The notes below the pieces were generated by a model that worked only from the letters and a program-made list of their open reading frames with translations, had not been told where the DNA came from and did not search any database. A stretch of 64,000 bases of DNA, taken from assembly GCA_965655095.1 (NCBI GenBank), contig OZ296655.1, forward strand, positions 67,022,001 to 67,086,000, given 5' to 3'. The stretch is from Haplodiscus bocki. Lineage: Eukaryota. Both the position numbers and the translations under genes were made by a program. Each line of letters opens with the position of its first letter. The stretch's first letter is position 1. Of the stretch, positions 1-64,000 are shown piece after piece.

Positions 1-60
1 GAAATCAGTTTTAATCCGTCAAAAATCAGCGCTGACTGTCTGTGAGATGTGAACTTCCAT
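1..60. repeat. End of a CAGCGCTG-rich dispersed repeat (MITE-like family)
   Basis: The reverse complement (GGAAGTTCACATCTCACAGACAGTCAGCGCTGAT) resembles the start of the copy at 6427 (CCGGGTTGAGGTCTTAGAGACACCAAGCGCTGAT). The same motif clusters at 2455-2520. Confidence 0.5.
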
Positions 61-497
61 CACAAGTATAAAGTTTTAGAAAAAAATCACATTTGGTTCA
101 AAAATCAGAAGACAGCGCGGATATTGGTAAACTAATTTGACGCCAACTGTTTCTTTTAATTATTTTTGTCCACAAATTATGGCAAATTTTGGCTCGTGAT
201 TAACTTTCGTATTGAAGCAAAAGGAGAAATACCAAAAACATATGTTTTCTGCGCCCAAATGGTCACGAGAACAATTAATCACATGGCACAAATGAGCATT
301 ACATTACAAATCATTTGGACGCCAGTTGCAGCAAGAGGATCTTTGGTATCAAGTTCTGACTTATGTCAATTAATTAAATGACGTTACCATACTGAACCAG
401 ATGACCAAAGTTTTTTGAGATTTTAGTTATTTAGTTTTCAATTTTTTTCATACAACCGTTCTGAAACAGTTGGCCACAAACAACAATATTTGAAGAA

Positions 498-540
498 ATG
501 AAATCTTTTTTCGTCATCTTGGGACTTTTTGTAGCTCTTG
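498..540 (+). CDS. Putative exon 1 (signal peptide) of a small secreted repeat peptide gene
   Basis: ATG at 498 reads MKSFFVILGLFVAL-G (Lys then a hydrophobic core) and is followed directly by a consensus donor G|GTAAG at 541; phase-1 intron. Confidence 0.6.
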
Positions 541-2536
541 GTAAGATTTTCTGATATTGTTTGTTCTTTCAATTTAACTTTGAAAAACTCATTTTTTGCA
601 TTCAGTTCTACCAAACTTTTTTTTCACTCGGTCAATATTTTTTCTAAGTTATCATAAAATTCATATAGGGTTGTTGTTGCTTGGTGACATTTTTCAATTT
701 TTTCCTGAACTTCAAACCTTTTGGTTCATTTGATAGATTTCTTCGGTTATTATTGACAAGCAAAGAATTCTTAGAAACTTAGAAACCCCCCATCAAAAAT
801 AAGCTAACGATGTGTTGCCGTGCTCGGTCAATCATGCAATCATTCGGGCCCTTTTATTTTCATCGCAATAGAAACTACTCGGGTTGCGAAACATTGCCGT
901 CACGTCGTGCGCTGTCCATGATCGTACCATCATCATGGCGAAACCTATTTTTTTGTGGTTTGCTCTCCGTGATTCCCCACAATTCATAACATATTGGTCT
1001 GCATAACTTTAATATGATCTTGGTGTGGTTTCCATGATTTTGCCATAATCATGTTATGGCCATAAAGAATTTTCTCGATCTATCGGACCACAAACTTGTT
1101 CACCAAAACCAGCTTTACACATCTTCAAATTGAAATTCATATGCTGTATTTTTAAGAAGGCATTTTCTTTATTAGACGTTGTTTCCAGAGGCTGTCATTA
1201 TTTTGATTGATTGATATTTCGATATCGAATTATTTTTTTTCATTTCGTTCCCAAAAAATCTAATGAGTTAATTTTAAGATTTCTTTCTGGAAAAAAATCC
1301 CAGATATTTTTAAAAAGTTATTGCAAATAACGTTCATTAGCACCTTTGCCGAACTTTCGTCCAAAATTTTTCTACAATAAAGGCTAATCGACCCGGTAAC
1401 TCATAGCAAAATAGCAATGGATACCGACATTTCGTGGAAAATTAGCGGAGGTTACCGGACTTTCGCAGCAAAATTCCGCCAGCAGCAGACGTTTTTATAT
1501 TGTTTTTCGTTCATAAAGTGTTTCCATGATATGTATATCTTTTCGGGGGCGAACCCAACAACTATACTTGTTTCCAGAGATAGAAACAAAAGAAGTTGCC
1601 TCTAGAAAAATTCCGAGACTCAATATTCTCTAAAAAACTTCTGTTCAGTTCACAAAATCATGGCATATACACAAGATAAAGATCCCTGTTTTCTAAGCAA
1701 AAATTGCTTTTTGCTCGTTTCGAGAAAAAAAATCATTCAAAAAATTGTGGTATCAGTTTTTTGAAAGTACATCAAGTCAAATGGTGTTTGATCCCAAGAA
1801 CTCGAGGATATCGGGGTTCCTCCGAGAAATTATCTTCAAAATTGACATTCGGACTATTATATCATAATTTAGTGCCGTTCTCTTTCTAAGATACAGTCGA
1901 CATTACGGGCACTTCTTGGCAAAAAACCGCCGATCTTCAACTTTCTCCAAAAATGTGCGACGATAAAAACGCATCGGCGAATCTTAAAATGATAGCAACG
2001 GAATGAGCAAAACTATGGGCGATCGTGGAAAAATAGCGGCGCTTCACGGAAAAAAATTCATAGACGTCGTTTATTCTTCAGCTGCATGCGAGAAGTGAAT
2101 TATTCTTATTTTTTTTAAAACGTTCAAAATAAATAATTTGAATTTATGCTTCAGAATTATTTTGAAATAAATTACCTTTTGATGAAATCTGGTTGCGTCA
2201 CTCATCACTATCACGTTTTCGACTGCACTGTGGCTTATTTGATTCATTGATCAAAACTTTTTTGCTAAATGTCACAACATTTTTGTAGCAATTGTTTAAA
2301 GCAAAACGCGCAACTTAGTTATCCTGTAATTGGTTAAATTTCAGTAGGGTGTGAATTTTCAACGTCCCCAGTTTGAAGCTTTCAGTTTTACATTAGATAA
2401 ACTCAGAGACGTGAATTACTTTAAAAAGTGCGAGCACCACCGTATTTATCCCACTGTTTAGCGCTGAAAAACGGAAGCAGTAATACAAATCAGCGCTGAA
2501 CAGCGCTGTTTTAGCTCTTAAACCAGAATTTTACTC

Positions 2537-2768
2537 GGATCTCGGATCTTTTCTGTTAACACCCCCCCCCCCTCACACACACCCACAATCACCGTGATGC
2601 GTGATGGATATGCGAAATAATAGGCAGCGTAATGTTTTAACTCACGCGCCAGCGAATTTTAGCCAACCAGAGACGAGTTCGCTTTTGCGTGGGGAGGGGG
2701 GAGGTGAGGGTAAAATTCCCGCTACTACTGGTGGGGGGGGGGCAGTGATTAAAGAAGATCCCGGATCT
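2537..2768. mobile_element. Small MITE-like element with imperfect terminal inverted repeats and poly-C/poly-G arms
   Basis: Left end GGATCTCGGATCTTTTCTGTTAACACCCCCCCC versus reverse complement of the right end AGATCCGGGATCTTCTTTAATCACTGCCCCCCCC. Confidence 0.55.
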
Positions 2769-3175
2769 CTATTACTGGGTGCTTCATATGGCTGTTTGTT
2801 CAAGCATGGACTTTTTGAATGGTGTAATATTTCTCGATGTTATAAGAATTGGTGTTTTTTGGGCAAAAAGAATTGCCATCGAAATGAATACTCAAATTAA
2901 TATGGATCGCAATTTCCAGCTTCGGTATTAATAGTTTCGTTATACTTGTTTAAACATATATATTTCAATTTCCAATTGACATATTGAGAAACAGGTTTTC
3001 CGATTCTGTTAACATATAAACATACATTTTTTTTTCATTACGTATAAATCTGGGGCGTGCCCTAAATGAAAAAAAAAGATTTATTGCAAGATTCATACAG
3101 AATCATGTAAATTTGTTGGAAAATGTGGCAAGTAAATGCGTTTTTCTTGATACATCTTGGAAGATCTAGCAAGAA

Positions 3176-4541
3176 GATGCGAGACAAAATCGCCGATTTT
3201 TGAGTGAGACAAAACAGCCGATTTTGAAAACGGGACAAAGTCGCCAATTTTGATAATGAGACGAAACCTCCGATTTGAAAGTGGGACAAAACCACCGATT
3301 TGTTATAATACAGATCGCTAATCTTTGCAAAGATAAAAGTTGTTCAAGATAAAAGCGTCTTGGCCTAAATACGGATAATTAGCAATTAAGTTACGGATGC
3401 GAGACAAAACCGCCGATTTTATTTTGAAAATGGGACAAAATCGCCGATTTTGATAATGAGACAAAACCGCCGATTTCGAAGTGGGACAAAACCGCCGATT
3501 TGTTATAATACAGATCGCTAGTCTTTGCAAAGATAAAAGTTGTTCAAGATAAAAGCGTCTTGGCCTAATTACGGATAATCGACAATTAAATTACCAATAT
3601 ACTAATGAAATGGTTTTAACTATCAAACACAAAATAACCAAGCCCAAAATACCCAAAGTTGAAAAAATTTTGACCAAAATTTGAATTTTTGTAAGAAGTG
3701 AATGTTAAAAATCTGGACGGCCAGGAACAGAAAATTATGAAAATTGATAATCCTAATATCTGTAAATTAAATTTTCTGTCACCTAAGGGGTTCCACCCCA
3801 AAATACCCAAGCCAAAAATACCCAAAGTCCCAAAATACCCAAGGCCAAAATACTCAAGGCCAAAATACCCAAGATTGAAACAACGATACCAATTAAATAA
3901 TTAAAAGCGTCTTAACGTCAAAAGTACCCAAAATACTTCATTGTTTGGGTATTTTGGGACTTTGAGTATTTTGGCCTCGGGTATTTTGGGTTCGGGTATT
4001 TTGGGCTTGGGTATTTTAGGCTTGGGTATTTTGAGTTTGGGTATTTTGTCCTGCCACCCACCTAAGGAAATGCCAATGAAACTGAAAAACTAGTACAAAA
4101 ACAACCAATTTTAATTTTTGCGTTATATAATTTTCTAATTTTTTTTGATACTCAATTGCATGAACCGAAAATATTCGTAAAGACCGTTTCTGAGTTTTTA
4201 GGGAATGACGTTTTTATTAGCCGCAAAAATTAGGAAATGGCATTTAGTTAGTAGTATCTCAGTTTCTAATAGTAATTGGTAATATAATTGCTAATTATCG
4301 ATAATTAGGCCAAGAGGCTTTTATCAGAGAAACAACTTTGATGGCAAATTGTTCTCTTCTACAAAATCGGCCGTCTTGTCCCACTTTAAAATCGGCTGTT
4401 TTGTCCCACTTTAAAATCGGCGATTTTGTCTCATTTTTGAAATCGGCGGTTTTGTCTCATTTTCGAAAACGGCGGTTTTGTCTCATTTTCGAAAACGGCG
4501 GTTTTGTCTCATTTGAAATCGGCTGTTTTGTCCTACCCCCT
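3176..4541. mobile_element. Foldback-type non-autonomous DNA element with long inverted arms built of ~24-bp subrepeats
   Basis: Left arm repeats GAGACAAAACCGCCGATTTT (3176-3500) and the right arm has the reverse complement AAAATCGGCGGTTTTGTCTC (4363-4535). The segment AAAAGCGTCTTGGCCTAATTACGGATAAT (~3552-3580) is inverted at ~4295-4322. Confidence 0.75.
3789..4058. mobile_element. Nested MITE with AAAATACCCAAG inverted subrepeats and a 9-bp direct-repeat flank
   Basis: CACCTAAGG at 3780-3788 and 4059-4067 flanks an element whose left half is (AAAATACCCAAG)n and right half (TTGGGTATTTT)n. The same arrangement recurs at 4735-4743 and 5029-5037. Confidence 0.7.
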
Positions 4542-4545
4542 TAAG

Positions 4546-5432
4546 TTACCATTATACTAATGAAATGGTTTCAACTATCAAACCCAAAATAACCAAGCCT
4601 AAAATACCCAAAATTGAAAAAATTTTGACCAAAATTTGAATTTTTGTAAGAAGCGAACGTTAGAAATCTGGACGGCCAGGAACAGAAAATTATGAATATT
4701 GATAATCCTAACATCTTTAAAATAAATTTTTTGTCACCTAAGGGGTTCCCACCCCAAAATAGCCAAACCTAAAATATCCAAGCCCGAAATACCCAAGCCC
4801 AAAATACCCAAAGTCCCAAAATGCCAAAGGCCAAAATACTCAAGGCCAAAATACCCAAGATTGAAACAACGATACCAATTAAATAATTAAAAGCGTCTGA
4901 ACATCAAAAGTACTCAAAATACTTCAATGCTTGGGTATTTTAGGACTTTGAGTATTTTAGCTTTGGGTATTTTGGTTTGGGTATTTTGGGCTCGGGTATT
5001 TTAAGTTTGAGTATTTTGTCCTGCCACCCACCTAAGGAAATGCCAATGTAACTGACAAACACTACAACAGCAACCAATTTTAATTTTTGCGTCATATAAT
5101 TTTCTGATTTTTCTTGATACTCAATTGCATGAACCGAAAATATCCGATAAGACCATTTTTGAATTTTTTGGGAAAGGCGTTTTTATTAGCCGCAAAAATT
5201 GGGAAATTGCATTTAGCTAGTGGTATCTCAGTTTCTAATGGTAATGGGTAAGATATTTGCTAATTATCGATAATTAGGCCAAGACGCTTTTATCAGAGAA
5301 ACAATTTTGATGGCAATTTGTTCTCTTTTACAAAATCGGCTGTCTTGCCCTACTTTAAAATCGGCGGTTTTGTCTCATTTTCGAAATCGGCGGTTTTGTC
5401 TCATTTAAAATCGGCTGTTTTGTCCTGCCCCC
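4546..5432. repeat. Diverged tandem duplicate of 3591-4541 (core plus right arm of the foldback element)
   Basis: Both copies start TTACCA(A/T)TATACTAATGAAATGG and end GGCTGTTTTGTCCT(A/G)CCCCCT; collinear throughout with scattered substitutions. Confidence 0.9.
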
Positions 5433-5683
5433 TAGCAAGAACCTTGCAAAAAAACGCAATCGTTAAAATTCTGCCTAATAAAAAATCTTGCAAGGGGGAA
5501 AATTTTGTAATAAATCAATTGCCTCTAAGGACCCTGTGGGAAAAGTAATGAACAGAAAACGGATTGCATCAAAATGCAAGACTTTTGCAAGAAATTTATT
5601 TTTGGACGGATCTTGTAAGATATGAATTTTTTGTTCAGTTTTCGTGGCTACTAAAACAAAATAACCATGAAAACTGTTTGCAG

Positions 5684-5964
5684 CGAGCTTGGTCAATTGT
5701 AGTGGCAACATCAAGTGGTACACGTCAGACTGGGGGTCCACTATGGACTGGGAGACATTCCTCAGCATCGACTGGTCCACGTCAGACTGGTGGTCCGCTA
5801 TGGACTGGGAGACATTCCTCAGCATCGACTGGTCCACGTCAGACTGGGGGTCCACTGTGGACTGGGAGACATTCCTCAGCATCGACTGGTCCACGTCAGA
5901 CTGGTGGTCCGCTATGGACTGGACATTTCTCAGCATCAACTGGTCCACTATGGAATGGTATTAG
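5684..5964 (+). CDS. Putative exon 2 encoding Trp/Asp/Ser-rich 19-aa repeats
   Basis: Acceptor TGTTTGCAG| ends at 5683. A phase-1 join with exon 1 gives ...VAL-A-SLVNC-SGNIKWYTSDW..., completing a signal peptide, in frame with the ORF-track ORF 5689..5964. TAG at 5962-5964. Confidence 0.55.
5716..5940. repeat. 57-bp tandem repeat, 4 copies, alternating A/B (114-bp higher-order period)
   Basis: Units start at 5716, 5773, 5830 and 5887 (the last is 54 bp). Copies 1 and 3 carry GGGGGTCCAC, copies 2 and 4 carry GGTGGTCCGC. Confidence 0.95.
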
Positions 5965-6320
5965 CCCACTATGGAATGGGATGAGTTTGCATTGTAATTC
6001 ATCTACGGAGCTTATCAATTTCACCACTTCAGCGGAAATGAAGAAACTGAAACTGGAAATGGCAAACGGGAGGAAATCAGAAATCGACTTCGTTTGTCAT
6101 CTACAAAAGGACTATGTTGACAGGTGGCAGGGTTAAGATATGAATGTAGCAACTGGTCTGTGAAAATATGCAAATGGAAGGGAAGCTCTATCGGCTATTT
6201 TTTTCATATTTAGAAAAGGTTCGACGAGAGGAAACATTTCAGTATGCACTTAGTCCATTTGGCCGAATGAAGTACTGCTACATGGTTGTAACACAGTATT
6301 GTAACGTGTTTGGTCAAAAT
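5965..6320 (+). pseudogene. Decayed C-type-lectin-like coding remnant
   Basis: With one frameshift and stops it reads MEWDEF..CNSSTELINFTTSAEM...RWQG*DMNVATGL*KYANG...C..W...GCN, resembling the CTLD pattern W..a...C....L..i.s.eE / WiG / g.W.W.nG / C..W...C. Motif resemblance only. Confidence 0.3.
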
Positions 6321-6426
6321 AGTCAGAGCGCAAAGGGGGTCTAGATAGGAACCTATTAGAGTTCAGCTGAACATTTTTAAATTCCAATCAGAATTGGAAA
6401 TCCTGAAAGGAATTTATTACCACCTT

Positions 6427-7250
6427 CCGGGTTGAGGTCTTAGAGACACCAAGCGCTGATCAGCTCTGAGTCGGAAGTTATCAGCGCTATTTCAGTACTA
6501 ATTTCAGTACATTACTTGAAAATCTGTGAACAGCGCTATAAGCACAAAGTTTCTGAGCCAAAAATCAGCGCTGAACACTGCTTGTTCTCTCTGATACAGC
6601 GCTGACTTTTCTTCAATTCAAAATGTAATTTTTTTTGCTGAATTTTCATTTTCTTTTCACGAAATTTTTCGAAGTTTTTTCAAGGCAAAGGTGCCGATTC
6701 TGATTTTGCTTCCATATGAGTGAAAAAATCGAACAATAGAACTTTTAGTTGTTCAACCTTCCTGCGAGCCAAAGTATAATAAACACCTAGAGTTTCCATA
6801 TGTCAATGATATCGAAGTAACATAGCTATTAATGCAACAAAGATGTTTGGCTTTCATTAGCTCAATTGGATGAACAAATTATTAGGATTTTCCCGTTTTT
6901 GAAGTTATTTTTTGAAAAAGTGGAAACATTTCGGATTTTGGATAATGAGATACAAATTTCCTTACCAGATTATGTGACTTCAACCTTGTTTGATTGTGTT
7001 TTCATTTTCTGATGATGTGATTTAACTGCGGAACAAGCAGAGTTGTCTCGGGTAGAATCAACGTTGAATCAGACCAACTAACCAATTTTCAAAGATAGGG
7101 AAAATAGCGCTGAAAAGTTCAGTCTTTAACAGCGTTGATTCAGAGAAATTCAGTGCTGATCACCTTTGAAACCACGATCATCTGCTGTTGTATTTTCCAT
7201 CTACTCTAAAACGGTGCCGATCAGTTCTGGTTTTGCTCTGATCGGGGCTT
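6427..7250. repeat. CAGCGCTG-rich dispersed repeat (MITE-like), decayed
   Basis: Clusters of (A)TCAGCGCTGA-like motifs at both ends (6450-6605 and 7105-7240) around an AT-rich middle. Confidence 0.5.
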
Positions 7251-7875
7251 TTCTCTTACCATTGTAAGTGAGTTCTTCCTTTCTGACAGCAAGGAGGGAT
7301 CGAAGTGTCGCATGAGATCATGGGATGGCCTACGTTGGTATCGTTGTGCAACTCCCCCAGTAAACGCAAACATCGATACATCACAAAACTCAACTTTGAG
7401 GTAAATTCGATTCTTGTCATAAACGGTCCTATCAGTGTCAAGCCATCTTCACAATTCATACAACACTGTCACTTGCAATTATAAGCTTTTTTGACTTTCT
7501 GGAAATGTCAGTATTTTATGATTCTTAGAAAAATTAGGAGTTGATCATGGCGTTGATAAGAAATGATCTCACTGAATCGGTAGTATCAACTGAATCATAC
7601 ATTCGCATGAATTCACATTCATGAATTTGATTGTTGATTGTAATTGCAGTTTCTCTTCATACTCGTTCAATTCAGATTACAAATTAGGTCATGAAACTTT
7701 ATGCGGTAGTTTTCCTGTCGACACATCGTGACACTAAATTGTTGCTTGTCAAGCTTGAAATCATGCTATTGATAAAGTGAGGTCATTCTAGAAATAGCTT
7801 GGCGTGAGGTTTGCTTCTAATATTGAGGATTTTTCCAATTCTACTCAGCAAACGGGGAGTGATTTGCAAAATACA

Positions 7876-8045
7876 AAAGCGGTAGTGCTAGTATTGCTCA
7901 ACTGCTCTTCCTTCTATTTCATTCAAATCAACTGCTCATATTGTCAAATTTGCGATTGACAAAGCGGTAGTGCTAGTATTGCTCAACTGCTCTTCCTTCT
8001 ATTTCATTCAAATCAACTGCTCATATTGTCAAATTTGCGATTGAC
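7876..8045. repeat. Exact 85-bp tandem duplication
   Basis: AAAGCGGTAGTGCTAG...TTGCGATTGAC at 7876-7960 and 7961-8045, no mismatch seen. Confidence 0.95.
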
Positions 8046-8949
8046 AGAATCCACATTTGATCTTGTCGTTACAGTCTTTTCAATATTTTCTTCGGTTTTT
8101 TAATTCTATTTCTCGCTTCCTCTTTATTTGACTGTAAACTCTGATCTAGGGTACTGCAAACTTTCCTTTTTTCCGCAATGACTTAGAAGACTAGATATAA
8201 AGCGAGAAATTCTGAAACCCGAGAAGTCGTTGAGAGGGATATTGAAGAAGATTCAGTAGGAACAGGAGAATAGATCAATAAAAATCAAAAAAGTGAATTT
8301 GTGAATAGTAGAGTTGGATCAATTACCATTAGTGCTGGCGCTTTTGTCCTAAACGAGCCTAATCAAACAGAGAAGGATTTTCAAGTGTTTTCACAATGGA
8401 ATGATGACGCTATTGAGAGTGGACTCAAGAGGACCTTAAGTGCTCTTGTTGATAAGCTAGTTAACGCAATATATGGGAATAAGAACTCAATTAGCGAAGC
8501 GGTGGTGTAGAGCCTGAGATCAGAAAATACAGGTAAAAAACTTGCTGGGTCTCGAACCAATGACTACATTGAGGATGCATATAACATGATGAGGAGCAAT
8601 CCAAGTCTTAATGATTTTGCAATCCTCTCACGGAAGGTTTTTTGAAACTCCCAGCCCCGAGAGAACTGAAGTGGAAAATCATCACACATAGGAAACGAGA
8701 ACTGCCATTCTTCATAAAAAAACAAATACGGCGAATTAGATGGTTTTGCACGAGAATTATTTTTTGTTTCCCTGGAAACCCATCATCGTCCGCTGATACT
8801 GTCGTGGACTCATTCAATTAGCTGAAGTTTTGAATTTTTCTACTTGATAAGGAATGCCTAAGAATGACTAATAAACCGAGTGAAAAAGTGTTGTCTTTGA
8901 AGTAAATAAACCTGAGCTTCTATTTAGCCTTGTTATAGAAAACTTCGGG

Positions 8950-10090
8950 TGAAAAACTCGACGTCCCACATTTGGCATCTTTCGGACACACTGGGTATGC
9001 AAAAGAGCACTAGAACATTATAATGTCGGGAAAGGCTATATCGGCGTCCTCCTTTCTGTTGCCCGTTCTTTTCCGAACGAGAGCAGGAGCGAAGACAAGA
9101 GAAAATCTTGTAGAAAAAAAACAAAACCTCGAACTTTCTTCTTGTATTATTGAATTATCATGGGCGAAACTTTAAGAATTGCTCTTTGAGAAAATCCCTT
9201 CCTAGCATCAGAGTAAATCTTGCAGACGTTGCAACTTGATGAGCAAGTAATATGTATTTGGAGCCTTCCAGAGGTTTCTATTAACTCTAAATGTCACTAC
9301 GAACCATACTCTTGGATCCTTAGAATCGAATTGAAGCAAGGCCGACCGGTGGCACGCATTTCGAGCCAGGTATTTTCATGCGCGTTATTTTAGTTGCCAT
9401 AGTTTCTTTTTAACGCATCTATGACCCGGAAAAATCTCCCAATCTCGACCAATGAAACTCAACCAAGCTGATATGAAAAAAATAGAAATAGAACGAAAAA
9501 CAATCGCTACGAGCGTTGCTTTTGGACTCCGAGCTCGACAGGATGGAAAAACCTGTGAAACGAAGCGAATAAAAACGACCAAAAGACCAAGAAATTTATG
9601 CAGGAAAAATGTGTGCTCAATTACAACATTGTTTTTAAGATGTTCCCATCAACTGCAGCGGAATATCACTACCCAACCCGTATGCAATAATAACATTCAG
9701 TTATCCATTACACAAGGACCATTATGAGCACTACCCATAAAACGTCCTTCAATTGCGTAGTTTCCGCAAAAAAAAGAAATTGTTCCGGAAATAAAACTAA
9801 TCGCCGTGATTTTCACACTAGTAAAATGGGTGTTGCTGGGCAACAAACGGTCGGTAGTGCTCACACGCGGCGCAGGTTCTTTGGAAGAACAGATGGTGAC
9901 GAAACTTTTTCTAAAGATGTTTACTTTACAAAGCAAAACGAAAACAAATTTTGGACAGAGTTTTGATTTTCGAAAACTTTCAACTCTTTTGAAGCGTTAC
10001 ACAAAGTAGTATTGGGAATTCCAACCACAAGAGGCCAGCGGATTAGATGTTGAAGTCCCCGAAGCTCTGAAGTTCCAATTTTATACAATA
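8950..10090 (+). mobile_element. Possible DIRS-type retrotransposon RT/RNase H remnant, highly decayed
   Basis: Fragments FRTHW...KGYIG...PNESRS (DIRS RT N-terminus F...W...GY...N.S), RIELKQG (cf. DLKxG) and KWVLLGNKRSVV...GS..EQ (cf. W.tDN..vv...GS...LQ) occur in the expected order. Confidence 0.3.
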
Positions 10091-10445
10091 AAGGCTCCCT
10101 CATAAGCCTATTTTGACTGCTTTTCGATAATTTTGATCTTGTTTATCACCAATTCACCTTTTTCTATGATTCTGTTGCTATTTCTGAACGTTGAGTTACA
10201 AAAATACATGTTTATATCTTGATTAGGTGAGTTTTGAATAAAACTAGAGAGCGGTTGATTTATATTATAACTCGAGATCCAGTTTGCTCAATTCTTCAGA
10301 CGAACGACAGAGCAGATTTTAGTTAATCATAATCACCAAGATTCTCTACTTCGAAAAAGTTTTTGGAAATGAACATTCTGAACGAGTACGAATAGCGGAC
10401 AAGTGGACCAAATCAAATCAATTGGAAAACAATTATGGAATACTT

Positions 10446-10900
10446 TGTCAAGGCCTGAGTTCACTGAGCGTGGGGACTTGTTGACTGAAGAACCCAGTTT
10501 AGGATGGGGAGCATTCTGGGATGGTCTTCAAAACGCTCCTGGTTTTCCCTGTCAGATTTCCGAGAAGTTCACGGGATGGTTCCTTAATGCAATTGGAGTT
10601 GTGAGCACAAGAAAGTAATCCAGTTTTGACAAAAACTTTAGTACTCGACTCTCTGTTCTTCTAAGTAAATCCTGAGATAGCTATTCTTCCCTCGATTTCC
10701 TCGGAGACCTGTATGATATACTCCTCACTGATTCTGGGAACATTCGTTTCTCGCGATAACTTGTTGCTACGTTGCTCCTTTTCACTTTCTTTGTTGAGTG
10801 TCGCTAACTTCCTTTTCTCATTCAATGCAGCCATTTGAAGGAATAGATTTGGATTGCTTTGAAGATTGGGTTGAAGTATTTTATTTTCCTACCAATCTAA
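10446..10900 (-). mobile_element. Diverged LTR fragment related to 41764-43312
   Basis: Minus strand from ATG at 10834 reads MAALNEKRKLATLNK...NVPRISEEYIIQVSEEIEGRI, matching 42910-43100 (SVPRINEEYITQFSEEIESRI). It ends in ...TGACA at 10446, like the other copy. Confidence 0.7.
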
Positions 10901-11849
10901 ACAGCTAGGAAAACATACACTATTGGGCACCATCATCAATTCAGAAAGATAAATTTTTAGCACCTTCATTTCTCTCATTCAGACTTCTTCCTTGTCGGGA
11001 AAAATACTTTGTTTACATGCCAAGTCAGGGTAGGAAGTAGACGAAAATTCTTTCATGATACTGGTTACGAGTAAAATTGCCTGATCCAGCGGCGAATTAG
11101 TTCCTTTCCATGCATTTCCCCTGTTTACAAGTAGCCGCTTTTTCATCTTTCTACACAGAAAAGACAGACCTAATCTGTCCCAAAGGACATCAAAGTACAT
11201 ATTTCCGCGCTGAAATGTTGTTTACTAGTACCGTAGCAATGGAACAACTATTTCCCATATTTGCAAAATATGGAAGTTTTTCAAAAACCAACAGTGGAAA
11301 AAATAATTGCAAGTGTTTCATGCAGAAAGTATACTGGCTCATTTGAATTATTATTGACGAACAGAGTAGGAACAAGGAACATTCCGAGTCTGCTCCTCAA
11401 TTACCTTAGTTTTTTCCGGAACTCTTAAATTAGTTTCGTAAATATTAGTTGCACTATTATTAGCCGCGAGTAGTATTGGTCAAGCCATGCAGCGAAAAGG
11501 AAGTATGTATTCGTTACAGATTCGGCTTTCATAGTTCAGCACTCTAGCTCAGTTTTGAATGAGTGCATTGGTTTGTGACACCACCAGACTAATAGTGAGA
11601 GACTATGTGCGGAACAAAAAGTCACTCCTGGGGTCTTTAACGCTATAATACAATTGCACAATTTAGTTTGCTGTAATTGACTGCATCATTTTCACGCAAC
11701 ACTAAAACACTCCAATTTTATTCAAATGTCTAAAAAATGGAGATAATTCACAAAAAAACAATGTAAAAAGAGCAACTTTAGTTTGTTATAGGATAAATCG
11801 TGAACGATTTTTTTAACGGTTGCGTCCAAGTCTGGATTGGTTTACTGGA

Positions 11850-13000
11850 ATGATCCGTGTATTTACGAATTCTTTCACATGAAAACAATGTTTGTATTCA
11901 GAAAAAAATGATAATGTTTCTCAAACTAGTTGTCTGCCAGCTTTCTTGGGAACTGGGAAACGCTTTTCAACTCAGTATTACCTGTCAACAGGCTTCGCAG
12001 ATGTGCTGCGACAAAAATATTCTTCATATGAACGAAATACTTCTCTTTGAAAGGGAAATTGTAGAAACGGAACGAAGTTGCCCATTGACAGTCCAACCAC
12101 TTTAAAACTCTGAGCAGCTGTTGAAATTAAGTCAGTGGAAATTTGTTACAATATTTGCCTGAAAACTTTGACGTGAGGACATGCACGCAAAATCTTGGAA
12201 AGCTCAAGGCTTCCGCTGACCAAGAAACAACGAGAATATATTTATCGAAATGAGCAAAAACACAACTTTAATTGCCCATGGGCTGCGAGTAGTATGCCAC
12301 GAACAAAAAATTGTAGCTGGGAACCCTTGGTGATAGGCCACTGAACATCTTCATACAATGAAAGCTGCAAAAACTGGAAAAGACCATGGAAAATGAAAAA
12401 TGACTTCATCCTTGTCAATATGCATGTTTTGAGGATCAAAGATTTTGATTATGAAATTACTCCTCAAACGGAGAAACAAAACGAAACTCCCAAGCACGTA
12501 AAGGAAAAACAATTATCTTGAAGTGGTTCCATTCTAGAACAAATTAGGCAATAGAAGCGGAGAGGAAAAACTCTTATTTTTAAGCAAATTGAGCAAGTAA
12601 CATTTTTCGGTAGATTTTCGCAGCCCTGTATAATTACTGCAACTCCATGGTAAGGGATAGTTCCACAACTTCTTCTCTGGGCCTTGTGTAGGCGAACTGC
12701 ATCTACGTGTGAGATGAAAGCCACTAATGAAGTCATGAAAAATACGTTTTTCATATGCTTTTGGATTAGCCAGGAAAACTAACGTCGGTGGGCCAATAAG
12801 CTATAGGATATGAGCCTTCAAAAAATAAATTCTGGCAAAAGTCTTGAAATCTGCAAAAAAATTGAAGTAAAAAAGCATGGGGGCATGAACATACGCGCTC
12901 GGGTTTCCAGTATAGGCACCCAGTAACTGCGAAACAGCTTAGGATCCGTCAAAAAAGCCTCCATAGTCCATCCAGCTAAAAGGAGTAGATGGCAAAAGAA
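11850..13000. mobile_element. Decayed LINE RT C-terminal fragments
   Basis: KLFRSYWVPILE on the minus strand (~12900-12950; cf. LYKsyvRPiLEY) and SWELGNAFQLSITCQ on the plus strand (~11945; cf. W...n.l.fN..Kc). Confidence 0.3.
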
Positions 13001-14499
13001 AAGACCAGACTGTGTTGATGATGAAGGTTTTGGATCTGAATTACTTTCTTTAAAAGTTTTTTTTTCCGACAAAAAACGCCGTCAGTGAATCATTTGCAGC
13101 CAGCCACAAATTGAATTGATCTGAGGAAGGCCCAATAAAGCACCTGCTGAAACCGATGACGGAAAAAGTCCCTTCAAAAAGCATTTCCTGGAATAAGTCG
13201 AATTTCTGTGGAAAGTTTGCATAGAAGTTTCGACTTTGGAAAATTTTTCGCACTACGTTCTATTAGAATTAGATACAGGAGAGAAGAGTATTGATAGTTA
13301 ATCGAGATTTTTTCACCGTTCCCCCATGCTTTCTTCCTAGAGGGCAACACTCACAGTAAATTTGTTGAAAACGTATAATTTTTTCATCGATTTTCGGGAG
13401 AAGGAATATATTTTCCAAAAACACCCATCTACCAGTAAAATCAAGGAAAAGTAGAAGTATTTGATTGAAAACCTTCGTGGGTGCTAAGTAGAAAACAACT
13501 TCTTGGGAACCGCTCAGCAAAAACAAAACAGCAATAAACCAAAAAGAAATTAGAAGTTTCGTGATTTTCGGCTAAGTTTATTAATTTCGGACAATTTTTC
13601 GGCTGGCAGAAAATAATTTTCCGCTCTATAAACACAACTGGGACTAGTATTTAATAAATTTACCCGATTTGGACTAAACATTGGTTTGCATGTGCTACTA
13701 AAAAAATTGGTTCGAAAGTAGAACTAAACATGTTGAAATTTCTGACACTCTAATTGCTTCCACCGAAAACCAATGCTGCGGAATTAAATTCTGACGTTTT
13801 TTGTACGGCTGTTTCGTTTTAAATTGATGAGGAACAACACCTCCGAAAAAAGGATGAGTATCGTCTCATTTGATATCAGAAAAAGGACCTTTTCGTTCAC
13901 TTTCTCTGGGACTAAATTTTTGATATAATTGGAAGTCTCCAGAAGACAATTTGACATCTGCGGCAACTTTAGGCAAGTATGCAAGGCTCAACACCGTCTG
14001 AGACAAGCATTTTTTACGTCAAAAATTGCACTTTACGAGCTAAAAATACGAAACTTCAAAATGTTCCGTTTATAACACCAATGTTGGTGAAATTTTTTTC
14101 GAAACAAATTTCGGCCGAAAATATGCCAAAAATCAAGCGTCAAAACCTGTCAAAAATTTTTTGATTACCACAACAACCAGATAAAAGCGTTTCAAAAAAT
14201 CTGAGAGATATCACGTTTTCTGAAGAAAAGCCAAAAAACACGTTTCGTTTAGCCAAAAAAGGAGACCAGAAAGTCCATAGGATATTAACCAACTTTTCTT
14301 TCAAAAATCGTGGGCCCGGCTCGTCGCTCGATGATCTACCGCTGCACTGCCATTCATTTTCAAAACTTTACGGTGGAAAACCGTGTGGAAAACATTTTTT
14401 TTCGTTATACAGGTTTTCATTGCGATTACATCAAAAATTTTTAAAATTTCACGGCAAATTTAGCTATGTAGAGCCTTACGGAAAGCGCTGATCGGTTGC

Positions 14500-15560
14500 T
14501 GGTTTTTGTCCAAATTTTGGTTGTTTTTGCAAAAGATGATTCAAAAGTGCAAGGAAAAGCGCCACATTGGAATGATAGAAGTTGAATTCTCAGGCAGAAC
14601 GATGTCAAGCCAAGGCGTTTCAACTCAAGTTCAAAAAATTAGGGCATTTCTGAGTACAATTAATCATCCAAAACCCAGAAAGACCCTAAACGCTGCAATT
14701 GATTCGCGACGTAAAACAAAAATATATTTTCAGCAATGGCGAGAAACTGTATCCCTTCTACAAGAAAGTTAAGGGGGATACACCCAATAACAAAACAACC
14801 AAACTAATACAGCCTTTTGATTCTGAGATCAAAGTACTGAATGATAGTTCCCATAAAACTCCTAAACGGCCTCTTCCTGGAAAACAACTTGTACACAAGA
14901 CTAGAGCAAACTTCAAAAATCCCGGGTATGGCTTCTTGATGGAGGATAATAACGAACAGAGGATCCAATCAAAGCAAAAACACTGCAGCCCACCAGCTCT
15001 TGGTTCGAAGTTCTTCTGTGATTTCGAACTCAAAACTGTAAAAAATGTACGATGAACTATAGAGCTAAATACATGGTTTTCAATGAGTTTGGACACATCT
15101 AGTAGGAAGCAACTCAACAAACTATTGTACTCACAGATCACGATTTGGTTACACATTACACATTTCTTTTGGGAAGAAGTAGTTCCATCAAACCTGTGGA
15201 TAGCGTTTTATTACGTTCTCCCATTTCATTTCAGAAAAGCATACGTTCCAGTCCAAATCAACACTGCAGATGACATTCTCACCAAACTGTAACTTAAGGT
15301 TACGAAGAAGGGCTGACTTAAGTTTTGGGAAGAAGAACAGACAGAGTCAATTGAAGCTACATTTTTGTCATCTGATGTTGCAGTTGAACAGAAAGGTTTT
15401 CAAACAGAAAAAGACAACAACGATTAAAAACCAAAACAAGTCTTATTACAAAAAGAAGCCTCAAAAACGACGAAAATTGGGATTTGAAAGGGGCGCCGAC
15501 CAAACTGAAACATACCACCAAAATAACAATCCTCAAAGAGTTGAAGATGTTCACCCCAAA
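14500..15560 (+). mobile_element. Ty3/Gypsy pol remnant (RT C-terminus and RNase H), frameshifted
   Basis: RPLPGKQLVHKTRANFKNPGYGFLMED...PPALGSKFF (cf. L.TDAS..a.GyvL...pvAf.Sk.f) followed by LWIAFYYVLPFHFRKAYVPVQINTADDILTKL (cf. W...l..f.f.i.h.pG..N..AD.LSRL). Confidence 0.75.
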
Positions 15561-17499
15561 AAGTAAAGGTACTCAACAAAAGTATCCTCCAAATCTTTTT
15601 TCTAAACCTTTTCAAATAATTTGTATTGAGTTAAATACAAGAAAGCAATTAAGATAACGCCCTAGTTGAAGACTGTCGCCATTGTTCTTTTGCAATGTTG
15701 TCAGTCTCTTTCAAAGTAGAGAAATTGAAGGCCACACTTCTTTGATGTTGCTGACAACATCGAATATTCCTGGCATAGAGATGTTGTTGGCTTCAGTTAC
15801 TCTCCGAAGAGCTAGCCGGAATTGTTTTAAATTATTACGATTTCCGCCCATGAGGCAATCCACGATAAGCACTGACATTGAGAGGATTTTCAGAATCCTG
15901 TAGACAACAGTTTCATAGAAGCAGTGTTTAAACAGTTGCAGTTGGACCGCAGAATAATTTACTACTTGTTTTTTTAACCAATTGCTAGGTACTACTTTTG
16001 TACTTCCAGAAAGACATCTTATACACAAGAAATAGAAACGTGAGGTGTGCGCTATCAGAACTGACAATGCTCCTCAGAGCCACCACCTTGATTGTCATAT
16101 CCCCAATATAAACTTATCAAAGGCTTTTAGAAGAAGCTCTGTGCTGCAAGCTTGAATATCGCTTGCCGTAGAAATGGAATACCTGGAACTCCCAGCTAGA
16201 AGAATCAATCGTCTGGTTACTACAACAGCTAGTTTCCATTCGACCTGACTCTTTGTCTCACAAGTTGTAGACACGTCTCCTGTTCCGTTTCCTGCCGTCT
16301 CTTCCTCAGCCTCTATTAACAGAAAGAAAAAAGTCACACTCACTGCATCCTAGCAAATAGACACACAAGAGAGATTCCAAATCTCAGAAATCTCCGTTAC
16401 TCGGAAATCATGACATCATCACAAGAAGTGAAGTTCCCTAGTTTGAACTCGCTGTCGGAATCAAATGTCCAAACTAATCCAGTTTTGCTCGAACGAGAAA
16501 AAAGTTCTCCAGCGTTACCGTACATTGAGACAACAAAATCACACAAAAGTCAACTACATCTGTTTTCTGCGCACGTGAAAGCTAACTTCAAAAGATGCAT
16601 CAATTGGCAGTTGTGATTTTTTACTATTTTTTCTGGAAAATCAGAAAACATAAATTAGCAAAAAGCAGCCCAGATGTATCCAAAACCACCTGTTTTACCC
16701 AATGTCTCCTCGTAGGTAACACCATGAGACTCCACTCTAGCCACAGTTCTGTGTCTTTCTAACAACAGAAACAACAGGATCTTCGTCGTCAATTTCAAAT
16801 CGTTCGTTTTCCAATATGTTGCCTTCGAACTCACTAAATGCACTTTTGGCCAGAATCTTTCTCCTGATCGTTTTCCGCATCATGTCGGGCTGATCACTCC
16901 AGCTGTGATTCCCCAAATTAAAGAACTCATCCACCTCGGGAGAAAACAAGTGTGAACGAGGAGACGAATGACGATCGGTTCCAGAAGGAACTTTGTCCGT
17001 ATGAAATAAAACTGCTAAATAAGATGGATCATACTCAATTTCTTGGGGCCATTTCCGTACGTCGAAAACAGAGCTGATGAGCAACTGATTTTTGGTTGCT
17101 GCGGTGATATCATATTGCTTTTAAATTAATTATTCATCAAAATTTGATTGTACTGTATGTACTGTGTTTCTTTGTTTACATTTATAATCTAGTGATTACT
17201 TCATCCATTTACAATGTGCGTGACATCACTGCTATAACCCGAAGAACAATAATTTCACCCAATCTTTCAAACAAAAGTAAGCTGAAGCTCCTGGAGAAGC
17301 CTATCATATACACTGGAGTGATCGAGCACTAGGCACAAAACCATGGAAACATTCCTTCGTCCTTCTGGCTAGTTAGTTTTTGAGCCTCGGTTTTCCGGGC
17401 AGGGTTCTACGATTGCGGAGAATATGCTGTTAATTGGGTTAAAAACCAGCGCATCGGGTTATCTTTCTAGTGCAAACTTGAAAATATCACGTAAAAACT

Positions 17500-20400
17500 T
17501 GCCTGTCACCAGGTGATCATATAATGTTTCTGAATACTATGAATAAAAAGAAAGAATCAATTGAATTTCCCAGCTCACCATACACCCAATTACCCGAATA
17601 ACTTTATAATTCAATATGACGTTTAAGTTTTTACTGATCGCGGATCTTGCTTACAGCCTCTTGTTGTACTTCTAACGTGGTCACTTGGCTGCCCAACATC
17701 GCTCGAGAATAACTTCACGGTCCCTTCGAAATTTTGACGTTTAATGTCATCTACGCAAGACTTTCTGATGCTGGGTGCCTTCTGTTGCAAAAATCAGATT
17801 TTAGGAGTTAGAATCCCTGCAAAATTCTTACTCAAGTGGATACTGCATGGAACTCTTATATTGCATTAAGATGTACAGGAACTCTATCTTTTGGAACACA
17901 GCAATCTCGGGCATTCAACTTTCATCTTTTGTCGATATTTTTTCACAGCATCAAGAAAAATCAAAGAGTTCTCCAGCAGAGCAAAAAACCTATTGAGCAA
18001 GAGAAAGTATAATTTTTTATAACGTCGGCGCAGGAGTCATTGATGGAACTATACGATAATTTGTTTTAAAACAAGCAGTAACTTTTGTCCGCAAACAACA
18101 TTGAAAGATGAGACTTCATCCATCTGTAGCATCTTTCCACGTTTCAAAATATCATGTTTTTGTGCAAGCGTTAAAACTGACTCATTGAAAATATAACAAT
18201 TTACTAGAAAATTTTGATATCAACATTGTAGCAAGAAGCCGAATGGTAAACTTGCAGGTGAGTGGTATTTCAGAAAAATCAACATTCGAAATAAACCAAA
18301 GGGTATATAGAAACTGCTAAGTATTTTGTATAGTTGCCTTTCAAATAAGCATGGTGTCATCCCCAGGAACCTTATTGAACATTGCTTTTGAAAAAGGCAA
18401 TCAATCTTTACTAATTGCAATTTTGGTGCTAGTGGACTATCAGATCACCTAGGCCAGTTAGCAAATTGGGTTTTAATTTGTCACTTCTATGTTTTTTTTC
18501 ACATATAGAATGATGCCAATGCAGAAACTGATGAAAAAATCCAGTCAGTAGTTTTGAAAAACAAAGCCTTGAAAATAGGGAATTCTCATAACACATTGTT
18601 TTTCAGAAAACTCTCGGCACAACAAAGTTGCGATGTGTAGAACGAAACAGAATATAATATTTTCAAACAACGTCCACAAACAGACAGTTGTCGATCGAAA
18701 CAGTTGTGAAGGAAATCTGAATAGGGGTAGAAGAAGAAGTGAGTTTGAAGGACGACGAAATCATTCTGCTTATAGCAATTTTTAAAAAGTTTTTCTTTCA
18801 GTTATGCGATAGAAGTGAGAGTATGACATAATGCTTCAATGAGTTTTTCTCACAAGTATTAGAAACATAAAGCCGTCGATTCAAACATCAACGATGAAAT
18901 GAAGCAGGTGACAAAAGAAGAAAAAAGTGTGAATGTTGAGAAAAACTACGATTTTCAGCAAATTTTGGAACTTTTGCCTGCCAGGTCTCCAATGAACGGG
19001 AAAACTTTGTGCATATTCAAATTAACAACATTCTACATGCGAAAACCTATCAATTAGGAAGTTCTTGAGAGATATCTAGCCGGTAACTGTAGAGAAGAAG
19101 AATGAAAACTTACTGCATTTTTTGGGATGTTTTGCCACTCACTCAGTAATTTTATTCGAGTTCCAAAGTCATTAATTGGGTTACTGCATAGTTGTTTATA
19201 ACAATAGGTTTGTTTTCTGAGCCCTTGATGGGAGAAATCCAATCAATGATTTTGAAGATAGATGAATTTGAATATCGATAAAAACCACTACTGCAAAGAA
19301 ATGTTGGAAATTTATGCTAGCGAAGTCTCCATATGAAAGAGACAATTTTGCATATTTTTTTTCAAAAAAAGTGTTTTTCAAATTTTAAAAACTCGATTAG
19401 GAACTTCGTTAGAGAAAAAAAGTTATGATGAAGTTGCAAAATTAGTTTGAATGTCGACAAAAGATAATTCTTATAGTATTTTTTGTCTCGTTCAACCATT
19501 TCAAACTCCGATGCGGGATAGAAGTGGAGAAATTTACTATTGCTTAACTTTCCAGAATTAAAAACTTGTTCTTTGAGACATAGCAAGAATCCGGTTCCTG
19601 GTTCCAGGAGATACTGACTTTCACAATCGGTGAAAACCCGAACTTGTAGCGGTTTCTGGAAATTGCAGGAGAAATCCTTTTCAATGAAAGCAAAGACTTA
19701 TTGATATTGTAATTGAATCTTCTTACCAGCCGTCTTTTTTAAAATTCATTTGACTTTATATTCATGATTTTTGTTAAGCAGTTGCCAAAACGATAACATT
19801 GAAAAGTTTTGCAGTACTCAATTATATAAAAATGCAACGTTCAAGTCTCTGAAACCAGCAGAACTTAATGCAGTTGATATAAAATCACAAATGTTAGAAT
19901 AAAAAAGCACGAAAACTTGTTTTCCACGCCTGATTATTTCCATTTTTGAGTTCTGTTCATTTCAAGTGTGTTGATATCGCTGGGAAGTCAACTAATAGTT
20001 CTGATGATATTCAATTTAAGTTTGCATCAAGTTTGCGTAAGACCTGATCCATTTATACATATGTGCCGTTAAAATGCCGGACGTACCAGAAATGCTCTAG
20101 TTCGGATATTTGATGCTTAAAATTTTTTTTATCCAATTATTTATCCTTTGGGTACTAATTGTTCCAGTCAGTTTAGTTTTTCTTATATTCCGCTTCCAAT
20201 TTCTGTTGGGTTCACTACTTCGTCGCCATTTTTAGCGTTTCCGAACTGACGGGCAGCCTAAAAGAAAATTAAGCTTTCTGAGGTTTTTTTTCACCATCTT
20301 CTCCAAGGAAGGTCGTCTTGTTTGAGGAAAAATCCAAGCCCAGTTGATTATAGTTGGCGAATTAGTGACACCGACTGAGATAATTAATGTTGTTCACTGT

Positions 20401-21652
20401 GTCTAAACGGGAATTTTTTTATGTAGCTCCAACAACATCGTAGATGCGTTGACTGATGAAGTATTTCTTGTTCCCATGTCGTGATGTGGAGTTGCTTGAT
20501 ATCAACTAAACTTTAACTATTTTGGCTTAAAATGCGGTGGAAATCGAAAAATCTGATACATGCAAAACACGATCATTTGCATCATAGAACTTGGACATTT
20601 TTAATGACTTGTTGTCATTTAAACTTTACGTGTAACCCACAAAATCCCGCAAGGTTTCACAAAAATCACGGAAACAATTGTTGATTTTCAACGCAAGAGA
20701 CAAAATTTAGGCATCAAAGTTCTCAAATAAATCCCTGAAAATCATCCAAGAAACGTTAGGTAACCTAGAAAATTCAAATTTTAGGTAAAAACAAAGACTT
20801 CATGCAACTTTAAAAATAGTATTGCTAATTAGCGCATTAGTGGTTTTGATTTGATGGAAACAATTTGGTAGAAAAAAAGTGTACGAAGTCGTCAAAATTT
20901 AAATGTATCATGTTTTCATCAGAAAACCGAAAACTATCAGATAAGTTCAATAGGCCCCAACCAATAGGTTGAGTTGAACAAAATCAGAAGCTCACATTTT
21001 GTTAGCCTTGATCCCATTAGCTCGGTTGATCTACTTCTTAGGAGACAATTATACTTGCAAACAAAATACCGTGTTGAAAGCTTTAAAAAATTGAGACTCA
21101 TGCTTTTTGGCATTTCTGTTTTGCTTCAGCTCATGAACCTATCTCATAAATTTTGACCTTGTGCTGAACAGAAGATGCGTTCACTCTTATGTCCATACAA
21201 TCNNNNNNNNNNNNNNNNNNNNNNNNNNNNNNNNNNNNNNNNNNNNNNNNNNNNNNNNNNNNNNNNNNNNNNNNNNNNNNNNNNNNNNNNNNNNNNNNNN
21301 NNNNNNNNNNNNNNNNNNNNNNNNNNNNNNNNNNNNNNNNNNNNNNNNNNNNNNNNNNNNNNNNNNNNNNNNNNNNNNNNNNNNNNNNNNNNNNNNNNNN
21401 NNAGTTCAAATCCTGATTGAATAGTTTTAGATAGTGTCTCAAATTAAGTGGACTTTGGTCTATCGGTTTTTTGCTAAAACAAGTTGTACTAGAGATCAAA
21501 ACTTTCAAACGTCATTATCAGGAAATTGAAGTTTATATTCGTAAAATATGAATAGAAGCATCTTCCACAGCTTCGGGGTTAGTCACGTTTCCTTGCAGAT
21601 AATCCAAATGATATACTTGATAGACTACGAAGAATAATACAATAAAAAACAT
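17500..21652 (-). pseudogene. Decayed multi-CUB-domain-like coding sequence
   Basis: Minus-strand fragments: signal-like MFFIVLFFVVY..LQGNVTNP (ATG 21652), ISGTSGILTAHMY (~20090), LSYGDFASINF (~19330) and LIFLKYHSPASLPFGFLLQ (~18260) resemble CUB start (G.i.SpnyP) and end (v.F.sd....GF.l.y) motifs. Many stops; spans the N gap. Confidence 0.45.
21203..21402. other. Assembly gap (200 N)
   Basis: Run of exactly 200 N, typical of a fixed-size scaffolding gap. Confidence 0.99.
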
Positions 21653-24600
21653 ACTGGCAGCGTCGCAAAAACTTTTGATTGTAGAATTGTTTGCCACAAT
21701 TGTTAAAATTTTTAGAAAAACAAGTTCATAACCTAAAACCAACACGAAAATAATTCTGATCAATTTACCCCAAAATAAAAGTTCAAGGTGAACCAAAGAT
21801 TTGAAATAGACACACGAATACCTACAAGTGATTGAATTCCTCATACACCCCGTTCAGTAAAGACTCTAAATTAACTCCATTCTCTCTTTTTTGAACTTTT
21901 TTTCAAAGTGATAGTCCCTACGTCCTTGAAAAAGTTATCTTGAAATATATTTTGATGTAACCCATACAAATGATATTCGACTTGCAGACGAAATTGTTAT
22001 AGGGGCTCGCTAATTTATTCTTACTGCTTTTTTGTCTCACACTAAATCAACTACTAGTAGCTGAAAACATTTAAAAAATGTCGACCAAGCTCCTATTTTT
22101 TTGTTTAGTGTAACAATTATTAACATCACGTAAGAGAGCTGATAATTTATGTTTAGGGTTTGACCAAGATGGCGCATGCAGATTTATTGAAATGATTGGT
22201 GGCAACGAAAAAAATGAGAAACTTCCATGTTGATATTTATTCAGAAGACGTTGTCAGATTTGCAGATTATCGAGAACACGTTACAAATGAGTTGGGATAA
22301 AAATTGGTTTTGAAAAGAAACAAAGATAATGATGCCTTCAATCCTGTAGTTGAAGCTGATGCAAAAGTGACTTGAACGGTATCCGCTGGTAATGAACTAC
22401 AGCAAACACCAACTGAGTTCTGAGTTTAGATAATCTGAGAGCTCGGTCGGAAAACAAAATGTAAATAACCAATTTAATTTTTTTATTATCCAACAGGAGT
22501 ACGAACTAGAAATATTGTTCCAATTTATGTATTTATACGATTTCAATAAGAAAATTGGTTAAAACTTCAGCTAAAAAATAAGTACACTTTTTAGGACTAC
22601 CAGCTAAAAAATTCACAATGTCATATTGGGAAGGAAAAAAAATCCAAAAGTTGCTCAAAATTTCAGGCTGATGGGGGGAAAGGAAAATATTTCAAGCTTT
22701 AAAATTCAAACTGTAAACAACATAATACAGCAGCATAAAACAGATTATTTTTGAACTGGAAAAACGGATCATGGTTGAAGTGCAGTTGTTTTTGAAACAA
22801 TGCAGAAATAAATTTTATGTTACTGATACACATTATCGGAAAATGAATTCTTCTCCTCAACTAATCAAAGTAGATTTTTTTTTCTGAATTTGTTTCAGAA
22901 GCAACAGTGACTGGTTATGCTCTTATTTTGGCAAACGAAGGACTATCTTTTAGTAGTGATCATCAAAGACAATTTGCTTAAAAAAAACCTGCTAGTCAGA
23001 ATTCCAAGGAACTTCTTCAATATTCTTTAAAAATTTCCTTTTGTCATCAAATAAGTTTAATCCTATTTTATAATTTTTCGGTAAAAACTTCGTTACATGA
23101 GTATCATTTCTGATATGATATTTACCTACATAGTCTTTACCAACACTTTTTCCCCTAAAAGAGACAGATAACCTTTATAATGAGTTGCCGTATTGGAAGC
23201 GTTCGATATTCCTCCTAAATTTCACCCAAGTTACTTGATTATACGAATCAAACATAGTTTTTAATGAAAAATTTGAAACATCTCTACCGAAACATCCTAA
23301 AACTACGGCTGCAAATAATGATTGAGTACTCTTATTATATAAATTACTTGATTGGTGGGCTTTTTTTTCCGGGTAAATGAATATAACCTATTGATCGTAC
23401 ATCTGAATTTCTGAATTTTTTTTCAAACGGAAAACGTTTTTTTGCTCTAAGTTATTTTTTTTACCTCTTTCACCCATAAAAATTTCTTTGCCAGTTTCAT
23501 TGAAAAGTTGACACAGTTTGCTTGTTGTTCTTGCATCTCTTTTGCAAGTTTTTTTAACATTATCACTAACATTTTGATGACATCCAGATGGAGAAAGTTC
23601 AGATGAATCTGTTTTTGTGAAATAAATTGTTGAGACTGTTTCTGGTGATATATGTTTTTTGTCTCAGCATTATCTCAGCTGTTCACGGTACTCTTTCCAC
23701 ATCTAATATTTGAGTGCGAGTATGTTCCAAAGTTTAAATTCTTTTTTCGAAAGCACTTAATAAATTTAATACCTTTGTCCACGGAAAAAATCATGAGAAA
23801 AGGTTCCTCTTTTAGGCATGTTCTTTTATGATTCAAGAAAAGTCTTCCTGAAGTTGTTGATATCATACAAATTTCACATTAAAAGACCTCTACATTAAAA
23901 AAGCTTTTATTCCTGAAGTTTTTATTCCTAATTAAGTCATGTAGTTTTTTGGTGGAAAATTATTGCACCTGTATAAACTCAAATCAATTGTCTTCTGACT
24001 TTCACCTTTAAATTTCTCCTCAAGGATACCCCAATGGATCATCTCGTGGTAATCCGTATGGAAGTCTTATCACTTGTTTCTTGATCTCTAAGATTGAATC
24101 ATATTTTCTTTTTCATTTAGTCCAAAAAAATGCTCTAGGGTTATTCAATTCCTCTTGTCTTTCAATGTCATCAACATTTCGTCCGAGATCAAATCCGTCA
24201 GTTTTTAATCAATGGGATTTTTTATAGTTACGTGCGCTATTCAGATTATTTCTTAATGGATGTAAGTGAGCTACGATACTACACAACGCACAAATTTCAC
24301 CTTTTCTTCTATTTTCACGTTGGCTTGATCTTGAATTGTAATTCGTTAAAAAGATGCTCCTTTTGTTCTTTCTCTTTCAAATAAATTTACTCTCATTAAG
24401 TTTCTTTCTTAGGTCTCCCTTCTGATCCTCTATGCTCAAAGTTTCCCATCTCACCTTGTGTTTTTGATTCCATAATGAGATTCATTCATTTCTTAACCTA
24501 TAACTTTTTTATAAGAAAAAATAAAGTTTTGTTCTTCTTTCCTCTTGTTTTTCTGAAATGAAGCATAACATGAGACTTTGTATCGCATTTTCTTTCTGGC

Positions 24601-25752
24601 AACCAATTGAGAAGACTTAAAATAAATATATATGAGAAGACGTTCATCATTATTGATTCAGAGTATGTGTCTTTGGGTTCCTTATCAACGGAGAATTCTG
24701 GAAAAAAATTGAAGTTTTGCAGTCAATAATTTATTTTGAAATATCGTTTCTCGGTGTAAAGCAAAACGATTGATTTCGTTTTTTTCTATAATTAATTTTT
24801 GGTGATAGTGGTATCTTTATTTGTTGTCTTCGGTTGTGTTATCCATATTTCACAAATAACAGGAAACTTTCATTAAGTTTTACTAGATTTGATTTTGGTT
24901 TCGCCCTTCCCTGGTTTTTTCTGGTGTAACTGACTCTACATGTTTTTTCCGTTGTTTTCTCAAATCAGCTCCTGCCTTAAATAAATGACTCCTCTGCTTG
25001 GTTTTGCCGAGTCGTTTTTTCACAGTTTCCATGCTCCTCAGAACTTTCATGATCATCATATTCAGTGTTGTCTTTACTTTTTTTACGTCTGTCACATTTT
25101 TTTCTGCTGTAATAAATAAATGTTCTTCGTATTTGATCCAATTCTGGTAGCGAATTTTAAGTAGGGTTGTTTCAGAAGTCCTACAGTGTTTACTGTGTTT
25201 ACTGTTGTCAATTTGTACATTCATTTTTATAGTGGAGATATTTTCGATGCTTGAATTAGTTTATGTAAATAAACAAAAGTACTTTTTATCAATTGTTACT
25301 AGGTTTCTCGTTAGTTCTGTTAAGCATAATTGAGTGAGTAGTTGGAGTTTCAAAATAGTTAATTTTTTTAGCAGCAGTGCGTTTTTTTTGAAAAAAAATA
25401 ACTCCTTAAAAGTATGTTCTTTTGTTGATCGATGAAGACCAAAATGCATCTTTCGAGTAGAAGTTTTACATTAAACACAAAACATTTTACTGCCAAGATT
25501 TTAGATAAGTTTTTCATCAAAATCCGTAACTCTTCAACCAAAAAGTTCTTCGAAGACACTTGCAAGTGCATGTTTTTTCTGTTGACATGAAGGATACAAT
25601 ATCGAGAATAATAACTTTTTCCATTTTCTTGTGGTTATATTTCACTTTGTTTTCTATTTATATTGTTGTGATATATTATTATATTGTGGTAATAATATTA
25701 TATTTTTATAGCCTAATTGTTGTGATAAACTTATTTAATTATCGAAACAAAC

Positions 25753-26031
25753 AGACGTGGTAAATTCATTGAAGATCGCCAAAGAAAACTAATAGTCACT
25801 TTCTCATCACCATGGGATGCGCGTTTAGTAATATCTAGTGCAATTCAGAAAAAACTATTTGAAACCGATAAAATTCTTATTACAACGGATTTATCACCAT
25901 CAGATCTTGCAATAGAAAGAAAACTATTATCAAAGCGCTATGAACTGACAGCCAATGGTGTGCCAAAACAAACTCTGCAAATACGTTACTTGAAACTTTA
26001 TCAAGGCAATAAAGAATTAAACGTTGACTGA
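25753..26031 (+). CDS. LINE ORF1 C-terminal fragment
   Basis: RRGKFIEDRQRKLIVTFSSPWDARLVISSAIQKKLFETDKILITTDLSPSDLAIERKLLSKRYEL...NVD*; shows the CR1/L2 ORF1-type R.l.V.F and i.it.DL motifs. TGA at 26029-26031. Confidence 0.75.
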   Translation, partial: RRGKFIEDRQRKLIVTFSSPWDARLVISSAIQKKLFETDKILITTDLSPSDLAIERKLLSKRYELTANGVPKQTLQIRYLKLYQGNKELNVD

Positions 26032-28799
26032 CTAAATAAAGAAGCAAAATGTCTTCTAATCAATTGTCAGAGCCTTCTCTCACTTAAACGTCGCTTATCG
26101 TTACTATCAAAGGTAAATTTTGTATCCGCCGACATCGTTCTGTGCACCGAAACTTGGCTGGATGAAAGATTTACACAAAATATTTTTCCTGACGACAATT
26201 ATCCAATTATAAATCGTTCGGACAGAAATACTGGTTCACATGGCGGTGTATTAATTCTGTCAAGAAAATGTTTAAAAGCGCGCAAAGTATCTCTAAATGC
26301 CGATTTTATGTGCTCAGTCATCTACAACAATGTACTTATTATTACCAAATACAATCCACCATTTACCAGTGATTTTCGCATCAAAGATATTATTCTGACA
26401 GAAAAGTTCGATAAAACTATTTCCAAAGCCAAATGTGACAACATTATTATTTGTGGTGATTTAAACATGCCAAAAATCGATTGGAACAGCATGACCGAAA
26501 GCACTACTTCGGAGTATCCCTTATTCCTCGAAATGTTAACTAAAAATGGCTATGAACAAATTATTACTTCACCCACCCATCAATCTGGAAATATTCTCGA
26601 CTGTGTGCTTATAAATTATGGGTCAACGCACTTTACCATAGATGAAAATTCATTTTCTGATCACTATTTTGTTGAGTTCGACATTCCAAGAACACACTCT
26701 TCATGCGAATCTACATCTCAGCCTATACTATCCCTTAAACCAGATTACCCAATAATAAATCAGTGTATCGGATCTAATTTATTCTCATTTTTTATACCTG
26801 ACAAGACTGCTTGTTATTCCCACTGGATTGGAGAATTAACCTCCATTATTCAACCCTTCTTCAAACGTAAGCGGCAAAGAAGAACCCAATTTCCTAGCTT
26901 TTACAGTTCGCACACTATTCACATGCTCAACAAGCTCCATACTACACAAAGAAGAATCAATCGACAACCAACGTATATTCCCACACCATCAGTTCAGATA
27001 TTAACCACCAATGTACAAGAATGTATTGCCGTTGATACCCATATCTTCATTGAAAAATTTATAGACGCAAATCTGAACGTTAATGATTGCTATAAACTGA
27101 TTAATTCTTTCCAACGTAGCAATACATTACCAGCTTGTATGACTCTAAAAGATGAAATCCTAGTTGATGATCTTAATAAAGCAAATGGTTTCAACAAATA
27201 GTTTTGCAGTGTTTTTAAGAAAGATAGTTTACCATTTTCTGATTTCTCTGAAAATACCCTAAACAATTCACAATTCAAGACGTCGATAAGGCCTTACGAC
27301 AAACAAAACGTGGTTCTAGTACAGATGCTATTAATGGTGATTTCATTTTATAGACTTCTAATGCACTGGGAATCCATTACCATAATTTATTAAAGAACTT
27401 GTTAAATCACTCATATTGGCCAAACGAATGGAAGCAAGCTATTATAACACCCCTTCATAAATCTGGTAATATCGAATCGATATGTAATTATAGAACAATT
27501 TCTTGTTTATCAAAATTATCATTAGTCTTTGAGCGCTTACTGTTCAATAAGTTATATGATTTCTTCTCCCCCCAGTTATCCGGCTCCCAATTTGGTTTTA
27601 TGAGACGCAAATCCGCGGTGCTACAACTAATAATTTTTTTGCGGGCTATCTACAATAACGTTGACACAAATACAGATTGTTATGCACTTTATCTTGATTT
27701 CTCAAAAGCATTTGATAGCGTATCTCACGCGACGCTACTCGCAAAATTACGCCTCTTTGGTATTGGAGGATCTTTGCTAAGTTTGCTATCGAGCTACCTA
27801 ACAAATCGCGTTCAATGTGTTAAACTCAACAATATTATATCAGCGTCATTACCAGTCACCAGTGGTGTGCCTCAGGGATCAATTCTGGGTCCACTCTTAT
27901 TCTTGGTTTTTATCAACGACCTGCCAACCCAAGTATCGCACTCAAAAACATTCCTGTATGCCGATGATCTTGAACTTATTCATAACAACCTTCTAGAAAT
28001 GCAAAATGATATATTAGCACTTTCTCAGTGGTCTCAGTTAAACAAATTATCATTCAATGCCAAAAACACACAGCTCCTTTCATTCGATTTTCGGTCTCAA
28101 AACTACATCACAGATATTCCAGTTCTTATCTTGGATGACCATGAGATATTTCTTCAAAAAAGCGTGGTTGATCTCGGTCTATCTTTTTCAAGCAACTTAG
28201 CTTGGTCAAAACACATATCTGATCGTCTAAAAGCATGTTACATTAAAATTATATCCTTAAGAAGATGTCTACCGCCACATTTACATAGCGAAATCAAGAT
28301 CAAATTGTATGAGACCTATATTTTACCAAAATTACTTTACGGGTCACAAGTTTGGTCCCCGAACCAGAAAGACCTATCTAAATCAGAACAGTTCCATAAA
28401 AACGTCTTTAAGTGGATATGCAAGGGTGCTACATACAAGACTAGGTTAATCGCGTCTGGTTTACTTCCTATAAATCTTCTCCTGAAAATAAACGATCTGC
28501 AATTTCTCAACCGAATCCTAAATGGCATGTACGATTTTGATTTTCATAACTTTTTATCGATCACATACCCCTGTGACAGTTTTTACTACAACACCAGATC
28601 TACCCTGAAGCCCGTTCTCAAGGTTAAATCAACTCGTACAAAGCAGGCCGACAATCACTTTTTCCAGCGAATTGTTCCCCTGTCAAACTGGTTGATGAAG
28701 GAGCACAATCTCGACTCTTTCGATGAGCCTAATATCTTCAAACCTCGAGTGGAACAGCTGTTCAAACGCTTATTTGCATTAGATGAATATGTTTTATAA
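26032..28799 (+). pseudogene. LINE ORF2 (APE endonuclease + reverse transcriptase), disrupted by stops and a frameshift at ~27200-27350
   Basis: APE motifs NCQSL, ETWL, GGV, GDLN, PTH..GNILD and SDH. RT motifs YRTISCLS, QFGF, LDFSKAFDSV, SGVPQGSILGPLLF, YADD (27957-27968) and DLG. Confidence 0.93.
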
Positions 28800-31700
28800 T
28801 TTTTATTCTGCCATATTGTTTAATTTTTAGTCATTACGAAAAGTAATAAAGTCTTACATACATACATACATATATTTTCCAAGGGTTTCCATATCCATTT
28901 CAACTCTGTGACACACAAAAAATCTCCAGAAAACCATCAAAGTTTGTTTCTTTGAAAAGTGCTTAGGATTTTACTCTGGATTGATGTTCCTTCGTTGTGA
29001 GAAAAACGATGTTTTAACTAGGTAATGCCAAACTTCTCTATAATAGTTAAGAATCTCTTCGTTAAAAAATTTTTATAAAGTGATTCAAAATCATATAAAA
29101 AACAGATTTATCATAAAAACTTTTCGTAAGACTATCTGGTAATTTTTTTATGTGGATTCAGCCACTTTAAAAAAATTCACTGAATTTTCATGAATTTTTT
29201 TCTTCTTTTATCACCATAACTTCGACAGTATGCACAAGAAATTAAACCTTCAATATTCTTTAGAAAATGTCTTCTAGGTAGAACGTGTTCTTGCTTGTTT
29301 TTCTGCTACTTTTTTGCAAACAACAGGTCGAACTGTGGACTTCAATAATTTTCCGATAAACCATTATATTTTTAAGGAATTTAAGAAACTATAGATACAA
29401 AAACAAAAAACAATATTAAAAATTTTTTTATCAAATTATCAGTTCTTTCTGAAGTCTCTCATTTCGATTGATGATGATTACTCATATTTTCTTCGACGTT
29501 TTCGAAAAGTTTATAAATTGTCATGTTTTCTACTACAAAAAGTTAGTTTAACTGTTTTTGATGATATGGTTCTAATTCGTGTTTTTCAATTACTTTTCTG
29601 GCAAAAAAATTTCAAATATCACAGAAACGAAATTCATCTTTGTTATTTTTTTTATTTATCAATATGAAAAAATATACTGATTACGTTTGTCTATATTTTT
29701 TTCATTATAGTTAACAAAATGTTAAATTGATTATACATTCATGGCTCTTTCCCATCTTATATAGTCTTCAACCTTTCTTTTATAGTGTTTTTACACCTGT
29801 TTGAAGCAAATGCCTTTATGACTTCATTTTTTCCAAAAAAACTCGTTATTTCATCTTCGCTCCCACAGAGACATCAATTTTGAACAGAGACATCTTTTTT
29901 TGTAGTGTTTTCCTGAAAAAATTGTCTTTTTGATTTCCGTCCTCTTTTTGTATTTTGTTGTTCTTTTTGATTTCATTTTCAGGTTAGGAAACATTTCTAA
30001 ATGGTAACTTGGTATTTTAACTTTTGTATTTTTTGTGCAGGTCTTTATTTCATGAGTCTAAAAACAACTTTAGAAGTATTTCTTTTATATCTTATAACAT
30101 CTTTGCTCTTAGGAAACTCTGTATAGAGTTTGCTTACAGATTTTTTCCATCATCTGTTTCATTGAAACTTAGTTTACGATTAGAATTACAAATGATCTTG
30201 AAAATATAATTTGTTACAGTTTAAGAAAAATCATTTTTCAATGGTGTTTTCCACCGTTATGTACTGAATTTATCAATAACAACTAAGATATAATCGGACA
30301 CTTCAATTTTTTCCATTTCCAAACCCCACGTACTGTCAATGTGTTTGACAACAGTTTTTTTGTTTCGCATTGTTTCCTAGCAGGTTTAGTTTGAAGTTTT
30401 TTTTTAAATATGTCAACTAATCCTTGCTCTACCACTTAGAAAAGCCCTAAACGCTTGAATGATTGTAAACTGGAAAATTTTTCCTTATGGACTGACTAGG
30501 ATGTGCATGGGTAGCGAGTTTTGTTCTCTTTTTGTGTTCTTTTTTGTTGTAAATTTGAACACACATTACTCAAAATTTTTCATTGTAATAATACAAGAGA
30601 GTCTATTTGAAGTTAAGAAAAGTCCGAATAATTTTTTTTGAGTTTGACTTTGGGTGGATGTGGTTAGTGAGTCCTTTACTTCCGTTGGTTTCAATTTATA
30701 GTCTATTTTTCCCGTAAAAAAGTCGGTTAGCAGCCCAGTCCAACTCGCGTTTATCTTAATTCCTCGCAATAAAACACGCTTCATTCAGTCATTTTAGTCA
30801 TTTAATTTCTGAATTTGCTCTTTTTCTGAAACGAAATGCACAAAAAAGAAATATTCATCCCTATCAGGGGAAATTGGAAAAAATGAGGACAACGTGTGGA
30901 AAGACGTGAGGCAAATCGTGGTTGAGGTTGAGTTGGATTGGGTTGTTGTTGTTGTTAGACAGTATTTTTTAGGCTACTATGTGACCTTCCTCGAAAAATT
31001 ACCTTTTCCGATTGTTAGAATGCCTCTTACCACCCAGAGAAGATCAAAAGCAGTTTTGTATGGTGACTTCAGCTTTTTTGAATTGAAAATCCAAGCCTGA
31101 GAGTCACCTCATATACTCATCAACGTGATCAGCCTCCCCTCCTTTTTTGGGCCAGACACGGACAGTCTCATACCCAAAATGCAGGCAGCGCAGTCACGTG
31201 ACAATTCTGTGATCCGAAACTGGACCGTCGGTCGTCTGCAATTGCGTCAATAGAACTAACAAAAGTGTACAAAATTTGATGGCGACCACAAAGGTCGAAT
31301 AGAGGAGCTGCGCCTTGAAAAAAAAGTATGGAAGATAGTCGATTTCCTTTACAGAGAGTTGTTACTCGGTTGTAATTTAAGCGTGAAAGACCTGTGGTAT
31401 TGTTTCTGATGATTTAGGAAGCATCTGCGTTCATTTTCACCAAAAAGTCTGAGATTTTCCGCAGTTTTGCTTCTTTTAAGGTAGCCTAAAATCAGTGTTT
31501 TTTTGTAGTTTTTATTAATCCCAGCTGAGCCGTAGAGAGTTTGTGCTCTATTTCAGTTTAGCTTGTTGCGTTATTGTTATCCTTGCTCAAACCCAGTCTA
31601 AAAAGTGCCCGAAATTGAAGAATATTCCAGATAGCCGTCCGGAAGGGGTCTGCCGGAACTCTAGTTTGAATCTAATAGGCGTCCATCTGGATCGGTACCT

Positions 31701-32793
31701 AGCACCCTATATACGACTTTTAGGCGCAACTTTAGGCTGATTGGTACCTCACAAATTGTTCTGTTATGGTTTGTGAGAGCTCCTTGCCTGAAACAGGAAG
31801 CAAGAAGATTGGAGAGAAGGAGAAAAATCATACAAGTTACGAAAAGATGAGTGAGAAGAAACGTTCGAGAAGCTTCAAACCGCCCCATTCAACCTCAAAA
31901 AAATTGCCCTGACACGACGTATCGTTCTTCACACAGCCAGAAAAACCGCAAAAATGTTGCTGCCAATCGCAGAATGAGATTGATTTTGTGCTAAGATGCA
32001 GATTTTAGCAGTTTTGCACCTTATTAAAACAGCTTTTGAGCTCGATATCATAACCTTGACGTCGCACTTCCCCGGTACCTTTCAACTTAGGGTGGTGATT
32101 AGTCTGAGCCTTCCCCGCTAATAGCCATCCATGAATTCTTTGGGTGCAAAAACCATCAGCACCACCTCGTTACAGAGTGATCCTGAAGAAACAGAAATCA
32201 CAGAACAGGAAATAACAGGAAAAATAAGTGGACTTCTCCGAAAAGTGGCTTAAATTTAGAAGACAATCAAGCACTTTCACGGACGCTTTCAGCACATTGA
32301 TACTCTTCCCCTGCCAATTGCAGCTAACAATGTCGGAAAATTGTCTATCGAAAATATGATTGCGCAAAAGATGAGTTTCTTACCCGAATATCAGATTCAG
32401 CACTAATTTAAGAGCTATGACGGTAAATTTCTGCCAATGAGGATCAGAATATTTTTCGAACGTGATTGCAACCATTCAAATAGTTGCATTTAGGGTCCTA
32501 AATTTGGCGTTTTAGTCAACATAGTGCACGATTACTTCGACTGCAGGAACAGGCCATTTAGCTTGGGTCCTATTTATGGAGTGCAAATCGAGTCGGTACG
32601 ATGAATTCATTAAACACGGACAATTCATCATCAAAAATTCATCGAGAATTTTCCCAAAGATCCCTGTTTGGAAAAAACAAAGGCACAGAAAAGCATTCAA
32701 CAACTTACTACCATGGCCATTCAGAGCGGGATCGAAGAAATGCAAAACACAAATCAGTGCAAAAACATCGAGCATTCAGTCCAATTTGTCCAA

Positions 32794-33639
32794 GAAAATG
32801 GAGACTAGGCCTCAACTTGTTCCCAGAGAAAGCCACCTGCGGCTCATGTCCTAGCGAGACACTGGACCAATTTGGGCAACACGCGCTGACCTGCAAGAGA
32901 GGTCCAGGCATATGCAGGCTGCACAACACTCTACGCGATTGCATTGTAGATTACTGTCTCAGAGCCCAATTGAACCCAACACTGGAGGCAGGGTCAGGCT
33001 ATCTGAATCAGACACGACCGGCAGACATTTTGTTGCCGACATGGAATCTTGGCAGAGACGCCGCTCTAGATGTAACCGTGGTGAATCCGCTCAACAATTC
33101 CAATATCGAAGGAGCGATCATCCCGGGTCAAATCACAGAGGAGGCAGCTGACAGAAAACACAGAAATAATGACGCTAAATGTCGTGAGTTCGGTTGGGAG
33201 TGCATCCCTATTGTCGTGTCCACATACGGAGGTTGGGGCAGCGAAGCAAGCGTCTTCCTTGACAGCCTTTCGTCGAGGGTAGCAATGCAGACGGTATCGG
33301 CGAAGGCAGACATCAAACGCGCGCTGTTCACCAGACTGAGCTGCACCTTAATGCGCGCCAATGCACAAATTTTGGTTTCGAGGTCCCTGCATATTGCTGG
33401 GCGCACGGAAATCGATCTTGGAGGAGACCCCACTGAATAGAGCACTCCCAGCCCCCAGTAATTAAAATGACTTCAATTGACAGCTTACTAATAATGAATC
33501 TTGCCTTGATTTTATTATTATTATTTAAAATCTGAATATCCTTGGAGATGTATTTAAACTTAAATTCTTTTATGCTTAAAATATATTTAAATTTTTTGTG
33601 ACTATTTTTTAAACTCATCTTATTTTAAAAAGAAAAAAA
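32794..33639 (+). mobile_element. 5'-truncated CRE-like non-LTR retrotransposon (restriction-like endonuclease class)
   Basis: C-x2-C...HALTC zinc knuckle, RLHN, RPADI, LDVTV, RKH..N and CIPIVVSTYGGWG motifs; stop at 33440; AT-rich 3' UTR; poly(A) at 33627-33640; TSD AATTTGTCCAA at 32783-32793 and 33640-33650. Confidence 0.9.
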
Positions 33640-36600
33640 AATTTGTCCAAAGTCCATTTTTGCAAGCACGAAGATGGCTTTTTGTCAGATCTACTCGACT
33701 GATATTGTTCCTAGTCCTACCCAACTAGAACAGGCGCTTTCCATATTTGGTGAGCACACCACCACCGTTGATGAACGACAGAGATACCCACTATAATTTT
33801 GAAACTTTTGAAATCTAATTTTATCGGGCAAAACTGACATTAGCTGACAGCTGAATTTTTGAGGTATGCCATTTTTTAAAAAGTTAACTGAGTAAAATTG
33901 TTAGTTCTTAACGTTATCCAGGAGATAACTTAATCAAATTTTACAGGATCATCTTTATTGTCACAAAAACTTCAATCGGAATTTTTTTCTTGCTGATAGA
34001 ACCATAGAGTTTGTTGCTAAAATGGTTGAGATAACTTATCATTGTCAAACGAGAGAAAGTAAAACAATTGTCCGGGAAAAAGCGGTGGTTGCGCAGAAAT
34101 CTCACCTCAAACTTCAGATGAAAACAAGACCTGGTCGATAAAATTGGGAAAGCCTGCTTAAAACTACAATGATGATTTTTGGGAGCAAAACAGTCTTCTG
34201 TTCATTGCCGAGTTCTTGAGACTCGCCACTTTTGATTGAGAAGCAAGTGTTGAAAGGAGCTATTTTCACCAATTTTTCTATGAAAATTAATTTTAAAAAA
34301 CAAACGGCTTTTTTAATACAAAAAATGCAGTCTTTCGGAAGTTTAGGTTTTAGACAGAGGATAACAGAGTCACTTGATCACCTAATACAGGTAACAAATG
34401 GTTATCAAGACAGTAACACTGTAGCAATCAAACTACCAATGGAAGTAGAAAGTATAACGCAGATGACCAGAAACAGTTCTAAAAACTTCCAATTGCATTC
34501 TTGAAGTGAAAAAATATCCAGTTGAGTTGCATGATCTTGAGGCACTCCATTTTCGATTGGGAAATCTTTGTGAAACGGAGCAGGTTCTATCCATAACCGA
34601 TTGTGAACCTAATCAAAATGATTGGATTGTTCTGACTGGCCCGAGAACGTTCATGAGGATTACTTTAGCTCGCTCAGAAAATGAAGGCATCCTTTGCCTT
34701 GCAGTCCCAGTCGAGATAACATTGAATTGTCACGACCTTGGAAAAGAAGCTTTTTCATGCAGAAAAAGCGCTTTTTGTACCCATTTCCTCATGAGTTTTC
34801 CAATAAAGATAAACGTATTGCTCTAGAAACTCGCAATTCATTTGAAACTTTCTCCTGCTTGTTTTTGTTCGCGTTGCTGATATCAATTGATAGATGGGTT
34901 AATGAGATCTACTGCGCTTGATTCGGACGGTTTGAAAAATAATGGATTTTACTTTTATCATGTGAAAATCAAACGAAAGATTTTTGAGTTGTCAATATGT
35001 CAAAGAATGCTTTGAATCGGAAGCTGAGTGTCTGTGCAGACCACAAAAACAGCCATTCAAAACCGAATTGAGAAAAAATACTGCTAACAAGACTGAACAG
35101 AAGCAAATTCTCTTAAAAAGTAATATTTCACCTGATAATTTTTCCGATAAATTCACAATAGAGATGTCTCCGACGCTTCAGATAGTCAAGACATTTTCGA
35201 AAGTTTTCCATCTTGTTTTTGCAAGCAGAAGTTATGTCGGTGGAAAGCTGGGTTGGGGAGGCACAGTGTTTCCGATTGAGAAATCAGTGTGAAAAGCAGC
35301 AGTTTTTACCGTTATTCGAGTGAAAAAGTTATCAGAATAGCTTGGATTCCCTATAGCGGAAACAAGGCTTTCAAGTTGCATACTCGGAGGTGCAAAATGT
35401 CCATTGTCTTTATCAGGGATAGAATACGCTTCTCAAGGAAGCTCAATTTGGAGCAAATGCCCCAAAAAATGATTTTTTTGACGACTAAATACTGAAATTT
35501 TTCATACAATTACGGCGTACGCTCAAAATGTGTTCGTACTTATCCACTTTCAATCCCCAAAGAACAAATGAAACCAGTTGAGTTTCAGGTAGATGACACA
35601 TACTGCTTTAGGTTATAAAATTTGTTATGGAGCATTTTTTGTCGAAAAGGCGGTTTCAACTCTAGTAATATTTTTATTAAACTCCCTTTTGAAAACTCTG
35701 CAATGCCTGAGATACTCAGGGAAGTCAAATGTTTCCCCATTTTGTGTAACGCAAAATTGACCTCAGTTGAGTGTCGGGTTCATGAGACTTGACGTCTTCG
35801 AAGAGGGTAATCAGTTTAAAGAATAGCAGTTTTCAACGTCTTAAACATAACGTAATCAAATTAACTAGGAGTGTCTTTAATTCACAGACCTCTATCTGTT
35901 GTCAAAGAATTCATGTTTGCTCAAGGAACAATGGAGTTGATTGAACTACTAATTGAGATAAGGTATAGTTTTCAAGAGAGTAAAAACCGTGAAGATCTCT
36001 AAAAAGGAGCATTTGTTGGAATTGAACATTTAACTGAACATCGAATAAAATCAATCTAAAAGCCTCAGTTGATTTAACATGAAATGGGATGTTTTTTATT
36101 AAATTTTTCGAGGAAAATTTGAATGCAGTTGAAAGCTGGGTCATTCAGATTTATCGTTTCTGATTGGGAAATCCGTTCGAAAAATGTCAGCTTCTAGTTT
36201 TTACCAAAGCTTCTGATAAAATAAATTGTAAACCGCACACATTGAATCTGCTTCTGAAAGATGTGAAACTGGTTTTCGGAAGCCAAATTGTTTGCAATTG
36301 ACTGCCCGTTGTTCATGATTTGAGTGTTTCAACTCAAAAACATATGTTGAAGTGGCAATTTTTAACTTTTCCTTCCTGAACTTTTTCAAAAAGATTTGCG
36401 TCGCCCAAAATACAAGAAATGCAATCAATCGGGGTTTTAACTCTTACACAGAGGACAACATAGGCACTTGCAAGACTAATTAGGATACCCTACGGTTGTC
36501 AGGACAGTATATTTGAAACAATTTGTTCGAAATAAACACCTCGTTTCCTGAAAAACTCTCCCTCAAACTTCCACTAACTCTGAATGGAACGCTTTTGATA

Positions 36601-38079
36601 TTAATTGTGGTTTTGAACTTCATCAATCTGTTTTGTACAACTTGCAACCATATTTCCTCATTGTATGGATAAGACACCATTTTAGGGCTGGTTTGCTGAG
36701 AGATACCGTTTTCGATTGTGGAACTTTTGTGAAACTTTGTAGCCTTTCATTTTCTATGTGAAAACTAAATCAAAGGTTCTAGTATCGTTTATAATGCCCC
36801 GCATGGGATCACTGGGACTTTTTGTATTTCCTCACAAAATAGAATTGTCAATTGCATACCAAGTTGGTATGACATACTTTTTTGAAGACAGTGAAAAAAG
36901 AAAGCAGTTCTGAGTGTATTTTCCATCAAACATCTGATGAGGAAAAATGGCGAGTAGCAGGTAATTAAATAATGTTCCAAAAGGTGGAAAATTTTTTCAA
37001 AGACAGAACCGTTTTCAATAGAACTCCACGCTCTTGAGGCCCAGTGTTTTTGATTGAAAAACTTGTGTAGAAAGTAGAAGGTTTCAACATTACACGGCTG
37101 AATACTAAATTGGAACTTCTTCGATAATCCATATTGGTATTCGGGTCTTCTTTAAAAATTACTGTTCTTGCTCGGCGAAGAAAAGTGTCAGTTGCAGACG
37201 GAGTTGAGATGGCATGCATGTGTCAAGAATCTAAATTAGAAACAATTTTTTTTCAAAGAATACGCTTTTTTCCTCGCAAGCTTTTTATGAATATTTTATA
37301 AGAATATAAAACCCCGTACATATCAAAAATTTCAATGTTTTTTTTGGTTTTTTTGTATCTAAATTTGTTTTTTTTTCTGTTTTGCAAGGCAAAATTTACA
37401 TCAGCTGATGTCTTGGTTACTGTGAAATACCGTTTTAGATTTGAAGTTCCGTGTTTAATGTAACAACTATTGTCTTGTTGAAATCTTTTTCAGAAAATTT
37501 TGCATTGTCAAAAATTCAAAAACTTCCAACTTGCTTCCCACGGGTCCAAAGTTTTTTTGCAATTTAGTTGTGATAGTATACGGTAAACAAAACAGCAAAA
37601 TTTGAACGGATGTTTTGTAAAACACCTTTTTCTCTAAAAATTGAACTCAGTTTTCCAATGAAAACAGTTGCAACGCTGCATTTTTCAAAAATTTGGTCAA
37701 AAAGTTTCCTATTGTTCTCTTGAGGATGAACAAACAATATCCGGGTGCAAACTTAATCAAAAGTGCTAAGATTGTCTATAAAAAGATGAAGCATTTCATT
37801 CTGCTCACTCAAAAGTCCCGTTCAACAATCAATAACATGAATATATGATTGTGAATAAAAACCGAAATCTTGGCAAAGACCGTTTTGATGTAAGATATCT
37901 CTGTGAGAGCTGACACTTTTTACCAGTACCGGAGTGCGCACTTAGTCGAAAGTGGTTGAATCTTCAATTTCAGAGTGAAGGCTTTCAATGCACCTACGCA
38001 TAGGTCCAAGTTTTCTCCTCACATACAATTAGTGATTTCATACCGCTTCCGAGAAAACAAAACCGGATCCAATTTTTGG

Positions 38080-38520
38080 AGATTTGACGTTATTTTTAAG
38101 AAGATGAAAAGGCTTTTTTTCTCGAAAAAACACTTTCTTCATCATAATTTCTAACTTTTCCAACTTTCAAAAATTACCCTTTTCTTGCCCAAAAAACCTC
38201 ATAAGGAGGGCGTAAAAGACATTTTTACGAATTAAGACCATTTGATACGCATTCTACAGCAAATTTGCCACCTTCATCGATTTTGAAAAAATTTCAAGTT
38301 TTCTTTACTAAGACCCATCTATTTTTTCAAAAAAATCCCAATATTTGAACGTTTTGAGAACTCTTACTATTCCAGTCGCATTCTACGGCAAATTTGCTGC
38401 AATTTGGTCAAAAAACACTTTCACGTTCAGTAGCGTGAACAAATTTGCCAATTTGGCGTGAACGCAATTGGCAAACATCGGGTAAAAAAACGTCAGAGTT
38501 AGCGCATTTGAGAGGAATAT
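38080..38520. repeat. Dispersed AT-rich repeat with internal ATTCTAC(A/G)GCAAATTTGC duplication
   Basis: Motif at ~38251 and ~38380. The segment TTCATCGATTTT...ACCCATCTA also occurs at ~13383-13431. Confidence 0.5.
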
Positions 38521-41500
38521 TTTGATTTCATTTCTTGAATATGGCGCAAAATAATAGTGCCATAAACTTTCAAAAATAAAACTTTCAAAAACAAGTGGAA
38601 CGCAGCATTTAATCAAAAACTGTTCGAAAAGCATCTTTTTGCATTGCAGAAAAATTATTGACTCCAGTTGATTGCCAAAACCTTGACCAAAACAGTTTTG
38701 GATTTTTAAGTCTATATGAAACAATTAACCGAGAATAAAATTTGTCGAAACGGCTTAGATCTCCTATAACGGAATAAAGACTTTCAATCTGCTTACTCAG
38801 AAGTCTAAATTGTCCACTGACTTTCTGATAGCGTGGTTATATGCTTCACAAGAAACGTAAGTTGGAGCTGATGTCTTGAAAAAAAGATTTTTTGACAAAA
38901 AATCATTGAAGTTTTCGATAATAACAAGTGGAACGCTGCAATTGTTCAAAAGTTGATCGAAATCATCTAATTGTAATTCCCAAAGAGCAATTGGTTCCAG
39001 CTGATTCCTAGTTTTACGACACAAAATGTTTTGGATGACGAAATCTGTTTTGAAGCATTTGTTTATCAAAAAACCGGTTTTTCTTCCTGTAATTTTTTTC
39101 CTCAAACTTCCCTTTGAAATCAAAAGAAGGCCTGAGAATTCAGTCAAGTCACTTGCCCCAATTTCTGGCGCGCAAAATGGAGATCAAGTGAATGTCGGGT
39201 TCATGAGACATGAAACTCCGTACTGAAAGTTCAGTTTATCAATTTTCTGAATGAATTTTTTACACCACGTTTCTGGAGCAACATTAATGCACCACAAAGC
39301 TATCAATCTGCCCGTGAATTTTGAATCAGAAGACAAAAAATGTGACAAACCGAAAAGCTTGCAAGGGGAATTTAGTATTTGCTCAGAGGTTGAAATGGTT
39401 CGCGAGAAACCGAGTGAGATAACATACAATTAACTTGACTGTGACACTGGAAAATTTGGAGGAAAAGGTCTTTTTCAATTGACTTCTTTATGAAACTGCC
39501 AATAAAAGTAAGTGAAAATTCGCAGGTCTTCAATAAGATCTCAAAGGTTTCTTGTCTTTTTGGATGAAGAGAATCATGACTACAGTTTTTTTGTTGAAAA
39601 CATTTTCATGACATACATCCAATAAAACTAGATGGAACAACAGATACTTTTTTTATGGCTTCTATGTTTCTTGTTTGTTTTTCTCAAACAAAGTTGAACT
39701 TATTTGAATGCTGAGTTGTTGAGGAATACTGTTTTCGCTTCGGAAATCTGTGTGATAGTTTGCAGTTTTTAGCCTTATCGAAAAGAAGACTTAACCAAAA
39801 ACTTTTGCATGGAGCAAAGGTTTTCAGTCGGAAGTTCAATGCTTGCTTAGATGACAAAAAATCCATTTAATTCCCAGTTCAGCTAAATTTTTGTCGTCAT
39901 CAGAGTTGAAGTGCAGCCAGTTTCCAAGGAAAGCAGTTTTTTCTCATAAGTTCTCTCTGTATCAGATAAGGGACAACTGAACACGGCAGATGCTCGATAT
40001 GTTATCAAAGTTTCTGAGCAAGTTTTTGTTAAGAGAAATGGATTTCGGTTGAACACTTGGTTCTTGAAACTTACCATTTTGAACATAAAAAATCCGTGTG
40101 TAAATTAGCAGTTTTCTTCTTTACCGTATCGAAACCTAGTCAAAGGTTGTTGGATTGTCTCCAAGCTTAACAAAGCTTCCGACCGAAATTTTATGTCTTA
40201 TCTGACTACAAACACAGCTGTCGCAAACTGGAGTGAGATAAGCTACATTTGTATAGATTGTATATATGAAACTTTTTTTCGATTAAATAAACAGTCTTTG
40301 CTAATTTTAGTCAAGACCATTTCGATATAACTAAATTGAACGTGGAGATACATAATGTTGTTCCATAACACTTCTACCTGTTTTGTTAGCAAAACTGACG
40401 TTTGCCGACTACTGGGTTGTTGATATCTATCGCCTTCAATTGACAAATTAGTGTTGAAAATTGCATGTTCCACTATTTCACGACTATCTGAGTCAGATCT
40501 CCGTCAGAAATTGTCGGAACGTCTATATCACGCCACATGTTCTCAGTGAGAATCTTAATGCTTGCTCAGTGGACAGAAACATCCGCCATTAACGGAGCTG
40601 ACATAAGTTACATTTGTGACAGCTGTACAAGTTTTTGAAAACCAAAACATATTTTTTCCAATATTCTCTTCAAGGAACTCTCGATGAAAATTGAGGAAAC
40701 TCCGTAGAAGTTCAGAATGGCACCGAAACCATTTGCACCTTTATCTGAAGTGAATCTGACTTTCATTGAAAACGGGTTTTTGAGACACATAATTTTCTTT
40801 TGTGAAATCACTGTAAATTGTAGCACTTTTAACTTTTATCCATGAAAACTTACTAAAAGTTTTTTCGATCGTCGTTAATGCAAAAATACTCTACTGTTGA
40901 AAACTTCATGATTCTTCAGCGGTCATAAAAAGTCCGTGGAAATCCTTGTTGACATAGAACACGGTTGTCAATAAAAAAGTAGCATTTTTCCCAAAAAAGC
41001 AAATTTTTTCTCATAGCATAAGTAGATCCTGAGACTTCAAAAGATATTAAATTGAACGCTGCAGATGTTCAATATGATACAGAATGTTTTCAAAACCTCT
41101 CCTGAAGCAAAATTGATTTGTTTTGACTTCAGTTTCGATAAAATGGGTGCAACGCCGTTTTTGTTCATTATTTGTTCGGAAAATCTGCAATTGTATTACT
41201 GAATTAAAAATGACTCCAATTGAATTTCAAGACCTTGAGATTATGTGGTTGGAAAATCCGTGTTGAAAGTTCACTTTCGACCATTCCAAATGAAAGCCTA
41301 ATAAAATGTTTGTGAATCGTCTCTGATTGCCAGAAAGCTTGCAAGGGGATTTCTAGTGTCTGTTCGCAGGCCGAAAGGGTTCGTTAGAAACCGAGTTGGG
41401 ATATTTACACTTGTCTAGACAGTAACACTGAAGCAATTTTTTTATATAAATCATATTTCTCTTGAGTTTTTTTAAATCAAACTTTAGATAAAAGTAAATT

Positions 41501-41763
41501 AAACGGTACAGATGTTGAAAAATGGCACGAAAAGTGTCCAATTGTAATCCAAACATCATGACGTCGGTGGATATGTGGACTCTCGAGATATACCAGTTTC
41601 GAGAGGGTAGCCCGTGTGAATAGATCGAAGTTCGATTATACGTGTGAAATAAATTGGTTGAGATAACGTACGGTTGCTTAGACAGTGAAACTGGAGCAAT
41701 TGCTTTTAAAAATGTCCGAATGAAACTTCCGGTAAAACTAAATGGGAAAGCCGCAGATTCCGC

Positions 41764-43312
41764 TGTCGCAGTATACCCGCGAAGCCTACGGGCATAAAGA
41801 AAGAAAAGGACATCCCCAGACTGCCTGAAAATTAAAAGAAACTAGATCGAAACTTTAGACTTTTCTATTTCCATTCATATTATAATATTGCAGTAATATA
41901 TCATTGCTTTTACATGTAGTTGATACGTATCAAATACAAATCACTCCCTAGTAAATGTTCATGTAGCTTATACTTATACGTATTTTATAAGTAGCACTCC
42001 CGTGTACTGATCCAGATTGGTACGGAACTCTTACGTAACGACCACGTACCTACCTAGTAGCTACACTAGGCTAGAAATGAATATTTTGTTACGTACGCGT
42101 TCCGTCGCTACCGATCTGGTGACGTCACAAAATTTCAACCAATACGCTGTGCTTTTATGCTGTGTCAATTTGGACGAACACGGAACGTCTACGTGGCCAC
42201 CAGATTCATTCTACTCAGTAGCACTGCGGAGAGCAGTGCTACAAGCGGCTACGTAGCCGTTCCGGAACACTTTTCCAAAATGAGGAACCGGCCTGTATTA
42301 ACGAGGAACGGACTAGGAAAAAGCCTAGTTTCGTTCCGAAAGTGGATTAAATTGATGCAATAGTATTACCAAGCATGTAATTATGATTTTCTATGATTAT
42401 TTCAGTGTATTTTACTTAATTTTGGTGCATTTGTCAACACTTTCCTCTTATGGAAAATCTTTTCGATCATTTGTTAATGTTATTATTTATTGTGTCGGCG
42501 CGGGAATAAGCACTTTGATATCCATTTCTGACTGATCAGACCCGTACTTTTTTCGTCGAAAGATGGAAAAGACGCGGTCTGTTAAGGAAGAAATGGACGG
42601 AAAGATGTTTAATTCCCGCCAGAGTCGGCATCTTTCCTTTGTAATTATTATGATCAAAGTACTTTTCTTTACTTTGTACCTTTAATTGGCGTGTAAACAA
42701 TTATGTTTCCCGCCAAGGAAAAGATATAACTAGGAAAAACGAAAGTACTAGGGAGAGATTCTTAATATCACTTTGATTATCAGTTGACTGTACTGATTGC
42801 GACTAGTTGTTCAATGTAAAGAATCGCATTTTTTATTATAATCTCAACTTGATTAACAAATAAAAACTCATTCAGTCTTCATAACTGCGTAGCATTTTTC
42901 CCTTCAAAAATGGCAACATTGTGAAACAAACGAGAATTGGCAGCCGTTACAAGAGAAACACACGAGGAACATCCTAGGAACGGCCATTCACGAAACACGT
43001 CCGTTCCTAGAATTAACGAGGAATATATCACACAGTTTTCTGAGGAGATTGAAAGCAGAATCACTAAAAAACTGTCCCAGGAGTTCAACCGGACAGAGTA
43101 CCGCATTTTGGGCGCTCTGTCTTAATTAGACGAATTTCTCTTGAACCAACAGATACGGACGCATTCCGGAACCGTTCCGGGAACATTCCGGAACACAAAT
43201 GTGGAAAACTAGGGAACGAATGAGGGCGACTCCCAGAGTGATCCTCATCCTGAAGCAGGCATCTTCCGCAGCCGGATTACACAAAACTCTGGCCCAGAAG
43301 TTGCACGTGACA
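41764..43312 (+). mobile_element. Solo LTR (1549 bp), probably Gypsy-type
   Basis: Ends TGTCGC...GTGACA (TG..CA with a short inverted terminus); 5-bp flanks TCCGC and TCCTC (one mismatch); internal AATAAA at 42859; it interrupts a CUB-like module. Confidence 0.8.
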
Positions 43313-44299
43313 TCCTCAAAGTTTCTAAAGATATTCAGTAAAAGGAGACGCAAGTTTAACATTTTGGAAAACTAAATCGCTGCTGGATATCGCTGATGAA
43401 AATCCATGGATAGTCGAACATGAAATTGTAGAGCCTGAGGTTTTTGAACGAGAAAACATTAGACCAAAAACTAGCGTCGTATCACGGCTGTTTTATTGAA
43501 TTAGATACCTTTAATCAACTAGTAAAAAAAGGTTGACGCAAGACTTGCCGCTGGCTTAAATGTACCTAATCGCAGTTCAAGAAGAAATTTGGAACTGCTT
43601 TTGAAGGGCTAGCAAAGTTGTAACCAGCCTCTCTTAATATTAGATCACAGTCCAGCAAGAAAAGTATATGAGAATTTTAGGAGGAGGCGCAATGGCATTC
43701 AAAAAAATCAAAAATTAATCGAAGGAAAGAAAACACTAGTCTTCATTTGAAAGTCAACTTGAGGCCCATGTTCCTTTTGCACCAGTAGAACAGAAGGATG
43801 TTTTCACAAAATTGGCAGGGACAAATTAGAAGAAGAAAAAAGATACAACCTCGACTAACGAGCTTCGTGCTAGGTTTGTGCCAAGTACTGTTCAAATATA
43901 GCAAAAAAAGGCAATCAAGAGGAGCTGGAAACCATCGAAGAAAGTTCATGGTTACGGGTAGAAAGGAAAAACGACAAAGTTCTCCTTGACACCAGATTGA
44001 AACTGATTCTGATTTTGGAACTAATTAGTTTGCACCTGATTGTTTTGTACAGCCTTGCTGACAGCGGGGAAAAAAGAAGGCCTCGATTTTCAGTGAAACC
44101 ATGGAAAAAACACTTTTCAATTTTTCGCCGTGACAAAACCTGCTGAAAAAGTACACGCCTAGAAAACTAGATCTGGAGCAACTGCATAGTTCGCCAAACT
44201 ACTGTGATTAATTTTTCCCATTAGAAAAGGAACAAAAAATTCTCGATGAAAGGACCTGTTTAGATAAAAATCAAAATAATGATCGTTTCAGTGACAGTT

Positions 44300-47250
44300 A
44301 ATTTGAAAAATGAGAGGAGTGTTAAGTGCACCTTTTTGTAGTGTGGTGCTCGAAATCATTTTTCCGAGGTTGAGACCAAAATCCTTTTTCTTCGGCATCC
44401 CTTTTCATTAAATAACCTAAACCAGTCTGACTACCTGAAGTGTTTTTGAAGGGTAGAGGAATTTTATCAAAAATGGTTCTGAAAACCTCAGGTATTTCAG
44501 AGTCGCTTTGATTATAAGCAAAACACTTTTCCGTCCTTCAATTCTTAAAAGTTGGTATTTCGTAAGTCAACGTCTGCAAGGTAATTTTTCTCGAATATGT
44601 CACTCAGCGTTATTGTCCTTCTGGTACAGTCTCCACCAATCACGCTCCCTTATTTCAAGAACAGTGAAACTTTTTTTCCTGTTAAAAGTTCCGTCTCGAT
44701 TCTTGGAGCTCAATCTCTTTACTGCCATGTTTGATAGCTTCTTCAGCGAGACATGGACGTACTTTTCGACAAGAGCAAAAGTGATGAAAGCAACTCATTG
44801 CTTCGGCAACAGCTTTGCAAGGCGAGCAAAACCCATCAACACTGAAGCATTCAATTCTTTGCTGTTTCACTGTTGTATAAAAGCTTTCAATTCTACAGTC
44901 TTGCCTTATTCGTTGAAAACAGGAGTTAACCAGTTTTTCAAAAGTACGGGCCTTGTCTTGCCGAAGTGGGATCGTACTTGTCCCGGCATTGTTATCCACT
45001 TGCGTATGAAGATCGTTCAGATTAGACTGAAACATATTGAATAAGGGTATAGTTAGCTAGCATCAATCCCGACAAATGATTCGCTCATGTCTGCTGTTTT
45101 TCGAATAACAGTTTCATTAGCAACAGCTTGACATGTGAAAATGATGAATAGACCACCAAAAACATCTTCCCCATTTCTTCCTTTGGGTGTTTATTTCCCT
45201 CCGTGAAGGAAATTTTTTTTCTATAGTTCTATGTTGGCCAGGTTTGCTAATGAACATTCAAGATTTAATAAATCGATATCTTTGTCGAGGTAAAACGTAG
45301 TCTTTTATGAATTGATTCCAAAGTTGGAACAACATCTTTGTTGTTATGCCAGCGCAAGAAGTCTTCCATCCAACTCATTTGTTCCTGCTTCCATATTTGT
45401 TGCAAGTTTCGGTAATTTTCAATCTGAGTAGGAAGCTGTTTTGATAGTTTCCATTTGTTAACGGCCTATTCTGCGGTCATCCTTTTTTAATAGGTTATCA
45501 TAGTCTTTGTCTTCGACTTCAAGAAGGTTACAGCTACGAAGTTTATTTTTGAAAGCATCATGCAGGTATAATACAGTGCTTGTATTTCTGTCAGAGAGAT
45601 CGAATTTTTCATAGGGAAGAAACTGTTGATTTCCGGAGTCGTGAATGCTTTCGAGAAGGAATCAAGACTTGTTGCTTCGCATGAAACTCCGTATTATCCA
45701 ATAGCTTGAAATTACCGAGTTTAAACGAAATGAACTGGTTTGCTTTTCTCATAACAGTAAGTTCAAAATCTCGTCCGGTAACAAGAATAGGTAACAAAGA
45801 CGTCTTGAATAAATTGAGATCATACTTTGCATTGTTGAAACCAAACACAGATTAAACTTTGCAATAACGTTCCAAAGTCTCCTGGAGATCAAATATTTGA
45901 TCTCTTTGTATCTGTAGGAGCTGAGCAGAGGCACAGTTTTTGCTCGCTGACTCACCTTGATTCATGTCAAATCTTCTAACTTGCTCCTGTCGATTGTTAC
46001 GTTAGAAGTGTTCTTCCAAGATGTTACCCAGTTGAGTTTTTATTCTTGTAGGGGATATCAGGCATTAAGTTTTCCAATTTTACTTTGTTTTGGGCAGCTA
46101 AACTTTCAAGAGCTCTTTTAAAAAATGCTACGAGGGGCCGAGGATCAAAGTCACAAAGAAAACAAAGAAAAATAGTTTCGGTAACTTTGTTTGAGGAAAT
46201 ATACACTTATGAGGCGGTTTGTTTGCCTATTCAACTTGTTGGTTTTGTGTATTTGAATATCTCTTCTTGGAAACGAACCGATTGAAAGGCCTATATTGCT
46301 AAACTTCTGAAGAGTTTGTTACTCATGTTTTTAATAGCAAAAGAGCCCAACTTGTTATAGAGTTTCTGGGATTCTATATATGTTTCTGCGATAAAAATTT
46401 TTGCTTCGTTCACTGCAACCTGCCAAATGTTGCTCCATTTGAATGTTAGATTAATAAACGTGTCACAATTAGGACAATAGATACAGTGGAACTCTGCAAA
46501 ACTGTTTGTCAGAAAAAATAGGTGGTTGTTGTATCTCAGTAGTTGCACAGCTTTTCCGTACTTCTGCGCACTTCGTCTACCAGGTTTTCGAATAAAAACC
46601 CCATCTACGACAGCTATTTTTATAGCAGAATATTGAATGTCAGCAGATCTTCAGCAACTGAAGTTTTGTTCATTGTGGACTCCATAGAACTGATTGGGGT
46701 TAGGCCATCACTTGTTTTGACGAACTGAAAGAAAACTTTTGGAACTTCTCCCAATTTTTTTATTCCGTGAAATGGACATCAAGTGAAAAAAGGCACAAGT
46801 TGTTCTTATATAGCTGTCCTCTGTTCTTTTCAAACCTGGGATAGTTGATTGTGCAGTTCTCAACAAAGTTTTGGTGAAAGCAGAGTCTGTGCAACTTTTT
46901 GGTACGTGTTTGAGTAAAACTGGAAATTTATTTAGGTTTGTCCGTTTGTAGAATCTCCATTTGGTTTTGATCCTTTCTTTACCAGACGACTCGAAGACGT
47001 CAGTGTTGTTGGAAAGACGTCTTGTCCATTGGTTTCGTCGAGTTGTCCTTCGTGCACACAAATTCCGATGGATCCAGCAGACTATTGTTTTCGTGTGCGT
47101 GAAAGGACTTGAATCTTACATCTCTCTTTTCTGCAGAATGAAGCTAACTGCTAAAATATCTTTTTCTGTATGTTTTGGGTTGTTCTAAAGGTGATCGAGT
47201 TTTTTTCTCGACCACTATTGGTGCGTTGAGGTTTTTCTGTCGCATAAATG
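44300..47250 (-). pseudogene. Polinton/Maverick protein-primed DNA polymerase B remnant (C-terminus missing)
   Basis: FGFNNAKYDLNL (Exo II-like, ~45840), VGIDAS*LYPYSM (motif A, ~45060), inserted SVDGFC...EAMSCFHHFC domain, QPRKMISS..L..G..NTPL (~44370) and an N-terminal CPNCDTF Zn motif. No YGDTDS motif visible. Confidence 0.85.
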
Positions 47251-48720
47251 CATAGTTTGCGTCGAGCCCTCCCAACTTCAAAATTCACGAGGAGATGATG
47301 GCATGGAAGCAAATCCTTTGTGAGACTCGGATTATCAACTTCGTTGATGATATGGTCAAGTTCAGCTCTGGCTGTCTTCTTTTGAAAGCCATTTTCAGCG
47401 TTTTTTGTAGTCGTGAGCATGAAAACCTGAAAATTTTCGTAACAAAGATTAGATTAGAATGCAATCTCAGATTTCGCAACTCTGTTCGTCTGGGCTATAT
47501 GGTAATTGATCTCACCCTGGGAAAAACAGGGACAATTATTGGTGTACAGGTTTCGAGCAGAACTTTTTCCTTGTAGGTGCAAGATTAAGCCTTGTGGCTT
47601 GCATTTCACATTTTTCATGAATGACTTTTTCCTTGCGATTAGGAGAGTTCCTCGCAGTGAGGACAACTTAACAGATTAATCCGACGTGAACCTAAAGATT
47701 GTTAGAACTTGACTGTATTAGGGCAGAACAATTATTGACGAGAAAAATATAGCAACTATTAGTGAAGACTTTTTTCCTTTTTTGGAAAGGCCGTAGGAGG
47801 AACGATAGATTGATGTGACCAGTAAAAGAAAGACCATAAAATCCATATATTGTCGTTATTTTGCTGGCTGACTTGTGTGCTTTTCACACATGAAGTTTTT
47901 GATTGTGCTGTTTCTCAGTAAAGGTTCGGGTGAAATGATGTCTTGCAACCCATAGTACCCCTTTCAAAAGAGCAGTCAAAACACTAAAGGTTGTCAGAAA
48001 ATGAAAATCCCCTATGTGTTCATATTTTCTGTTGTACACAACTCGATGACGTCAGTTTTGTTAAAAATATATCTTATCTTTGCCAAGTCACTATTGGTGC
48101 GCACAAATATCGATCGGCTCAGCAGAGTTTTGTTTTCGTGTGTGTGATTATATCTGAATGTTCCATCTTCTATAGTGTTCAGAGTGAAAAAAACGCTAGT
48201 TTCATTTTGGTGCACCTTTTAGGTGGTTCAAATTGTGTCGATTGTTTTGTCGATTTTTGTTTCGTTGAGGTTGTTAATTGCCTAATTGAATGCTTTGTGT
48301 CTCGTTCATTTAGGTTCAAAATTTACATGGAAATGTTAGCATGAACGTAACTCCTCTTTGAAATTCGTATCTTTAATTTCCTCGACGTTTTGTTAGGGAT
48401 CAACATTGTTTGTTTCAGGGAAAAAGCAATGCTGAGTGTTTTTACACTGTATGAAAGCGTAGAAGTTTAAAAACTCCTCAAAAAAAACACATTTGAAAGT
48501 AACATCAGGTTTTGGAGCGCTGTGTGCCTTCGCTATTTCAACATTTATTTCAGAACGCGGAAGTACCTGAGTAACTGAGACGTTCAGTGCAGTACAGGGT
48601 TTCAATGGAACATCTCTTTTTTGCCGACTTGAATTAGTTCCTGAGGTTTGTGTTCCACAAGTTTTGCAACTATTTTTTCCTATTCTAATTGCATGTTTTT
48701 TGAATGAAAAAAAAAACAAT
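47250..48720 (-). pseudogene. Polinton Zn-finger/pPolB N-terminal region, present twice
   Basis: IEDGTFRYNHTHENKTLLSRSIFVRT...NKTDVIELC (48012-48215) is homologous to 46950-47200 (HENN...LVCT...NNTDVFES). Cys/His finger-like remnants at 47480-47620 and 48500-48700. Confidence 0.6.
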
Positions 48721-50900
48721 ATGAAATAAATTTTAGAGTTTTAGCAACTTGACTGTATTAATTCAAAATGTAATGGTGAAACAACTGTTGCAAATGTTGT
48801 TCCGTTTTTTACTATAAATGAGAAGCTTGTTCAATTGCTTACCAAAAGAAACGTTGATTCACTTGACCATGAAAAGAAACTTTGGTTCACACATCTATGA
48901 AGGGAGTTGTCAATCATTTCTTCATGCTTTACAGCCGACTTGCGGTCATGTGCGAAAGTTAGTTGAATAAACTTTTCATCTTCTCAAGCAACGACTTATT
49001 GTGTAGGAAAATTAGATTAGTGGATCAAGTTCCCTGATATGGCGAAAGACTGCCTCGTGTAACCAATCAACTGGAACGAACTCCCTTGATAGAGAGACTC
49101 GTTTTCTGGGGAAAATCCTCCAGTCGAACGCATCAACCCGATTAAGAAACAGGTTGTCTGGGAAAATCAATCTTATAGACTGAGTTCCCTAGACTGGGAC
49201 GTAGCTTGTCTGAAAAACCTAATTCGTGTATCTTTTCCAATTTCGTGTCGACTGCCAATCAAAACCACTTCCATCAAAAAAACAAACTATCAAAATTGCA
49301 TAAAGTCTGTCGTGTAGCGGTTAAAATTTTCCATTTCGTGGAATTATCCACGTAGGTTTTTGCAGTGACTTATCAACCTAATAAGCTTCTAACAACTGAG
49401 TCAAAATCTCACATTTATTTATGAACACAGAACCAGAGAAAATGGATTGTTTGGAACAACAGCGAAGCTGCCGTTGACAGGCGAAGTCCTAAGCCAGTTT
49501 GCATTGCTTCTCTCACTCATAAAATCATTTTGCAATCGTTACTGACTAAAAATAAACGATGTCTGTCAAGAAACAAAATCTCAGTTTCCGCAGTTTGTTT
49601 TGGTTTCACGAAGAAATACTAGAGGTGTGTATAGACAATCATAGCTAGTTTTTTTAAACCACAAATTGTTTGACAATGTTCATATCCAGCATCGGAGAGC
49701 ATGAGATAGCAAAGGCTCCAAAAATTTTACAACCAAAGTATTCCAATTTGCGATTTGAATACAGAGCGGCGTTATTTGCGCCCATAAGGTAAAAAGGTCC
49801 ACTTGAAGAAGTTTGTTCTTGGTCAACAGTTCTGAACGAATTTCATATAGCTTTTGATCAAGTCAGCGAGTGTATGCAGATTCTACAACTGGAGACTGAA
49901 ATTGAAATTCTATCTAGAAAACAAAAGACAATATGGAGAGAAGTATTTGGTAATCGTTACATTTTGAAAACAACAAATCTTGTAACTTTCTCATCAGATT
50001 GTTTTATATACAATCGAATCAATTTCTACTTGGAGAATGTAGCACGCTCAACGGTCGAGAATTTCACCACCTTTAAAAAAAGACTTTAATCACTCCATTT
50101 ACGGCATAGTTGTGCAAAGCTGTCATTGGCTGATGAAACGAGCAAGAACTTCAGTATTTATTCCATTTTATACAAGTTTAGTTTACTTTGAAGCAGCATG
50201 TTTTTCTCAAATTACTACAACGTTGTTCGATAGATTTTTGATTTTGGATCAGATCTTGTAACACTGGCTGTCAAAAATCTCATCCAGGAATCGAAAATGA
50301 GCTCCCAAAATGTCTTCTGCCTGCTTGAAACTTGATTTTGTCTCAACGACAAGTTTTTCTAGAGACAAACAACCAGCGGGAGTTCCAAAAAATAGCAACC
50401 ATCAGGGAAAGGAACACATGATGTAGGAGACGAAGTACTCCCAAGTATATGCATACAACACAAAAAAACAAACGGGTACAACTATTTTGAGCTAGAAGAC
50501 ATTGAGTTACACTGAGAACATCCTGACTTGAACAGGGATACAGTCTTTCGGCCAGGCATGGACACCCCCTTTTCCCCTTCAACTTCAACGGTTTCGAAAT
50601 GGGTTCAATGGTTGAAAATCCGACTTTGATTGACGAAGAGGAAGGAAAAGAGGACTACTCTCCTCCAACAACTCCTGTCTCTGAAACACCAAAACGACGC
50701 ACTGATCTGCTGAGAAGTCGACACTTGGAACAAGGATTGAAAATCTTCGTGATCATTTTAACGAAAATTGCATCAAAGGGTATTACTTTGAGAGTATTTT
50801 CATACAGTTTATAAAAAAATGTAACCTATCATCATATTCCTCTCAAAAATAGTGTGAGACAGGAAAGACATAAAAACAATTTTCGCTTTGTTATGAATAT
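48720..50900. mobile_element. Probable Polinton accessory or subterminal sequence, decayed
   Basis: Contiguous with the pPolB remnant; carries a short acidic/Pro-rich ORF MVENPTLIDEEEGKEDYSPPTTPVSE (50599-50814). Assignment is mostly by position. Confidence 0.35.
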
Positions 50901-51089
50901 TCTCACAAGTAGCTGCTAGTTTCTACAGACATTAAGATTTTTCAGGGGTGAAAAATCAGACACTGCAGCAAAATTGAAACTCAAAGTCCTTGTCGAAATC
51001 AGTAGACGAACTAATGTTTGAACGGTGCTCACTATTATTTAAAAGATGAAGATTTTTTAGGGCTGTTTTTGCTCATGGTGGTTGGATGG

Positions 51090-51560
51090 TTTGGTGAAAA
51101 TTTCTCGCGTCAGAGTCTGACCAGTCGTGATTTTTTTCAAAATCTGATTTTTTCGAAACTTTTTGCGTCAGAATCGTGCTTTTTTGAAAAAGATCCTAAT
51201 CGCGAAATTTGACATTTTTTGGGGATTAAAAAGGCTCAAAGAGTGATTTTCTGTTGGCTTCGTTTCTTTCAAAATTTGTTTTTCGTTGAAAAAAATATCA
51301 AAGCAAAAACTTATGTGCCAAGGTTTTCAAGTCTATTGTCGACGTGTTGTAGCAATTTTACTTCACAATGTGACGCGTTGTAAAAGTTTTAATTCAAAAT
51401 CTAACGCCCTGTAAATTTTTTAATTCAAATTTTGATGCGTTGAAAGAAATTTACTTCAAAAAATGATCGGTGGAACTTTTTTCAGGTCCAAATCTGAAAC
51501 GTGGCCAACCGTTTGTTTCAAATTCTGATTTTCAACGTATTTTTAGAGTTTCACTTAGTT
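51090..51560. repeat. Degenerate ~30-bp tandem repeat (TTCAAAATCTGACGCGTTG-like)
   Basis: Repeated TTCAAAAT(C/G)TGA(C/T)GCG variants at 51360-51540, with reverse copies CGCGTCAGA near 51106 and 51165. Confidence 0.6.
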
Positions 51561-51899
51561 GTCTTGGCTCCGGAGCAGTTTTGGAGTATTGGAAAAAGTC
51601 TGATACTGTGTTGCGGAAAGAGTCTTCTCTATATGTTTATGGCATGTATTTCTTTTCATTCGGGTGTGGGTTAGTGGTGTTTTATTAGTTTTTGCGTTAT
51701 TATTCTTTCTGGAGTTTAAGTTTTTATTTTCTACAAATTAAATTGCTTTTGCACTGCCTTTAGACTTTTACAAAGCTCTTTGGGCTGCAAAAAGGGCAAT
51801 ATTACATTGTGCTTTTCAAAAAAAAGTTTTTGATTTTTTAGTATACTCACCAAAACCCAAAACCATTCAGAAAACATCCTACAATTTTTATCAGTTGCA

Positions 51900-54800
51900 G
51901 TTCAATTTTAGTGTTCGTAAATTGTTGAACTCATTTCGCGAGGACTGGTCCACTAGTTTGGTTTGATTTAGTCTTTTGGAAGGGGCTCAACATATGTTTT
52001 TTGTACTTTTTTTCAAGAGTCTTTTTTTCATGATGCTGGAGATTCAGTCCCTTCTTCTGTGTTGTTGGTTAAATACAAGCTCCAAGAACACTTGTTAAAC
52101 GATTGTATAGCCTTGGCAACGAGTTTTTACTGCAATGACACTTGAAGATTGTTTAGAGACAGTGCACGTGGTCGTAGGTGGAACAAAAGGAATCGAAATT
52201 TATCAGCATTTTTTCAGTAACTCCAATTAGTACAAAACTTTATCTTCAAACTTGTGGAAAGCACGTCTTGTCACCGTGGTGGGCAATGCATTAGTTTTTA
52301 ATCGAAATGCATTTTTCTCATTTGTGTGCGGAAACAAGAGAGACTGTTTTTTGAATATTCCGCATTGAAGCTGGGTACCACATGTAAAGTTACAGCCGCC
52401 ATCAAATTGTTGAGACATTTTCAGAATAAATGAAACTGGAAATCATAGTATTACTTTTTTACAAGCATAACAAAAAAAGAACAAGATTCCACATTTGGAA
52501 ATTGGTTGTTTCATGGACTAACGAAGAACATCCGCAATTTTGGAGTTATCACGTGACAAGGACCAAAAAAAGTCTGCACAAACGTAATTAAGCAAGAATT
52601 TGGAGCTCCAGAAAGTTTTTTCAACTTTCGTTTTTAGAAGACAAATCTTTTCTTTCAGGTACGTGCAGGATTTTTCAAGGACTAAAAAAGATGGCTAACG
52701 AAAGTTTTAAAATCTTGGAAAAGCTAACGTTTTTTGATTTTAAGGGCTTGAGAAAATGTCAAGACCAATTTGGACAACTTTTTGGTCATAAAACGATTTC
52801 AATTCCGTGTATGAAAAGCTCAAGTTCTTCAAGAGAGGTTGAAGATTAGTTTTTCCGTTGATAGAAAAACTTACAATAGGAGAAGCATACCTCAACCACT
52901 TCACCACTACGAAATCAGGTAATTGCCGCAGCAAAAAACTTTAGCAGAGACGAAAATTTGTCTTCAGTGCAGATTTCACCGAAGTCCAAGCAGGAAGATG
53001 AGCAATTTAGGATGGCCCGCAAAGTAGTTGCTCTTGTGGATCGTTGAAACTGAAGTGTTTGTGCAAGTCTGACGGGTACAATGTAAACATGTCATCGAAG
53101 TGAAATGCTCAAATTCGATTGATCGCAAAAAAACTGGAAAACAAAAAATTTCAAATTAAACGTTGTAGAGAACTAAAATACTGATGACTTTTTCTATCCA
53201 CCCCATATGATAAAGTGTGTCTGTGACAAAGTTAATAATAACACACCCATTTCTAATTCACTATGAGAAACATATGCATTTTTTTTGCTCCTGATCATTT
53301 CTTTTCAAATCAAATCAGGATGATTTGGAATTCTCAAGAAAAGAGAAACCCCTTTCTCAAGCTAAAGTCAAAATTGGGACTTTATCATGTTTTACTAACA
53401 ATTCCAGAGGTTACTCCCGAAAAATCTAAGATAACTGTAGTTTAATTGCGATGGAACAATTACAGAAATTGAACAGATGTATCCCAAGGAAGAAAGTTCT
53501 CGTCTAAAATGGACATTATATATTGGTAGGCGGAAAGTGTTTATAAACTTCGGGACTGATACGGACAAAATAAACATTGTAGTCTACCATTACTGCATCA
53601 AATTGTAATTGGAAGATAATTATAAATCGATCTGAAGTTGACAAAACGCCAGAACTTCTTGACAAAACGGGTGTATATAATGTTTTTCAGTGACGTGCTT
53701 CGCAAGAGGTGCAATGTACTGGATGAAGCAATTATACTTATCTAAAAAAACTTCCTCATGAAAACATGTTCTTTCTCTAATGCGCGTTTCACGATTCTAC
53801 TCGGGAGTAAAAACGTCATTAGAACACAAAAACTGTTCGCGAAAGACTTGTTTCAACGTGCATGATGCTACTGGAAAAATCGCATTTGAACACGTGAGGT
53901 GGACCAGAACTTTTCCTTCGGTGGAAACATTTGTTATAGAGAATTCAGTTTGAAATTGATATTTTGCTACTCCAAAATATTTGGACTAAATGCAATCCTA
54001 TATGATGCTGCTGGAGCAGTGATTTCATTTACTGGCAAGGGACTCGGTTACTGTTAAACGATTGGACGAGGATTAAATCTATGTTTCACTGGTCATGTGG
54101 ACGGACCACTCTTTAGTCTTTACGTTCCACTCCTTCCGCTTACAATGTCCACTTCTTTTAACTTTTGCAGCAGTATGCATTGCGTTATACTAGATTTTGA
54201 GCTTCCACTTGAACAAAAGTAAACGAAATGGTAGTTTTGTAGATAAGATTGTTCAGCGACAGCCATTTGTTCCTCCAAAAATGAACACACCCACAAAACA
54301 TGTTTTGTGGAGTGCAAGAAATTTGCGGCCAATTTCGTGGAACAGTTGATGCTTAGAGGAAAGTCAGCTCTCAAACAAACTTCCCAAAAATTTGGAGTGT
54401 GAACGGTTTGCATCAAAAGAGCAAAACTTAATTTCTAAGCAATTCATTTAAGAAACATGTGGAGAACATTGGTTGGTTGGTGATATTGGTGATATTGGTT
54501 GCCACAATTTTCAAGGTCTTGCTGATTCCGAAGCGTATGAAGAACTGTTGATTTGTCCGAGCTACACATTCCGACACAAAATACATTTCACTATGCAGAG
54601 AGCAAAACAAATAAGTTGAGTAATTGGACGATGCAACAGTTGAAGTTGTTAATTTCGTATTCCCAATTTTTTTGTCTTTAACTACGTAATTAAACTTTCC
54701 AAAAATATTCAAACTTTTTTCCAAGATTCTTTTTTGAGTGAAAAAGAGTGCAAACCAGATGACTGCTGAAGATGATAGTGTTGTTCTCGGATAAATAGTT

Positions 54801-55600
54801 TTCGACTATGAAAATTAAGACAGATAATCGTGGTTTTGTTTGGGAAAAACCTGCTCCAGTTTTTTGATTGTCTCTTCCTCCGAATTTTTTGTCTTTTTGC
54901 TGATTGCTTTCAGTTGCTTTTGAAAAACTCACCTTTCAAAAAGTTGTGACATATCACCTGTTTGAGTGGAAGATTAGTGTAGTGCAGCAGGATAATCTTT
55001 ACCTTCAACAAAACTATGAAAAAAATTTTTTAGTAACTAACATTGGTTGGACGTGCGGAGATGGGAAGGTTGCAACTTTCTGACAATTATTGAAAGAATG
55101 TAACAGTTTAACCAAATTTGGACAAAATTGAGCTTTTCTATCAACAGTCCGAACCACTTCACGTTACTATGCAAAAAGAACAGCAAATCTTGAGTTTTTT
55201 CAATGTGTAAACAACAAATTTGTCGATTCGTTAAAAAACAACGGTACAAAGTACTTGTTAATTTGTGTTCATTGACCGAAACAAATTTGCAACTCAAAAG
55301 CGGTTGTTGGTTTTGCCACTGCTAAAAGACATTGCGCGGATTGAGTACCTCTTACAATAACCACATTTTGTTTCAAAAACAAACAGGTTGCGACGTTGAG
55401 CTTCCAAACACACACATTCTCACTTCCAACCACTCCAGTTAGATTTATGCAATCACTACCTTAAAAGCTCATTTGGATCTCGAAGTTGAACTAGTTGACT
55501 GGTATTGTCATGTAACGCCGTTCCACAACAGTCATTAGTTGATTTCCACGAACAGACGGCCGAATACGTTATTGTACAAACATCATATCCATTTCCTCGA
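51900..55600 (-). pseudogene. Decayed CUB-like repeats
   Basis: Minus-strand fragments QLQCGIF...FRLKTN (52227-52418), QEQLLCGP (~53020) and GYICSISVIVP...LRF (53395-53577). Confidence 0.35.
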
Positions 55601-55619
55601 AAGTTTGTGTCCCTGAAAT

Positions 55620-56330
55620 GTTGAAGCGCCTAAGAAGTTTGGACGATGAACACACAAAACCTCTCTAGACTAGAATGCTCCAATCGCTTTCCCGTGAATA
55701 CAAAGGCCAATTCCTTAAGGTATGTGCCGAAGAGTTCGTCCGTCCGGTTTTTCTGTGAACGCTTTGTACATCTAGTCAAAAGAACACGTGGAAAAACTTC
55801 AAATTGAGTTGCCACTGCTTTTTCTAAAAATGACATTTTGAGACGAAAGAGGAGACAATCTGGCGCCGGAAAAAAAAACGTTCAAGCCCATGAAAGTCAT
55901 TTCATATCCCGTCCCTAATTATTTGTCTTGATATGCAGCACATTTTTTTCGTCCCTGCTTCTGTATTTAACAAGTGTTTGACTACGCAATCAACCAATTC
56001 TAAAGTATCAAGCTCAACAAAACCCCACGTACCAATTTGATTCCCTTAAAGACCAAAAAAAACAAATTTTTTTTTCACCAAAGCAGACTCTTTGGGAAAT
56101 AAAATGTTTTCGTCTTCGCATTAGGTTTTCAAATTCACAAATAAAATTTTTGGTTGTTGTAGAAAGTGAAGTCTTGCTCTCTGATTTCTCAAACGCGACC
56201 TTATAAACGCAGACGTTCCACACATTCACGTTTTTTTCCTTGGTGCTGCTGGTATATCTTCAATTCCTGCTCTGAATCAGAATGCCAAAGCCAAAGACTG
56301 AAGAAGCTGGGTCTCTTTCAAAACATGAAA
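55620..56330 (+). pseudogene. Two small Polinton conserved-ORF remnants upstream of the integrase
   Basis: Fragments EEFVR-FFCE and FFVPASVFNK...QNPTYQFDSLK, positioned directly 5' of the integrase. Recognised from memory of Polinton gene blocks. Confidence 0.45.
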
Positions 56331-57215
56331 GTCAAACGCAGGAAAAGTTGTACACACAAAGTGATGCTGCTTATGGGTTTGTGCGCAATTTAAGGAAAAC
56401 CAGCAATCTATCCGAGTCACAAAAGGGACAATTTTGCCTTCAAAGAGCTCCTATAGAAAAATTACCCTGGCCGCACGTGACTTCGAAAGAAAGCATGTCT
56501 TGGTTGTATTCGAAATTAAACTTTAGTGTATCGATATAGTCTATGTTGGTAAACTAGCAAAGCAATTATAGCAGTTGAGTAGTTACTAACTCGTCAAGTC
56601 TTGTGTCATAGAACCATAGACGCAGAAGGAATGGATAAAAATGTTTCCAGAGGAATTGTTTGAGCATTTTTAACTTTGAGTACACGAAAAAATTGAGAAA
56701 GACTTTTTTCAAGTTGACCAGGGAACAGAATCTGCTGGAGAATTTAGAAAACGTTGCCAATCCGAAGAGTAAGAAAATCAAACAACCACGAGTTTGACTA
56801 AGGTTCCATTTGCCCAACTTACGATACTCTCACTGAGCAATGTTTTTCAACGTTACATGGACGACTACGAAAACAAGCACACTCACAAACTGGCTCAATT
56901 TTTCATAACCTTGGGTACTAAACGGAGTTATTGAATAGACATGTAACCAAAGACTGTCATGAATTCCCTTTTTTTCCAATTTCACAGCGAACCACTATGA
57001 GAATGTGAAAAACCGAAGTTTAAAATTGGCGAGAAGTTTCGCACCTCCAAGAATGATATGCTTTTAACGAAGTGTTACAAGCCACAGCTTACGCCCTAAT
57101 GTTTTGAAACTGTTGCATTATTTCCAAAAAACCGCCAACATGCACAATAAAAGATGAACACGAAGAAATTCGACATGAGAATTTTTATCGAAAAGTGTTG
57201 TTCAAATCAATTTAT
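56330..57215 (+). pseudogene. Polinton retroviral-like (RVE/DDE) integrase remnant
   Basis: KLYTQSDAAYGFVRNL, VDQGTESAGEFRKRC (cf. vDkGtEF), LTILSL.NVF..YMDDY, FKIGEKFRTSK, KCYKPQLT and PPTCTIKDEH..I...FY: the typical Maverick integrase core and C-terminus. Confidence 0.85.
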
Positions 57216-57217
57216 CG

Positions 57218-57990
57218 ATGGCATAGTTTACAATGGAGATCGCTACAAATTATCTGCATAGCTACTTCCAGACAACACACTCAGGTTATTTTCTACAATC
57301 TTTTTACCTGAACAACGAAGCCTGGAGGGCCAATGGGAGCTTGCATTTTCCAATAAAAGAACTTTCCATCAGGGTACCAAAAAGTGCAGAAGGAATTTTC
57401 ATGTTTTTTGATGAAAAACTTTCGAAGTCGACAGAGTTTCTTTATCTGGAAACTGTTTTTTATCGTGGCGTTATGGGTTTTCTAGATGCAATTAACACCC
57501 TCAATCAGGAGATACACAATCACAGTGGAAGTTGTAGCACAGTAAAAGAGTCTCGAAGAACCAGAAAAAGTTGAATTTTGCTTTGCAAATGGAAGATCTT
57601 CCCTTGTTTTCTCTGGCCCGGACTTGGGACACGTTTTTTAAGTTAATGTTAGCACAGATTGGAGAGAATTTCGCAGAAACCGGAGTTGACTTACCACACT
57701 GTCGCATGCACTCTCTCATGATGTGAACACACCTGATTTAGTACAATAAGGTTGGTGTTACAACGGCTCCAGTGCTACCTGCTTTCTCTTCCTTTCCGAG
57801 CTGAAAGTTGGGAGGACGTTTTATTACTGGTCAGTACACGAATAATCAGTTATTTAGTCACCTGCAATTGAAACCGCTGCTCAAAACTTCTTTTCATAAT
57901 ATTCACATTGACCTGAGAGACACAAGCGGTTGATAAAACCTCTTTGCGCCTGTTGGTATCATTCAACTGGTTTTGATGTGTATAAAATCC
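57218..57990 (+). pseudogene. Polinton minor capsid (penton-like) protein remnant
   Basis: N-terminal F.mel.sn....LPDNTL..F...LPEQ..LEGQWELA and C-terminal VG....PVL..F...Y..NQLF..LQ.KPL...F.NIHIDLRD motifs. Confidence 0.75.
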
Positions 57991-58027
57991 TCCGAAAGTT
58001 TTTTTTGGAAAAAAAGTACTCTACCAG

Positions 58028-58350
58028 ATGGTTCTTCCAAGGCAAGAAGAACTCCCCTTCCATACAAAAATTGGTTGACATCGTGGAAAAAGATTCGGGG
58101 CAAAACCACAAGTTAATGAGAGAACCGCAAAACCATTTTTGTGGAAAGTTCAATCCCAGCTGCCCAACGTGTAAGTGCTAATTTTTTGGAATTTGCTGCA
58201 CCAGAAATTGCAGAGATTGTTTGAGGTGGAAGAAAGTTAAAAAAAGCCGTAAAGATTGTTGGAAGACATTTCCTGATGAAGCAATTGGGCAGTGGCAGCA
58301 CAAGTTGTTCTGCCAGGATAGTAATTCCATCAAAATCTGCAAAATAAACC
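58028..58350 (+). pseudogene. Polinton small basic core-like (PW-type) protein remnant
   Basis: MVLPRQEELPF...G.HRGK.FG...PAAQRVSANFLEFAAPEIAEIV.GGRKLKKAVKIVGRHFLMKQLGSGS, lying between the two capsid genes. Confidence 0.55.
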
Positions 58351-58409
58351 AGTGGGTCTCAAAGAGTTGTTTTTACAAGTAGTTCTCACTGTTGAGATCA
58401 AACGTTTGT

Positions 58410-59725
58410 CGGTACCAACCTTTGGTGGCAATTTCGGGAATGCTTGGTCTCAACATTTGAGCATTTGAGAATGTTTTACTGCCCCACGAACAAGAAACGT
58501 ACCCTATTATTTCCACTCGACGAAAACTGCAGAGAACTTGAATTTGAACGGGATCGGAACCTTACGTTGATTTGAGACATCATTTCCAGCTGTGTAAATG
58601 AGTCTTGTAGTCCTTTACGAAATTTACAAAACAAAAGAAGATGGAAAAACACAAGGAAGACGGTACAGCAAATAAAAAAACGGAAGAAAAAGATCGAGTT
58701 TCTCTGGTTTTTCATTTAACAACATTACTTTGCATTTAACTCTTTCCAATTTTGAGGTGTTCAATAACAATCAGCAAATTCAAAACTCTAAAGGACTCTA
58801 TGCTCACGAACCTTTTTTTCTTAACATCTTCAAAGGCGCCCTTTCTCCAAAAAGGAGTTTTGCACTGCGAAGTGTTTGAATAGTAAGAAAGTGATGATTC
58901 AGTTTTGGAAGTTTTTTTGTCCCAACTCTCTTTCACAAGGAGAATGGTATTGGAAAGTAGACCCGAAGGCTTCATGCTAAATGGTATACTGGGAGCTTTT
59001 TCTCCTCGACTTCTGAAACGCTATATCCAAATATTAAAAACAAGTTACGACTTATCAGAACCAATACTATTTTTTACATGATTAGTGACAACCCCTAGGT
59101 CACTCTTGGAATTGTTAATTGTTCGTATTCTTATCAAGATTGATTATAACAAGACAAGATTAGACATGCTTGCATGCACTCCAGTGCAGTACAAATATTT
59201 GGAGACAATAGCAAAAAAAATCAACATTCCTACCAGACGCAACCACGTCTTTTAAGCAAACATTTTAATTAATGTTCCACTTCGTTGAAATATTTTTGCG
59301 ATGAACACAAACTCTTGTTTCAATCGACTGTACATTGAAATTGTTTTCTGGTGTCAGCTATTTGATCTCAGGAAAACTAGAATGTTCAGAGAGGTCAACC
59401 AATCATAGATTTTGTTGCTGCTGATAATTGTCGTCTTTAAGTTACGATAGAGGAAGCAAAATTCTTTCAAGATGATATATTTTCAATTGCCATTGGTAAA
59501 TATATAAATCACTATGTACCAATGTTTGTTTTGACTTCAAGGCAAGACACTACTGGAAAATGTTGTCTTCTTGATCTAGTTGGTGAGCCACTGAGGGTAG
59601 AGCTAAGCTTTAATTTCTTTCCAGAACACGTTACTGATTTCATTGTTTTTGAGGAACAAGGAACGATTTGTTTTTGGTTGCAGTTGACAATTTTGCCGTT
59701 GTTAGCAAGAAAAACAAAAAGATAC
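58410..59725 (+). pseudogene. Polinton major capsid (double jelly-roll) protein remnant
   Basis: YPIIPLDENCRELEFERDRN..VDLR, FNNITL..LFSNFEV.NNQQI.NS.GLYAH, KGVLHCE and LDLVGEPLRVELSFNF..EHVTDFIV motifs; many stops and frameshifts. Confidence 0.75.
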
Positions 59726-60249
59726 CGTTGCTCTGCAGCAAAAACTCCGTTGTTTCCTTGTTTCCAATTATTTGTACCTTGGCTTTTTCCCTTAAGATTT
59801 TGTTCCAATTTTTGAAAAATAGGTCTTTGGTAAGTTAAATCCGCAACCCAGCAAAGTGCAGGTTGAACATTGGATAATGATTGCAAACCCCCGTTACAAA
59901 CTTCATTTTGGGGACCCTCTTGTCCGTTAAAAGTACAGTTTCTTCAAGCAGCACTACAAACAATTGTTGCCAGACCCACTACAGCCCTATCCGATCGTTT
60001 GCGGTTTTTACACCATTTGTTCAGCATTTTATTCCTTCAACTTCTGATTGGAATAAAATACCGGAGTTCTTGATGTTACAGTATTGTGACTTATTAGTAA
60101 CTACAAAAAATCATAATTTTCAAATGTCAATGTGAAGACTATACGAAGTAGTGGTTGTTTTTTTACTGTCTAAACAACTTTTTTGAACTGTATATCAATC
60201 AGTTTACATAACATTAAAACACAAGAGTCTCTGCAGCTATCATGAATTA

Positions 60250-60735
60250 TCCCCAGTCCGCACCATATTTTTTATGCACCCGCCGTCTGCTCAGGTTCCA
60301 ATCTAGACTTGATCACAAATCTTCCCAGTCGACCACAAATCAAAGCCTCCTCACACCCGCTCCATCGATTTTACGGTGTCTTAAACCATCAAACTAGTAC
60401 CTATCGTAACACAATGCCGAAGCATGTCCTGTCTTAATACATAACCGAACTACGTCCTGCGTTTACACATTACCGAACTATACCCTATCCGAAAATGTTA
60501 TTGGACTTTACCCTACCTCAACATCGTGTGGAATTTTAGCTTATCTTAATACATTGCTGAACTATAGCCCATCTCAATATACTGCCGTCGTTTTTGCAAA
60601 ACGTTGAAGGCAGCCAATCAAAATCGGGTATTGGAATAACCGCATCCTCAGTCAACCAGAATTGAGCATTACGTCAGCCGATAGTTGTCCATTAGTGTTG
60701 AGGTTCCTTGTCAGCTCCGGGTAGAATGGGCTTGC
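60250..60735. repeat. Non-coding dispersed repeat with ~30-bp internal tandem units
   Basis: Repeated ACAT(T/A)ACCGAACTA(T/C)...CT units at 60410-60590, then a CAGCCAATCAAAATCG / CAACCAGAATTGAGCATTACGTCA block. Confidence 0.5.
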
Positions 60736-60739
60736 AAAA

Positions 60740-63700
60740 GTTTCTTTTATTACAAAGGGACCCCCAACTCGACCACCTCTGCACACTCTTCTACTACTGA
60801 AGTGTAGTCTATGCTTAGCACAGGAAAACTCACAAACACCAAAAGGTCACGTCTAGTGTCAGACGAAAAATTTTTCGACGAGAAGTCAATATATAGTTCT
60901 AATGCACAGAATTTTTTGACAACGATAACTTTCAAAATCATAGAATGGTTCCCTTAGAAGAGTTTTTGGTACTGTCGGACATGAAAGAGTTGATCAAAGT
61001 TTGCGATTTATCCGTTTCACAGAATTTTCCGATACCAAACACGTCTAAAAACACAAAAGGACCCCTTTCACGCAAGCTTTTTCAAGCAAATTGGTTTCGA
61101 AAACTCTTTTTGTCATAGTCTCCTCAATAGTTCACAACTTTTTGCAGTCGACAAATGGGCTACACCGTTAACTTCCAGAAACACCAGAGACCTGCAGGAA
61201 AATCAAATGGATCCTTTACAAGTCTCCCGTACTTTGACACTGTGTTGAAAAAAGTTTTGACAGTTTTGGTGAGAGGCTCCAATGTTTTATGGAAACCTTC
61301 GTGCTTGACAGATGAGCAGGGTTGACTTTCAGTTTGTTTCATCTTCCGCCTATATAATTTCGAAAAGGAAAATAGTCAATTCTGTTGTGCTTCTCTCCGT
61401 CTTTTTGATTTTGCAAATATCACTCAAACTTCGCTTTGCAGATTTGATAGTATGTTGTAGAATTTGTAAAGGCAGCGTCACCGCAGAGAGCTTGCCTCTA
61501 TCTCAAACGCTCCATTTTTTTTCGCAAAATGGCCGTATGTTTCCTGAGACATTTGTATACTTTTCATCCTGATCGATCGACACTACCGTTTGTTTGATAT
61601 AGTTTAGGCTTTTCGTGTTTTGCTCTTCTTGTATCCGCATAAATAAATCAACTGAACTTGTTATTTTTTTGAAAAAAAACTAAAAAAATGGACTTGTTGA
61701 CGGTTTTCAACTTTTCGGAAATTGTAAGAACGTTTTACAAAAATGGTTTCTTTTTCAACAATTCGAACTATTTTTCCTGAGGAGATTCTTTGAATAAATT
61801 CATGTTGTCCTATATGGGCCCCACACATCAAAAAAACAAGTCGTGAACATCTTCAGCTGGGACTCATCCTTGTGAACAGGGTATAGTCCTTAGAGTCAGA
61901 CCAAGGTTGAAAACCATATGGATATATGGTTTTTATCACTGTCATTACGTAAAGTTTTTTCTAACAAAACAACCGAATGGAATTTTCTAGGAAAAAAGAT
62001 ATGATCGGAAATTTTGACCAGTAGCTGGTTCTTTGTAATGGAAATATTTCAATTCAAAAAGCTGACATAAGAAACATGGATCAATACTGCTAGAAGACAT
62101 TGGACAGATAATATTCTATAACATAAGTGATACCAAAATTTGTTCAAAGCATCATCTTTCAAAACAATGTTTTCAGTGCCGGTTTCTGCGTCGGAACTTT
62201 TTTGGATGGAATTAGTCCAAAATGTTTCGGGGAATGGTTACTTCACAGTTGAAAACTATGTTTCACCAAAGTTACCTGCTACTTCTCTTTAATCAATGTG
62301 TACGTCGGCTTTTTGATATATAGATTGCTACTCTACAGTCCAAAATTGTGTTTGGTTGTTAGAACAAAAATCGGATAGGCGGAGTTTGTCACAAAAAAAT
62401 TCGAAAAAATACGAATTGTCTTGAACAAAAGAGTCAATCTTCTACAAAAATCCTTCTCGATCGTTTCCATCATGGTCTCAATCAACAATTTTTCAATCGC
62501 CAGAACATATTTGAATTGAAATTCCGGGAAAAAAATCTTGCTCTGTGATCTTTATTGACCGATAGATCCAAAATGAGGAGTTCGTCTGATTTTTTATCAA
62601 AAAACAAACCTGCCTTCCTGAGAAACCAGTGACTGCAGATCATTCATCAAGGTACTAATTTTTTTTCGCTAGTAGAAGCACACTGGAAAGTGAAATATTG
62701 CTTTTGGTTCCTCGCAACGCAAACTTGAGAGTCAAAAGATACGAAAACGTGAATACCTGTATGAGTTGTCTTGGTATTCAAATTCGATTTTTTTTTCAAC
62801 TTCTCATATTGAAGTCTTGTTAACCAATTTTTGCAACTCTAGAGCATCATTCAATGTTTAAAAAACCGTTTCTTAATTTGAAAACCTTTGGGACCAAAAA
62901 AAGCCAGAAATGCGGAAATTTGCGATTCTCCTTGAGAATCAAACCTTTTATTCTCCAAAACTACTGGCTGCTTGTCGTCCATCAGGGTGTTCTTCGACAT
63001 TTTTTTCTCGTAGAAAGTTACTTGATTGCAAAACAGGCATTTTGTTCTAAGCAACAGAAACTTGGTGGGCCAAATTAGCCAAAAAATGATCATTGGTTTT
63101 GTTAGTTTTGATCACAAGGTGGGTTTACCTCAAAGCAACTGTCAAGGTCTCAATCAACGTTTTAGTGTTCGTACAAGATGAGTCGGTCTCCATGTTTTTT
63201 TCATCCTCTCTTCGATAATTTGATAGAACTAAATTGCCAAAATTTATGTTTATTTATGATGCTTCTTTGCCTGATAAGTAAATTTTTTCAGAGGTTCCGA
63301 GAAGATATCAATCGAAAAGTTGTAAATTTCGAAAAATTCTGAAATGATAAACATTGAACTATATGGCTCTCAACGGAAACTTGATTGACTGACAATCCAA
63401 AACTTACATTTTTATTTGGTTTTTCTCGAAATTTCAAGTCATCTGTCTCCAAAACTGCGGACTGGAAATCTTCCACCAATGTCTCAGTGGACATTTTTAT
63501 TTTTTATAAGGGTAATCGATAAACATATTATTCAGTATGTTCCTGCATTCGTAATCTCATAGGCTGAAAAGGGCAAAGTGCGACTTGTACGTTTTTCTTT
63601 TTAGTCAAACTCCTTCTCTGTAAAACTACTGGTTGGTATTCCACTACTAAGATCTCACCAGAGTTTTTATTTTTCAAAAGTTGATTCACAAAAATACCTC

Positions 63701-64000
63701 GGCTTTAGTACTTTGCTTCGGAGCCCTGATAAGTTAATAAGGCCAAAAATGGGAGAAATCAGTGGTAGAATTGATATTTGTGGGACACTTTTGAAAACTA
63801 GATTCAAAACAGTATTCTCGTTTTTCGACTGTTTGCAAAAGTTGATCAAAACTTTCTACTTGTGCGAATAATATGCCGGTGCTAACTGGTCGGTTTGTTG
63901 TTACTTGTGAGCAACACGGCATGTGGTTAGAAGGCTTACTTGCCGAAAGGTAAGTCTTTTGTTATAACGAAATTCGAGAAAAAAGAAAAGGTAACTCACA
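60740..64000 (-). pseudogene. Decayed CUB-like repeats
   Basis: Minus-strand GRLVKDPFDFPAGLWCFWKLTV (~61200; cf. G.i.sp.yP.n..C.W.I.v), KKFC...NFSSDT..LLVF (~60890) and LNLVFKSV (~63800). Confidence 0.5.

What the first reader, a model, noticed from the sequence alone, without database searches (positions are those of the whole stretch)
498..5964. Hidden two-exon gene for a secreted, Trp-rich tandem-repeat peptide
Seen: a signal-peptide micro-exon (498-540, GTAAG donor) splices in phase across a ~5.1 kb TE-filled intron onto TTGCAG|5684. The product is 107 aa: MKSFFVILGLFVALASLVNC-SGNIK, then four WSTSDW(G/W)S(T/A)(M/V)DWETFLSID-type units and WSTMEWY, with 16 Trp and almost no basic residues. 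The ORF track misses it. Inference: a lineage-specific secreted peptide (adhesive, structural, defensive or propeptide-like). I recognise no family for it.
Basis: partly seen in the sequence, partly recalled or inferred. Interest (0 to 1): 0.7.

Follow-up and report, generated by a model that had tools for sequence, protein, structure and literature searches.

The report
Candidate secreted Trp-rich repeat peptide gene
An acoel-worm locus can be read as a two-exon gene for a small secreted, tryptophan-rich repeat peptide with no known relatives, but no RNA evidence could be obtained and another reading frame or a non-coding minisatellite remains possible.

Summary
These are an ATG micro-exon (498-540, MKSFFVILGLFVAL plus one base, GTAAG donor), a 5.1-kb TE-filled gap, a CAG acceptor before 5684, and a 92-codon frame over a 57-bp x4.3 tandem repeat ending at TAG 5962-5964.

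The repeat is single-copy in the 1.5-Gb genome, so it is not a high-copy repeat. The genome carries the Symsagittifera roscoffensis spliced leader exactly. No protein relatives or families were found.

For the gene:
- Signal-peptide-like micro-exons of this quality are rare here (none other in about 315 kb; about 0.001 per kb in simulation).
- Exon 1 sets the only repeat frame that contains ATGs.
- All unit lengths are multiples of three.
- Exon 2 is a GC island (54% against 33-36%).

Against the gene:
- The repeat is open in four of six frames.
- Four of six differences between units are synonymous in a different frame, which also stays open about 50 codons on each side of the repeat.
- A better-looking acceptor lies 45 nt upstream.
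- An 80%-identical copy of the exon-1 region on another chromosome has ACG instead of ATG.
- The structure model has low confidence.

I put the proposed gene at about 0.4. This is a plausible orphan gene of modest interest.

The parts
265..679 (.). Segment around exon 1 that has one diverged copy on another chromosome (C11:73518365-73518779)
   Evidence: blastn gives 72% identity over 415 bp. Identity by bin is 0.80 (443-497), 0.86 (exon, 498-540) and 0.80 (541-620), falling to 0.62-0.71 further out. The C11 copy has ACG for ATG, a 2-bp insertion and TGTAAG.
468..469 (+). AG 28 nt upstream of the ATG, preceded by a T-run (441-449): a possible spliced-leader acceptor (inferred only)
   Evidence: Read. 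The genome holds the S. roscoffensis spliced leader, and 30% of that species' genes are trans-spliced (PMC9911081).
498..540 (+). Proposed exon 1: ATG, 14 codons (MKSFFVILGLFVAL) plus one base, then donor G|GTAAGA (phase 1)
   Evidence: It is the only such micro-exon of this quality in about 315 kb scanned.
541..5683 (+). Proposed intron, 5143 bp, mostly transposon-derived
   Evidence: Element copies at 3586-4560 and 4541-5424 plus partial copies from 3166. Old repeat at about 1350-2060.
5631..5638 (+). Rival acceptor TTGTTCAG (exon would start at 5639), with a longer T-tract
   Evidence: It resembles acceptors of this genome's HSP70 introns. Joined to exon 1 it meets TAA after eight codons, whereas in the other '+' frame it is phase 0 and open.
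5648..5654 (+). TACTAAA, a branch-point-like motif 30 nt before AG 5682-5683, with no AG in between
   Evidence: Read; the role is inferred.
5684..5964 (+). Proposed exon 2 coding part: 2 bases completing Ala, 92 codons, TAG
   Evidence: GC is 54% against 33-36% in the flanks. Single copy in the genome at DNA and protein level.
5709..5948 (.). 57-bp tandem repeat, 4.3 copies, arranged (A-B)x2; unit 4 carries a 3-bp deletion
5941..6000 (.). Degenerate last unit, which holds the TAG (5962) and a TAA (5995) in the Trp frame
5552..6136 (+). Rival open frame (Ser/Thr/Gly/Pro-rich, basic), 194 codons, open 52 codons before and 50 codons after the repeat; no ATG before 5978
   Evidence: No relatives; no paralogue of its tail.
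5478..5960 (-). Rival open frame on the minus strand, 161 codons
   Evidence: Only weak sub-threshold Pfam hits.
6778..6783 (+). First AATAAA downstream of the stop, 814 nt away

Best explanation

Proposed mechanism:
1. Transcription starts shortly upstream of 498. The transcript may receive the spliced leader at AG 468-469.
2. The strong donor at 540|541 is spliced across a 5.1-kb intron, swollen by recent transposon insertions, to AG 5682-5683. A TACTAAA branch-like site lies 30 nt upstream of that AG.
3. The product is a 107-aa preprotein. Exon 1 and the first residues of exon 2 form an n-h-c signal peptide (MK / SFFVILGLFV / ALA), with Ala-Leu-Ala built across the junction. Cleavage would follow that Ala, or the Cys five residues later.
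4. The released peptide is about 87-92 aa, acidic (pI about 4), about 18% Trp, and made of four and a bit W-S-T-S-D-W-(G/W)-S-(T/A)-(M/V)-D-W-E-T-F-L-S-I-D units. It is probably largely disordered, with a short helix at each DWETFL.

Shown: all the sequence signals, the single-copy status, the lack of relatives, and the rarity of such micro-exons.

Inferred: transcription, the junction, secretion, and any function. My guess at function is an extracellular, aromatic-rich matrix, mucus or carbohydrate-contacting peptide.
For: - Exon 1, donor, acceptor, frame and stop are as described.
- Micro-exons of this quality: one in the window's 128 kb, none in another 187 kb, and 0.001-0.002 per kb in a 2-Mb Markov simulation. 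The chance of one in the right strand and phase within 5.2 kb is therefore roughly 0.002-0.01.
- Exon 1's phase selects the Trp frame. That is the only '+' frame with ATG codons inside the repeat.
- Units of 57, 57, 57 and 54 bp are all multiples of three.
- Exon 2 is a GC island, and it is the only non-TE minisatellite with three or more copies at TRF score 150 or more in 64 kb.
- It is single-copy.
- The intron size and TE load are normal for this clade.
- Identity to the C11 copy peaks over exon 1.
Against: - There are no RNA data.
- The repeat is open in four of six frames.
- Four of the six substitutions between units fall on codon position 1 of the Trp frame. They are replacements there but synonymous in the other '+' frame.
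- That other frame is open about 50 codons on each side of the repeat, whereas the Trp frame closes inside the degenerate last unit.
- The 5684 acceptor has a short pyrimidine tract. The acceptor at 5639 matches local acceptors better.
- GC3 of the Trp frame is about 80%, against 44% in HSP70 genes.
- Codon usage gives no support.
- The nearest AATAAA is 814 nt after the stop.
- The C11 copy of the exon-1 region has no ATG, and its flanks are nearly as conserved as the exon.
- AlphaFold2 mean pLDDT is 43.5.
- There are no relatives anywhere.
Confidence: 0.4

Rival explanations
1. A non-coding, single-locus GC-rich minisatellite lies between transposon fragments. The upstream signal-peptide-like ATG micro-exon is a chance product of T-rich DNA inside an old duplicated segment, and the two are never joined.
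For: - The repeat is open in four of six frames, so an open frame proves little.
- The units are young, and their differences show no purifying selection in the Trp frame.
- The degenerate edge unit carries stops in that frame.
- There are no relatives, no family and no confident fold.
- The second copy of the exon-1 segment has ACG and a frameshift, with flanks about as conserved as the 'exon'.
- The acceptor is weak and there is no nearby poly(A) signal.
Against: - It must treat several things as coincidence: the rare high-quality micro-exon in the right strand and phase, the unit lengths and deletion all being multiples of three, and the long open extension of the other '+' frame.
- The array is not part of any repeat family.
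Confidence: 0.3
2. The repeat is coding, but in the other '+' frame (…STGPRQTGGPLWTGRHSSA…). It would be a basic, Ser/Thr/Gly/Pro-rich, mucin-like terminal exon running from acceptor 5639 or 5684 to TAA 6134-6136, and belonging to a gene whose 5' exon(s) I did not find.
For: - The frame is open for 194 codons (5552-6133), about 50 codons beyond the repeat on each side. The window's mean stop-to-stop length is 18 codons.
- Four of six substitutions between units are synonymous in this frame, and units 2 and 3 are identical as protein.
- GC3 is about 32%, closer to the genome's habit.
- The strong acceptor at 5638|5639 is phase 0 in this frame.
Against: - There is no ATG in this frame before 5978, and no convincing phase-0 start exon upstream. 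The only link to exon 1 would need the poor donor TTT|GTAGCT at 530.
- No relatives, no paralogue of the tail, no real Pfam match, and codon usage is neutral.
- The statistics are post hoc: p is about 0.1 for the substitution pattern and about 0.06 for the downstream extension.
Confidence: 0.18
3. An intronless gene on the minus strand (5960 down to 5478), encoding …SMLRNVSQSIADHQSDVDQ… repeats with a 78-aa unique tail.
For: The frame is open for 161 codons, contains Met codons, and extends 77 codons beyond the repeat.
Against: - Differences between units fall on its second codon positions.
- The tail is Phe/Leu/Lys-rich, like translated AT-rich DNA.
- Only weak sub-threshold Pfam hits.
- Its synonymous-codon score is the worst of the six frames scored.
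Confidence: 0.05

Closest known systems
Taxonomically restricted (orphan) secreted tandem-repeat peptides of invertebrates, built as a signal-peptide exon with a phase-1 intron followed by a repeat exon
   Same: A short first exon carries most of the signal peptide. A phase-1 intron sits inside or just after the signal peptide. The second exon is made of young tandem units. There are no homologues outside the lineage.
   Different: Membership is only by architecture. Expression, secretion and conservation in sister species are untested here. The extreme Trp content (16 of 107 residues) combined with acidity is unusual.
Trp-rich antimicrobial peptides (indolicidin or tritrpticin type; from my own knowledge)
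   Same: Small secreted peptides with a very high Trp fraction.
   Different: Those are short and cationic (Arg/Lys-rich). This product is acidic (11 Asp, 4 Glu, 1 Lys in the mature part), about 90 aa and repetitive. No sequence similarity was found.
P0004, an unnamed 419-aa protein with (S/D/N)WGTSDYNSGL repeats, an N-terminal hydrophobic segment and a C-terminal membrane anchor
   Same: A W-x-T-S-D-aromatic repeat core. It is the most similar motif among the five weak matches from 1.84 billion representatives (E 1.4e-4).
   Different: The match is driven by repeat composition. The unit length (11-12 aa) and architecture differ, it has no Pfam family, and its origin was not determined. I regard it as convergent, not homologous.
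Neuropeptide or other multi-copy propeptide precursors
   Same: A signal peptide followed by tandem copies of a short unit.
   Different: There are no mono- or dibasic processing sites and no Gly amidation signals between units. This defining feature is not met.

Membership tests
Sec-type N-terminal signal peptide | Positively charged n-region followed by a hydrophobic h-region of about 8-15 residues | tested here: met
   MK then SFFVILGLFVAL. The best 10-residue Kyte-Doolittle mean is 3.13.
Sec-type N-terminal signal peptide | c-region with small uncharged residues at -3 and -1 (AXA rule), as scored by a predictor on the whole precursor | tested here: inconclusive
By eye, Ala-Leu-Ala forms across the junction (G540 + CG = Ala) and is followed by SLVNC/SGNIK.
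Expressed, spliced protein-coding gene | RNA reads spanning the 540^5684 junction | not testable with these tools
The protein collections hold no product of this locus. They hold only a 97%-identical HSC70 from a metatranscriptome for this lineage.
Expressed, spliced protein-coding gene | Purifying selection in the proposed frame | tested here: not met
   Of six substitutions between units, one is synonymous in the Trp frame and four are synonymous in the other '+' frame. The numbers are small, and no orthologues are available.
   One locus only, by DNA and by six-frame protein search of the whole 1.5-Gb assembly. The flanking 476 bp are also unique.
Multi-copy neuropeptide or propeptide precursor | Basic cleavage sites flanking each unit | tested here: not met
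   There is no Lys or Arg anywhere in the repeats.
Any curated protein family (Pfam-A) | A match above the gathering score | tested here: not met
   No families for the Trp frame. Only sub-threshold noise for the two rival frames.
C-mannosylated W-x-x-W or cytokine-receptor WSXWS motifs (from my own knowledge) | Trp spacing W-x-x-W, or W-S-x-W-S | tested here: not met
   The spacings here are W-x4-W, W-W and W-x5-W.

The most novel reading that the evidence does not exclude
The locus is a de novo gene caught young. A non-coding T-rich segment, whose sister copy on chromosome C11 still reads ACG, gained an ATG and now serves as a signal-peptide exon. It is spliced to a recently expanded private minisatellite, giving this acoel a brand-new secreted, acidic peptide with about 18% Trp. 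Expansion and contraction of the repeat would tune the peptide.
Probability: 0.12. Interest if true: 0.6.

Novelty: new member of a known kind. Interest (0 to 1): 0.3.

Why it matters
If it is expressed, this would be an orphan secreted peptide of unusual composition in Symsagittifera, a model for photosymbiosis and early bilaterian biology. It would also be a clean example of how a signal-peptide micro-exon and a young minisatellite combine into a new secreted product.

If it is not expressed, it is a useful caution. Tandem repeats are open in most frames, so a gene stitched together across 5 kb needs RNA support. Either way the locus is of local interest only, and one look at existing RNA-seq data settles it.

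Tried and rejected
- Each exon was searched by reference, and the signal-peptide cleavage site was judged by eye only.
- Relatives:
  - Pfam found nothing.
  - The word search found nothing for either '+' frame.
  - The full HMMER scan of 1.84 billion representatives gave only five matches driven by repeat composition.
  - ESM Atlas scored at most 0.84 with low recognition.
  - A literature search for the motif found nothing.
- Control search: this lineage is represented in the collection only by metatranscriptome fragments (97% HSC70). The missing self-hit therefore says nothing about expression.
- Paralogues: none for exon 2, for its peptide, or for the tail of the rival frame.
- The C11 copy of the exon-1 segment has no repeat-like exon, GC island or comparable array within 11 kb downstream.
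- Codon usage and synonymous-codon scores, trained on about 5000 HSP70-family codons from this genome, did not separate the frames.
- AlphaFold2 on the single sequence gave mean pLDDT 43.5, so no fold search was worthwhile.
- Rfam gave only a far sub-threshold hairpin hit inside the transposon.
- Trans-splicing at 5639 or 5684 does not rescue a signal-peptide-less gene in a useful way. The first AUG after 5684 is in the Trp frame (5743), but it gives a product without a signal peptide.
Full report
**What is there**

- Window 498-539 translates to MKSFFVILGLFVAL. Base 540 is a G followed by GTAAGA.
- The ATG has A at -3, and an in-frame TGA lies at 462-464.
- At 5675-5683 the sequence CTGTTTGCAG ends in an acceptor AG. 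G540 plus CG 5684-5685 makes an Ala codon.
- Window 5686-5964 then reads SLVNCSGNIK, four units of the type WSTSDW(G/W)S(T/A)(M/V)DWETFLSID, then WSTMEWY and TAG.
- Tandem Repeats Finder reports a 57-bp unit, 4.3 copies, 91% matches, at 5709-5948, with a 114-bp (A-B)x2 higher order.
- The units measure 57, 57, 57 and 54 bp.
- The exon-2 part has 16 Trp, 11 Asp, 4 Glu and a single Lys; pI is about 4.

There are two small corrections. The first unit is WYTSDW. The array continues into a degenerate fifth unit (5941-6000), which is where the TAG sits.

**Whose genome**

Earlier notes of this scan call the genome an acoel. I checked this. The spliced-leader sequence published for Symsagittifera roscoffensis (PMC9911081) occurs exactly in more than 100 listed places. 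It occurs 1641 times with up to three mismatches, against none for the reversed control. The window's GC content (about 36%) equals the published 36.7%. The genome is therefore S. roscoffensis or a very close relative.

In that species introns average 2.5 kb, 61% of the genome is repeats, and 30% of genes are SL trans-spliced. A 5.1-kb repeat-laden intron is unremarkable there.

**The intron**
- Positions 3586-4560 and 4541-5424 are two tandem copies of a ~960-bp non-autonomous element. Further pieces start at 3166.
- That element has at least 3814 first-look candidates in the genome, with copies up to 97% identical.
- Positions about 1350-2060 belong to an older family with at least 3567 candidates.
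- 'TE-filled' is therefore confirmed, and the intron was once much shorter.

The 57-bp unit is not part of a high-copy repeat. DNA and six-frame protein searches of the 1.5-Gb assembly find only this locus. The 476 bp after it are also unique. The exon-2 island (about 5434-6430) is single-copy DNA between transposon fragments.

**Is exon 1 more than chance?**

I scanned for ATG-started open segments of 10-30 codons with these properties: an early Lys or Arg, no early acidic residue, a 10-residue Kyte-Doolittle mean above a threshold, and a GTRAG donor.
- In the window's 128 kb (both strands) there are three at threshold 2.0. Only this one passes at 2.5; its score is 3.13.
- In a further 187 kb from other loci there are two at 2.0 and none at 2.5.
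- A 2-Mb second-order Markov simulation gives 0.0065, 0.002 and 0.001 per kb at thresholds 2.0, 2.5 and 3.0.

A micro-exon this good, on the right strand, within 5.2 kb and in a phase that opens the repeat, is expected by chance roughly 0.002-0.01 times. The criteria were set after seeing the candidate, so the true figure is somewhat higher.

Read by eye across the junction, the c-region is Ala-Leu-Ala followed by SLVNC/SGNIK, which fits the -3/-1 rule. I did not build or submit the joined product, and no signal-peptide predictor was run.

**Other points for a gene**
- All unit lengths and the one deletion are multiples of three.
- Exon 2 is a sharp GC island: 54% against 33-36% around it.
- It is the only non-transposon array with three or more copies in the window at TRF score 150 or more.
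- A TACTAAA lies 30 nt before the acceptor AG, with no AG in between.
- The Trp frame is the only '+' frame with ATG codons inside the repeat.
- AG 468-469, preceded by a T-run, could take the spliced leader 28 nt before the ATG. This is inference only.

**Points against**
- The repeat is open in four of six frames.
- The other open '+' frame (…STGPRQTGGPLWTGRHSSA…) runs for 194 codons (5552-6133). That is about 50 codons past the repeat on each side, where the mean stop-to-stop length is 18 codons. The Trp frame extends only 15 codons upstream and closes inside the degenerate last unit.
- Of the six substitutions that distinguish the units, four hit codon position 1 of the Trp frame (G/W, T/A, M/V, D/N). 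Those four are synonymous in the other frame, and only one of the six is synonymous in the Trp frame. With six events this is weak (p about 0.1), but it points the wrong way.
- Introns of this genome's HSP70-family genes end in T-rich tracts such as TTATTTTAG, TTTTTTGTTAAG and TTTGCGATTTCAG. The acceptor TTTTTTGTTCAG at 5638|5639 fits these better than CTGTTTGCAG at 5683|5684. Joined to exon 1, it would terminate after eight codons.
- GC3 of the Trp frame is about 80%, against 44% in the HSP70 set. Codon-usage scores do not favour any frame.
- The first AATAAA is 814 nt past the stop.

**The exon-1 paralogue**

Window 265-679 has one diverged copy at C11:73518365-73518779 (72% overall).
- In that copy the ATG is ACG, two extra T's shift the frame, and the base before GTAAG is T.
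- Identity is 0.86 over the exon and 0.80 on both immediate flanks, falling to 0.62-0.71 further out. It peaks at the exon, but not significantly.
- Nothing like exon 2, no GC island and no comparable array lies within 11 kb downstream of the C11 copy.
- This fits either a decayed duplicate of a gene's 5' end or a non-coding duplicated segment in which one copy happens to carry an ATG. Without an outgroup the direction cannot be told.

**Relatives and structure**
- Pfam: nothing.
- Word-indexed search of 5.8 billion proteins: nothing for the Trp frame or the other '+' frame.
- Full HMMER scan of 1.84 billion representatives: five hits, all repeat-composition matches. They comprise translated satellites, a TPR-like protein and one WGTSDYNSGL-repeat protein of unknown origin.
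- A control search with this genome's HSC70 found a 97%-identical protein from a JGI metatranscriptome but no 100% hit. The collection therefore lacks this genome's own gene set, and the missing self-hit says nothing about expression.
- ESM Atlas: best score 0.84, low recognition.
- AlphaFold2 on the single sequence: mean pLDDT 43.5, with only short helices at the DWETFL segments.
- The motif does not occur in the searched literature.

**Weighing**

The non-coding reading must treat three things as coincidences: the rare in-phase signal-peptide exon, the triplet-preserving unit lengths, and the long open second frame. The Trp-frame gene must explain away the second frame's openness, the substitution pattern and a weak acceptor. 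The second-frame gene has no start codon or credible 5' exon; the only link to exon 1 needs the poor donor TTT|GTAGCT at 530.

| Reading | Probability |
|---|---|
| Non-coding minisatellite | about 0.3 |
| Coding in the other '+' frame | about 0.18 |
| Minus-strand ORF | about 0.05 |

The remainder is left unassigned.

The function of the Trp-frame product is unknown. The propeptide idea fails for lack of basic sites. An extracellular, aromatic-rich, acidic and largely disordered peptide is the most that the sequence supports.

**What could not be done**

The decisive test is simple: existing RNA-seq, SL-read and 3'-end data for this species should be laid on C8:67022001-67029000.

Noticed in passing
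window 3166-5433: Two tandem copies plus fragments of a ~960-bp non-autonomous element. It has subterminal 25-26-bp repeats (AAATCGGCGGTTTTGTCTCATTTTG) in inverted orientation and internal inverted arrays of a 15-bp unit (CCCAAAATACCCAAG). There are at least 3814 first-look candidates genome-wide, with copies up to 97% identical, so it was active recently. Its hairpin gives a far sub-threshold Rfam hit to the plant family MIR6224 (47 bits against a gathering score of 171).
   Followed up: partly
whole genome; L031, L032: The 32-nt spliced leader published for S. roscoffensis occurs 1641 times (up to three mismatches, both strands; reversed control 0), scattered over all large scaffolds rather than in one tandem cluster. 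This identifies the genome. It also suggests dispersed or retroposed SL RNA gene copies.
   Followed up: partly
window 7876-8046: A perfect 85-bp x2 tandem duplication (100% identity), evidently very recent.
   Followed up: no
window 1-60, 2440-2530, 6430-6600; L006 9840-9940: Short dispersed fragments sharing an AAATCAGCGCTGAAC-type motif bracket the single-copy islands of exon 1 and exon 2. They are probably remains of another small transposon family.
   Followed up: no
G000:C3:13742869-13745057 (L015, L029): An HSP70-family copy with two in-frame TAG stops and a TGA in its first exon, probably a pseudogene. At least eight intact HSP70-family genes were also seen.
   Followed up: no
window 5667-5702: A short ATG-started ORF (MKTVCSELGQL, then a stop) straddles the proposed acceptor. 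It would act as an upstream ORF in any transcript that used the 5639 acceptor.
   Followed up: no
window ~21200-21400: A run of 200 N (assembly gap or masked).
   Followed up: no
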